The position numbers were made by a program, and so were the translations under genes. A DNA stretch of 64,000 bases, taken from assembly GCF_000002075.1 (NCBI RefSeq), contig NW_004797457.1, positions 795,612 to 859,611 on the forward strand. The letters are read 5' to 3'. The DNA is from Aplysia californica (lineage: Eukaryota). How positions within the stretch are numbered: the stretch's first letter is position 1; each line of letters opens with the position of its first letter. Shown in pieces: positions 1-64,000 of this stretch. The notes below the pieces were generated by a model. The model did no database searches. It worked only from the letters and a program-made list of their open reading frames with translations, and was not told where the DNA came from.

Positions 1-1
1 G

Positions 2-1141
2 ATGCAGCAGCTAGTCCGACAGAGATATCTGGGAGGTCCTGTCATGCCGGGAAGGGGTGTCCAGATAGTAGCAGGAAGACCTGTCAGGTAAAGGCAAAGG
101 TTGTCTCTATTTTGCTCCTTTTTAATCCAAACCTGATACCAATACTTAACTTGAAACATTGGGTAAAAGAAACTGGGAGTAACCCCCCTCCCCATCATTC
201 GTAACTGACTTGATGAACTTGATGTTGTCCACAGAGGCCTGAGATTGCAGTGGGGTTGGTGCTTTTGCTTTGTTTTACAGGGACAGGAAAAACTAGCTGG
301 CTGTGTTAGTATGTGTGTGTGTGGGGGATGTTGTTTGTTTGGTGTGTGTGTGTTTTATGCTGTTCCTTTACCATTGTATTGGGCAGAAGAGAACTAAAAA
401 TGATAGACCCTAAATGAGAACATGAAAAGGAACAGACATTGTGGGTAGTTTCTTACTTTTTTAAAATCAGCGTTATGTTAGAATTAGACATCACAAGACC
501 TAGTCTGTACTAAATAAGTCCTTTTTATTTTTACACATTGTTAGAGTTGACAGTGCTAGGTCATGTGTAATACAGAAGGCAGGTGTACCAGAACAGATGG
601 TAACATCAGCTCTTTTTGACTCAGTTCACAGGATATTTAGACATCTGAATTGTTAAACTTGTCAGTGCCTCCCATACATTGACAGGATATGTTTTGTTTG
701 TTTGTTGTTGTTTTTTAAGATGAAAGAATTTTTGTTGTATATTGGTGGTCTATTTTTGACACTCTGTATCACTTGAGATGTCTAGTGTTTGAGTTTATGC
801 TCATGCAAGAACATTTGCCTTTGCTCTGAAAATAGTGTTACTGTTGAAAGAAAAAAAAAAGTAACGAGTCATTTCAGTGTTTTTCTCACCCTGTAAAGCA
901 TGGTCCAATGAAGGTGTTCATTTTATCTGCCATGGTGATTATATGGTTATTTTCATTTTATAGAACTTTTTTAAGGAACATCTTTTTCGACTTCCAATCA
1001 AGTTGTGATGGTGTTGTTCTAAGTCAGAAAGTTGGTTCAATATTTGTTTTACTTTGCTATTGACTGCTTGTATGTTTTGTCTTGCTCAGAGTGAAGATGA
1101 CGTATCCAAGAGAGAACATGCCCATGGAATCGAACACTTGA
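2..1141 (+). CDS. 3' end (last two coding exons) of an unidentified gene that starts upstream of the window
   Basis: Exon ..2-87 reads MQQLVRQRYLGGPVMPGRGVQIVAGRPV and ends AG|GTAAAG (phase 2). Exon 1090-1141 follows the pyrimidine-rich acceptor ttttgtcttgctcAG and continues in frame as RVKMTYPRENMPMESNT*. A long AU/GU-rich stretch resembling a 3'UTR follows. Family not recognised. Confidence 0.6.
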
Positions 1142-3401
1142 TGCAGCTCAGCAGCTGGTTAAACCACGGCAAACATTAATAAGTGCAATTCTTTCCCATG
1201 AACTTTGTGATATTTCGTGATTCATACATTTGTACCATGCTATTGATGTGCAAGTGTCAGCTCTTAACAATCCTCCATATGAATCTTTAAACGTGTATAT
1301 TTTATTAAGTCAGGAAAAATCATGTTGACATATTTTATATTATTTTTTTGTCCTTGATTTCCAGACGATTGTTTACATGAAATAATTTCAGTATTGTTTT
1401 CTTGGATCAAATCAAAGCACCATATACATTGAGTAAATTTCATATATTTTTAAAATCCGAAATGCTCATTGAATAGTGATTATTTATTCATTTATTGTTT
1501 TGGGGGTTTTTTTGTCACTGATTTTCTGTCAAGTGATATTCTAGATATTATATTATATTGACTTAAGCCGAGTGCTGATATATTATTTTTAATCAGCTAG
1601 TGGTTTCTCAGTAAATTACTTTTTTGTTGGAAAATGGCATTCTTTGGAATAAAAAGCAGCGAGTTTTGCTTTTTTTTCTTCAATTGGGTTTGAGATATTC
1701 TGATGTCCCTTAATGACCTTATAAAACAATTGAAAGTGAAATGTTCCTACTTATGGTGCAACACCCAGTGGTGTGTTTGTACGTGGTTTGTGTAATTTTC
1801 TAGTTTTATTATCAACTGGCTCGAAAATAATCGTATAGTTAATCTCTCAGAATCTGTTTTCTGAATTAAGTTTATTGTGGTCATGAACGAAGAGTATTCC
1901 TTGCAATGACACAGTGTAGTGGGTTGTTTTAAATAAAACATGCCTGAAAAATGTCTCAATGGTCACCAGTACTTCTTTTATAGGTCTTCCGTCTATGAAT
2001 TGTTTTCATTTTCTTTTATTTGTCAGCTTTTCAATGTTCTTACTTTCAGTTGTGAGTATTCCCGACTTTTCAGACCAAAATTGATCTTACTTTCAATTCT
2101 GCGTGTTATTTGAATAAGTAGTCAAAGACTCCACAAACATTCCTGTGAAATTCTAGTCACATAAACGCTTGTTGCCGAGTGTTCCATTCTTTTTTTCCAG
2201 TTACCATTTTAAGATATATACGCACTTTCACTGTTTTGAAATCATGGCGTTTGTACATAATTTATACCTGATTTGGAAAGAAAAGTATGGTAAGTAAAAT
2301 GTCTGTTGCAAGAATGATAGAAGGTCAAGAGTATTTCATTTTTAAGAAATAGTGTTACCATTGTTATAAGTCGTGTTTATAGATGTTTGAGTGGTTTTCT
2401 TTTAATAAATAGCACTGGCTAATAGTGTGTATTTGCTGTTGTGATTTTATGTGGTTATAAGTTCCAGAGGAACTTTTAAACTTGTGAATATTTTATTTTT
2501 CTAAAGGTTGTTTGATATTGTTCCAATATATCAAGTAAATTGACCTTTACTGTGGCGGTTATACCAGGCACAACATGGGCTTCAATGGCTGTGAAACAGG
2601 ATTTTTATTTGTTTTACCAGATCATATATATGTTTTATAAAGATATGCTGATGAAACCAATAGTATTTCTACCCAGAAATCAGTACTTTCTGACAGTTCC
2701 GTACTTGCTCCCCAATCATTATCAACTCCATCCGTAAATAAGTGCGATAGCGTAGGGCTACAGAGATTCCGGGGCAAAGGATACGTATTCGCCATCGTAT
2801 TGGGATATTTACGATAATTCTGTCGGCAATAGGTTAATGTTATAGGAACCTGCCAGACCCGGGAGTATGAGGAAATCTGTGAACTGCCCTGCGAAAGACC
2901 CAAGAAAATACTTGAATATTTGAAAACCAAATTGGATAGGTCAGTACATTCATTTTTGCGGGTCGCGATTGAATGTTCGTTCAGCTTTTCCAGGTCTGAG
3001 AGTACAATTCACGCGAATAGGCGGCAATGGCGACAGGTGGAAGTGTATGTGACACTGGGGTCAATCGGGGAAAATCAAGATCTACTTTCGCTTTCGTTAC
3101 CACTCAGAAATTTGCGGGTGATAGTATGATACCACAACATTTGTGACATGCAAGTCGTGCATTATAAATGCTGTGTCGCCACGCAAATAAATAAAATCAA
3201 TATTTGTCACTGTGTTATCACTTGTAGAAAAGAAAATACAAATGTTTTCTGATCTTCAGCTTTTTGGGCGCATTCACATCACATGCTACAGCATCGTGTG
3301 AGTAGTGAGTGTGGGTACCGGCGGTTGATGGGGTTGCCAAAGTTCATTCAAAATCTTGAGTGTTGCTAAAGAGTTCGTTCAAAGTCCGAGAGTTGCGAAA
3401 T

Positions 3402-3432
<31 letters not shown>

Positions 3433-5307
3433 TAGGCAACTTGATAACAGGTTTTAGAATTTTGATTAGAGCTCTCTGCAAAGTGCGCGTTGGTGCAGGC
3501 CTTGTGTGGAATTGGGATTCGTCATACCTTGTAGGCCTTGTTATTGAACTAAAGTATTTACGTTTCATTGAATTTGTGATAGTAAATTATTACTATTTAT
3601 GTTAGTTTTTTGTTCAAGGTTGTCAGATTTTCAGTGTCGCTGCATTTTGCCCTACCTCAGTTTTTACATCGTGGTGAAATCAGGAGCTCATCAAAATAAT
3701 GAATAGATGAAACTGACATCATAACGAATATTCAAGATCTGTGAATGGTGCATTTGAAAACATTTCAGTGTGGATTTTACTGAAACACATTGATCAAAGT
3801 CACACTAAAAATAATTTATTTGCAGATTCCGAAGACACTTTTATATTTTTAATTTTGGAAGCCGCCATACTTTGGCATCCATTTTCTCACTAATCTTACC
3901 TCTGACACCAAACAACCCCTACCTCCTTCAATTGCAAATTTCACAACTTCCATTCAAGATAATAGGATATTTTTTTCATTAAAAGCTGGACAAATGAACA
4001 GACACAGTTTTGAAGAGTGCCTGATTCATTCATGTTATGACATATGTAGTGACTGCCATACAACATAACGCATCGTCGCCTCAGAACTATTTTGTACAAA
4101 ATGTAGGCCTACTTAGTAAAGAGGCACTTTGGACAAAATAGTTCTGAGGTGACGATATGTCGAGACTGCCATAGTAAGGGTTAAATTTACGCAAAATAGT
4201 TCTGAGGTTACGATATGTCAAGACTGCCACAGTAAGGGTTAAATTTACGTGTTGAGTATTCTTCCTGTTTCAGTGTTGTTCATAGGTTTGACACATTCCA
4301 TTTTTTGGTTTACAAATTATTTTTCTTTTCACAGTTGTCATATATTTGATAGTCATTGATAGACATTTGTCTAGTTTGTTTTTTTTAATACCAAAAGGCT
4401 CGGTGTTCAGGCCCATTGTGTGAAAGCAAAAATCTTAACCTCCACAAAAGAATTTCGTGAGAAATTAACTTTTTGAAGCTGCATGTATGTTATTATGATT
4501 CCTATAGTCAATCTTTTTGGTTTTCCTGGCTGTGACACAGTCTAACTTGTTGTGGTTCTTGAATTTTATGCACCAAAGAGAAAACGGGATATCACAAAGG
4601 CTACCAGTACTTGTTTTGGTGACTTCACCTGTAAAAGAACATGAACCTTTTGTTATCATGGATTCAGTTTGCATTCATATTGTGTATGATTTTGCTTTGT
4701 GGGTTTTTTTTGTGTTGTGGACAATTGTGTTTATACATTGAGGATATTATTATTATTGGGGTTTATCCTGTTGTGTGTGTACTTACATAATATTTATTAT
4801 ACGTTGTGTGTTTTTAAGGTATTATAAGATCAAAGTCCCCAGGGTTCCTTGCAGCTCATAAGTCTGGTGTTGTTGGCATTCCTACAGCTGTGTGCCCAAC
4901 ATATTCTTGATTATTTGTGAGTGTTTGTCATACTGCATGTATGTTTGTATGGAACAGCATGTATGTTTGTATGGAACTCATCAATTAGTATTTGAGATGA
5001 GTGTTGGCTGTGGTGTGTAAGTGGATCAAAATGAGAATGACCTGGTTTCAGTGTTATGTGGAGTTGCAGTATTATTTGCTGTTGCTATTGTTACCACTCA
5101 GTGTTATGTTGATTATGTTCCTATTGGAAAATGGTTGAATAAACTATTTTTATCAGTTTCTAATTATTTGTTTGGTATTTCCTTTTATATTTCGTTCAAG
5201 TATGTTTATAAGAAATGGTGCATGTGGTAGACTTCATTTTCCTGTATACTTAAATTTGATTAATTTTCTTTGAAATGATCGCTGTGCTTCAGAGCTGAGG
5301 ACTTTAA

Positions 5308-6041
5308 GGGGGTGTAGCTATGGTCAACACCCAAATGCTATAGTTTTTGGTCTAACGCTTGCTTTTCTGCATCAAAGGGGGTGACATAGTACAAAAAAAG
5401 GTTACCAAGCAAAAAATTCAAGATTTTAGCCATAACAATCTCGAGCCATCAAAAATAAAGGATTGATTCAGCATTTTTAAAACCAATATTATATTTTGTC
5501 AATCATCAACACTCATCAAGATAGAAGCCTAATATTTGGCATGGCGATTACTGTTGGTAGGTAGAACAACCTTACAGAGCCAAATTTGAATTTTCTGTAC
5601 TAACTTGTGAGCTTTACAGTCCTTGTTATGCACTACATTCAGGTCTCCAATGTTTTAAGATTTTTTAAAATAAAAAAGGCCTAAAACTCAAATGTGTTCC
5701 ATAAACAGCAAAAATGCTGCTGTAAAGTTATAGAGAAATGTGTATAAAAGATTGTGTCCAAATGTGAAACACTTCTGACAGTAACTTTCTGAGATCTACT
5801 CAAAATAGTGTTGCAACCTGGTCAGATAAACAATTCTGAGAAAACTGCAAAGAGAGATAATTTTTGGTGAAGATTTTCCTACATTGCTACCTCTCTTAAA
5901 TGCATTTCCAGCTATTTCTAAGTTTGATAAGGAATTAGGCTTCTAAAGATGAATCCTTGATATTGATATCTATTAAGATACTTCAAAATTCGAAAACTGA
6001 TATTTTTTCAAAATTTTTACTGATCTGACCAGTGGATCCCC
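5308..6041. mobile_element. Non-autonomous DNA transposon, TTAA-flanked with GGGG termini (Kolobok-like)
   Basis: TTAA at 5304-5307 and 6042-6045, imperfect TIRs (ggggg..tggtca / tgacca..cccc). A second copy in opposite orientation, interrupted by insertions, lies at ~30976-35537. Confidence 0.65.
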
Positions 6042-6289
6042 TTAAAAAAAATGAATATATGATCTTTGCAGTCGTTGGGAAGATAAGTTTCTAAAAAGAT
6101 CGTGAACGTGTTTGACTTAGTTGGTTCCTAATGTCTGTCACCTCAGAATTGATAGAAAAATTTCTTTGAAAAGTTGGAATTAAAATAAAAACTAAATACT
6201 GTTGCAAAGTACTTGTGTCTTTGAGCGGAGATCCTTCCAGTTGGAGATATTGAATCTATGTACACAGTTCAGATTGTCACAGGTAGATC

Positions 6290-6580
6290 TACACTATTAG
6301 TTTGTTGCCCCACTTACAAACCAGAACTTTCTCTGTAGTAGAAGGTAGTTGTTACTGAATATGGGTAAAACAAAATATGCACACGTTGAACATTGTGTGT
6401 CACTGGCAAAGCAAGGCAAATGAGGCTGGGGTAGGGCAAGTGCAATCTTCTTGGTGAATCTAAACAGATGGGTGATGGGGAAAGACCAGGGTAATGGTAG
6501 ATTTTTTAAGAGCATCCAAGTAAAAGAATGAATGGAGAGCCATGATCGCCAATGTCTGCAGCAGATCTGGCAGATGATGA
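6290..6580 (+). mobile_element. Degenerate RTE-clade LINE 3' end
   Basis: Decayed frame ...EHCVSLAKQGK*GWGR...FLRASK*KNEWRAMIANVCSRSG followed by a (GAT)n tail. Matches the RTE ORF C-terminus also seen at 23075-23745. Confidence 0.6.
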
Positions 6581-6762
6581 TGTGTGTCATGCTTAGTCTG
6601 TCTCTGATAGTGTTCAGACTGGGGGAGTCCACCTAAGTTGCAGATGAGTTCATGCTTCTTTTAAATTTCAACTTCCAACACAGTTGGCATTGAGAAACTA
6701 ACATTCAAGCAGGCTGCATTTATGATTTATCATCGCATATTTCTGCGTTTTACTATAAACAT

Positions 6763-7158
6763 ACAGTGGAAACTATATATAACGGGCCCGGTAGTACGGT
6801 AACAGGGATTTTTAAAATCCCCGTTTTTTCCTACTCTGTCTCTATTATTAAAAGTTATCTGCAATAAGAGGACCTGGGCAGAGCCCAATCGGTTATAGCA
6901 GGGACAAAGGCTCGTTAACAATGTGTAAAAATTAAAAGAGAGAAAGAGTAACGCAGTGATGGAGCAAGCACACGCAGCGGGGGAAGCGAGAGAGGGCTGC
7001 GGTGTGCTGCAGACTTCGATCTAGCCCTAAGCCTCGCTACACTACACATGAATAATAAATACAGCTAGATTAGTCCACAAATGCTTACTTCCCTTGCATT
7101 TCTGATTTAACAGGGATCTGATGTAACAGGACTTTTCCTCATGTCCCACCATCCCTGT
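6763..7158. mobile_element. MITE with TA-CAGTG termini (Tc1/pogo-Tigger type)
   Basis: Left end tacagtggaaactatatataacggg, right end ccctgttatatcaggtttcccttgta (degenerate inverted repeat). Confidence 0.5.
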
Positions 7159-8910
7159 TATATCAGGTTTCCCTTGTACTCAAGGGTCCCGACTTAGGTT
7201 TTCTAGAGTGTCACTTTTACTTTTAGCAAAAAAGAGAGCACCAAAAGTCAAAAGTGCCACTTGTGTACCTTGGTGAAAGCTACATTGAAGTTCCATGTAC
7301 TGACTGAGACAGATGGAGAGTCTCGAGTCTCTGGAATTCATTGAGCTTTCTCGTAACACCTAATCTTCGAGAATTTTACGACTATTTGTGCTGGTGTAAA
7401 GCTTTCTCTAAAACTAAAACTAAACTGTTTGCATTGGACCCTGATGAGGGAATGATGCTGGATCACAATTCAGGATTCCTGGATACTAAGCAAACCGGTT
7501 CAGCTCATTCGGTCAGTTTTTTTCAGGCCGTCTGCCCCATCCTACTGAAAGTCAAAGAGATAGAATGTCCCTGAGGGTCCACTTCGTAATCATTATGCTG
7601 AAAAAGGCTTTCTTTTGGAAGTCTTGAGGAAGCCGAGTAATGGGAACAGAGGTGCTGTGGTCAGTTGGATATTATTGCCATCAGCCAAGGATTTACATTT
7701 ATTAATCTTTACAAAAAAGTTTGACTTTTGATAACTCTTTGGACGAAGTGTTCATGGAATTGGAGGTATATTTCCATTTAATTATTTACAATTGTCTGCT
7801 AGAGTTTCACCCTTTTCTCACTGAAAACAACAGTTGTAAACTAAATAAACTTTAAAAAACTAACAAAGAATATAACAGGAACAAATACTTTGGGCAACTG
7901 TTTAATATTACTTGTATAATGAAAATGCTATTTTTCTCTTGAGCATTATATCAATGGAAGGCTTGGAGAAAATCTCCAAAACATGGAACAGTTCAGGGAT
8001 AACAAAAAAAAAGTTTAAACATGCAAATACCATGAATACATGAACAAGGTGGACTAAATACTAAAGCAAGCTGGCTTGCACTTCCAGGTCTTAAATCTAT
8101 AAAACATACAATTGAAAGCTAAAAAATAACAAGTGCAACAATAGTGATAGCCGAGTAAGACATCATTAATTTGAAAGACCAGTACTTCACACTCATACTC
8201 ATACCTAGTGAACACAGTTACGCTTTTCATAGCAGATCTAATTCTAACACAGTGGAGATCGCCTAAGCCGAAAATGGTTAATCCAAAAAACAGGGGTAAT
8301 CAGGAAAGAAACAGAATCCTGATTTTTTTCTTCTGCTGTGTCTTTGTAAGAAAACTGCAGATTTGCTTTAAAAAAATGGTCCTATTTATAAACCGAAAAG
8401 AATTTTGAGGATTAAGTTGTCCAATTCTTCACTAGCAACTTGTCAAGTAACCCGAATCACCAAATCTTAAGTGTTCTTAGGCGCTTCAAGATAGTCTATT
8501 ATCTATTTGTGGAGGCCAAATTTTGCTATTCAAAAGGCTTTTTAATGGCTGCATCCATCGACATGCGGTTTTTGCCAAAAAATTATTTAAAATATTCTCC
8601 AGATCATGACGCCCTTCATTTTTTCAGTTTTGAGACAGTTTTGCGGCAAAAAGCTAAATTTCTTTATTTCGCCAATCGCTTCGTAGGCCGATGCTTCTGT
8701 CTCTGCAATTTTAGAAAATCCCGTGCAGAAGTGATATTTTGCGAGGCGCATTTTGTTTCGCGAGTATAGATCTAGATCTACACCTAATTTTTTGCATCTC
8801 TCAAAATGTATTTCTCCATTCCAGTAGAGTGTAAATATAGTAGGCCAATGACTTTCAGTTGATGTTAATGCACCGATCATCCTTTTCATCGAAAGGGGGC
8901 CCAGCTAGTA

Positions 8911-9677
8911 CAGTGGAATCCTGTTTTAACGAGAGGGGGGGGGGGGGGACCGGAGCAAAATGTCCGTTATAGCAGGATTCTCGCTATATAAGGGATCCAG
9001 TAATAAATTCAAGGGAAACTGTAAGGTAGGCCTAATCTATGAGTTTGGTGTTCTGTTTATTTCCTTTTGCTATCTCCCCTGATGATGATTTTGTTTCAAC
9101 ATGACCTCTAGGTCTTACTTGATCAAAAATCGAATCAGGTTTCTTTCTCTAGCGCTAGATCTAGCGATGTGAACTGACAGCTCGGCGTTGGCGATCAGAA
9201 AGAAAGGGCTCTGGGCTAACTTGCCCACTGTGTTTTCCCCCACCCCACCCCACCCTGTGGTGCCCTCTGTCTGCTTGCGCACGTCATACATTCGCTCCAT
9301 CCATCACAGCACTGTGACCTCTCCATCCCCGCATCGGAGAAGTGAGAGGCATGGTAGGCCTTGATAATCTAAACTAGGCTTACACTGGACCCTCCCTACT
9401 CAGTTGCTCCGGCATTCATTGTTGGCACACATGGGCTCTCCCATTCTTTGTTTCGCTAGATCACCAACAACTTTTTCAACTGACGAGGTTTTACTTTATG
9501 TATAATTGGCCCATGCACTGTGCACAGCAGCAGCTATATTCCGCTATAAACGACTCGCATGTTTGTCTGATTGCGCTATACAGTTTTTTATTTACAAAGG
9601 TAAAGAAGAGAAAAAAGCGGGGTTTTAGAATCGTGTCTTCTCATTTTTTCCGGACTCGTTATAAGTGGACTCCACTG
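8911..9677. mobile_element. MITE with TA-CAGTGGA termini (pogo/Tigger type)
   Basis: tacagtggaatcctgttttaacgag ... ctcgttataagtggactccactgta: inverted termini with flanking TA. Confidence 0.65.
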
Positions 9678-11164
9678 TAATATTAATAGGCCTACACATT
9701 GTGTATAAGTTTAGTGACACAAGGATAGCGAATGTATGTCTGTTGCAAGATCTCTGATGGGTCATGGCCTATTGTCTCTGCCTACTGTCTCTGTGTTTCA
9801 TCACAACACTGGCATTGGGCCTTCTATACTTCTTATTACAGTAACTCTACAGTATGCTGATCTACTCTTGCTACTATTTTTTATGACTTCAGCTGATTGA
9901 GCAAGCCGGCAATGTCGAAGAGAGTGCACAAAACAGACACCCTGAAGCCCCAATGACAATTTCTGAAAGATATAAATGAGAAGAAAACTTTCGAAAAGTG
10001 AAATTTTCTCCGAGCATGATATTGGTAATCCCAACTCTACCTCATTGACAGTCATCACTGGATGAGAAAAAATTGAAATGGCAAAGAGCAAAGAGTTTTT
10101 CCAGTCCTTGAGCAATTTCTCTAGATCAGAAATATGACTAAAACTGAAGAAAACCCAAAGGCCCTGCAGATTTCGGTTTAAGTGACCTCCACTGTCATGG
10201 CAGCAATGATTGAAGTATGAAATAAATGTTATTTGCAATTTGATAATAAAGTGAATAGATTAGAACTTTCGTTCAAGTAGGGACAAAGGCTATGTTCAGT
10301 CTATATGATTAAAGTTAAGACTGAATTACAATGAGACATGCACTGAAAAATGTTGAGAAAATCAGAACATTTCCTGATTCAAAAAGCCTTAGTGCACAAA
10401 ATACCTCTGACTTTGAAACAAAAAGAAAAACTAAACTCACAGACAAGTGGTAATTAATAAGTATAAGAGTGAAACCTTGCAACCTAATGAGAAATTATTC
10501 ATTCCAGATATAATATTGGTCCCATTCTGACTACAAAGAGCATACAGATTACGCATAATAAAAAAAAGCAATGTTGAGAGTATTCCCTCATGAGCGCCCT
10601 ACACACAGCAAGAACAGGCAGAGAAGTGATAAATTCACTCCAAAACCATCACACACAAATCGTACTAAGTGCCCAACATGCAAAGTCTTTATAACAACTT
10701 AAAATCTGATTCTGAATACAAGTACAAAAAGAACAAAGGACAAAGAAAACGAGAATGTAAGTACAAAGGTTTCTCAGTGAGTACATTGAGCCTGTAAGTG
10801 GCTGGCCCCTGGTGTCGGCAAAGAAATTGAAAGATTGGGATTTAAGTGCAAATAATAATAATAATAATGGGAATTAATATAGCCCTAATCCTTAAGGGGA
10901 GACGTACGCTCCCAGAAAAATTTTCTAAACGAATGACTTTTGTTCACTTTCATGTAATTGTGTAAGAAGTTCATAGGTAAATAGGATGTATCAAGGGTGA
11001 ATTTATTGATTTTTACTGAAAAATAGGTCTCTGTGGCGGCCATCTTGGATTACTCAACTCATGAATCGAAGGACAAAATATCCACACACACACATGCATG
11101 CACCCACAAATCCCAGACCCACACACATTCTCACGATACAAAATTTACTGTCAGGACAGTGTTG

Positions 11165-11355
11165 AACGAATGTGTCTTTAGACTATAATTTGACTTTGAA
11201 TCTCTCTCTGACGTTATGATAATACTCATTTCTTTTGAGAGGGAATGCCAAATTTTTGGGACATAGAGGAAGAAAAAGCTCTTCCATCCAACTTGTTAGA
11301 CTTCACTGTGGGCACTCTTAATGAGATTCTCATCTGCAGATCTGAAAAGTCTTCA
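11165..11355 (-). mobile_element. Degenerate L2/CR1-group LINE 3' end
   Basis: Minus-strand remnant LRVPTVKSNKLDGRAFS..PKIWHSL..FK..LKTH resembles the L2-type RT C-terminal tail (LRVP..GRAFS..P.LWN.LP..FK..LKTHLF). Confidence 0.5.
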
Positions 11356-11646
11356 TGATCAGATTCAACAAAATCTTTAGATGTGTTTTCTTTAGTCCAA
11401 ATTATGAGAAAAAAAATGTTTAAGTTATTGGTACAACAATTAAACATAATATTTGTTTCTCCTCTTCTTAAGGCAAAGCTTTCAAAATTCTGAATCACAA
11501 TTTCTTCTCTTAGTCTTAGAGATAGAATGATGTTTCCACAAGTGCACTATTTCAAATTTACTTTATCCTTCTTTAGCGAAGCTTGTGTTTGCTATAATAA
11601 TTTTAGTGTCCTAAACATTGTGGGAATAAATGACATAATACTGATA

Positions 11647-11652
11647 TTTATT
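11647..11652 (-). promoter_or_regulatory. Candidate polyadenylation signal of the carboxylesterase gene
   Basis: AATAAA on the minus strand (tttatt on plus), ~55 nt downstream of the stop codon. Confidence 0.4.
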
Positions 11653-11707
11653 AAAGACATAATATTTCAAACAAGACTTTTGATAGTACAGTCGTCATAA
11701 TGTTACT

Positions 11708-14700
11708 CTACAGTTCGGTCTTCCTTTGAGATGACTCTGAAAATTCTTTCATCCACTTTGGAAACAAGTCAGTCCAGATATCTCTTCTTGCCTTGATAGG
11801 GAACTGAGCCACAGCAAAATCAGGTTTGAAGTTCAGGTAAAATTCAGATTCTTCCTCATAAGGAGGCCATTCCATGTTCAAGTTCTCAGCCAGGGTCACA
11901 CCGGGATTTCTGTGAAGAAAAAAAACCACCCATGTAAAACTCGTTAGACTTATATTATTTCAAAATGAAAATTTTTTTCAATTCCTTTGTTTTGTTAAAC
12001 AGTTAACATACTGAATTAACGCCTGACTTCTCTCATGCATGTCCAACGGAATAAAGTTAACTTCCTAAAGAGTACAAAAAAAATGAGCTAGGCATAATTA
12101 TGCCCTATGACATTTTTATTCCTCTGCTATCCTGTGATTTCTCTGCTCTCATCAGCTTTTTTTACCCCACGTATTGAATGAATATTGAGTTGGGTGAATT
12201 ATATATTTATAGTAGTCTCCGTCTAAGATCCTGGTGCTCGGGAGTGAGGCAAATGCGGGATCTTAAGTGAACGGGATTTTAGCCGACGCACTAAGGGAAG
12301 AATCTATGGTGACCCATGTTAATAAGACCCACAACTGGTAAAATGGTCCCCCTCCATTCTAAAATGAACTAAAATGACCCCTGGGTGGGTTTATGACATA
12401 TGGCGGACTAAGAGTGGTCAACCTTGATGACCAATCACAATGGCAAGAGGCATGCCATTTCCTCTTATTATTCTATCGTGAGTCTCAAGATCTATGCTTA
12501 TCCAGTTGCCTCTCCCCTTTACCAGTCCAAAATTTATAGCTTTTCATCTCTGACAAGAGTTTCCCCACCTTTGTCCTTACACATCATCATTACGTTGTGA
12601 CCACACCAATCGAAATTCAGTCTATCTTGCAAACTTGGGAGTAGAGACAACTGTTGCAATTGTCAGGGAAGAGTTCACAGTTTGATGAGATCCCCCCTGG
12701 AGCAAACTTGTAGGCCATACCCATCCAGCGTGTGATGTAAGTTAAGGTGAAAAGCTTGGGGAAAACAAACATGACAGTCAGTTCACACCTTGGTGTGATC
12801 CTGTCAGGGGATAACATTGTACTGTTTCATCGAGTTTTACAACGCACATGTGATCACATTCATGAGAAAGGCTAATCTTTTACATGACGGGCAATTCAAT
12901 GATCTCAACTTTTCACTCCTGGTTGATTATCTGTGTCTGCCTGAGTTTTTGTTCCCCAAATTATGACCTGAAATGTGGGATCTTAGCCGAATGTAGATGT
13001 TCACAGTGAATCAGAGCGGGATCTTAGGGATGACTTTGGTGTAGTAAAAATTCTGCGTATTTATGTATGTATTTTATGTGTGTATTTATGTACATAATTT
13101 TAATTATGTTTACATATATGTATGTTTGCCATTGTAACCAAAATTTCCCAACGGGGATCAATAAAATATAATTTATTATTTATTTATCATTTATCTTAAA
13201 AAATTTTATCGACAAAAGGTGTAACCTAAATATATTTTTAAAATTCCATTATGCTCATATGACCTAGAACCACAATCCATAGCCTGAGATGAAAGTCTGT
13301 ATTGTAAAAATTACACTTACAAAAAAATTAACCACAGTTAGATGGTGGTGGTGGTTGGAAGGTGGGGGGGGGGGGGGGGGGGTGTCAAGGGGGAACCCAA
13401 AAAAATGTAGTTAGCCTCACTCACCCAGATGCCATGAAGTCGGTTACAATTTTGATCAATGAAGACTTCAACTGGACATCTTCAGCAGTAAAAGTCTCAT
13501 TTGTTTCAAGGGAGTAAAACGATTTCAAAACATAGCTGGGTTGAAGATCAAACAGATACGTTAGATCAAAGCTATGAAATGTCCCCTCATGAGGAGCAGG
13601 CAAGAAACTTGGAAAGATGTCAAAATACAGAAAGTATGACTTCCCTGCTGCATCTTCTGGAGTCATCCCTGTGAGATAAACAACAAATAATAAGAATATA
13701 AGAGTCTGTCTTATGGAACTAAAGCAAACAATACACACTAAAAAGGAAAATGGTGTGTACGAAGCACATTTGACATCCACATAAACAATCGTTCATATTT
13801 TCATAATGTTATACATCATATAATGGCTATTCTGGGATTAAAACCAACACAAAGAAATAGAGGGGCCAACCCCCAAGATAAGTATAAATGGTTTTTTTTG
13901 GTAGCAAATGTGATCACATAAACAAGAGTGGTTGATCTATGATGCAACGGATAGTTCAATGATTGCAAATTTTCACTCTTGGTTAGTCAGCTGTGCCCGC
14001 CCACGTTTTTGTTCCATAAATTATGATCTGAAATGCGGGATTTCAGCCTAATACAAGGGAGTTCAATACGTCTTTGGTCTAAATATGAAGGAATAAAGAC
14101 AGAGCTTTGTAACTTGGCACATATACTTTCATTTCTCTACTTAGTCACCATGCGGAGTAACACATTTCTGCCACCTCTCTTTGACCTTTAAAAATCCTTG
14201 AGAAAAAAATGACCCAGAATGGGCTCCTAACCAGTCTTCTTCAGCTTCAATGGTGTCTTCATTGTCATGGAAATGACGTCCATTCAGAGGTTTTTTAAGA
14301 TTAGGAAACAGAAAAAAGTCAGAAGGGACTAGGTCTGGTGAATAAGCCCGGTGTGGCAGGATTTCAAAGCCGCACTGTTCTGCTGTCTGGACTGTTTGTT
14401 GTGCTCTGTGTGCAGGGGCGTTGTCATGCCATAGGAGGACTCCATTGCGGAGTTTTCCACATCTTTTTCTCACCAATTCGGACCACAATTTTATCAGCAA
14501 ACCCGAATAGTAGTCCCCTGTGACTGTTTTTCCAGTTTCCAGGTAGTCAGTCATGATACCTTCACAATCCCAGAAACACGACAGCATGACCTTTCCACTT
14601 GACGGTGTTACCTTTGCTTTCTTTGGTGAGGGAGAAGAAGGGGGTTTCCATTGCATGGAGGACAATTTTTGTTCTGGATCAAAATGATAAATCCATGTTT

Positions 14701-17700
14701 CATCCATAATCACCATGTTTTTAAAGAAATTTGTGTCACTGGACTCAATTCGAAAGAGAGTTTTGCAGGACTCAACCCTCTGCTTCTTTTGCTCACTTGT
14801 CAAAAGGCGGGGTACCCACCGCGCAGACATCTTATTCATGTTAAGACGGTCATGGAGAATCGTTTCAACTGACCCTACACTGATTCCCGTGTCACTTGAG
14901 AGCTGTTTAACAGTTATACATCAGTCTTGTAAAACCAGTTTCTTCACTTTGGATACATTCTTTTCAATTACCACAAAGGATGGGTGCCCTTCACGATCTT
15001 CATCCATCACCGACATGAATCCAGATTTGAATTTGCTTACACAGTATGGCACAGTATTATAACGAGGACATTTGTCACCATAAACTTGGACCATTTCCGG
15101 AAAAATGTCCGCAGGGGATTTTCCTTGCAAGTGTAAAAACTTGATAACTAAGCGATATATTCAACAGGCTCCATGGTACAGCTTCAGCAAAGAAACACCA
15201 AACACTTTTGTGCATGGTTTCATTGAACACGCTGACTAGTGCCTTATTACAGTCGGATTTTCACTAAAATTTGAATGGTGTTTTCCAAAAAAATTGTCAA
15301 AAGGCTGGCAAAATTTTATTACTCTACCATCATTTCTTCATACCCAGACCAAAGACTTATTGAACCCTCATCGTATGAAACTTTCACAGTGAACCAGAGT
15401 GAGATCTTAGGGGAGGCTTTTGTATAGTAAAAATTCTGTTTTCTTAAAACAGCAGAATCTTAAGCAAACTGGGATCAAAAGCGGTGGGATCTTAGGTGGA
15501 AACTACTGTACTATCATTTAAACTGACTGAAATTATGCCGTTTCTACGATCAGAACGAGTACAAATGAGGTAGAAACAATTGCAGTAAACGTGTTTAGTC
15601 AGAAATCAACAAAACAATCTTTTTCAACACAAGATGAAGTAAATATTGAAAAGGCACATCAAATTAAAACCCTGAAAGCAGGCCCTAATAACATTGTTAG
15701 CCTTAGTTAAGTCAACACAATTCTTACTGTTTGTATCACTTCCATTTGAAGTTAATGTGGAAAAAAAATAAATTACACGCTTTTAAAACTAAAAGGTCAC
15801 CTTTGAATTTTGAAGTGTGAATCCTCAAGAAATCAAAAGTAGGTACTGCCAGTATGGGGTCCGACCAAATATCATGCACTTTATTGATGCTCGAGACCTC
15901 TGGCTGACTGTATGATTCATAGGCCTTTTCAATCACTGGTAGTGGCACTCTGACTTTCTTGCTTAAGAATTCCTTTTCAGTCTCGTCAGCTGTGCAAGAT
16001 GAAATTTTTAAAAGTGCTTACTTTAGCAGATAATAACAATAAAGAAGAGTAGAACCAGGAACCTTGAAATAAAACAAAAACTTTGCTTCCAAAGACTAGG
16101 TCAGTTTGTTCGCAAACTGTTTCTCAAGACTATTTTATGGAAAATAAGAACTTTTTGTATACAGTTTACATCTTTATCAACAAAATCAAGTTCATTTCAG
16201 GGAAAAGTTGTCTGACCAAGTCTGTCAAGGTTAGCCTGCACTAAGTGGGATACAGTATCCTACAAGACATTCTGAGATATATGATGAAATAGCTTTCCCA
16301 CTCAGGGATTGAACTCAAATCTTCCGCATGCAGCAGCAAAGAAGATAACCACTGCTTGGATATCTTTTCTTAGAGTTAGAGTTTGGTGTTTTCTATTCAT
16401 GGCAGTTTTCAATTAACACTATCATGGGCTTAGTGATGGAATCCCAAACTGCAGCATAAAAATTACAACAGGAAACCAGATTCCCATCACTGACTTATCA
16501 CTTGTGTGCTTCTTAGTTTCTTAAGATTACAACATTGTCAGTACATGCTGGACTCAAGGCTTCACATGCAGGCAGGCAGTGCATATCATTAGGCCAATAT
16601 TCACCAGTCGCTGCACTGCTATTTGTACTGAAAATCAAGAAAAATCCAAGATCATGTTTTTTTCGGCAAATAGGAGATAAAAAAAGATATTAATCCTATT
16701 ACTTTCGTTAAAAGTGTCAAATCATGATCATGTTTGTGGGATATATTCATATTTGTAGATTACTGATACCAAACTTTGATAGAAAGGTGCAGGACTTTCA
16801 TTTAAATAGACACATTAAAAATGTCAGTCTGACCCTGATCGTATGCATGGTACGTGTATTAGTATTAGGTTTTCCATTCGAATAGCAGTATACATGCTGG
16901 AGAATATTAAACAGTACTCATCAGAGAATGTGGAAATAGTCCTTTCTTGCAACAGCACTCCTCAAAACAAAAATCCAGACCTGTCACTCTATGACATCTA
17001 AAAATCAGGATCGCAGGGGAAAAAAATCAGGATTTGGGAAAAAAAATCGGGATCAGCCACAAATCACCAAGGTGACAGCAAATTTTGTTTAAAATTTCAC
17101 AGGTTTTTCCTTAAATTCATGTATATACATGCATATCCCTCTGTGTGTGTGTGTGTGTCGGTTTTAAAAAAATCCTGATGTATTAAGTCAAGTACTCCTA
17201 GTCCAAGTGTCTACAATCCCCCTCCCCCTCTCCGATATAAATCCCTAAAGATGCTTTAACCAGTGTGCATATGAACTGAAGTTGACCCAGTCAACGGACG
17301 GGCCCCGACACACGCGCCGAAGTCGCACGTCAAAGTCATGTTACGTGATGTGAATGCACGATTGAAACAGTCCTACTGATGGGTCTTGATGATAGGCCTT
17401 ACTCCAACTAACCAGAACTCGGACAAAGTTTTAAAAAAAGTAACAGCAGAAGTAAGAATAATATTGATCATTTGTATTCTCAATTGAAACAGTTATTAGA
17501 CCATCATCGGAGAATTCTGAGTGGAAACATAAGCGAGAGTAGCTTAGATCTTGAGAATGTACCAAGTCAGAATGCCAACTCGATACTACTTCCATTATAG
17601 TTGAAATAAAACGTGGGAGCAAAGATCCAACAAAACTTGGGGCAAGTTAACTACTAAATCTGGCATTGATATTTAGGAAAATAGTGCTCCAAGTTCCTGC

Positions 17701-20700
17701 TGACAAAAGGTTTAACAGGTGCTTCCCGCGACAGAGAAAAAGGCAGAGAAAGTTTTTAGGAAAAATCCCACGCAACAGACGACACCAAAAAAAAAAGGGA
17801 TACACGCAATCGAAATCGGGGAAAATTGGAATGCTTGAGATTTATGGCAAAAAATTGGAATATCCCGATTAAATTGGGAAGAGTGGCAGGTCTGAAAATA
17901 TCACCCAATAAAGTAAATTTATTTTCATTCGGTTTACTGCGGTTTTCAGATTTTTAGTTAAAGCAAACTCAACTGTATATCTTTCCACATACTCGATGTA
18001 ATATTCTACTCTTGAAATTTACTGACAGCATTTACTTGCATATCTTAAAAAACACTCAAGCTACTTGAAAATAAAAACAATACCATAATAGCCACCAAGA
18101 TGCTACATAAAATAAACTCACAATGCATTCTGTAAAGCTTACCTCCTTCTGCTGCAAAAATTCCATTAGTCAATGGAGCACCTTCATTATTGGTCAGGCT
18201 AACAAGAAAAGACTTTGAGAAGAATCCAACGTCAGATAAGTACTTAACATCAGTCACAAGTTCACTAAAAGATGCAGGAAACAACTCTCCATCAATACTT
18301 GTAAACTTGTTTGTGAGGCTTCCTTCAGGAGGCAACTGGAACGTCTCAGATGGGAGGCTTTGCAGACAAGTTATAACACTCGATACTTCCTCCTCTGACC
18401 ACTCCTTAGAAAGTGTCTTGGCATCTTGATTCATTGGCCTGCATCCAACTCTGTCTACAAGAAGGTCTAGGAGAATATCGGATGAACCTTGAGTGGAGGG
18501 ACAAGTGAAGATGGTGCCACTCATCACAATTCCCTGAAATTTGTGGTACAATGTTAGTGATTACGTGGAAAAGTAGTATTTTCTGTGTAAGTACAGTCAA
18601 GCACTCATGTGGGTCCCCATTTTTTCCTTTTACATGTGTGACCTTTTTTTTTCAAAACATGCACCTAGTAAAATCTGCACATCATAATGAAAAGATTTTT
18701 TGTGTCCAGTCAATTTCGCTATGTGTGTGCCAAATTGTATAACAAGAAATAGCAATCCCAATGAAAATTTAATTTTTCGCTTTAGGCCTTTTTTATTTGG
18801 TACCTAAGAAAGAGTTTTCATTTCTAAGAATAATGCTTTTTGAATTTTAAGAATCGGTTCATAAGTAAAAAAGTTATTGGGTTGTAAAAGTTGGCAAAAT
18901 ATGGATGACCCACAATTAATACTCCTAAAAGTGGACCATGTATGTAGTAGCAGCTGCGGTAAGAAAATCGACGATATCTCAGTAATTAACTGGACTGCTA
19001 AGGAGAAACTTGGCTACCCAATGTGTTTTTGGGTGGAGAAATCATTTCTGCAGTCGGATTTACTAACCATTTCGTAGTTATTTTGTTATAATTAAAATTT
19101 TGGTGTACAAATTTCGATTTTGCGAAAAAGGGGTGTCAAGATGAGAGCATTTTATTTATAGCATTGTATCACAACATGGGATCTTTAAGAATATGTTGGC
19201 AGCGTGATTTAATAATGGCAAAGCTTTCTTTGACGACTTTAGACCATGCCAACCATAATATATCATTTAATTCAATTAAAACCCCTTTTTTCCCGTTGAG
19301 ACGCGAACACCCCAAATACCCCCATTGCCAGGTTACAGGGGAACAGAAAGAAAAACAACCGGATGCGGGCGCCCGCCATTGCTCTATTTCAAGTGACCAA
19401 TGAACAGGCTCGGAATAGTCAAGCAGGGATTTGTAGGTCACACACATTTGCATTGGGAGTGAGGGGGAAATGGCCGGTCTCCGTGCGATGCCGCTTTTGA
19501 CAGGGGGGTAGTCGTGCATTTATGATAAATTCTGTACAACTACTTGACACAGATTTGAACACACTATGGAGGAAAGATGGATCTCTTACCATCTCGGCGT
19601 CGAATATCGGACTCTTTAAAGTTTTTGGTGTATCCGATACGAAAGTGTTTCCGACACCAAAAGTATAGGTTAATTTATGTGTACGAACTTCGACTTCCAC
19701 ATATCATTAGTTTGCCCTATTTTCTAATTGGTTGCCAAGTTTCCTTCACATTAGTCAAGAAATAGCGCAGAACGAGCTCGAGAAAGTAAGTCGCTATCGT
19801 TCCGACCTGGTCCAAAAATTCACCCGCAAACAGGGACCAAATTTTCACCGTGCGCAGAAGCCCGATTGGCATAGCTACAAGAAAATGGTACACCAGACTT
19901 TAAGTAACATGTACATGTACACATGTAATATGACAATTCAACTTCACAGTATATATGTGAAAAATTCTTACTTATGGGGAGCATTTTGAAAGAGAAGTTA
20001 TTCCTAAGCTGTTGCAAATGCTGTCTTGAATAAGTTTGATGAAGACTACGAAGTTATTTTGAATATCACTGTTAACAAGTCAGTTTACAACAAAAACATG
20101 TTAATCTAAATACTTGCAAATTATGAGAACTTTATAATTCTAAAACTCCCCACAAAATAAATGTACAAATTGACAACCCAGTTCACCTTCGTAAATAAAT
20201 TCCTGCTCTGATTGACAATGCTCCACACTGAAACACTTTCTCCTCCCATAGACTGTCCAGCTAAAGTTATATCGTCTGAATCTCCTCCAAAAGATTGGAT
20301 ATTGTCCTTGACCCACTGTAGAGCCATCAGCTGGTCCCAGTATCCTTGATTCCCGGGCAGTTGTGGAGTGTTCCCTTTGAGAAACCCAAGCCACGACAGC
20401 CGGTAGTTCAGTGTGACCACAATGACATCACCCTGCAAACACGCAGGATGTTGTTTGAGAAAAAGAGAAACATGTTGACCTGAAAAACATACGCGTCTTC
20501 TGTCGGTAGAAAAAAAAAGAAAGGCTTTGTAATGTTTAAAATGGACATGCGCATCAACTCCGGTGGAAAAAAATATTCTGATAACCTAGAACTAGAAGGC
20601 AGTAAAACAGTGAGTGACACTCTTGAAGAAAAACTGGGCAACTGAGGAAGAGGAGTCAACAGGTAGGGGAGAGGACCCAGAACGCATTTTTGAAGTGCAG

Positions 20701-23700
20701 GACAGCAACTATGGCTGTACTCGGATGGTGATGACATTAGATCTTCAAACAAAGATATATCTATATATCAAAACCTTTCTCCCCCTCCCCCCTCCAATAT
20801 ATCAGAAAATTAATTAAATGTGCAAGTGCCTTTACCAGTTTTTTAAATTGTTGTATGGAGCTTCTGAAAAATATGTAGAAAACCACCCACATCCAAGTCA
20901 CTTACTCTGAAATTATTAACAATCAATTGACCTTCCAAGGAAACACAACAAAATCATGTGTTTCTTTGACATGACTAACAACCATATCATTAAATAAATA
21001 CCACAGACAAAAAGACATACATAACTCAAAAAAATTAAATTTGTTTGGAAAATAAGAGTTCAAAAGATCAGAATCAAATGATGTTTAATGTAAGTATTGG
21101 TACCTACCTGAGCAACAAAATCACCAGGAACATATTCATTGCCTGAACCCATGAAAAAGGCACCACCATGTATGTACACCAAAACTTTTTTCAGACCTTG
21201 ATTGGTTTTCTGCAATAATGGAAATGAAAATATGGTGATCAACGGAAATTCAGACAGCCAGAACATGTGGGAAATTAGTCAACTTGATATTGATTTCTAC
21301 AAATTTGTGCATAAATTGTAGGCCTATATCAGTTATTTATGCATAGCTTTATCTTAAGTGGACAAAAAGTATTAATCAGTTCAAGAGCTGGGGTTGGGTC
21401 CATATTAGTGAACAAGCAATGGACGAAAACAGTGATCTAACACAAAATATTATATTTTTCAGAGTCAACTAACAAGCCCCTGTTAAATGACAAAACAGTA
21501 AGAGCTGTCTCATTTTGCGACACAGGCTTTATGACATAATGAAAGTAACAATTTTTCTAAATATCAATACATTTTTTCTATCCCAATGCAAGNNNNNNNN
21601 NNNNNNNNNNNNNNNNNNNNNNNNNNNNNNNNNNNNNNNNNNNNNNNNNNNNNNNNNNNNNNNNNNNNNNNNNNNNNNNNNNNNNNNNNNNNNNNNNNNN
21701 NNNNNNNNNNNNNNNNNNNNGTACTTTATACAGTCCATGCCGGCTTTAAGCACGGTAATCGGGAGAAAGCATAAGCGTGTTTAAATCCGAAGCGTGCTTG
21801 AGTGCGAAGTAGACATAATCCAGAGATTTTCATGTAGAAAATTTCCTGTGCTTTTTCCCTTTGTTTGTAAGTAGGCCTATAGCGGTCCCGCAAAAGTGTG
21901 CACTGTTATTTTTACCCGCCATGGTAGTTTTTGTTTGCTTGTTTGTTTTTGTTTTGAGGTCGAATGGGAAATGAAAACTTAATTTAGAAGGCCAGTCACG
22001 ATACAGCACACTAGCAGGCCTACACGCTGCCTGTGCGTACCACTGCCCGCTGTGCCACATTCATACCACCGCCTTCATCTCACCTCGCGCGTGATACACA
22101 ATCAGGATTATCGGATAGCGAGGGTCAAAGGTGAAATCGCAGCCAGCCTCCCTTTCTCGTCTCCCTGACTCTCTTTGTATTTTTTAGTCAGTGTGTAACT
22201 TTGCCCTAGGCTAGATCCTATGTCCACGCGCACGGCTGTGTTCATCTCCCTGCCTTCCTCTCCGCCCGTGTGAGTGTGTGTCTCCATCACTTGCGTTCTC
22301 TGTGTTTCTCTTACAACACTCCACTGCTGCAGTATGTAGACTGTGTTCGAACTTCGATGGGTCATCATAAAAGTATTGACTGTCTTGTAAATGAAGCGTG
22401 CTTAAAGGCGTGTAATTTATATAGCAAAAATTCGGTAAGAGCCGTTTAGCGTGCTTGACTTAAGTCCGAAACGTGCTTTAAGCCGGCGTGCTTATAGCCG
22501 GCACGGACTGTATGATGGTGTCACACAGAGTCACAGGTTTCTTCAAATTAGAAAACAAATATATTTTTAGCTTATATTGGTTCTACAGATCATAAAAACA
22601 AAAAAATACTGTCGCAATGTCGGAGTGGATTTTGACCACAAAGCAATGCTCACTTCAACTTAACTCTTTATCTCCGAGGTTGGGGGGGGGGGGCTAATCC
22701 CACAATGCCAGGGCCCTCTTCTGGTATGAAATCTAAAAGTGACATAAATATATACGTAACTAGATTGCTCATTAAATCAAAACAAAACAAGTGAACCAAT
22801 TTTGATAGTTCTTCGTCTAAAAAATGAACTCCCGGTAAAAGAGACCTGTTTTTGGCAATTGCCGAAAAGTAATTTGACATTGAAGTTGCCAGCGGCCGAT
22901 CGGCACGCACTTCTGACCACTATCAGCCGCTGCGAGCTACTTGCCGGAGATAAGGAGTTAAACAATATTGGGACAAAGAATATAGCATAGAGAGAAGATG
23001 TCTTTTACTTTTAGTAGAAGTTTTACGATGCTCGCAACTGCATAGGGTCATATGAGCGCCAGAAGAAGATGTCTATTATTCATCATCCTCATCCGGTGCC
23101 TTGCCGACTGGCGTGGGCAATCATGGACCTCGACTTCACTCTGTCTTGCATTGCAGCAATGGTGTCTGTTGTTCTTGCTGCTCCTAGCCATGTTGTCATC
23201 TTGTCCAGTATCTTTTCCCTCTGTCTGCCTCTGCCTCTCTTTCCATCAAACTTGCCTGCTGTTACAATATTCTCCAATGTTTTTTTCCACATTACGTGTC
23301 CGAAGAAATTTGCCTGTTGCTTTCTTATATTCGTCATAAGCTGTCTTCTGCAATTTGCTTCAACCAAGACTTCTTCATTTGTTTTTCTAGCTGTCCGTGG
23401 GATACCTAGCATGCGTCTTATGAACCACAACTCTGTCGCCACAATTGTTTTTTCCAGCTGTTTATTGATTGTCTATGCTTCGCACCCTTATAACAGGATT
23501 GGCTCGATGTAACTTTTCAGTACTCTTTTTCTCGTTTCCAGTGACAGATTGATGTTTGTGAGTATCTGTTTCATTTTGTGGAAGGTTGCTTTTGCTTGGC
23601 AAATGCGGCTTTTAATTTCGGTGTGACATCTCTCATCTGATGATATAATAGTCCCCAAATATTTAAAATGTTTTACTTGATTGAGGGTGGTATCATTGAT

Positions 23701-24946
23701 TTTGATATTGCATGTTGGGGTGGGAGTTTTTCTGCTGAAAGTACACATCCTTGTCTGACTCCTCTTTTAATCTGTATGTATTCGCTGATGTCGTTTTCTA
23801 TTCTCATTGCAGCAGTTTGATCCCAGTACATGTTCTATTATTCACAGGACACAAAAACAAACAGTATTACAAACAGATTTAACTGACATTTTCATAGACC
23901 AACCTCAAACAGTCTAACAGGTCTGAAAATATTGAGATACAAGCAGTCCTCCTGGCCTGGGCTTCCAATGTCAACTCCGGAGGGCTGAAGGCAGATTGGA
24001 GCTTCCTTAGTGGCATCGTAAACATTCTGTGATAAAAAAAAGAGTTATTAGGAGGAGGAGGAGGAGAAGGTGTAGGAGTATAAGAAGGAGGAGGAGGAGG
24101 AGGAGGAGGAGGAAGAGGAGGAGGAGGAGGAAGAAGAGTGTCTTTAGTGTAGTTTACAACTCTGCTGGACACAAAAATAGGTTATTTCAAAGGCAGAGTC
24201 TTTGGCTGGGCAGAAAAAGGAAAAGGGAGATAAGTTATAGTGCAGTATGGGTCCATCGCTACTTTCAACACTCTGAGACAATGTTTAAAAGTAAAGGCAA
24301 GATCCCTAAATGTACCATTCATCTCCTATAAGATATAATATGAGTCCAGTGGGCAGCTTAGGGAGTCTTGAAAGCTCTGAGAACAACCCAAATTAAAGAA
24401 TGCCCCAATGGGGATTCGTACTAGGGTCATCCCCACCATAGTCCAACATTTCTCCGGTTGTAAGTGTGGTAACTGGCCTCATTCAACTCCAGTTTTGATA
24501 CATTTTCAACATACTTGAACAGGCACATATCAAGGCAAGAAGACAGATTTGTTTCCTGCGTTTTCTTCCTTTGTAATTGCATGTTATTCACTGTCGCCTG
24601 CAACTGTATTATAAAATCAAGTTCGTATAAAAGCTGTAACTGCTTGAGTTTACAAAAAAACCATTCTGCCTATTGTTAATTCCCAAACCCAAAAATGAAG
24701 AGAATTGTTTTTAATAAACGATATTCCTACCTCCAATTTCGGATGCGGCCGTGGTTTTCCAAATCGAAGTTCTCCAACGGGTGGAAGTGCATATGGTATA
24801 CCTCTAAAGGCAACAAAACTCAGGCCACTGGGAGCAGTTAGCTGAGTTCCCTTGAACACGCCAGATGGGCTTGAGACCAGTAAATCATTTGTTTGGAAGG
24901 AGGGAGAACTCAGACCAAGGACGATCATTGAAATAAGTTGCAACAT
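11708..24946 (-). CDS. Type-B carboxylesterase (carboxyl/cholinesterase family), ~570 aa, with signal peptide and ER-retention-like KTEL
   Basis: Eight phase-consistent GT-AG exons: 24946-24731, 24026-23904, 21209-21108, 20432-20187, 18533-18143, 15989-15801, 13668-13425, 11909-11708 (1713 nt). Motifs: FRGIPYALPPVGELRF, EDCLYLNIF, VYIHGGAF (oxyanion hole), VTLNYRL, GNQGYWDQ, GQSMG (catalytic Ser), NNEG (Glu), GTFHSFD (His), WPPY, C-terminal KTEL*. Confidence 0.93.
12210..13055. mobile_element. MITE-like element (CAGTAG-type terminus), right end missing
   Basis: Left terminus tatagtagtctccgtctaagatcc matches the reverse complement of ggatcttaggtggaaactactgta at ~15487-15510. Segment 12845-13055 is homologous to 13905-14051 plus 15376-15440. 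Confidence 0.55.
13905..15508. mobile_element. Second (right-end) copy of the same MITE family, split by the mariner insertion
   Basis: Sequence either side of the mariner joins up to match 12961-13055 (gaaatg.ggga..tagcc.aat..|..ttcacagtgaa.cagag.g.gatcttaggg) and ends in a TIR plus TA at 15509-15510. Confidence 0.6.
14054..15373 (-). mobile_element. Full-length but decayed mariner (DD34D) transposon
   Basis: TA on both flanks (14052-53, 15374-75) and imperfect ~40-bp TIRs (..gttcaata.gtctttggtct...tatgaag). Transposase from ATG at ~15174 has WVPRLL, DETW, HDNAPAH and YSPDLVPSDFFLF motifs, but carries an early frameshift, an internal stop (~14921) and a premature stop at 14141. Confidence 0.93.
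16976..17894. mobile_element. Non-autonomous hAT-like element
   Basis: TIRs cagacctgtcactct / agagtggcaggtctg. Flanks caaaaatc / aaaatatc (6/8 match, degraded 8-bp TSD). Subterminal aaaatc(a/g)gg repeats. Confidence 0.6.
21731..22510. mobile_element. MITE family A (TA-CAGTCC termini, pogo/Tigger-like), copy 1
   Basis: TIRs cagtccatgccggctttaagcacg / cgtgcttatagccggcacggactg with TA on both sides. Colinear copy at 41885-42706. Confidence 0.85.
23075..23745 (-). mobile_element. 5'-truncated RTE-clade LINE (RT C-terminal region)
   Basis: VKHFKYLGTII..EIKSRI.QAK..F..M..IL..SLETRKRVLKSYIEPILL*GCE..ELWFIRRML.I..TNEEV..FFGHVM..GKFDGKRGRGRQR..MIAHA, with in-frame stops and a (GAT)n-like tail. Confidence 0.9.
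24050..24135. repeat. (GGA)n microsatellite just upstream of the acceptor of carboxylesterase coding exon 2
   Basis: Directly visible. It produces the spurious poly-Pro and poly-Arg ORFs. Confidence 0.9.
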
Positions 24947-25093
24947 CTTTCCTTTGAAGTTGATAAGAATTCTTCCACCTGGAATCATCAGAACAAAAAT
25001 TAATACCACTTAGTAGAAGTAGCACTTAATTTTTTCAACTGCATAGGCCTCTTGTTTTTTTTCTTGTTTTCCTCATTAATCATAATACTAAAT

Positions 25094-25557
25094 ATGAGTC
25101 ACAACGCGGTGGAATCAGGCCCTCGACAAATTTTTGGCACACATATAAATATATATGGAGTTATTGGTATCATCTTAAACCCTGTCCATTTGCCTTGCTT
25201 TCAATGGACAAAATATCCATTTATCTTAGATACATGTGAAGATAATGGCAATTGAAGTAGGTGGGGTCGCCTGGTTTCAGAGATAAAATTAGCGAGAAAA
25301 TGACAGCCAAAGTTGCGGAAATATCCTTAGTTTGAGAGTTCGTGGAAACTGAAAATATACATCTTTTATTTATGCCTTTAATCAAAGTTGTTTTTTAATA
25401 ATAAAATCCACACAGAAATGTGTTCTTTCATGAGCATGAAAGGTGTTGAGACAAAAAACAAAATTTTGATAAAAATTCCCATACCTGCGGAAAAATGCCA
25501 GTTTCTTCACTTCCATTATTTTAACGAGTGCTTGATTTCACCACGCAGTCTCACATA
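25094..25557. mobile_element. Non-autonomous TIR element family (..gtgg(t)g(g/a)aatcagg.. TIRs), with further copies at ~47468-47908, ~53833-54270 and a degenerate one at ~3665-4045
   Basis: Inverted termini tgagtcacaacgcggtggaatcagg / cttgatttcaccacgcagtctcaca. Shared internal sequence (ggagttattggtatca.cttaaa, gtcgcctggtttcagag) between copies. Confidence 0.7.
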
Positions 25558-37400: not shown

Positions 37401-38416
37401 CAAAGTACATACCAAGATAAATCATTTTTTTCCTGTCCTTTTCATTGGTGCTGTATGTGTCTTTCTTCCTGCTTGTGTAAAAACTTACACACACCACTGA
37501 CTGGTCCAGTGGAGACGAATTTCTGATTTTTGCAGACTGCCGCACTTATTGTTACATGTATGATGTATGGCTAACTGTCATTTTGTTTTTATCATAACTT
37601 TCCAGTTCTTGGAAAGTTAACCATTTAACACCTAGAGCAGCGTTTCAATTGCCAAATGTGCTCCCAATGCCCGTGTTTGCTGTGGTTTGCATTTCTGTAT
37701 TTAGGCAGAATGTCCGATTAGAATGACTAAAAAACGAGGCTATTAAACGAAAGTGGAGTTTTTTCTTTGAGTTTTTGAATGGTCAAAAAATGAACCAGAA
37801 ATAGTGTAGGATCTATTTGTGAATTTTTAAAGTAAATGTGACGAAATGGAGGCTGCAATAATAAAATAGAGTTGAAATGTGGACAAATCCAAGGAGACTT
37901 TGAAATTTTTATCAGGGACTCAAAATTAGTGGATTTTATTGTCAAATACAGTAATACATCTTGCATCAAGGCTATTTTGATGATGATCAGCCTGAAGTTG
38001 GACAAAAACTTGACAATTTTAGACATCAGGATTTCTAGATTTATCTGGAAAATTGTCGCCTCTGCTAATATTTGACAATTTCTATGACAGCTTCTTCTGT
38101 TTTGAAGTCGTATAATTTCAACTCTTCATATAGTCTTAGTGAGGAGAATATTTACCCCTTTTTTGGTTAGAATATTGCATTATCAAAAGCATCGTAAGCT
38201 CTTTTTAATCATATTCTCCCTGTTTTCATTTTCAACCATTGCAGGCGTGGCCAGATGAAAAAATCTCTGGACAAGTTTCGAGTTCGTTGCTCTATTTGGA
38301 TGGTTGGCTTCACATTTGTGTTTGCCGCTCTGATGGCCCTAATGGGAAGAAAAGCCAGGAACGAGGGTCAGTCAGTGACTAGCATTGCACTGGCCAAAAG
38401 AGAAAAAGGAGAATGA
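27216..38416 (+). CDS. FAM162: FAM162 family (UPF0389/DUF1075) protein, ~152 aa, likely mitochondrial, single TM
   Basis: Exons 27216-27405 (basic, Ser/Arg-rich presequence-like; G|GTGAGT), 36989-37085 (YKPSPFEQKILVWTKTYPAVADIPERIS) and 38245-38416 (RGQMKKSLDKFRVRCSIWMVGFTFVFAALMALMGRKARNEGQSVTSIALAKREKGE*). Phases 1 and 2 are consistent, 459 nt in total. The pattern P..F..KIL.WT....IP..I.....K.RV....M...T.......K.A....S matches FAM162A/B. Confidence 0.85.
27514..28298. mobile_element. TIR/foldback-like element built on the palindrome CTATTCTCACCCGGGGTGAGAATAG, with an internal ~210-bp direct duplication
   Basis: Palindromic motif clusters at 27523-27580 and 28208-28290. Internal direct repeat ~27760-27960 / ~27965-28160. 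Confidence 0.55.
28499..30945. mobile_element. Foldback-like element with >=270-bp TIRs containing 33-bp tandem subrepeats
   Basis: 28499-28822 is the reverse complement (with indels) of 30675-30945. The unit taggggaccgtacgcccc.atag.g.ttggcgc occurs ~3x at each end. Both inner arm ends run into N gaps. Confidence 0.75.
29727..30352. mobile_element. TA-flanked MITE nested inside the foldback element
   Basis: Perfect TIR tagtgcggtcaaaaat / atttttgaccgcacta with TA on both sides. Confidence 0.65.
31105..31806. mobile_element. Mutator/MULE-like non-autonomous element
   Basis: ~95-bp near-perfect TIRs (g)agtgtatacagacccggtaaccagg... and a 9-bp TSD ATTCAAATA at 31096-31104 and 31807-31815. The empty site is seen in the paralog at ~49488. 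Confidence 0.8.
32133..32660 (-). mobile_element. tRNA-derived SINE (Deu/Nin-domain-like body), copy 1
   Basis: Pol III A/B boxes at the 5' end (gtggccttgaggttaag..gttcga..cc type), gcacgttaaagatccc core, (AAAC)n tail. TSD GATATTGAA at 32124-32132 and 32661-32669, with the empty site in the paralog at ~49818. Close copy at 45854-46395. Confidence 0.88.
33423..34211 (-). mobile_element. MITE family B (TA-CAGTCGAACCTG termini)
   Basis: TIRs cagtcgaacctg / caggtttgattg with TA. Reverse orientation relative to 34396-35168 and 51209-52023. Confidence 0.8.
34396..35168 (+). mobile_element. MITE family B copy, right terminus truncated
   Basis: Colinear with 51209-52023 over ~770 bp. Confidence 0.8.
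36265..36615 (+). mobile_element. tRNA-derived CORE-type SINE with an L2-like 3' tail
   Basis: A box (gtagcctagtgg), B box (ggttcgaatccc), CORE-like gtgtccttg..aaggcacttta..cctcact..ggtg..aatgggtacc, and tail tgtaaagcgc..tagag..gcgctata.aaat..(tta)n. Confidence 0.8.
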
Positions 38417-40487
38417 GACTTTTAAGTAACATTATCTATTTATTATCTTAGTGTTGAAGCCGAATAGAGGCTAGTTGATGAGTAAGTGTGTTGTGAGGTT
38501 TATCTAAGCTGAGCAGTCCCAGAGAATGGCTGTTACAGTTCATAGGTCACACTCATACTCACAGGAAGCTTGTCTTGTTTTTGGAAAAGGTATAGAAGTA
38601 TTAGCAGGGTTCTTTCGGCTCTGTATAGCAACTTGTTACTAGATCTTTGGCTTCCTAGTTATTTTTTGAAAAAAAAAAGGTTGGTTTATATAAGTAAGAA
38701 AATATCAGCTCATTGTGACGTTATCGCACAAAGTTCAGACTTTTCATCCAGAGTGAAGAACCTTGAATTAGTGTAAAATGCGTCTTCCTTTGTCAAACGG
38801 TTACTTTTGTAAGTTATCCTCCTTTTTCTCCACACCATGGAATAATTGTCAAGTTCCTGTGCACATTTTTGTTTTCTTTGGTACTGGACAAGTTTAGAAC
38901 TGACCTTACTATGACATCATCTTATTTTTTAACTAAACAATTTTTGGTCACATGCTATCTTTCATTTAGAATATCAGATTTGGTGGACTTCAATTACAAA
39001 CACGATCTATTTTTGTTGGTCAATTTGTGAATTTAAATGTCATTCAAGCATATGATGAAGCTGTCCCACTGAGATTTGCTCTCGTAAGATTGTAAAATCT
39101 TGTTTTGCCTTAGAAATGATGCCTTTTTATTTTCATGTTTGAGATTGGTGAGGAAATGTTCTATTCTTATCTTGTGAAAACAGAATCATATTTTATTTTC
39201 GAATGCAGGTGTTTATTAGGCATAGCAGTGATAATAGGTTGTCAAGCTGGAAAGCTTAAGCAGTGCTCTGAAAATAAAGGATCATGTTGACTAAGAAGGG
39301 ATGAGAAACCGTGATTTTAAACTTTGAGCATTTCTGCAGTTGTACCATTTTGCAGTCCTTCCTTTATTTTTTTATTTTTTTCCTCGGTGTTGTCTTTATT
39401 AGGCAATTCTTACTGGGATACTTTATTTTTCCTGGTAATATGTTGTGTTGTAATATACAATGCTCCTTCACGGGAACTCGATAGCTAGGGTTTTGAAAAA
39501 AGCGGATGAAATCTCAGTGGATAGATAAACCTGTCTCAGCCTTTACCTGCTGAAGCCACGTGAACCTATGAGGAGAGAATCCATGAGGAGAAATGCAGGA
39601 ATACTAAAGAGTAGACGCATGACTTGAGAAGTACTGAGCTCAATGCAAAGCCTGTTTGAATCTCCCGACAGACTGACCCGGAATAGAAGCAGGGTATAAA
39701 ATATGATTGATCTAAATGCACTCTGCAGTAAAAAGATCGTTAAAGAATAAGAGAGCAGAGCACCTGTGCTCTCAAAACAAACGTAAGGAGAAGAGGCAGC
39801 TTACTTGACTGCTGCCTGTATTATATATATATACATACATACATAATTATTCTGTTCTGTGACTGTCCGTCCAGGTCATGCACAGAGTCGGCCACATGGC
39901 TTGTTCACTCCAAAAACCAACTATTTGTTGGCTCTCCACTGATTTTGAGTTTTTGTCAATATTGAAATGAATGGTATTTTCCTACCTGGCATTTTATATC
40001 ACGGTTTCGTTTCAAACACATTTCTCCCTGCCACCTATGTAGATAAAAAGTCAGTTTCCAACTACGGACACTCCCCTCAAAAAATGAATTAAAAAATATG
40101 ATTGTGCTTTTTTTAGCTGTTTAAGTGTACACATTGTAAATGAAAATTCTGGTGTTTAAACTTTAATGCTCTCTGCGAAATGTTGTTTTCTATTGCAGTA
40201 TATAATATAATGTTTAAAATCTCACTGTTCTATTGTACCAAACTTTGTTTTAGCTGTGATCTTCTGTATAGACTATGAACTATGATTGTAAGATTCGTAT
40301 CTTTTCCAAAGAATCCAGTAATAATACAGAACAATGTCTGGATCTTGCCCATTGTGACAAAAATATTGTGGTTTTTTTTGTTGTAATTTGTCCTGTTCTT
40401 GTCTGAGGACTTTCGTCTAAACCACTTTATTGTGCTGTTATTATATTACATCTTTGCATGTTTTGTGTGGTTTTGTCTTTAGATTTA

Positions 40488-40493
40488 AATAAA
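40488..40493 (+). promoter_or_regulatory. Candidate polyadenylation signal ending a ~2-kb FAM162 3'UTR
   Basis: AATAAA after a long U-rich tract and followed by U-rich sequence. The TE-dense region resumes right after it. Confidence 0.35.
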
Positions 40494-40581
40494 ATGATTG
40501 CCAAATATTAGGCAGATTTACATAGTAAATTAATTAAATTTTGTTCCTGTTTCTTTTTTCAATGTAAAGAGAAAGACTTCC

Positions 40582-40875
40582 AGCCTGGGCTGTAATGGTT
40601 TAGCGCTACACTGTTGAACACAGGTGTGTAGGTGGTTTGCGGGTGCTCTGGTGTGATTTGCTCCTTCTCTCCTCAAACACCAATGATCCATATATCTCTT
40701 CTCCTTCTTTTTTGTGTTTGCTACTCTCTTGTAACACCTCTAGGTGGTTGGCGGGTGCTCTGGTGTGGTTTGCTTCTTCTTTCCTATCAAACATCTATCG
40801 TCTTTATCTCCCTATATCATTTATATGACCTTATTGTGATGCAAGTGCCGTAAAACACTTACTAAAACTAAACGA
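40582..40875 (+). mobile_element. SINE-like element of a third family, with internal duplication; related copies at ~55455-55630, ~61805-61985, ~62117-62295
   Basis: Shared body taggtggttggcgggtgct.tgg....gtttgct and a tail atatgacctta.tg...gc.agtgccgtaaaacactta resembling the tail of the 32133/45854 SINE. Confidence 0.6.
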
Positions 40876-40898
40876 ACACCTCTGATCTTCAGCACTTA

Positions 40899-41439
40899 CG
40901 AGGGGCATACCAAAAGTTTTTTACCTGACCATGAAGGAATAAAGGTAGAAAGCTGAAATTTGGGGTGAAAGCCAACAATCATCTTTCTAGAATGCATTTA
41001 AATTTTGGGGAATTTCAGATTTCTGGTTTTACGACCAGCACAGTGTAAGTGAATGGGGATATGTTGTTCTCCAGTTTCAACATAAAAATGGAGAAAATTG
41101 AGGGCAGTGCAGTAATGAAATATTTGTTCTCGCCTTGCAAGTAACTACAGGATATTTTTACGGAGATGCATGCCGTATGGAACTGATTGCCCATCCTATG
41201 CTGTGATAAAATTTTGGTGTAAAAAAAGTGATGATGAGATCAAAGTAGCGGTAGAGGGCTGGTTTTCTGACATAGAGAGGGTCCTCTACTCTCAGGGTCT
41301 TTTCAAGGTCATTCACAGATGGCAAACATGTATAACTCTGGGAGGCGACTACATTAAGAAAGACTAAGTTTAGTACCAAATTTCAGCTTTCTACTTTTAG
41401 TCTCTCATGGTCAGGTAAAAACTTTTGTTATGCCCCTCG
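40899..41439 (+). mobile_element. Internally deleted mariner derivative (541 bp)
   Basis: TA on both flanks and ~65-bp TIRs cgaggggcata.caaaagtttt..acctgaccatga... Retains the transposase N-terminus (MEKIEG.AVMKYLF..YG.DCPSY) joined to the C-terminus (SDDEIKVAVEGWF...RWQTCITLGGDYIKK). Confidence 0.88.
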
Positions 41440-41884
41440 TAGATGGCCTTATTGTGTTTCAAGTTATTAGGCTCAATCTAAGCCATAAAACTTTTTCTAA
41501 AACTAAAAAGATGTAAATCAAGGTTCGATTTGAGTGCAGAGGTTTTTTATCAAGTATCTATGTCCGTCTGCTGGGATGTGGCATCCCTCTCAGCCTCGGT
41601 TGGCTCTGAAAGGCAGGGTTGAAGCAGCCGGCCTTCTAAATAATCAAAATTGTGTCGATGCGGATGTAAAACAGAAATTCAAATGCCAGAGACTGTCTGA
41701 AGCTGCCTTACAAGTTGTGGTACTAAAATTCTCCAAGAGATAAAAATTCATTTTATAGTTATATAGGCCCACATTGACATAATGTACATGCCCGTTGTAT
41801 TGAGTGTGGAGTGGTGGGGCTACCACATTTCATGATCTACTTAGGACATGTGTTCAAATCTTTTACGAAAGGGAAATATTTTTA

Positions 41885-42706
41885 CAGTCCATGCGGGCTT
41901 TAAGCACGGTCACCGGGAGAAAGCTTAAGCGTGCTTAATGCCGAAGCGTGCTTGAGTGCGAAGTAGACATAATCCAGAAATTTTCATACGTAGAAAATTT
42001 CTCCTGCTATTTCCCTTGTAAGTAGGCCTAGGGTATAGCGGTCCTGCAAAAGTGTGCACTGTTATTTTTACCCGCCATGGTAGACTCTAGTTTTTGTTTT
42101 GTGGTCGAATGGGAAACGAAAACTTAATTTAGACGGCCAGTCATGATACTGCACACTAGGCCTACACACTGCCTGTGCGTACCACTGCCCTGCCACATTC
42201 ATACCACCGCCTTCATCCCACCCTGCGCGTGATGCACAATCAGGATTAATGGATAGCGAGCTATACGTTCTCTGAACGTTTATATAGCGATGGTCAAAGG
42301 TGAAATCGCAGCCAGCATCCCTTTCTCGTCTTCCCGACTCTCTTTGTATTTTTTTGTCTGTGAGTAGCTTTGCCCTAGGCTAGATCCTATGTCCATGCCC
42401 GTGGCTGTGTGCATCTCTCTGCCTTCCTCTCCGCGCGTGTGTGTGTCCATCACTTGCGTTCTTTGTGTTTCACTTCTTAACAACACACTCACAGATGTGG
42501 TGTAGACTGTTCGAACTTCGATTAGGTCATCATGAAAGTATTGACTGTCTTGTAAATGAAACGTGCCCGAAGCCGAAGTTACCGTGCTTAAAGTTAAAGG
42601 CGTGTAATTTAATTTATATATATAGCAAAAATTCGGTAAGAGCCGTTTAGCGTGCTTGAGTCCGAAACATGCTTTATGCCGGCGTGCTTAAAGCCGGCAC
42701 GGACTG
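41885..42706. mobile_element. MITE family A, copy 2
   Basis: Colinear with 21731-22510, with TIRs and TA flanks. Confidence 0.85.
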
Positions 42707-45146
42707 TATTATATTGGTTTGTATCAAGCTTCTTCGAAATGTTGCTGGAGTCACTGAAAACTTGTTTTTAAAATTGAATTGGAACGTTTTACCCCACATC
42801 TGTGTAAATTTGATAGTTTAAGAAGTCGGCTGCTTTGACCCTGTTAGTTATTCCCACTGAGTGGGATATCCCAGCAATAACATTCAAAGGTATTCAATAG
42901 ATTTAATATCTTCCTCATGTGGGAATTGAACTTTTGTCTCAATGCTTAAAAAGTGAAGACTGTCGGGCTTATGGGCCTCTATGTATAGAGCACCTAGCTT
43001 GGATTTAATGCTTTGGGTGCTGGGGGACATTGTTTGGTAAAGGACTGTTACACTATATTATTGCTGGTTATAAGTGGTGCACATGTAGGCCTACATATTT
43101 TTATTTTTAAATAAATGAACACCACTCTGATGTAGTATAGAGAAAGTAGTCTGTAGTCTAATGTTCTGTCAGTCAAGTAAGTAAAATAGTCTCAGTAGGA
43201 AGGTTCCCCTCAGACTTTTGAGGAGCTTTTCACTCCTTCTGATTCAAAGTAGATGTGGTGAACATTGAGGTCCTTCCTCATAACTTTTTATATTTATCCT
43301 GTGGATTCCACTTAATCCAAGTAGGCCTCCAGTGGTAACCCGAAAGAAAATATAATTCCAGATTTATTTTTCTTTTTAAAATTGAGCAACCTCTCTAAAC
43401 CAAAAGCTCAGCTGCTAAACTGAAGAAAATCTGGTTGTCCTGCAGGTTTCGGTTGAAGCGGATTCCACTGTTCAAGAATCTGTTACCGTATATGAATTAT
43501 AATAAGGCTTCGGATTAATCACTGGGAAGGTTTTACTTAAGGTCCTTCAGTTCTTCAACTAGATTATTGATTATTGTCACCTTGCCATGGTCTGAAAGAA
43601 AACTTAAAATTTATCTGTATCTTTTTTACAGTTGCTCTGTCTGGGACTGGGAGTCTGACAGACATCAGTCTGCGTTAACTCTTTCTGATTTTGTAGCTTG
43701 CGTCAACACCTAATTGAAATTGGCACCATTGCACTAGGACACATTCTGACACCATTGCACTTGGACACATTCTTGCACCATTTCACTTATACAAATTCTG
43801 TTATGTACTGACACATCATGGTCCAGAGACTTTTTCAAGATAAGGTATGCAGTGTTATAAATCTAACTGACATGAAAGAGGGAACTCGTGTATAAGTTAC
43901 AAAAACTGTTTAATATACCATAATGAACTAGCCAAACTAGTCTTTTGGGAAAACGCACCAGATACTGATGAGACAATGTAACTTAAACAATTTGTGGTTA
44001 ATTTAATTAAAACAAATAGTCAATTTTCACCATGGTGGGTCCAAATCTGACAATATCATAAACATATCACAGACAAAATATGTTATTTTTGAACAGAAAC
44101 AACTGATGAAAAAAATTACGTAAATGTTATATCTACAGTACTTTGTAGGCAAAATGTATGCATCAAATACAAAAAGAAATAGCACACATGCAAATTTTGT
44201 TGAGCCACAACTTCAAATTTAAAAAATTAAGAAAAGTTTGACTGTAAAAGAGTCATTATAAAAATATATATGATTTGAATGTTACAGGTAACTGTAATGG
44301 CTATGTTACCACTATGCATAATAACTTTTACAACCATCATTATACAGAGATGGGAGTTTCAAAAATAAAAATGAAAGATGAGAGAAAACAGAAACAAGAG
44401 CCTTGATAAAAAATAAAAAAATAAAGGTGACAGAAAGATATTTCTACCGAGATAGAGGAGACTTTTAAAAAAGTGAAAGGTGAGAGTGAGAGGTAAGTTT
44501 ATAAGTGAAAGGAAAATGTTGAACCTGATTTGATATTTTATGGCAGTACAGCAATGAGATGTAACAATAAAATATATGCCTTTCACTTAGATCTAACTAC
44601 ATATTTCCTGTATGCAGTCTTACACACACATAGCGAAACAAGAACCCAGTGAATAGATTTTCAGGTCCTGAATTTTTTCTTACATATATTATTTTTTTTT
44701 GTACATGTACTTAAAGTTTAAGTTAAAGAAAAAAATTTAACGCATTCATAGCTAAATTTATACATCACGAAGTGGTTTTGGAATCCCAACAATTTTTCTC
44801 TGTGCATGATAGACTATGCAATATAATGCATGTTATACATGAAGAAAATAATAAGAAAGTAATAAAGAAACGGATACTGATAGTGATAGTTAAATTATGG
44901 CGTACAGTAAGATGGGGAAAGAGAACTTGCCCATATCACCGCAGTTTAGGACAATAAAATGCAGCAGCATGACAGGCAAGCAATGCAGTGGAAGCTTTAA
45001 TAGTGTATTGTGGTCCAGAAAAAACTGGTAGATTTCAAGAGATGAGTCCTGACTCAACTGCAAAACCAGAATGTAACAATCACTGGGAACCAACACTGGA
45101 TGTTCTCCAAAGTACTGTGATCAGTCCTACAACCAGGAATAGATGA

Positions 45147-48100
45147 TCACAGGTAGACTTTGGAATCACCTGAAAAAGTAAAAGAAAATCTGAAGATAAC
45201 AGACACTTGGAACATACATTTTTAGAACATTTGGTGTATGGTAATGAGTTAGAATCTAGCATTGATCTAGACAGACAAGGGCGTTTCCTTTTCAATGAAC
45301 TGAAAATACAGTATAATACAGAGATAGATTGAACACAGAAGACTCGAAATCACACATGCCCAACTGTGCCTGCAGTCCTGTTTTTTTCTTCTTCATTATC
45401 TTTGTAAGAAAATTACGCCTAGCTCGAATAAAAACATGGAACAGTCGAACTGATTATGCCACCGTAGAGGTCTAAAGTCAATGTCCTTTGAGGTGCACTT
45501 GAGACAAAATAATAATAACAAAAATAAATGAAAAAGGGCAAGGTTGGTAAAATACCACCTTCCCCCATCCACATAAGTAGCTAGCTGTACTATTTTTAGT
45601 GTACTGCTCGATACGTGTGTCAAGGCCTAGGCCTAGCAAGGCTGGAGTGGAGTGGGCAAGAGGAAGGGTTGTGCATCACACGATTGGCTTCTCCACCCCT
45701 CTTCACAAAGGTGGGAGAGGCGGATAACTGTTGCGACTTATCCTATCAAATTTCAAATTGTTTATATTTCCTTCCTTGATTCTCTGACGACACAGCCGAT
45801 GCCATAACACTGTTTATGTATCCTTCGAACTACAGATCCCTCAAACAACAGAAGGGGGCTCTCGTGGCCTAGAGGTTAAGGTGTTGGCCTCTCATTCAAA
45901 GGTCCCGGGTTCGAATCCGGGTAGCGACCGAAAAATTTTCTTCTCTAAAATTGTCTCCTTTCACCTCCTTTCCTGCTCTCTAGCAATATTCTGTCGTCTG
46001 ATTTCGTCTCCTCTTTCTGCCCCTACCCTCTGCCCCTACCCTCTCACCTCCTTTGCCCCCTCCTCTGGGCTCCGGACTCTTTCTGCAGCCTTTCTACTGC
46101 TACTTCTTGACTCCTTCTTACAGCTGCCACACCCCTGATCTTCTGGTAGGAAAGATCTACACCTAGCCTTCTCGGACAAGGGCGAAAAATCTCGGAGAGC
46201 CCGTGTGCAAGTTGCGCACGTTAAAGATCCCTTGGTGGTCTAAAATCGATAAGAGTAGGCTTCAGCCGCCACCCGGGCAAAACTCAAAATTTCCTACCAA
46301 CTAAAAGTATTAGGTGTGCCCCGCGCGCTCATATGACCTTATGCAGTTGCCAGCGCCGTAAAAACACTTACCAAAAACCCCCCCAAAAAACTACAAAAGT
46401 CGATCCCCACGAGCTCGAGCTATCCTTGTTATACTGTAGTAGGTTCTTTTTTGCCTTGTTGTTTGTTTCTATAAACATAACATGAGAATCTTCTTTGTTT
46501 CAATTTTTCAGGAGCCAAGCATCACAGTATGATTTCCTTTACCGTTCTTATGTTGTTGTGTAACTATTTAAGTATTGAGTGAAGGATCTTTGAATTTTGA
46601 TGAAAGAATTGTTTGAGACACAAACATTCTGTTATATATGTCAAAGTTAGTATAAACTCACTGGCATACTTGTATGGGTGAAATGACAGGGGTACGTGAT
46701 GCAGCATGTAAAGATACATAATAAAGCCACTTAAGATTTCACAATTTTGTTTCTAAAACAAACTTTTTTTCATTTAGTAAACTCAACACTGATACACTTC
46801 ACAGTAAAATTATCAGTAAAAAGAAAATTGGTTGAGAAGTTTAAAGAAAACTGTTTTGCACTACCTGTAAGTCCTGAAAAAAATGAGTTATTAGTTATAT
46901 CTTTTCACATGAGAGTAATGGATGCACTAGTACTTACCGGTGCTATGTTGGGCACCTTTTTGTTTAATGGGTGGAAGCGGCCGCGGGTGGATGTTCCGAG
47001 TCTCATAATCAGGAAAGGAAAAATCTAAAGAAGAAAGAAAAATGTGTTTTGTTGGAAATCCTACCACAACGACCACCTCTTTAACTTTAGAGCAACAACC
47101 TCTTTTATAAAGCATGTTTGAGGAATCATAATTCATTTGCTACATATTTATCTGGCCTCCATATAGTGATATCTGCTTATCAAACTGTTAATTTTCAAGA
47201 GAGCCTCCAACACAAGGAAAATTTAAAAAAAGCTCCTCAAAGTGAGCTGCATAATATGACCACCATCAACAATCTAATATGGTCAAAATTCAGATATTTT
47301 TCAAGACACATTCCATTCGCAACTTTTTTCATTTGTCGGTTCCAACAAATTGAGGTTGGACCCGCCAAAATCGTTGGATGCACATTTTGCAGTATAAACT
47401 AAATTTCAAATTGCAATCAGCCATTCAGTTTAAGTTTTTACCATTAGGTTTTCCTATAACAGCCATTTGTGTCACAACACGGTGGAATCAGGCGCTCGTT
47501 AATTGTTGGGCATTTGGAGTTATTGGTATCACCTTAAAGCTTGTTCGTTTGTCTTGCTTTCAATGGAAAAATTTCCTATTTATCTTGAGTACATGTCGAG
47601 ATATCTGCCATTGAATGAAGTGCAGTCGCCTGGTTTCAGAGAAAAAATTATTGAGAAAATGGCCTCCAAAGTTTGGCTTTACAAAGCATCAGAGTCCGTG
47701 AAAACTGACAATTTACATTTTTTTATGCCTTTATCTAACTTTTTTCAATATAATTCACACTGAAATGGGTTCTTAAAGTAAATGGACATAAAAAATGTTA
47801 AGCTAAAAAAACGAAAATTCGATAAAAATTGGCAAACTGGTGGAAAAGTGCCAGTTTCTTCATTTTCATTATTTTGAAGAGCGCCTGATTTCACCACGTT
47901 GCCTCACGTTTATGAGGCCATAAATTCCACATATCTATGCAGTGAAAAAATTCTATACCCTTGGACAACTTTATTTTGCAACAAAAAAAAAAATTACATT
48001 TTATTTTTAATCTAATTCTTACCAAAAGAATCTATCTTCCGCTGGTTTGAGTCTGCTTCACCACGCCTGAATGATTTCAATTCAACTTCTTGCCTTTGTC

Positions 48101-51100
48101 TGTGCAAAAGCTCCAAACGCTCAACCTGTTGCTCATCACTGATGGAGCAAGAGAAGGTAAAATAACTTCAGTGATTATATAAAATAACATAATGTCTGTG
48201 TAGGAATGTACTCCAATTGATTCTTAGCTGTTAAAGAGATCTGCATTAGGAGAGTACTGGGTATAGGTGTTCTTTAACCCCCCCTCATTATTTCCTTCCT
48301 TTTCTACTCAGTGAAAGTCACTCTCACTCTCAAGACCAAATACATTGTATAAAACTTTGCTATGATTATGTAGGCCTGGAATACAGTCTTTCTTCCGATA
48401 TGAAAAATCTACACAGTAGTCTAGTTATCAGTGCAAAAGAAAAGGAACAAGCACAAAGATAAAATACCATGCAAAAAAAAGTCAAATGCAAAAACTTTCA
48501 TGAAAATTGTAGGATTATGCAACTTTGAATGCTGTAGAAGAATCACAACATACAAAGCCCTCTGTAAAGACACAGATCTAAAATCTTATAAGAACTATAA
48601 TGTTTTTGCTAAAACATAATATCCAACGCATTTTTGGTGAAATCAGGATATCCAACTATGTATTTTTACTGAACCCATGACTATTATTACACATCTTTTA
48701 AAAAATAAAATACACCCAAAGCAGTTTCAGTGAAACCAGCATTTTACATACAGTTCCTTGTTGTAATACAAGTTTGGCTATTGCATGATAGATCATAGGA
48801 ATATGTCCTCCGCCCATCATACTTTATCTTTACCAATGAAAGAATGTGAATTTTAAAAAATAAAAAGTAGTAAAAATCAATAGGCCCACATAAGTGTAAT
48901 GCATTCTGATTTCTCTATTATTAATTATTACTACATAGGTATGTATTCAGACAGGAACAGCATCAGTTGTAGCCTGATGATTACTGGTTAGGCTCTTAGT
49001 CTTAGACGCTGGATACAGAAAACAAAGAGTTTGATTCCCAAGTGATTAAATTATTCTATCACGTGTCTCCATCTGTCTGCTAGGATGTTGTTTCCCGCTC
49101 AAATTTTGCCCATGGGAGTGTAAAATAAAAATAAAAACCAAATATTAGGTCACCACATTAACTTCCAGTATGTTCATTTGAATCTTAATTTAAATCAATA
49201 CAAGCACCTCTTTTGTTGCAGATAACATATTACTACAAAGATTTCGCTGAAATAAGATTTCATTACACTTTTACAAATCAAGGCTAGATAAATATATGTG
49301 TGGGGGTGTGCCTGAAGAAAGGTCCCAGTTGTCTGCAAAGCCATTTTTGAGCAACAGGGTGAAAAGGTAAAAAAATCGTACTCAACTCATTCGCTTTGTA
49401 TTATTTTCGGCTTGTGGACGAATTTTTTTCGGGAGGGCGAATTGAGATGGCGACTAGTGCGCAGTTCACAGGTCTTTGGGGCCATAAATTCAAATAAATA
49501 TCAACATATTATATACCAACATTTTCAGTATGGTTTGTAGAAAACATCTGTATTGTTTATTTGTGTATTTTTCAACTTTGATTCCTGTAAGAGGCGATTA
49601 TGCAACACAATTGTGATTGGCTGCAGATAAAATTTGAAAAAAAAAATTTAATAATCTCAGTTGAAACTCAAAAAATATGTTTGCACCTAGATCTAGTCAA
49701 ATGATACTATTGATACATCAAAATAACCATAACTGTATATAGAACAAGAAAATATTGAAAAATGTGAGGTTATTTACACACATTCCATCAATTTTGTACA
49801 TTTTGATCATAACATCCGATATTGAAAAAAAAATAATTTTTTAATAATTTTGAAAAAAGGATCACAAACAGAAAAAAACCCACTCGTATCTTGTATGGAA
49901 TTATTCAGAATTGCATTTGGAATAAACCTATATGTATCTTGAGTGGTACTTTTTCAGTAATTTCACCAAAAAATAGTGATTTTAGGGAGAAAAAAATATT
50001 TTGCCTATTTAGATCTAGGCCTAGGTCTAGCACTCAAAAATATTGATTTCTCAATTACAGTGCACTGGCAATTTGAGTCCAATAGTATCAATATTATAAA
50101 GAAGAGTTCTACATTTCTTTAGTGAGCAAAATAACGTTATATTTTGTTGTGTAAAAGTACTAAGACTCGTGTGTGGGCTATAATTTGGGCTTCGTGATAA
50201 AACAATGTCGCATAAACTTCGAAATCGTGTTTTAAAACTGAATCAAAACTTCCGATTTTCGGTGGAAACGCTTGACCCGGAAGTCAACGTTATATTATGA
50301 CCTTTATTTTAACATGGATATGTGGATTGGAATAGAAACCAAGCTAAAATTGAACGTCGGTTCTCAAGCCGCCGGGGGCGGCTTAGTGTACTGACGGCAC
50401 TTTAGTCGCGCCGCCCCCCTACGGCTCGGCGTAGCGAATGAGTTAAGAGAACTGGTAAAAAATTTAGTTCCATCAGTAAACATATGTTTGACCATTTCTT
50501 AATAGCATATTGAAAGGAATTTATAACATTTTAAGGTTTAATATTTTTTATCAGTTTTTTCTGTGGCATGTTGTACTTCATCGAAGGTTACAAGGTGATA
50601 GAAACTGGGGTATTCTCCAAACTTTGTTTTTACATCCTGTGTTACAAAATGTGGCATGTCTCTAAAATTGCTCAAGATATTTGAAAAATGTAAAAACCAG
50701 TGTGTTCAACATTGAATTGGTCACAAAAATATATGCCCTTATTTCAATATATCTAAAATATTCGACAACTGGGCCCTTTCCCTAGGCACACACAATAGGC
50801 TTATACAGATGTAGACTTACAAAAAGTGAAAGTAGACTCTTGGTAATATGCAAGGAACCAAAACAATGATAGTCACCAAGATGATTAGCAGTATCCACCA
50901 TCTCGCGCCATTGTCTGCAATAAAGAATATTTTAAACTTTATACAATACAAACGTGAAAAAACAGATACAAAACATAATGGGTAATGATTTCGCCTACCG
51001 TATAACACGGGGATAGATCGAACACAGAAGACTAAAAAATCATACAACCGTCAAACTGTAGATACGGTCCTATTTTTTTTTCTTCTTTATCTCTGTAAGA

Positions 51101-54100
51101 AAATTAAGCGAAGCTCGAACATAAACACGGAATAGTCAAACTAATCACGCTGCCCTAGAGGTCTAAAGTTAATGTCCTTTGAGTTGCACTTGAGACAAAA
51201 TAATAATACAGTCGAACCTGTGTAAGACGGCCACCCATTGTCAAGGAGAAAAGTGGCCTTATAAGACACGTGGCCGTCTTAGGCAGGACTGATCAAGATG
51301 AAGAAAACAAACCATTCCTTTCTGAGGTCCCAACCGAAAGTAGTCGCATTGTTGTTGTTGATATTGTTGCTGTTGTTTTCCCTGGGGGGGGGGGGGGGTG
51401 TTCTTTTGCTGCTGCTTTTGAGCAAAGGTGACAATAAAACGAAATGGACCAAGTACTATGATAAAACAAACATACGGGTCGCCACCACTCGGAGAACGAG
51501 CGACGCTTTTGTAACAAGTTCATGCTGACCTCCATGGTTACTTAGTTACAAACTGGGTAAACAGTGACCACTCATCTCCCTTGCTATTTGTGTCGTGAGT
51601 TCTGGGCGGGGCTTATGGGTTATGAGGGATCACATGCTTACCTCACCAGCAGCTGAAAATTTGTTACCTATTGGTCGAGAGTGGGAGGGGCCTACGCAAC
51701 ATGATCGGTTGGAGGGACTACCTCGGAACATGCGTAGAAATAACGACAGGTGATAGGATTATGATGGCTCGCCAACAACGCCAGGGACCAAAGCATGATT
51801 TATGACAAAACGTAATGGCGTCACTAAGGGGCCGTCTAAGACAGGTGTTATTGCTTGGTGTGATAGGGGTTGTGTGTCAAAATATTGTGGCCGCGGCCGC
51901 GTTGGACAGGTGCCCGTTTTACACAGTTAAATTATATAGAAAGAACGCTAGGGTGGAAATGGAAAGTGGCAGTTTGTACAGGTGGCCGTCTTATACAGGT
52001 GGCCGTCAGGGCAGGTTCGACTGTATTTTGAAAAATGGGAAAAGGCAAGGTGGTAAAATACCCCCCCCCCCCCCCCCCCCTCTCCACAGAAGCAGCTAGC
52101 TGTGCTATTTCTAGCGCGCTGCTCAACACGCATGCCTCGGCACTTGACTTAGCTACGCTTGTGTGGAGCGGGCGAGAGAAAGGGTTGTTTGTCACCGGAT
52201 CTATTGTTTTGCCCCTGAAGTAGCAATCTTTGTTGTTTCCCTTGATTCTCTGACACATCCATGCCATAACACTGTTCATGTATCCCCTCGAACTACGGAT
52301 TCCTCTATCTACCGTGGCCGGTCCCGACAAATTCGAGCTATCCGTGTTATACTGCACATGATTTTTCTTTGCTTTAAATCCAAGCTGTGTAAGTGGTGTT
52401 GACTTTGATTATCAATTTAAAATTAAGAACAAAAAATTGAAATTAAAAAAAAAACAAAAAAACAAACAAACCAATTTGAAATTTAGAGAAAAGAACAGCA
52501 CAGACTGTGCTAAGAAAAACATTAGAATTTAGTTTGAAAATTGGACTTCTAAATGCAATGATTTTGGCCATCATTTTGAAAAAAAAATTTACATACATTC
52601 AACTAGATCAATTCGCATGTCAGAGAAGTTGACGTTAAAAAAATTGCCTAAAAAAATATTAACCTCTACTTACAATCAGATTCACAATTAGGAAAAGTCC
52701 CTTGCCAGTTTCCAGACACATCACACTCTAGGTTGAAAACAGAATCAGGCAGATACTGAGGAATACAGACAACCTCAAAGATTGCACCTTCACTGTATGA
52801 GGTCCTTATTGATGATAGCGGGTATATTTCACTAGGCACATCTGGCAGGAGGCAATCTGAAATGAAAACATTATTTTGCAAATTTCATCATCTTTGTATA
52901 GTTTGGGGGCACTGTATTTTTTTGTGTGGAGGTGAATTGGTTGTCACTTCATAATTCATTTACCCTGATCAAAGATATTTTATCTAAAAAAACAGCTGTA
53001 TTTTGACTTCACACACACTAGCCTAGTCACTAGCCTTCTACAGTTTAGCCCACATACAATAGAGAAATTGGTGTGACGCGGAAATCTTTTCATTATGTGT
53101 GAATTCCGTTTAAATATCATGTATGTGGATACAGTCAAATTGTCTAAGATGGCCACCCAATGTTGAGGAGAAAAAGCGGCTGTCTTAGACAGGTGGATGT
53201 TATACACAGTGCCATTATAAAGTTTAAAAAACTCAAAGGGGGGATGGGAAGTGGCGGTGTGTACAGGTGAATGTCTTTAGTTATACAGGTGACTGTTAAA
53301 GCAGGTTCAACCGTACGAAGAAAATACAATGTACATGGACAGGAAAAAATTTGGTACGGTAACAGAAAATTTGTTTGCAAAGTGCCTGTTTCACTATGTG
53401 ACTGTTTCATATGTGTGTGTGTTCGCTATGTGCATGCTAGACTGTAGTTACTTAATGTCTATACTTCTTTTAACCTGGTAAGCAAGCCAATGATGGTAGT
53501 TAAATTCCAGAGAAAATGTAGAATAATTGTCATCTTCCAGGGAGTGGCATAAAAAACAGTCAACACCATGGATTTGAAAAACCTAGTCTGAATGTATATC
53601 TATACTGATGGAAATTGTCTAAGATGACCAGGACTTGCCGAAGAGAAAAGTGGCTGCCTTAAGACAGGTGGCCTTCTTTCAGAGTCACTATAAAGTGAGA
53701 AAAAGACGTGAGGGGGGAGGGGCGTTTGTTTAGGTGATTGTCTTATACAGGAGGCTGTTAAAGCATGTTCGACTGTATTTATAAAAATGAAAAATGCCTT
53801 TCACCTTCACATAGAAGCTATTATTTCACAATATGTGAGGCAGCATGGTGGAATCAGGCTCTCGTCAAAATAATCAAAGTAAAGAAACCTGGATTTTTCC
53901 GCAAGTTTGTGAATATTTATTAAATTTTTGGTTTTTGGCACAACACCTTTCATGCTCATTAAAGAACTCATTTCTGTGTGGAATTTTCTGAAAAACGTTG
54001 ATTAAAGGCACAAAAATGTAAATTTTCAGTTACCACGTACTCTTTTAAGCTGAGGAAATAACTAATCTTTGGTGGCCATTTTCTCACTAATTTTACCTCT

Positions 54101-54543
54101 GAAAAACAGGTGACCCCCACCTCCTTCAATTGAAAATATATCAACGTATAAGATAAATGGATATTTTTTTCATCCAAATAAAGACAGGTGAACAAGCTTT
54201 AAGATGATACCAATAACTCTACATGCCCAGAAATTGACGAGCGCCTGATTCCACCACGCTGACTCGCATATAAGCTTTAGGTCTGCTATTTTTGGCCTGT
54301 TAGCAAAAAGTTCACCAACCAGAATACAAGTACAAGATGATTCAAATTAGAATACAAATACAAGAATATAAAAGTACAAGATGATTCAAATTATCAGCAC
54401 TTCATGCATCTCAAAAAAATATATCTACGAAAATAATTCAAATAATTCCTACCACAAGTAACATGTCTTGCACAATGGTGAAGTAGTACAGCAAGTATAC
54501 ACAAAAATCCTCGCAAGGCACCCTGGTAGGAGGTCATCGTCAT
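45147..54543 (-). CDS. Single-pass type I membrane protein with one sushi (CCP/SCR) domain, ~197 aa
   Basis: Exons 54543-54453 (signal peptide MTMTSYQGALRGFLCILAVLLHHCARHVTC), 52856-52674 (phase 1-1 sushi: C-LLPD..SYSEGA.FEVVC.PQY..LECDVSGNWQGTFPNC), 50914-50821 (TM WWILLIILVTIIVLVPCIL), 48138-48023, 47024-46938 and 45169-45147 (GDSKVYL*). All GT-AG and phase-consistent. The cytoplasmic exon chain is less certain than the first three exons. Confidence 0.78.
45310..46436. mobile_element. MITE family C (CAGTATAAC termini), copy interrupted by a SINE
   Basis: tacagtataatacagagatag ... ctatccttgttatactgta. Paralog at ~50998-52354. Confidence 0.7.
45854..46395 (+). mobile_element. tRNA-derived SINE (Deu/Nin-domain-like), copy 2
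   Basis: gggggctctcgtggcctagaggttaagg..ggttcgaatccgg (A/B boxes). Colinear with the reverse complement of 32133-32660. Confidence 0.88.
49297..50794. mobile_element. TIR element hosting the piggyBac-like copy 2
   Basis: Inverted termini gtgtgcctgaagaaaggtcccagttgtc / gacaactgggccctttccctaggcacac. Confidence 0.6.
49386..50442. mobile_element. Non-autonomous piggyBac-like element, uninterrupted copy 2
   Basis: TIRs ctcattcgct / agcgaatgag, flanks TCAA / TTAA. Colinear with 30995-33307 minus its two insertions. Confidence 0.78.
50998..52354. mobile_element. MITE family C copy interrupted by a family B MITE
   Basis: taccgtataacacggggatagatcgaac ... gagctatccgtgttatactgca. Colinear with 45310-46436 outside the insertions. 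Confidence 0.7.
51209..52023 (+). mobile_element. MITE family B, complete copy; short relatives at ~53131-53333, ~53610-53776, ~62724-62910
   Basis: Perfect TIR cagtcgaacctg / caggttcgactg with TA on both sides. Confidence 0.88.
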
Positions 54544-54905
54544 TGTGGATTTTCAGTTATAATTTTCTGAAATTAAAAAAGAGAGATTAGAGAGTTTCTT
54601 TCATCCATCCATAGGAAATGCAACAAAAAAAGAAAAAAAAAGAAAAGAAGAATGAACAGCATCGCAAAGTGTCCTACACCTATAGGTGCATACGCTATAC
54701 ACCCACTGATACATTTCAAGATTATTATAATCTATATTAGCGTACATACATAGAGATGGTTATAAAGTCATAATTTTATAAAGATGAGCGTTTTCTCTCT
54801 CTAGAGGCTCTACGTCACTCGCTTTAAAATATTTCCTGATAAAGTGTAATATGATGATAAACAGTGTTCTCGTAAAATACTTATTTAATTTATCATTTAA
54901 ATCCA

Positions 54906-55690
54906 CCCCCCCCCCCCCCCCCCCCCCCCCCCCACAACATACACACAAAGTAACTCATCTTATTGTATAACTCTTATATGTTGGAGTAGATACACAATTA
55001 GATCTAGTAGCACAAGCAAAAGAATTTAAAAGAAAAGTTGTGATAGTGATGATGCTACAGGTGGCGAAGGTGGTAGTACTTAGTAGCAGGAGCAATAATA
55101 ATAGTAGTTACTACTCAATTTAAATTTTAATTTCAGGAAGTTTACACCACCAGCTTTTTCACAACAACAAAAATTCAAGAGAGCTGAGAGAATGCAATTT
55201 TGTTCAATAGAAGTAGTAGTAGCAGTAGGCAGTAGTAGTAGTAGCAGTAGTAGTAGCAACAGCAGCAGCAACAGCAGCAGCAGCAGCAGCAATAATAACA
55301 GTAGTAGTGTATTTAACCGGCAGCGATTGCGGCCATGCTACTACTACTTTTTATTTTGCTGACAGAAAATAGTATTAATCATCAATGTGGAAAGAAAATC
55401 AGCTGTTAGCATTACTGATACTGCTATCATTATCAATCATTTCATTAAATCTGTTGTAGGTGGTTGGCGGGTGCTTTGGCACGGTTTGCTCCTAGCCTTC
55501 TTTTCTATAAAACATCTGTCGTCCTGATCTGTCCTCCTCCTATTTGTTACTCTCTTGAAACACCTCTAATCTTCTACTCATATGACATTATGTAGTTGCG
55601 AGTGCCGTAAAACACTTACCAAAACTTACATCCATTATCATTAGAATTTAATTTTTCTTATCTAGGTGGCCCTCAGCACGATCTGCAATC
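54906..55690 (+). repeat. Near-identical local duplication (partner 61215-62040)
   Basis: Sequence from acaacatacacacaaagtaactc to gatctgcaatc recurs at ~61230-62042. Both copies abut N gaps. A short third fragment lies at ~63430-63510. Confidence 0.85.
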
Positions 55691-56094
55691 NNNNNNNNNN
55701 NNNNNNNNNNNNNNNNNNNNNNNNNNNNNNNNNNNNNNNNNNNNNNNNNNNNNNNNNNNNNNNNNNNNNNNNNNNNNNNNNNNNNNNNNNCCCCCTTAAA
55801 ATATGTTTGTTAGCGCAACATCAAATTCGTTCATCCTGAATGAGAACTGAACACTCCAGTAATAACTTTCACCACTCCTCTACAAAACCATTCAAAGGCA
55901 CAACCCATAGGACGGTATGTCAAGTTCACCTCCCTCATGATCACGGTCACAGAGTCACTTAAAATAGCGGCAAGAAGATGAACCAATCATAATTCTCTTG
56001 AGCACTCCGCTGGATTGCTCCGTTGATCACATACTTTTGGAATTGAATAGCGTACAGTCTATCGCGTTTATTTTTAGACTGCCTACTGTGGGCT

Positions 56095-58268
56095 CAGGGG
56101 CGGCTCGTGGGTCTAAAAAGTAGGCGTGCACAATTAGGTTAGAGCAGGTTGAAGATAGTCAAGGGCATGTAAATTAGATGTTTTCTTCATCCTACCTGTT
56201 TTGAGAAAATCTATTTGAAGAAGAAGCTTTCCTTTCGTTCTTGGGCTTGAGCAAAAGTGTCCATTATTGTGTTGACGAAGTTGGGTATGTTGTCAATGAT
56301 ATCCTTGTGGATCGACATAAACGTACGTCAGTGCGATTTCTGGTATTTTGCATACTTCTCTAAATGATGTCTCGAATTTGTAGTTCTTCAGAGTTGAAGA
56401 AAGGCCCTGGATTATACATGTACGACACTGAGCAGATTTAATTGTTTCATTGCAATGTAATACTTATAATTCTGTTTGTAATTTGATTTTAAGCAAAACA
56501 GTAATATTTCTGTAAACGATCCTAAGAGAACTGTTGGAAACGACTTTTGATACTTCTGGAATTTGGATGAATCGCAGATTGAGAGTGCATTGATTTTATT
56601 TTGCTTCGAGAAACTGTCACAATTTGAGTAATTATTATGTCACAGGCCTACTTTGCAGCAATTTCGTTGGGGTTGTTGTGTCTGCGTCTCTTGGAAGCGT
56701 GTTTCTCTGTTGTCTGTCTTGTTGATGGAACAAGTATACTGTTTCTCATTTCATCGAAAGCTACTTTAAACGTGTCTAGAACTTGTTGGGCTGCTATGGG
56801 TGTTGTACTTCTGTGTTAGAGGATCCCATAAACAGCGTCAACGTGCGTGTATACTTTGTTGAAAAAGTGCAAAAAGAAGAGAAATGCTTCGCTCTTTAAT
56901 ACATTCAGGATACCATCGTGAATGGAATTATCATCCCAGTGCTCAGACTGAATTTCTTCAAAACAGAGCTGGATCTCTCCTTTCCAAATGAAAACTGTGC
57001 TTATTAGTCGAGACTGTAAATTCCACCTTGTTTCAGATGGCCATGGAATATTCCGGTGACAAACACCGGTGCATTTTGTAGAGTGGGCAAAAAATGTCGA
57101 AGAGCCTGCATAGCATTAGCGAAAAATACCTCAGTTCCCCGACAAATCACCCTTTTTATGACCGCGAAGGGTGAGTTCGTGAGTTTCACAGGACAAAATA
57201 CACTAGACAACCTTACACAATACGTGTTTATTCTTTCTCACCAGTTCTTTATTGTGAGGCGTTGCAATGCGATGACCTACGACTAGCTGCGCTGCTATGT
57301 CTACATGTCCGAAAGTATGATACTTAACGGCATTTTTTACGTGCGCTCTTGATGACTTTCGACTTTAATGCGTTGTTTCAATTGGACAAGATCAGTAAAA
57401 CCTGTCTTAGACTAGATCTACTTGGGGTCCTCAGTTCCAAAAAGCAGACAGGAGAAACAGTAGGCCTAATCTAGGTCTACAAGGAATATAATTTGTTGTG
57501 TAAGCCACTCCACTTTTTATTCATTGTGTTATTTTGATATCTTTAGTTTGGTGAGGACTTAATTCATTCACCCTTTTCTTTTTACTTTGTTTGGTGAACT
57601 GAATTCATTTGCAATCAACTTCATTCATCCTGCATTGGAATACACACTCGAGTAATAAAACTTTCACCACTACACCATTCCAACTTCTAACACAATGACC
57701 TAATTACGTCATGTTGACCTCGCTCAAGTTCAGGGTTACAGAGGTGGGGCTAGAGATATAAATGGCAAGACAATGGACCAATCGCACATCGCTGGGAGCA
57801 CTCCGGTGGATTGCCCCAAAGCTATCATAATACGGGCATTGAATTGTGTAGGCTGTCGTGAACTGGTTTGAGATTGCGTTATTTTTAGACTGCGTCTATG
57901 GGCTTTGTTCGGCTGGAGCACATCGAGATTGTGCCGCCTTATTAATATTTATGAACTAAGAAACTCGGTCAAAACGTCATCGTTGTTTGGGTCGTCCCAT
58001 AGAGCATTTTCCGAGATAGATTACACACCTGAACATACTATTTTTTACTTGGGTGAAGCAAAAGAACTTGGTAGATCTATGTAATATTAGATGTTGTAGA
58101 GCTGTTGTAGATGTTGTAAGGAGCGAATAGGCTCTGGCGAGGAACCTGTACGTAAAACTGATTGGATGATGGATGGTAAAGGTTCTTTTGTTGTCACTTT
58201 GAAGGTGTTGTGCGCTAAAATTTTTGGGCGGCAGTGCACGACCGTGCTCTATGGACCAGCCGCCCCTG
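56095..58268 (-). mobile_element. Decayed hAT transposon (Tip100/ZMYM1-like transposase relic)
   Basis: TIRs caggggcggct(c/g)gt and a perfect 8-bp TSD TGTGGGCT (56087-56094, 58269-58276). Minus-strand relic ~57520-56212 shows a TTF-type Zn finger (EWL..LYCFSCLLFG..GFTDL), a DUF4371-like segment (VDIAAQL..H..VRKNKHVL..ELTLRGH), ETRWN, and the dimerisation tail (FMSIHKDII..IMDTFAQ..R..FFFK*), with stops and deletions. Confidence 0.88.
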
Positions 58269-59040
58269 TGTGGGCTATGTTTCGGCACTATTCGGCAGGA
58301 GCATATTTGAGATGTGCCGGCTTATTAATATTAATGTACCGGCAAACTCGCTACGAGTGTCGTCATTGCTTGGGTTATCCCAAATACCGATTTATAGGTC
58401 AGGTTACTAGTGTTGAATATCCCATTATGTTTAGTTAAAGCGTGTGGACTTTGGCAGGGCATAGTAGATGTTTCATGGCGCTATAGACATAGAAATGATA
58501 GTTACGGTGCAAGCGAGAACCTTGTTTTGATATTATATTTGGCTAGTGCTTGTTTCTTGCTTCTTTTATTTTATGTTTGTGGGTGCTTTACGTAATAGAA
58601 TATTTTTTAAAAATTGGGCGGCACTGCACGACCGTGCTCTATGGACGAACCGCGCCTGGCCACTATTTATACGAGGAAGGGGGGGGGGGGCACAAAAATA
58701 GGTATAAAAGTTATGAAAAAAGATAATACTCATTGCATTTATTACACAAACAAAGAAGGGCATATGACAATATCATACTTAAAATAAAAATAAAAAAGTG
58801 AGGAATCCGAGTGAGGAATCAAAAAATTGTGGGGCTTAGAGCCATTGCTGTTCTCTGCTGAAAACAGGAAGGAAAATTTTGAAGCGGTTTCATAATTCAA
58901 AAAGAAAAGAGGAAGGACTAAAGTTAGAAATTAATATTCCGATGCCCTCACTGAAAGCACAGTTGGAGTTGGCCCTACACGTAGGAAAAAAACTGGAGAG
59001 ATAATATTCACTGGCCTTCAGAAAAGTGTCTGTGTAGACA

Positions 59041-59076
59041 TCTCTGTCTGTCTGTCAGTCTGTCTGTCTCTCTGTC

Positions 59077-59127
<51 letters not shown>
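59041..59127. repeat. (TCTG)n microsatellite running into a gap
   Basis: Directly visible. Confidence 0.9.

Positions 59128-64000: not shown

What the first reader, a model, noticed from the sequence alone, without database searches (positions are those of the whole stretch)
57413..57479. Stacked TA-G..C-TA micro-insertions break a dead transposase frame: a recurrent 'scar' process at TA sites
Seen: on the minus strand the hAT relic reads ..TCC TTG TA[GACC TA GAT TA GGCC TA]C TGT TTC.. Removing the bracket restores S-L-Y-C-F of the TTF zinc-finger motif, so three short inserts, each duplicating TA, sit at one TA. Forty bases away, AAG TAG [ATC TAG] TCT AAG ACA GGT gives the expected K-(W>stop)-S-K-T-G once 6 bp are removed. 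Established: TA-targeting cut-and-paste transposons leave TA-(a few terminal nt)-TA footprints. Inference: the abundant TAGGCCTA/TAGATCTA/TAGACCTA/TAGGTCTA octamers here are not slippage microsatellites. They look like excision footprints of an element with G(G/A)...(T/C)C termini (or another TA-specific break/repair process) that revisits its own scars. No intact element with such termini and a TA TSD was identified in this window.
Basis: partly seen in the sequence, partly recalled or inferred. Interest (0 to 1): 0.78.

Follow-up and report, generated by a model that had tools for sequence, protein, structure and literature searches.

The report
Transposon-type scars stacked at TA sites
The short palindromes that break this dead transposase gene are real 6-letter insertions at TA sites. 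This animal genome holds about 230,000 of them, and they look like scars left by cut-and-paste jumping genes, but the gene that made the two commonest kinds was not found.

Summary
The sequence is as described. Window 56095-58268 (minus strand) is a 2.17-kb non-autonomous hAT element.

- **Private insert.** The 6-bp insert at 57413-57420 is absent from 28 of 29 other aligned copies. A second private one sits at 58072-58079.
- **Inherited stack.** The 17-nt stack (57461-57477) is in all 30 aligned copies, so it did not arise in this copy. It is still a true insertion: related copies carry no unit (18 hits), one unit (about 21) or all three (about 40) at the same TA.
- **Genome-wide counts.** TAGATCTA occurs 177,062 times and TAGGCCTA 52,570 times. 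The mixed forms TAGACCTA and TAGGTCTA (about 12,500 each) sit near their control of about 9,700. The signal is therefore the two palindromes, not G-R-Y-C.
- **TA specificity.** Enrichment appears only with TA flanks. At one TA of a SINE with 5,857 unchanged copies, all ten 6-bp insertions end in TA, against none that was independent at a non-TA control site.

Best reading (0.62): scars of the Tc1/Tc3/Minos type, made of the TA duplication plus two letters from each transposon end. TACATGTA serves as a positive control, because elements with CA...TG ends are present here. No parent with GA or GG ends was found in 361 kb. Other windows of this scan noted the same process.

The parts
56095..58268 (-). 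Non-autonomous hAT element of 2,174 bp, with terminal inverted repeats starting CAGGGGCGGC. It carries the decayed transposase frame.
   Evidence: Homology to 29 other copies ends at these bases. The repeats and 8-bp duplications are seen in several copies. Contigs of four runs join 56086 to 58269, skipping 2,182 bases with 8 shared letters. These are probably paralogous empty sites, because the flanks are themselves a high-copy repeat.
56087..56094 (.). 8-bp target-site duplication AGCCCACA of the hAT element. The other copy is at 58269-58276.
   Evidence: The joint with 8 shared letters is.
58269..58276 (.). Second copy of the 8-bp target-site duplication.
57461..57477 (-). 17-nt stack read on the minus strand after the target TA (57479-57478): GACCTA (57477-57472), GATTA (57471-57467) and GGCCTA (57466-57461). 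It was inherited from the family's master copy.
   Evidence: Present in all 30 aligned copies. About 40 genomic hits carry 17 nt here, about 21 carry 6 nt (mostly GGCCTG, once GGCCTA) and none carries 0 with exact anchors. The empty form ..CATTG-TA-CTGTTTCTAC.. has 18 hits against 0 for the control, and homology extends over 34-38 nt. Removing the stack restores the frame.
57413..57420 (.). TAGATCTA, a 6-bp insertion at the TA of a TAG codon.
   Evidence: 28 of the 29 other aligned copies have AAG-TAG-TCT (or AAG-AAG-TCT) with no insert. The closest copy, L002, has a 5-bp variant at the same place.
58072..58079 (.). TAGATCTA, a second 6-bp insertion at a TA, private to this copy of the same element.
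   Evidence: The other copies read ..ACTTGG-TA-TGG.. there.
49688..49695 (.). TAGATCTA, absent from the paralogous segment at about 31807-32132 of the window.
   Evidence: the partner reads TGCAC------CTAGTCAAA.
32852..32877 (.). Four-unit mixed array (TAGATC, TAGACC, TAGATC, TAGATC, then TA). Its paralogue at 50010-50029 has three units of partly different type.

Best explanation
The octamers TAGATCTA and TAGGCCTA are scars of cut-and-paste transposition at TA sites.

Proposed mechanism (inferred):
- A transposon of the Tc1/mariner/pogo type inserts at a TA and duplicates it.
- When it leaves, the staggered cuts leave two letters from each inverted end on the donor DNA.
- End joining then gives TA + XY + the reverse complement of XY + TA. 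This is a net 6-bp insertion and is always a palindrome.
- Ends beginning GA give GATC, ends beginning GG give GGCC, and ends beginning CA give CATG.
- Each scar offers two new TA sites. Later events can add units next to it, which builds mixed arrays. Slippage can then change the length of arrays that already have several units.

In this window:
- The ancestor of the hAT family was hit at one TA inside its zinc-finger codons. It first gained one GGCC unit and later two more. The element then multiplied, carrying the 17-nt stack with it.
- After this copy landed here, it was hit twice more, at 57413 and 58072.

Shown: the insertion polarity, the TA specificity, the palindrome rule, the stepwise series and the genome-wide scale.
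Inferred: that a transposon made the scars, and how many letters each end contributes.
For: 1. Polarity. In 52 kb of aligned hAT copies, about 7 of roughly 35 private insertion events of 3 bp or more are TA-G..C-TA. Among 6-bp insertions that duplicate exactly a dinucleotide, seven duplicate TA and two duplicate anything else.
2. A second family. At the TA in ..GAAGCC-TA-CTCTTATCGA of a SINE with 5,857 unchanged copies, all ten 6-bp insertions end in TA. They are GATC twice, GGCC twice, CCGG, TATA, TATG and three tandem duplications. A non-TA control site gave no independent event.
3. TA specificity. Of the 16 possible flanking dinucleotides around GATC, GGCC and CATG, only TA is enriched: 71 against 2.95, 25 against 1.9 and 27 against 4.6.
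4. Palindrome rule. Counts are 177,062 for TAGATCTA and 52,570 for TAGGCCTA, against 12,472 and 12,785 for the mixed forms, whose controls are about 9,700.
5. Positive control. Elements with a TA duplication and CAGT... ends exist here. Their predicted scar TACATGTA is about 6 times enriched and occurs as a private 6-bp insertion in L024.
6. Stepwise stacking. Related copies carry 0, 1 or 3 units at the same TA.
7. Mixed neighbours. TAGATCTAGGCCTA occurs 2,502 times against 4 for the control. Slippage cannot make that.
8. Published precedent. Sleeping Beauty leaves cag/ctg between the duplicated TAs (PMC5224488; PMC12255080). Minos excision alleles carry 4-, 6- or 8-bp insertions (PMC6980720).
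Against: - No element with a TA duplication and GA.. or GG.. ends turned up in 361 kb, although three elements with CA ends did. GATC scars outnumber CATG scars roughly 3 to 1 in the sample. Parents in proportion should therefore have been seen.
- The low share of mixed forms suggests many scars are young, at roughly 1-2% for one specific transition (my rough estimate). That makes the missing parent harder to excuse.
- Scars cluster strongly (variance-to-mean ratio 2.3 in 2-kb bins; dense runs on contig 1). Local hopping would explain this, but so would a regional break-and-repair process.
- At the AT-rich SINE site, the 6-bp inserts are mostly AT-only fillers (TTAA, ATAT, TTAT/ATAA). These may be subfamily markers or a different process.
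- The read data gave no usable evidence on polymorphism.
Confidence: 0.62

Rival explanations
1. A TA-specific break-and-repair process works without a mobile element. A host nuclease or a domesticated transposase cuts at TA with a 2-nt stagger. Fill-in duplicates the TA, and a short palindromic filler is added before ligation.
For: No parent element was found. Scars pile up in hot regions that hold both GATC and GGCC types. At two SINE sites nearly all 6-bp insertions duplicate TA, with a range of fillers that includes CCGG, TATA, TTAA and ATAT.
Against: An untemplated or hairpin-derived filler should not be dominated by two of the sixteen possible palindromes. The CATG class matches elements that are present here. 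No such process is known to me.
Confidence: 0.13
2. The units are what remains after abortive gap repair of an element whose inverted ends are themselves built of TAGATC/TAGGCC hexamers. Repair copies part of each end from the sister chromatid and anneals within the hexamers, leaving one to several units.
For: Arrays of 2-4 units, some mixed, make up about 15% of loci. Arrays sit inside repeated sequences and differ in unit number between paralogues. TA-flanked inverted repeats made of these hexamers are common.
Against: Single units dominate, 69 of 81 loci. No repeat family whose boundary is such an array was found. The 0/1/3 series needs separate events anyway.
Confidence: 0.1
3. This is an ordinary palindromic hexamer microsatellite, (CTAGAT)n, born and grown by replication slippage.
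For: True tandem arrays exist (window 28298-28323) and change length between paralogues. Some 6-bp gains are exact tandem duplications, such as L004 and the CTCTTA cases.
Against: Most loci are single units inserted where only the TA is shared with the flank. The strict need for TA flanks and the adjacent units of different sequence (2,502 cases) are not what slippage produces.
Confidence: 0.05
4. This is an assembly or library artefact, with linker or restriction-site letters added during cloning or sequencing.
For: AGATCT and AGGCCT are common cloning sites.
Against: The stack is shared, with point mutations, by dozens of diverged copies on different contigs. The inserts obey a TA rule and lie in the middle of repeats. 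Contigs of independent runs cover the region at 97% identity or more and show no 6-bp difference (weak evidence).
Confidence: 0.02

Closest known systems
Tc1/Tc3 excision footprints of Caenorhabditis elegans (TA-CA-TG-TA). The details are from my own knowledge of van Luenen, Colloms and Plasterk 1994 and were not checked here.
   Same: The TA is duplicated and two letters of each transposon end are retained. The result is a net 6-bp palindromic insertion. The identical word TACATGTA is enriched here, alongside elements with CAGT ends.
   Different: The dominant scars here carry GA/TC and GG/CC, and no matching element was seen. The scale, about 230,000 copies with TAGATCTA the most over-represented octamer in the sample, has not been described to my knowledge.
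Minos 6-bp footprint (Drosophila hydei Tc1-like element)
   Same: Excision leaves a short insertion at the TA. 4-, 6- and 8-bp insertions are reported for Minos excision alleles (PMC6980720).
   Different: As I recall it, the Minos scar is the four terminal letters of one end, produced through a heteroduplex, and it is not palindromic. Here only palindromic fillers are enriched.
Sleeping Beauty canonical footprint TA-C(A/T)G-TA
   Same: Three-letter overhangs from the transposon ends are joined between duplicated TAs (PMC5224488; PMC12255080). The 5-bp forms TAGCCTA and TAGGCTA are the two most enriched TA-NNN-TA words here, at about 3 times expectation.
   Different: The main class here is a 6-bp net insertion, not 5 bp.
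hAT superfamily non-autonomous elements (the host of the scars)
   Same: 8-bp target-site duplications, inverted ends starting CAG, and an internal relic of a transposase with a C-x2-C zinc-finger motif.
   Different: The tested 99-residue piece had no Pfam match. The coding part is heavily deleted.

Membership tests
Tc1/mariner-type excision footprint | The target TA is present once in the empty site and twice around the extra letters. | tested here: met
   Empty paralogues exist for 57413, 58072, L013 (two sites), L029, L033 and window 49688. The SINE site has 5,857 empty copies against 10 filled. The stack has empty relatives.
Tc1/mariner-type excision footprint | The extra letters come from the two inverted ends, so a 2+2 scar is a palindrome. 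| tested here: met
   GATC, GGCC and CATG are enriched only between TAs. The non-palindromic GACC and GGTC are about 1.3 times their control. This shows the palindrome rule, not the origin of the letters.
Tc1/mariner-type excision footprint | A parent element exists with a TA duplication and ends that match the scar. | tested here: not met
   For GA.. and GG.. ends none was found in 361 kb. Candidates at window 28504, 5524 and 40948 failed on their boundaries. For CA..TG ends the feature is met. The search covered 0.04% of the genome, so absence is not shown.
Tc1/mariner-type excision footprint | The same site is seen filled by the element and scarred, in different alleles or individuals. | tested here: inconclusive
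   Contigs of four runs were laid on 55791-59127. They are short pieces of a repeat and cannot separate alleles from paralogues.
hAT superfamily (host element) | 8-bp target-site duplication and short inverted ends starting C/TAG. | tested here: met
   AGCCCACA, ACAAAGGC, ATAGATAG and ACAACAAG flank four copies. The ends are CAGGGGCGGC...GCCGCCCCTG.
hAT superfamily (host element) | A recognisable hAT transposase domain. | tested here: inconclusive
   The longest open piece (99 residues) gave no Pfam family above threshold. The zinc-finger reading rests on the motif alone.
Slippage microsatellite | The new unit copies an adjacent unit. | tested here: not met
   Single units share only TA with their flanks. 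The feature is met only for a minority of exact tandem duplications and for length change in existing arrays.

The most novel reading that the evidence does not exclude
A TA-targeting transposon that is still unidentified and recently active, or a domesticated transposase, preferentially re-enters the palindromic scars it leaves. It would then build mixed (TAGATC/TAGGCC)n arrays and kilobase-scale hot spots from nothing. That would be a transposon-driven route to hexamer arrays, and a lasting genomic record of where the element has been.
Probability: 0.2. Interest if true: 0.75.

Novelty: new variant of a known kind. Interest (0 to 1): 0.6.

Why it matters
If these are excision scars, one class of transposon activity has written roughly a quarter of a million identifiable marks into this genome.

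- They make up about half of the 6-bp insertions in the one repeat family I could tabulate (5-6 of 11).
- Their sequence can be read, and they can in principle be dated from the decay of the palindrome.
- That would give a map of past transposon traffic and of germline-accessible regions, which ordinary repeat annotation misses completely.
- It would also show how scars can break reading frames in steps. Here a transposase zinc finger gained one unit and later reached three.
- It would show how short palindromic arrays can start without slippage.

The missing parent is the open point. Finding it would turn a strong resemblance into a mechanism.

Tried and rejected
- **More genome sequence.** After that I worked only with coordinates, counts and pattern matches.
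- **Reads.** Four runs were laid on 55791-59127. The contigs are 60-125-nt pieces of a repeat. The loose ends at 57418/57419 and 58084 show the empty form but probably come from paralogues, so there is no verdict on polymorphism.
- **Parent candidates rejected:**
  - Window 28504-30940 (TA-GGGGACC...): the conserved end starts three letters earlier, at TGTTAGGGG, and the TA belongs to a 33-bp subterminal repeat.
  - Window 40948-41391: internal to a mariner-like element whose ends are TA-CGAGGGGCATA.
  - Window 5524-5943: lies inside a longer young repeat.
  - L033 590-2064 and window 31163-31748: the inverted repeat runs on beyond the TA.
  - A repeat starting TA-GGTGGTTGG: this is one end of a SINE and has no inverted repeat.
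- **ISL2EU.** Considered because of its 2-bp duplication, but the paper gives AT within A|AT|T, not TA (PMC4482050). PIF/Harbinger (TWA) does not fit the flanks either.
- **Single element with a heteroduplex making all four G-R-Y-C forms.** Rejected, because the mixed forms are near background.
- **Target preference for CTAG.** Not seen. The first flanking base favours C or G in general.
- **Literature searches** for the octamers returned only primers and unrelated sites.
- **Site 6284** lies in unique sequence, so no paralogue test was possible.

Full report
**What is at the coordinates.**
The target TA is 57479-57478, and 17 extra letters follow it at 57477-57461: GACCTA, GATTA, GGCCTA. Forty bases on, TAGATCTA occupies 57420-57413.

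The host is a 2,174-bp element at 56095-58268. It has inverted ends CAGGGGCGGC...GCCGCCCCTG and 8-bp target-site duplications, AGCCCACA in this copy. Three other copies show other 8-mers. That makes it a non-autonomous hAT element. The one open piece of its relic frame that I scanned had no Pfam match. The genome has 927,310,431 bases in 4,332 contigs. I did not verify this.

**Which inserts are private and which are inherited.**
A search of the genome with 231 bases around the site gave at least 194 candidates, and I aligned 30 loci.
- The 17-nt stack is in every one of the 30 copies, with scattered point changes. This copy therefore inherited it.
- The 6-bp insert at 57413 is absent from 28 of the 29 others. 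The closest relative has a 5-bp variant at the same place.
- A full-length alignment (52 kb in all) found a second private TAGATC at a TA in this copy, at 58072.
- It also found the same kind of event in other copies: TAGATC in L013, TAGGCC in L013 and L029, a TAGATC that could also be a tandem duplication in L004, TAGCC in L028 and TACATG in L024.
- That is about 7 of roughly 35 private insertion events of 3 bp or more, and 5-6 of the 11 events of exactly 6 bp.
- A left-normalised tally of all pairwise gaps gave, for 6-bp insertions that duplicate exactly two letters, seven with TA and two with anything else.

**The stack really is an insertion, and it grew in steps.**
Removing the 17 letters gives an open 53-codon frame across the junction in five copies of the older subfamily, with ..SLYCFSC...

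I then asked the whole genome for the two 10-letter anchors with 0-24 letters between them. There were 61 hits against none for the control. About 40 have the 17-nt stack. About 21 have only six letters, mostly GGCCTG, once GGCCTA and twice CGCCTG. None has zero.

The empty form was sought as a 22-mer with up to two mismatches. It has 18 hits against none for the control, with consensus CATTG-TA-CTGTTTCTACTGTCT, which reads L-Y-C-F-Y-C. Two of those hits match our family over 34-38 letters.

Related copies therefore preserve three states at one TA: no unit, one GGCC unit, and three units. The two later units sit to the left of the first, at its left-hand TA. The family consensus does contain the bases, but an older relative does not.

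The 'W>stop' detail is not supported. The older subfamily has AAG (Lys) where this copy has TAG.

**Is it more than chance, and is it TA-specific?**
In 170 kb taken from four other contigs, TAGATCTA is the most over-represented octamer among those seen 12 times or more: 43 against 1.9 expected from an order-3 model.

In 232 kb (that sample plus the window):

| Word | Observed | Expected |
|---|---|---|
| TAGATCTA | 71 | 2.95 |
| TAGGCCTA | 25 | 1.9 |
| TACATGTA | 27 | 4.6 |
| TATGCATA | 15 | 3.6 |

With any of the other 15 dinucleotides as flanks, GATC, GGCC and CATG are at expectation.

Whole-genome exact counts:

| Word | Count | Control |
|---|---|---|
| TAGATCTA | 177,062 | 95,245, itself inflated because ATCTAGAT lies inside the arrays |
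| TAGGCCTA | 52,570 | 9,622, contains a CpG |
| TAGACCTA | 12,472 | about 9,700 |
| TAGGTCTA | 12,785 | about 9,700 |

The enriched set is therefore the palindromes, not G-R-Y-C. The small excess of the mixed forms is about what single transitions in the palindromes would give. As a rough estimate, 1-2% of units carry one given transition, which suggests many units are young.

**An independent test in a second family.**
A tRNA-derived SINE has 5,857 copies with an unchanged 25-mer around the site ..GAAGCC-TA-CTC... Ten further copies have exactly six extra letters after that TA, and all ten end in TA: GATC twice, GGCC twice, CCGG, TATA, TATG and three tandem duplications.

The same query with the six letters placed five bases upstream, at a non-TA position, returned only the two GGCC cases again and nothing independent.

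At a second, AT-rich TA of the SINE, 64 copies have six extra letters and about 55 of them end in TA. There the fillers are mostly AT-only (TTAA, ATAT, TTAT/ATAA), with GATC twice and GGCC once. Several of those are probably subfamily markers, so I do not count them as independent events.

**Stacking and clustering.**
- Of 81 loci in 232 kb, 69 are single units, 8 are double, 2 triple and 2 quadruple. Three arrays are mixed.
- Loci are over-dispersed, with a variance-to-mean ratio of 2.3 in 2-kb bins. Neighbours within 500 bp are more often the same type than chance predicts (22 same against 5 different, permutation p = 0.006).
- Genome-wide, a GATC unit directly next to a GGCC unit occurs 2,502 times, against 4 for the control. 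Uniform, independent targeting predicts about 350. Allowing for the regional clustering raises that to roughly 1,100, by my arithmetic.
- Mixed stacks are therefore common and cannot come from slippage. A special attraction to old scars is supported only about two-fold.

**Mechanism.**
The anatomy is that of Tc1/mariner-type excision: a duplicated TA, plus letters from the two inverted ends. A 2+2 scar is necessarily a palindrome, which fits the data.

The genome supplies its own positive control. Elements with TA duplications and CAGT... ends are present. Their predicted scar TACATGTA is enriched and was caught as a private insertion.

Published scars of this kind are cited from PMC5224488, PMC12255080 and PMC6980720. 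The Tc3 and Minos details are from memory.

ISL2EU, which has a 2-bp duplication, is excluded because it duplicates AT (PMC4482050).

**What is missing.**
I found no element with a TA duplication and GA or GG ends in the 361 kb available. Five candidates failed on their boundaries. Other TA elements in the data start with CG, CA or AG.

The read data were uninformative.

Other windows of this scan recorded the same process. One note names a pogo-like DDE-PHD transposon with GA...TC ends as a candidate. I could not test that.

**Verdict.**
1. The stack is inherited, not local to this copy.
2. Only GATC and GGCC are enriched.
3. The stop codon arose from Lys, not Trp.

The footprint reading is the best explanation at about 0.62. 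Its weak point is the missing parent.

Noticed in passing
window 14061-15365: A mariner element with TA duplications and imperfect inverted ends of about 44 nt. It carries a 259-codon open frame (14144-14920, minus strand) that matches Pfam Transposase_1 at E = 5.8e-18. Its ends start CA/CG, so it does not match the main scars.
   Followed up: partly
window 40897-41441: A 545-bp non-autonomous mariner-like element, TA-CGAGGGGCATA...TATGCCCCTCG-TA. The genome holds at least 617 candidate copies at 88-91% identity. Its 2+2 scar would be TACGCGTA, which was never seen in the sample. CpG decay of that word could feed TATGCATA, which is 4-5 times enriched. This last step is speculation.
   Followed up: partly
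window 28499-30945: A young, high-copy element (215 candidates at 94-98% identity). It has three 33-bp subterminal direct repeats at each end and conserved ends TGTTAGGGGACCGTACGCCCC. No clear target-site duplication is visible, and the interior is partly masked by N runs.
   Followed up: partly
window 32159-32658; also L034, L036, L039, L042: A tRNA-derived SINE of about 500 bp with thousands of copies: 5,857 keep one 25-mer unchanged. It is useful as a genome-wide 'mutation trap' for insertions at fixed TA sites.
   Followed up: yes
window 5424-6043: Part of a very young repeat. Copies on two other contigs (C292, C55) are 100% identical over 620 bases, and about 190 candidates lie at 95-97%.
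   Followed up: no
window 54999 and 61295; 55459, 61809 and 62121: Stretches that are identical letter for letter recur two or three times within 7 kb, next to several N gaps. This could be a local tandem duplication or an assembly duplication.
   Followed up: no
L025-L029, about 1270-1390 or 1846-1965 in locus coordinates: The older hAT subfamily carries a 104-118-bp miniature element with a TAA duplication and ends TACGGGGTGCCCAC, which is PIF/Harbinger-like. L004 carries an 856-bp Tc1-like insertion, TA-CAGTGGAAC...GTTCCACTG-TA. L013 carries a 713-bp element at a TTAA.
   Followed up: partly
window 56086/58269 (reads): Contigs of all four runs join the two flanks of the hAT element with 8 shared letters, and the flanks have very high depth. 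The element therefore sits inside another high-copy repeat, and other copies of that repeat act as empty sites.
   Followed up: no
G000 contig 1, about 199,500-214,600: A 15-kb region holds about 45 TAGATCTA and 9 TAGGCCTA words, while neighbouring tens of kilobases hold none or only a few. Both scar types share the same hot region.
   Followed up: no
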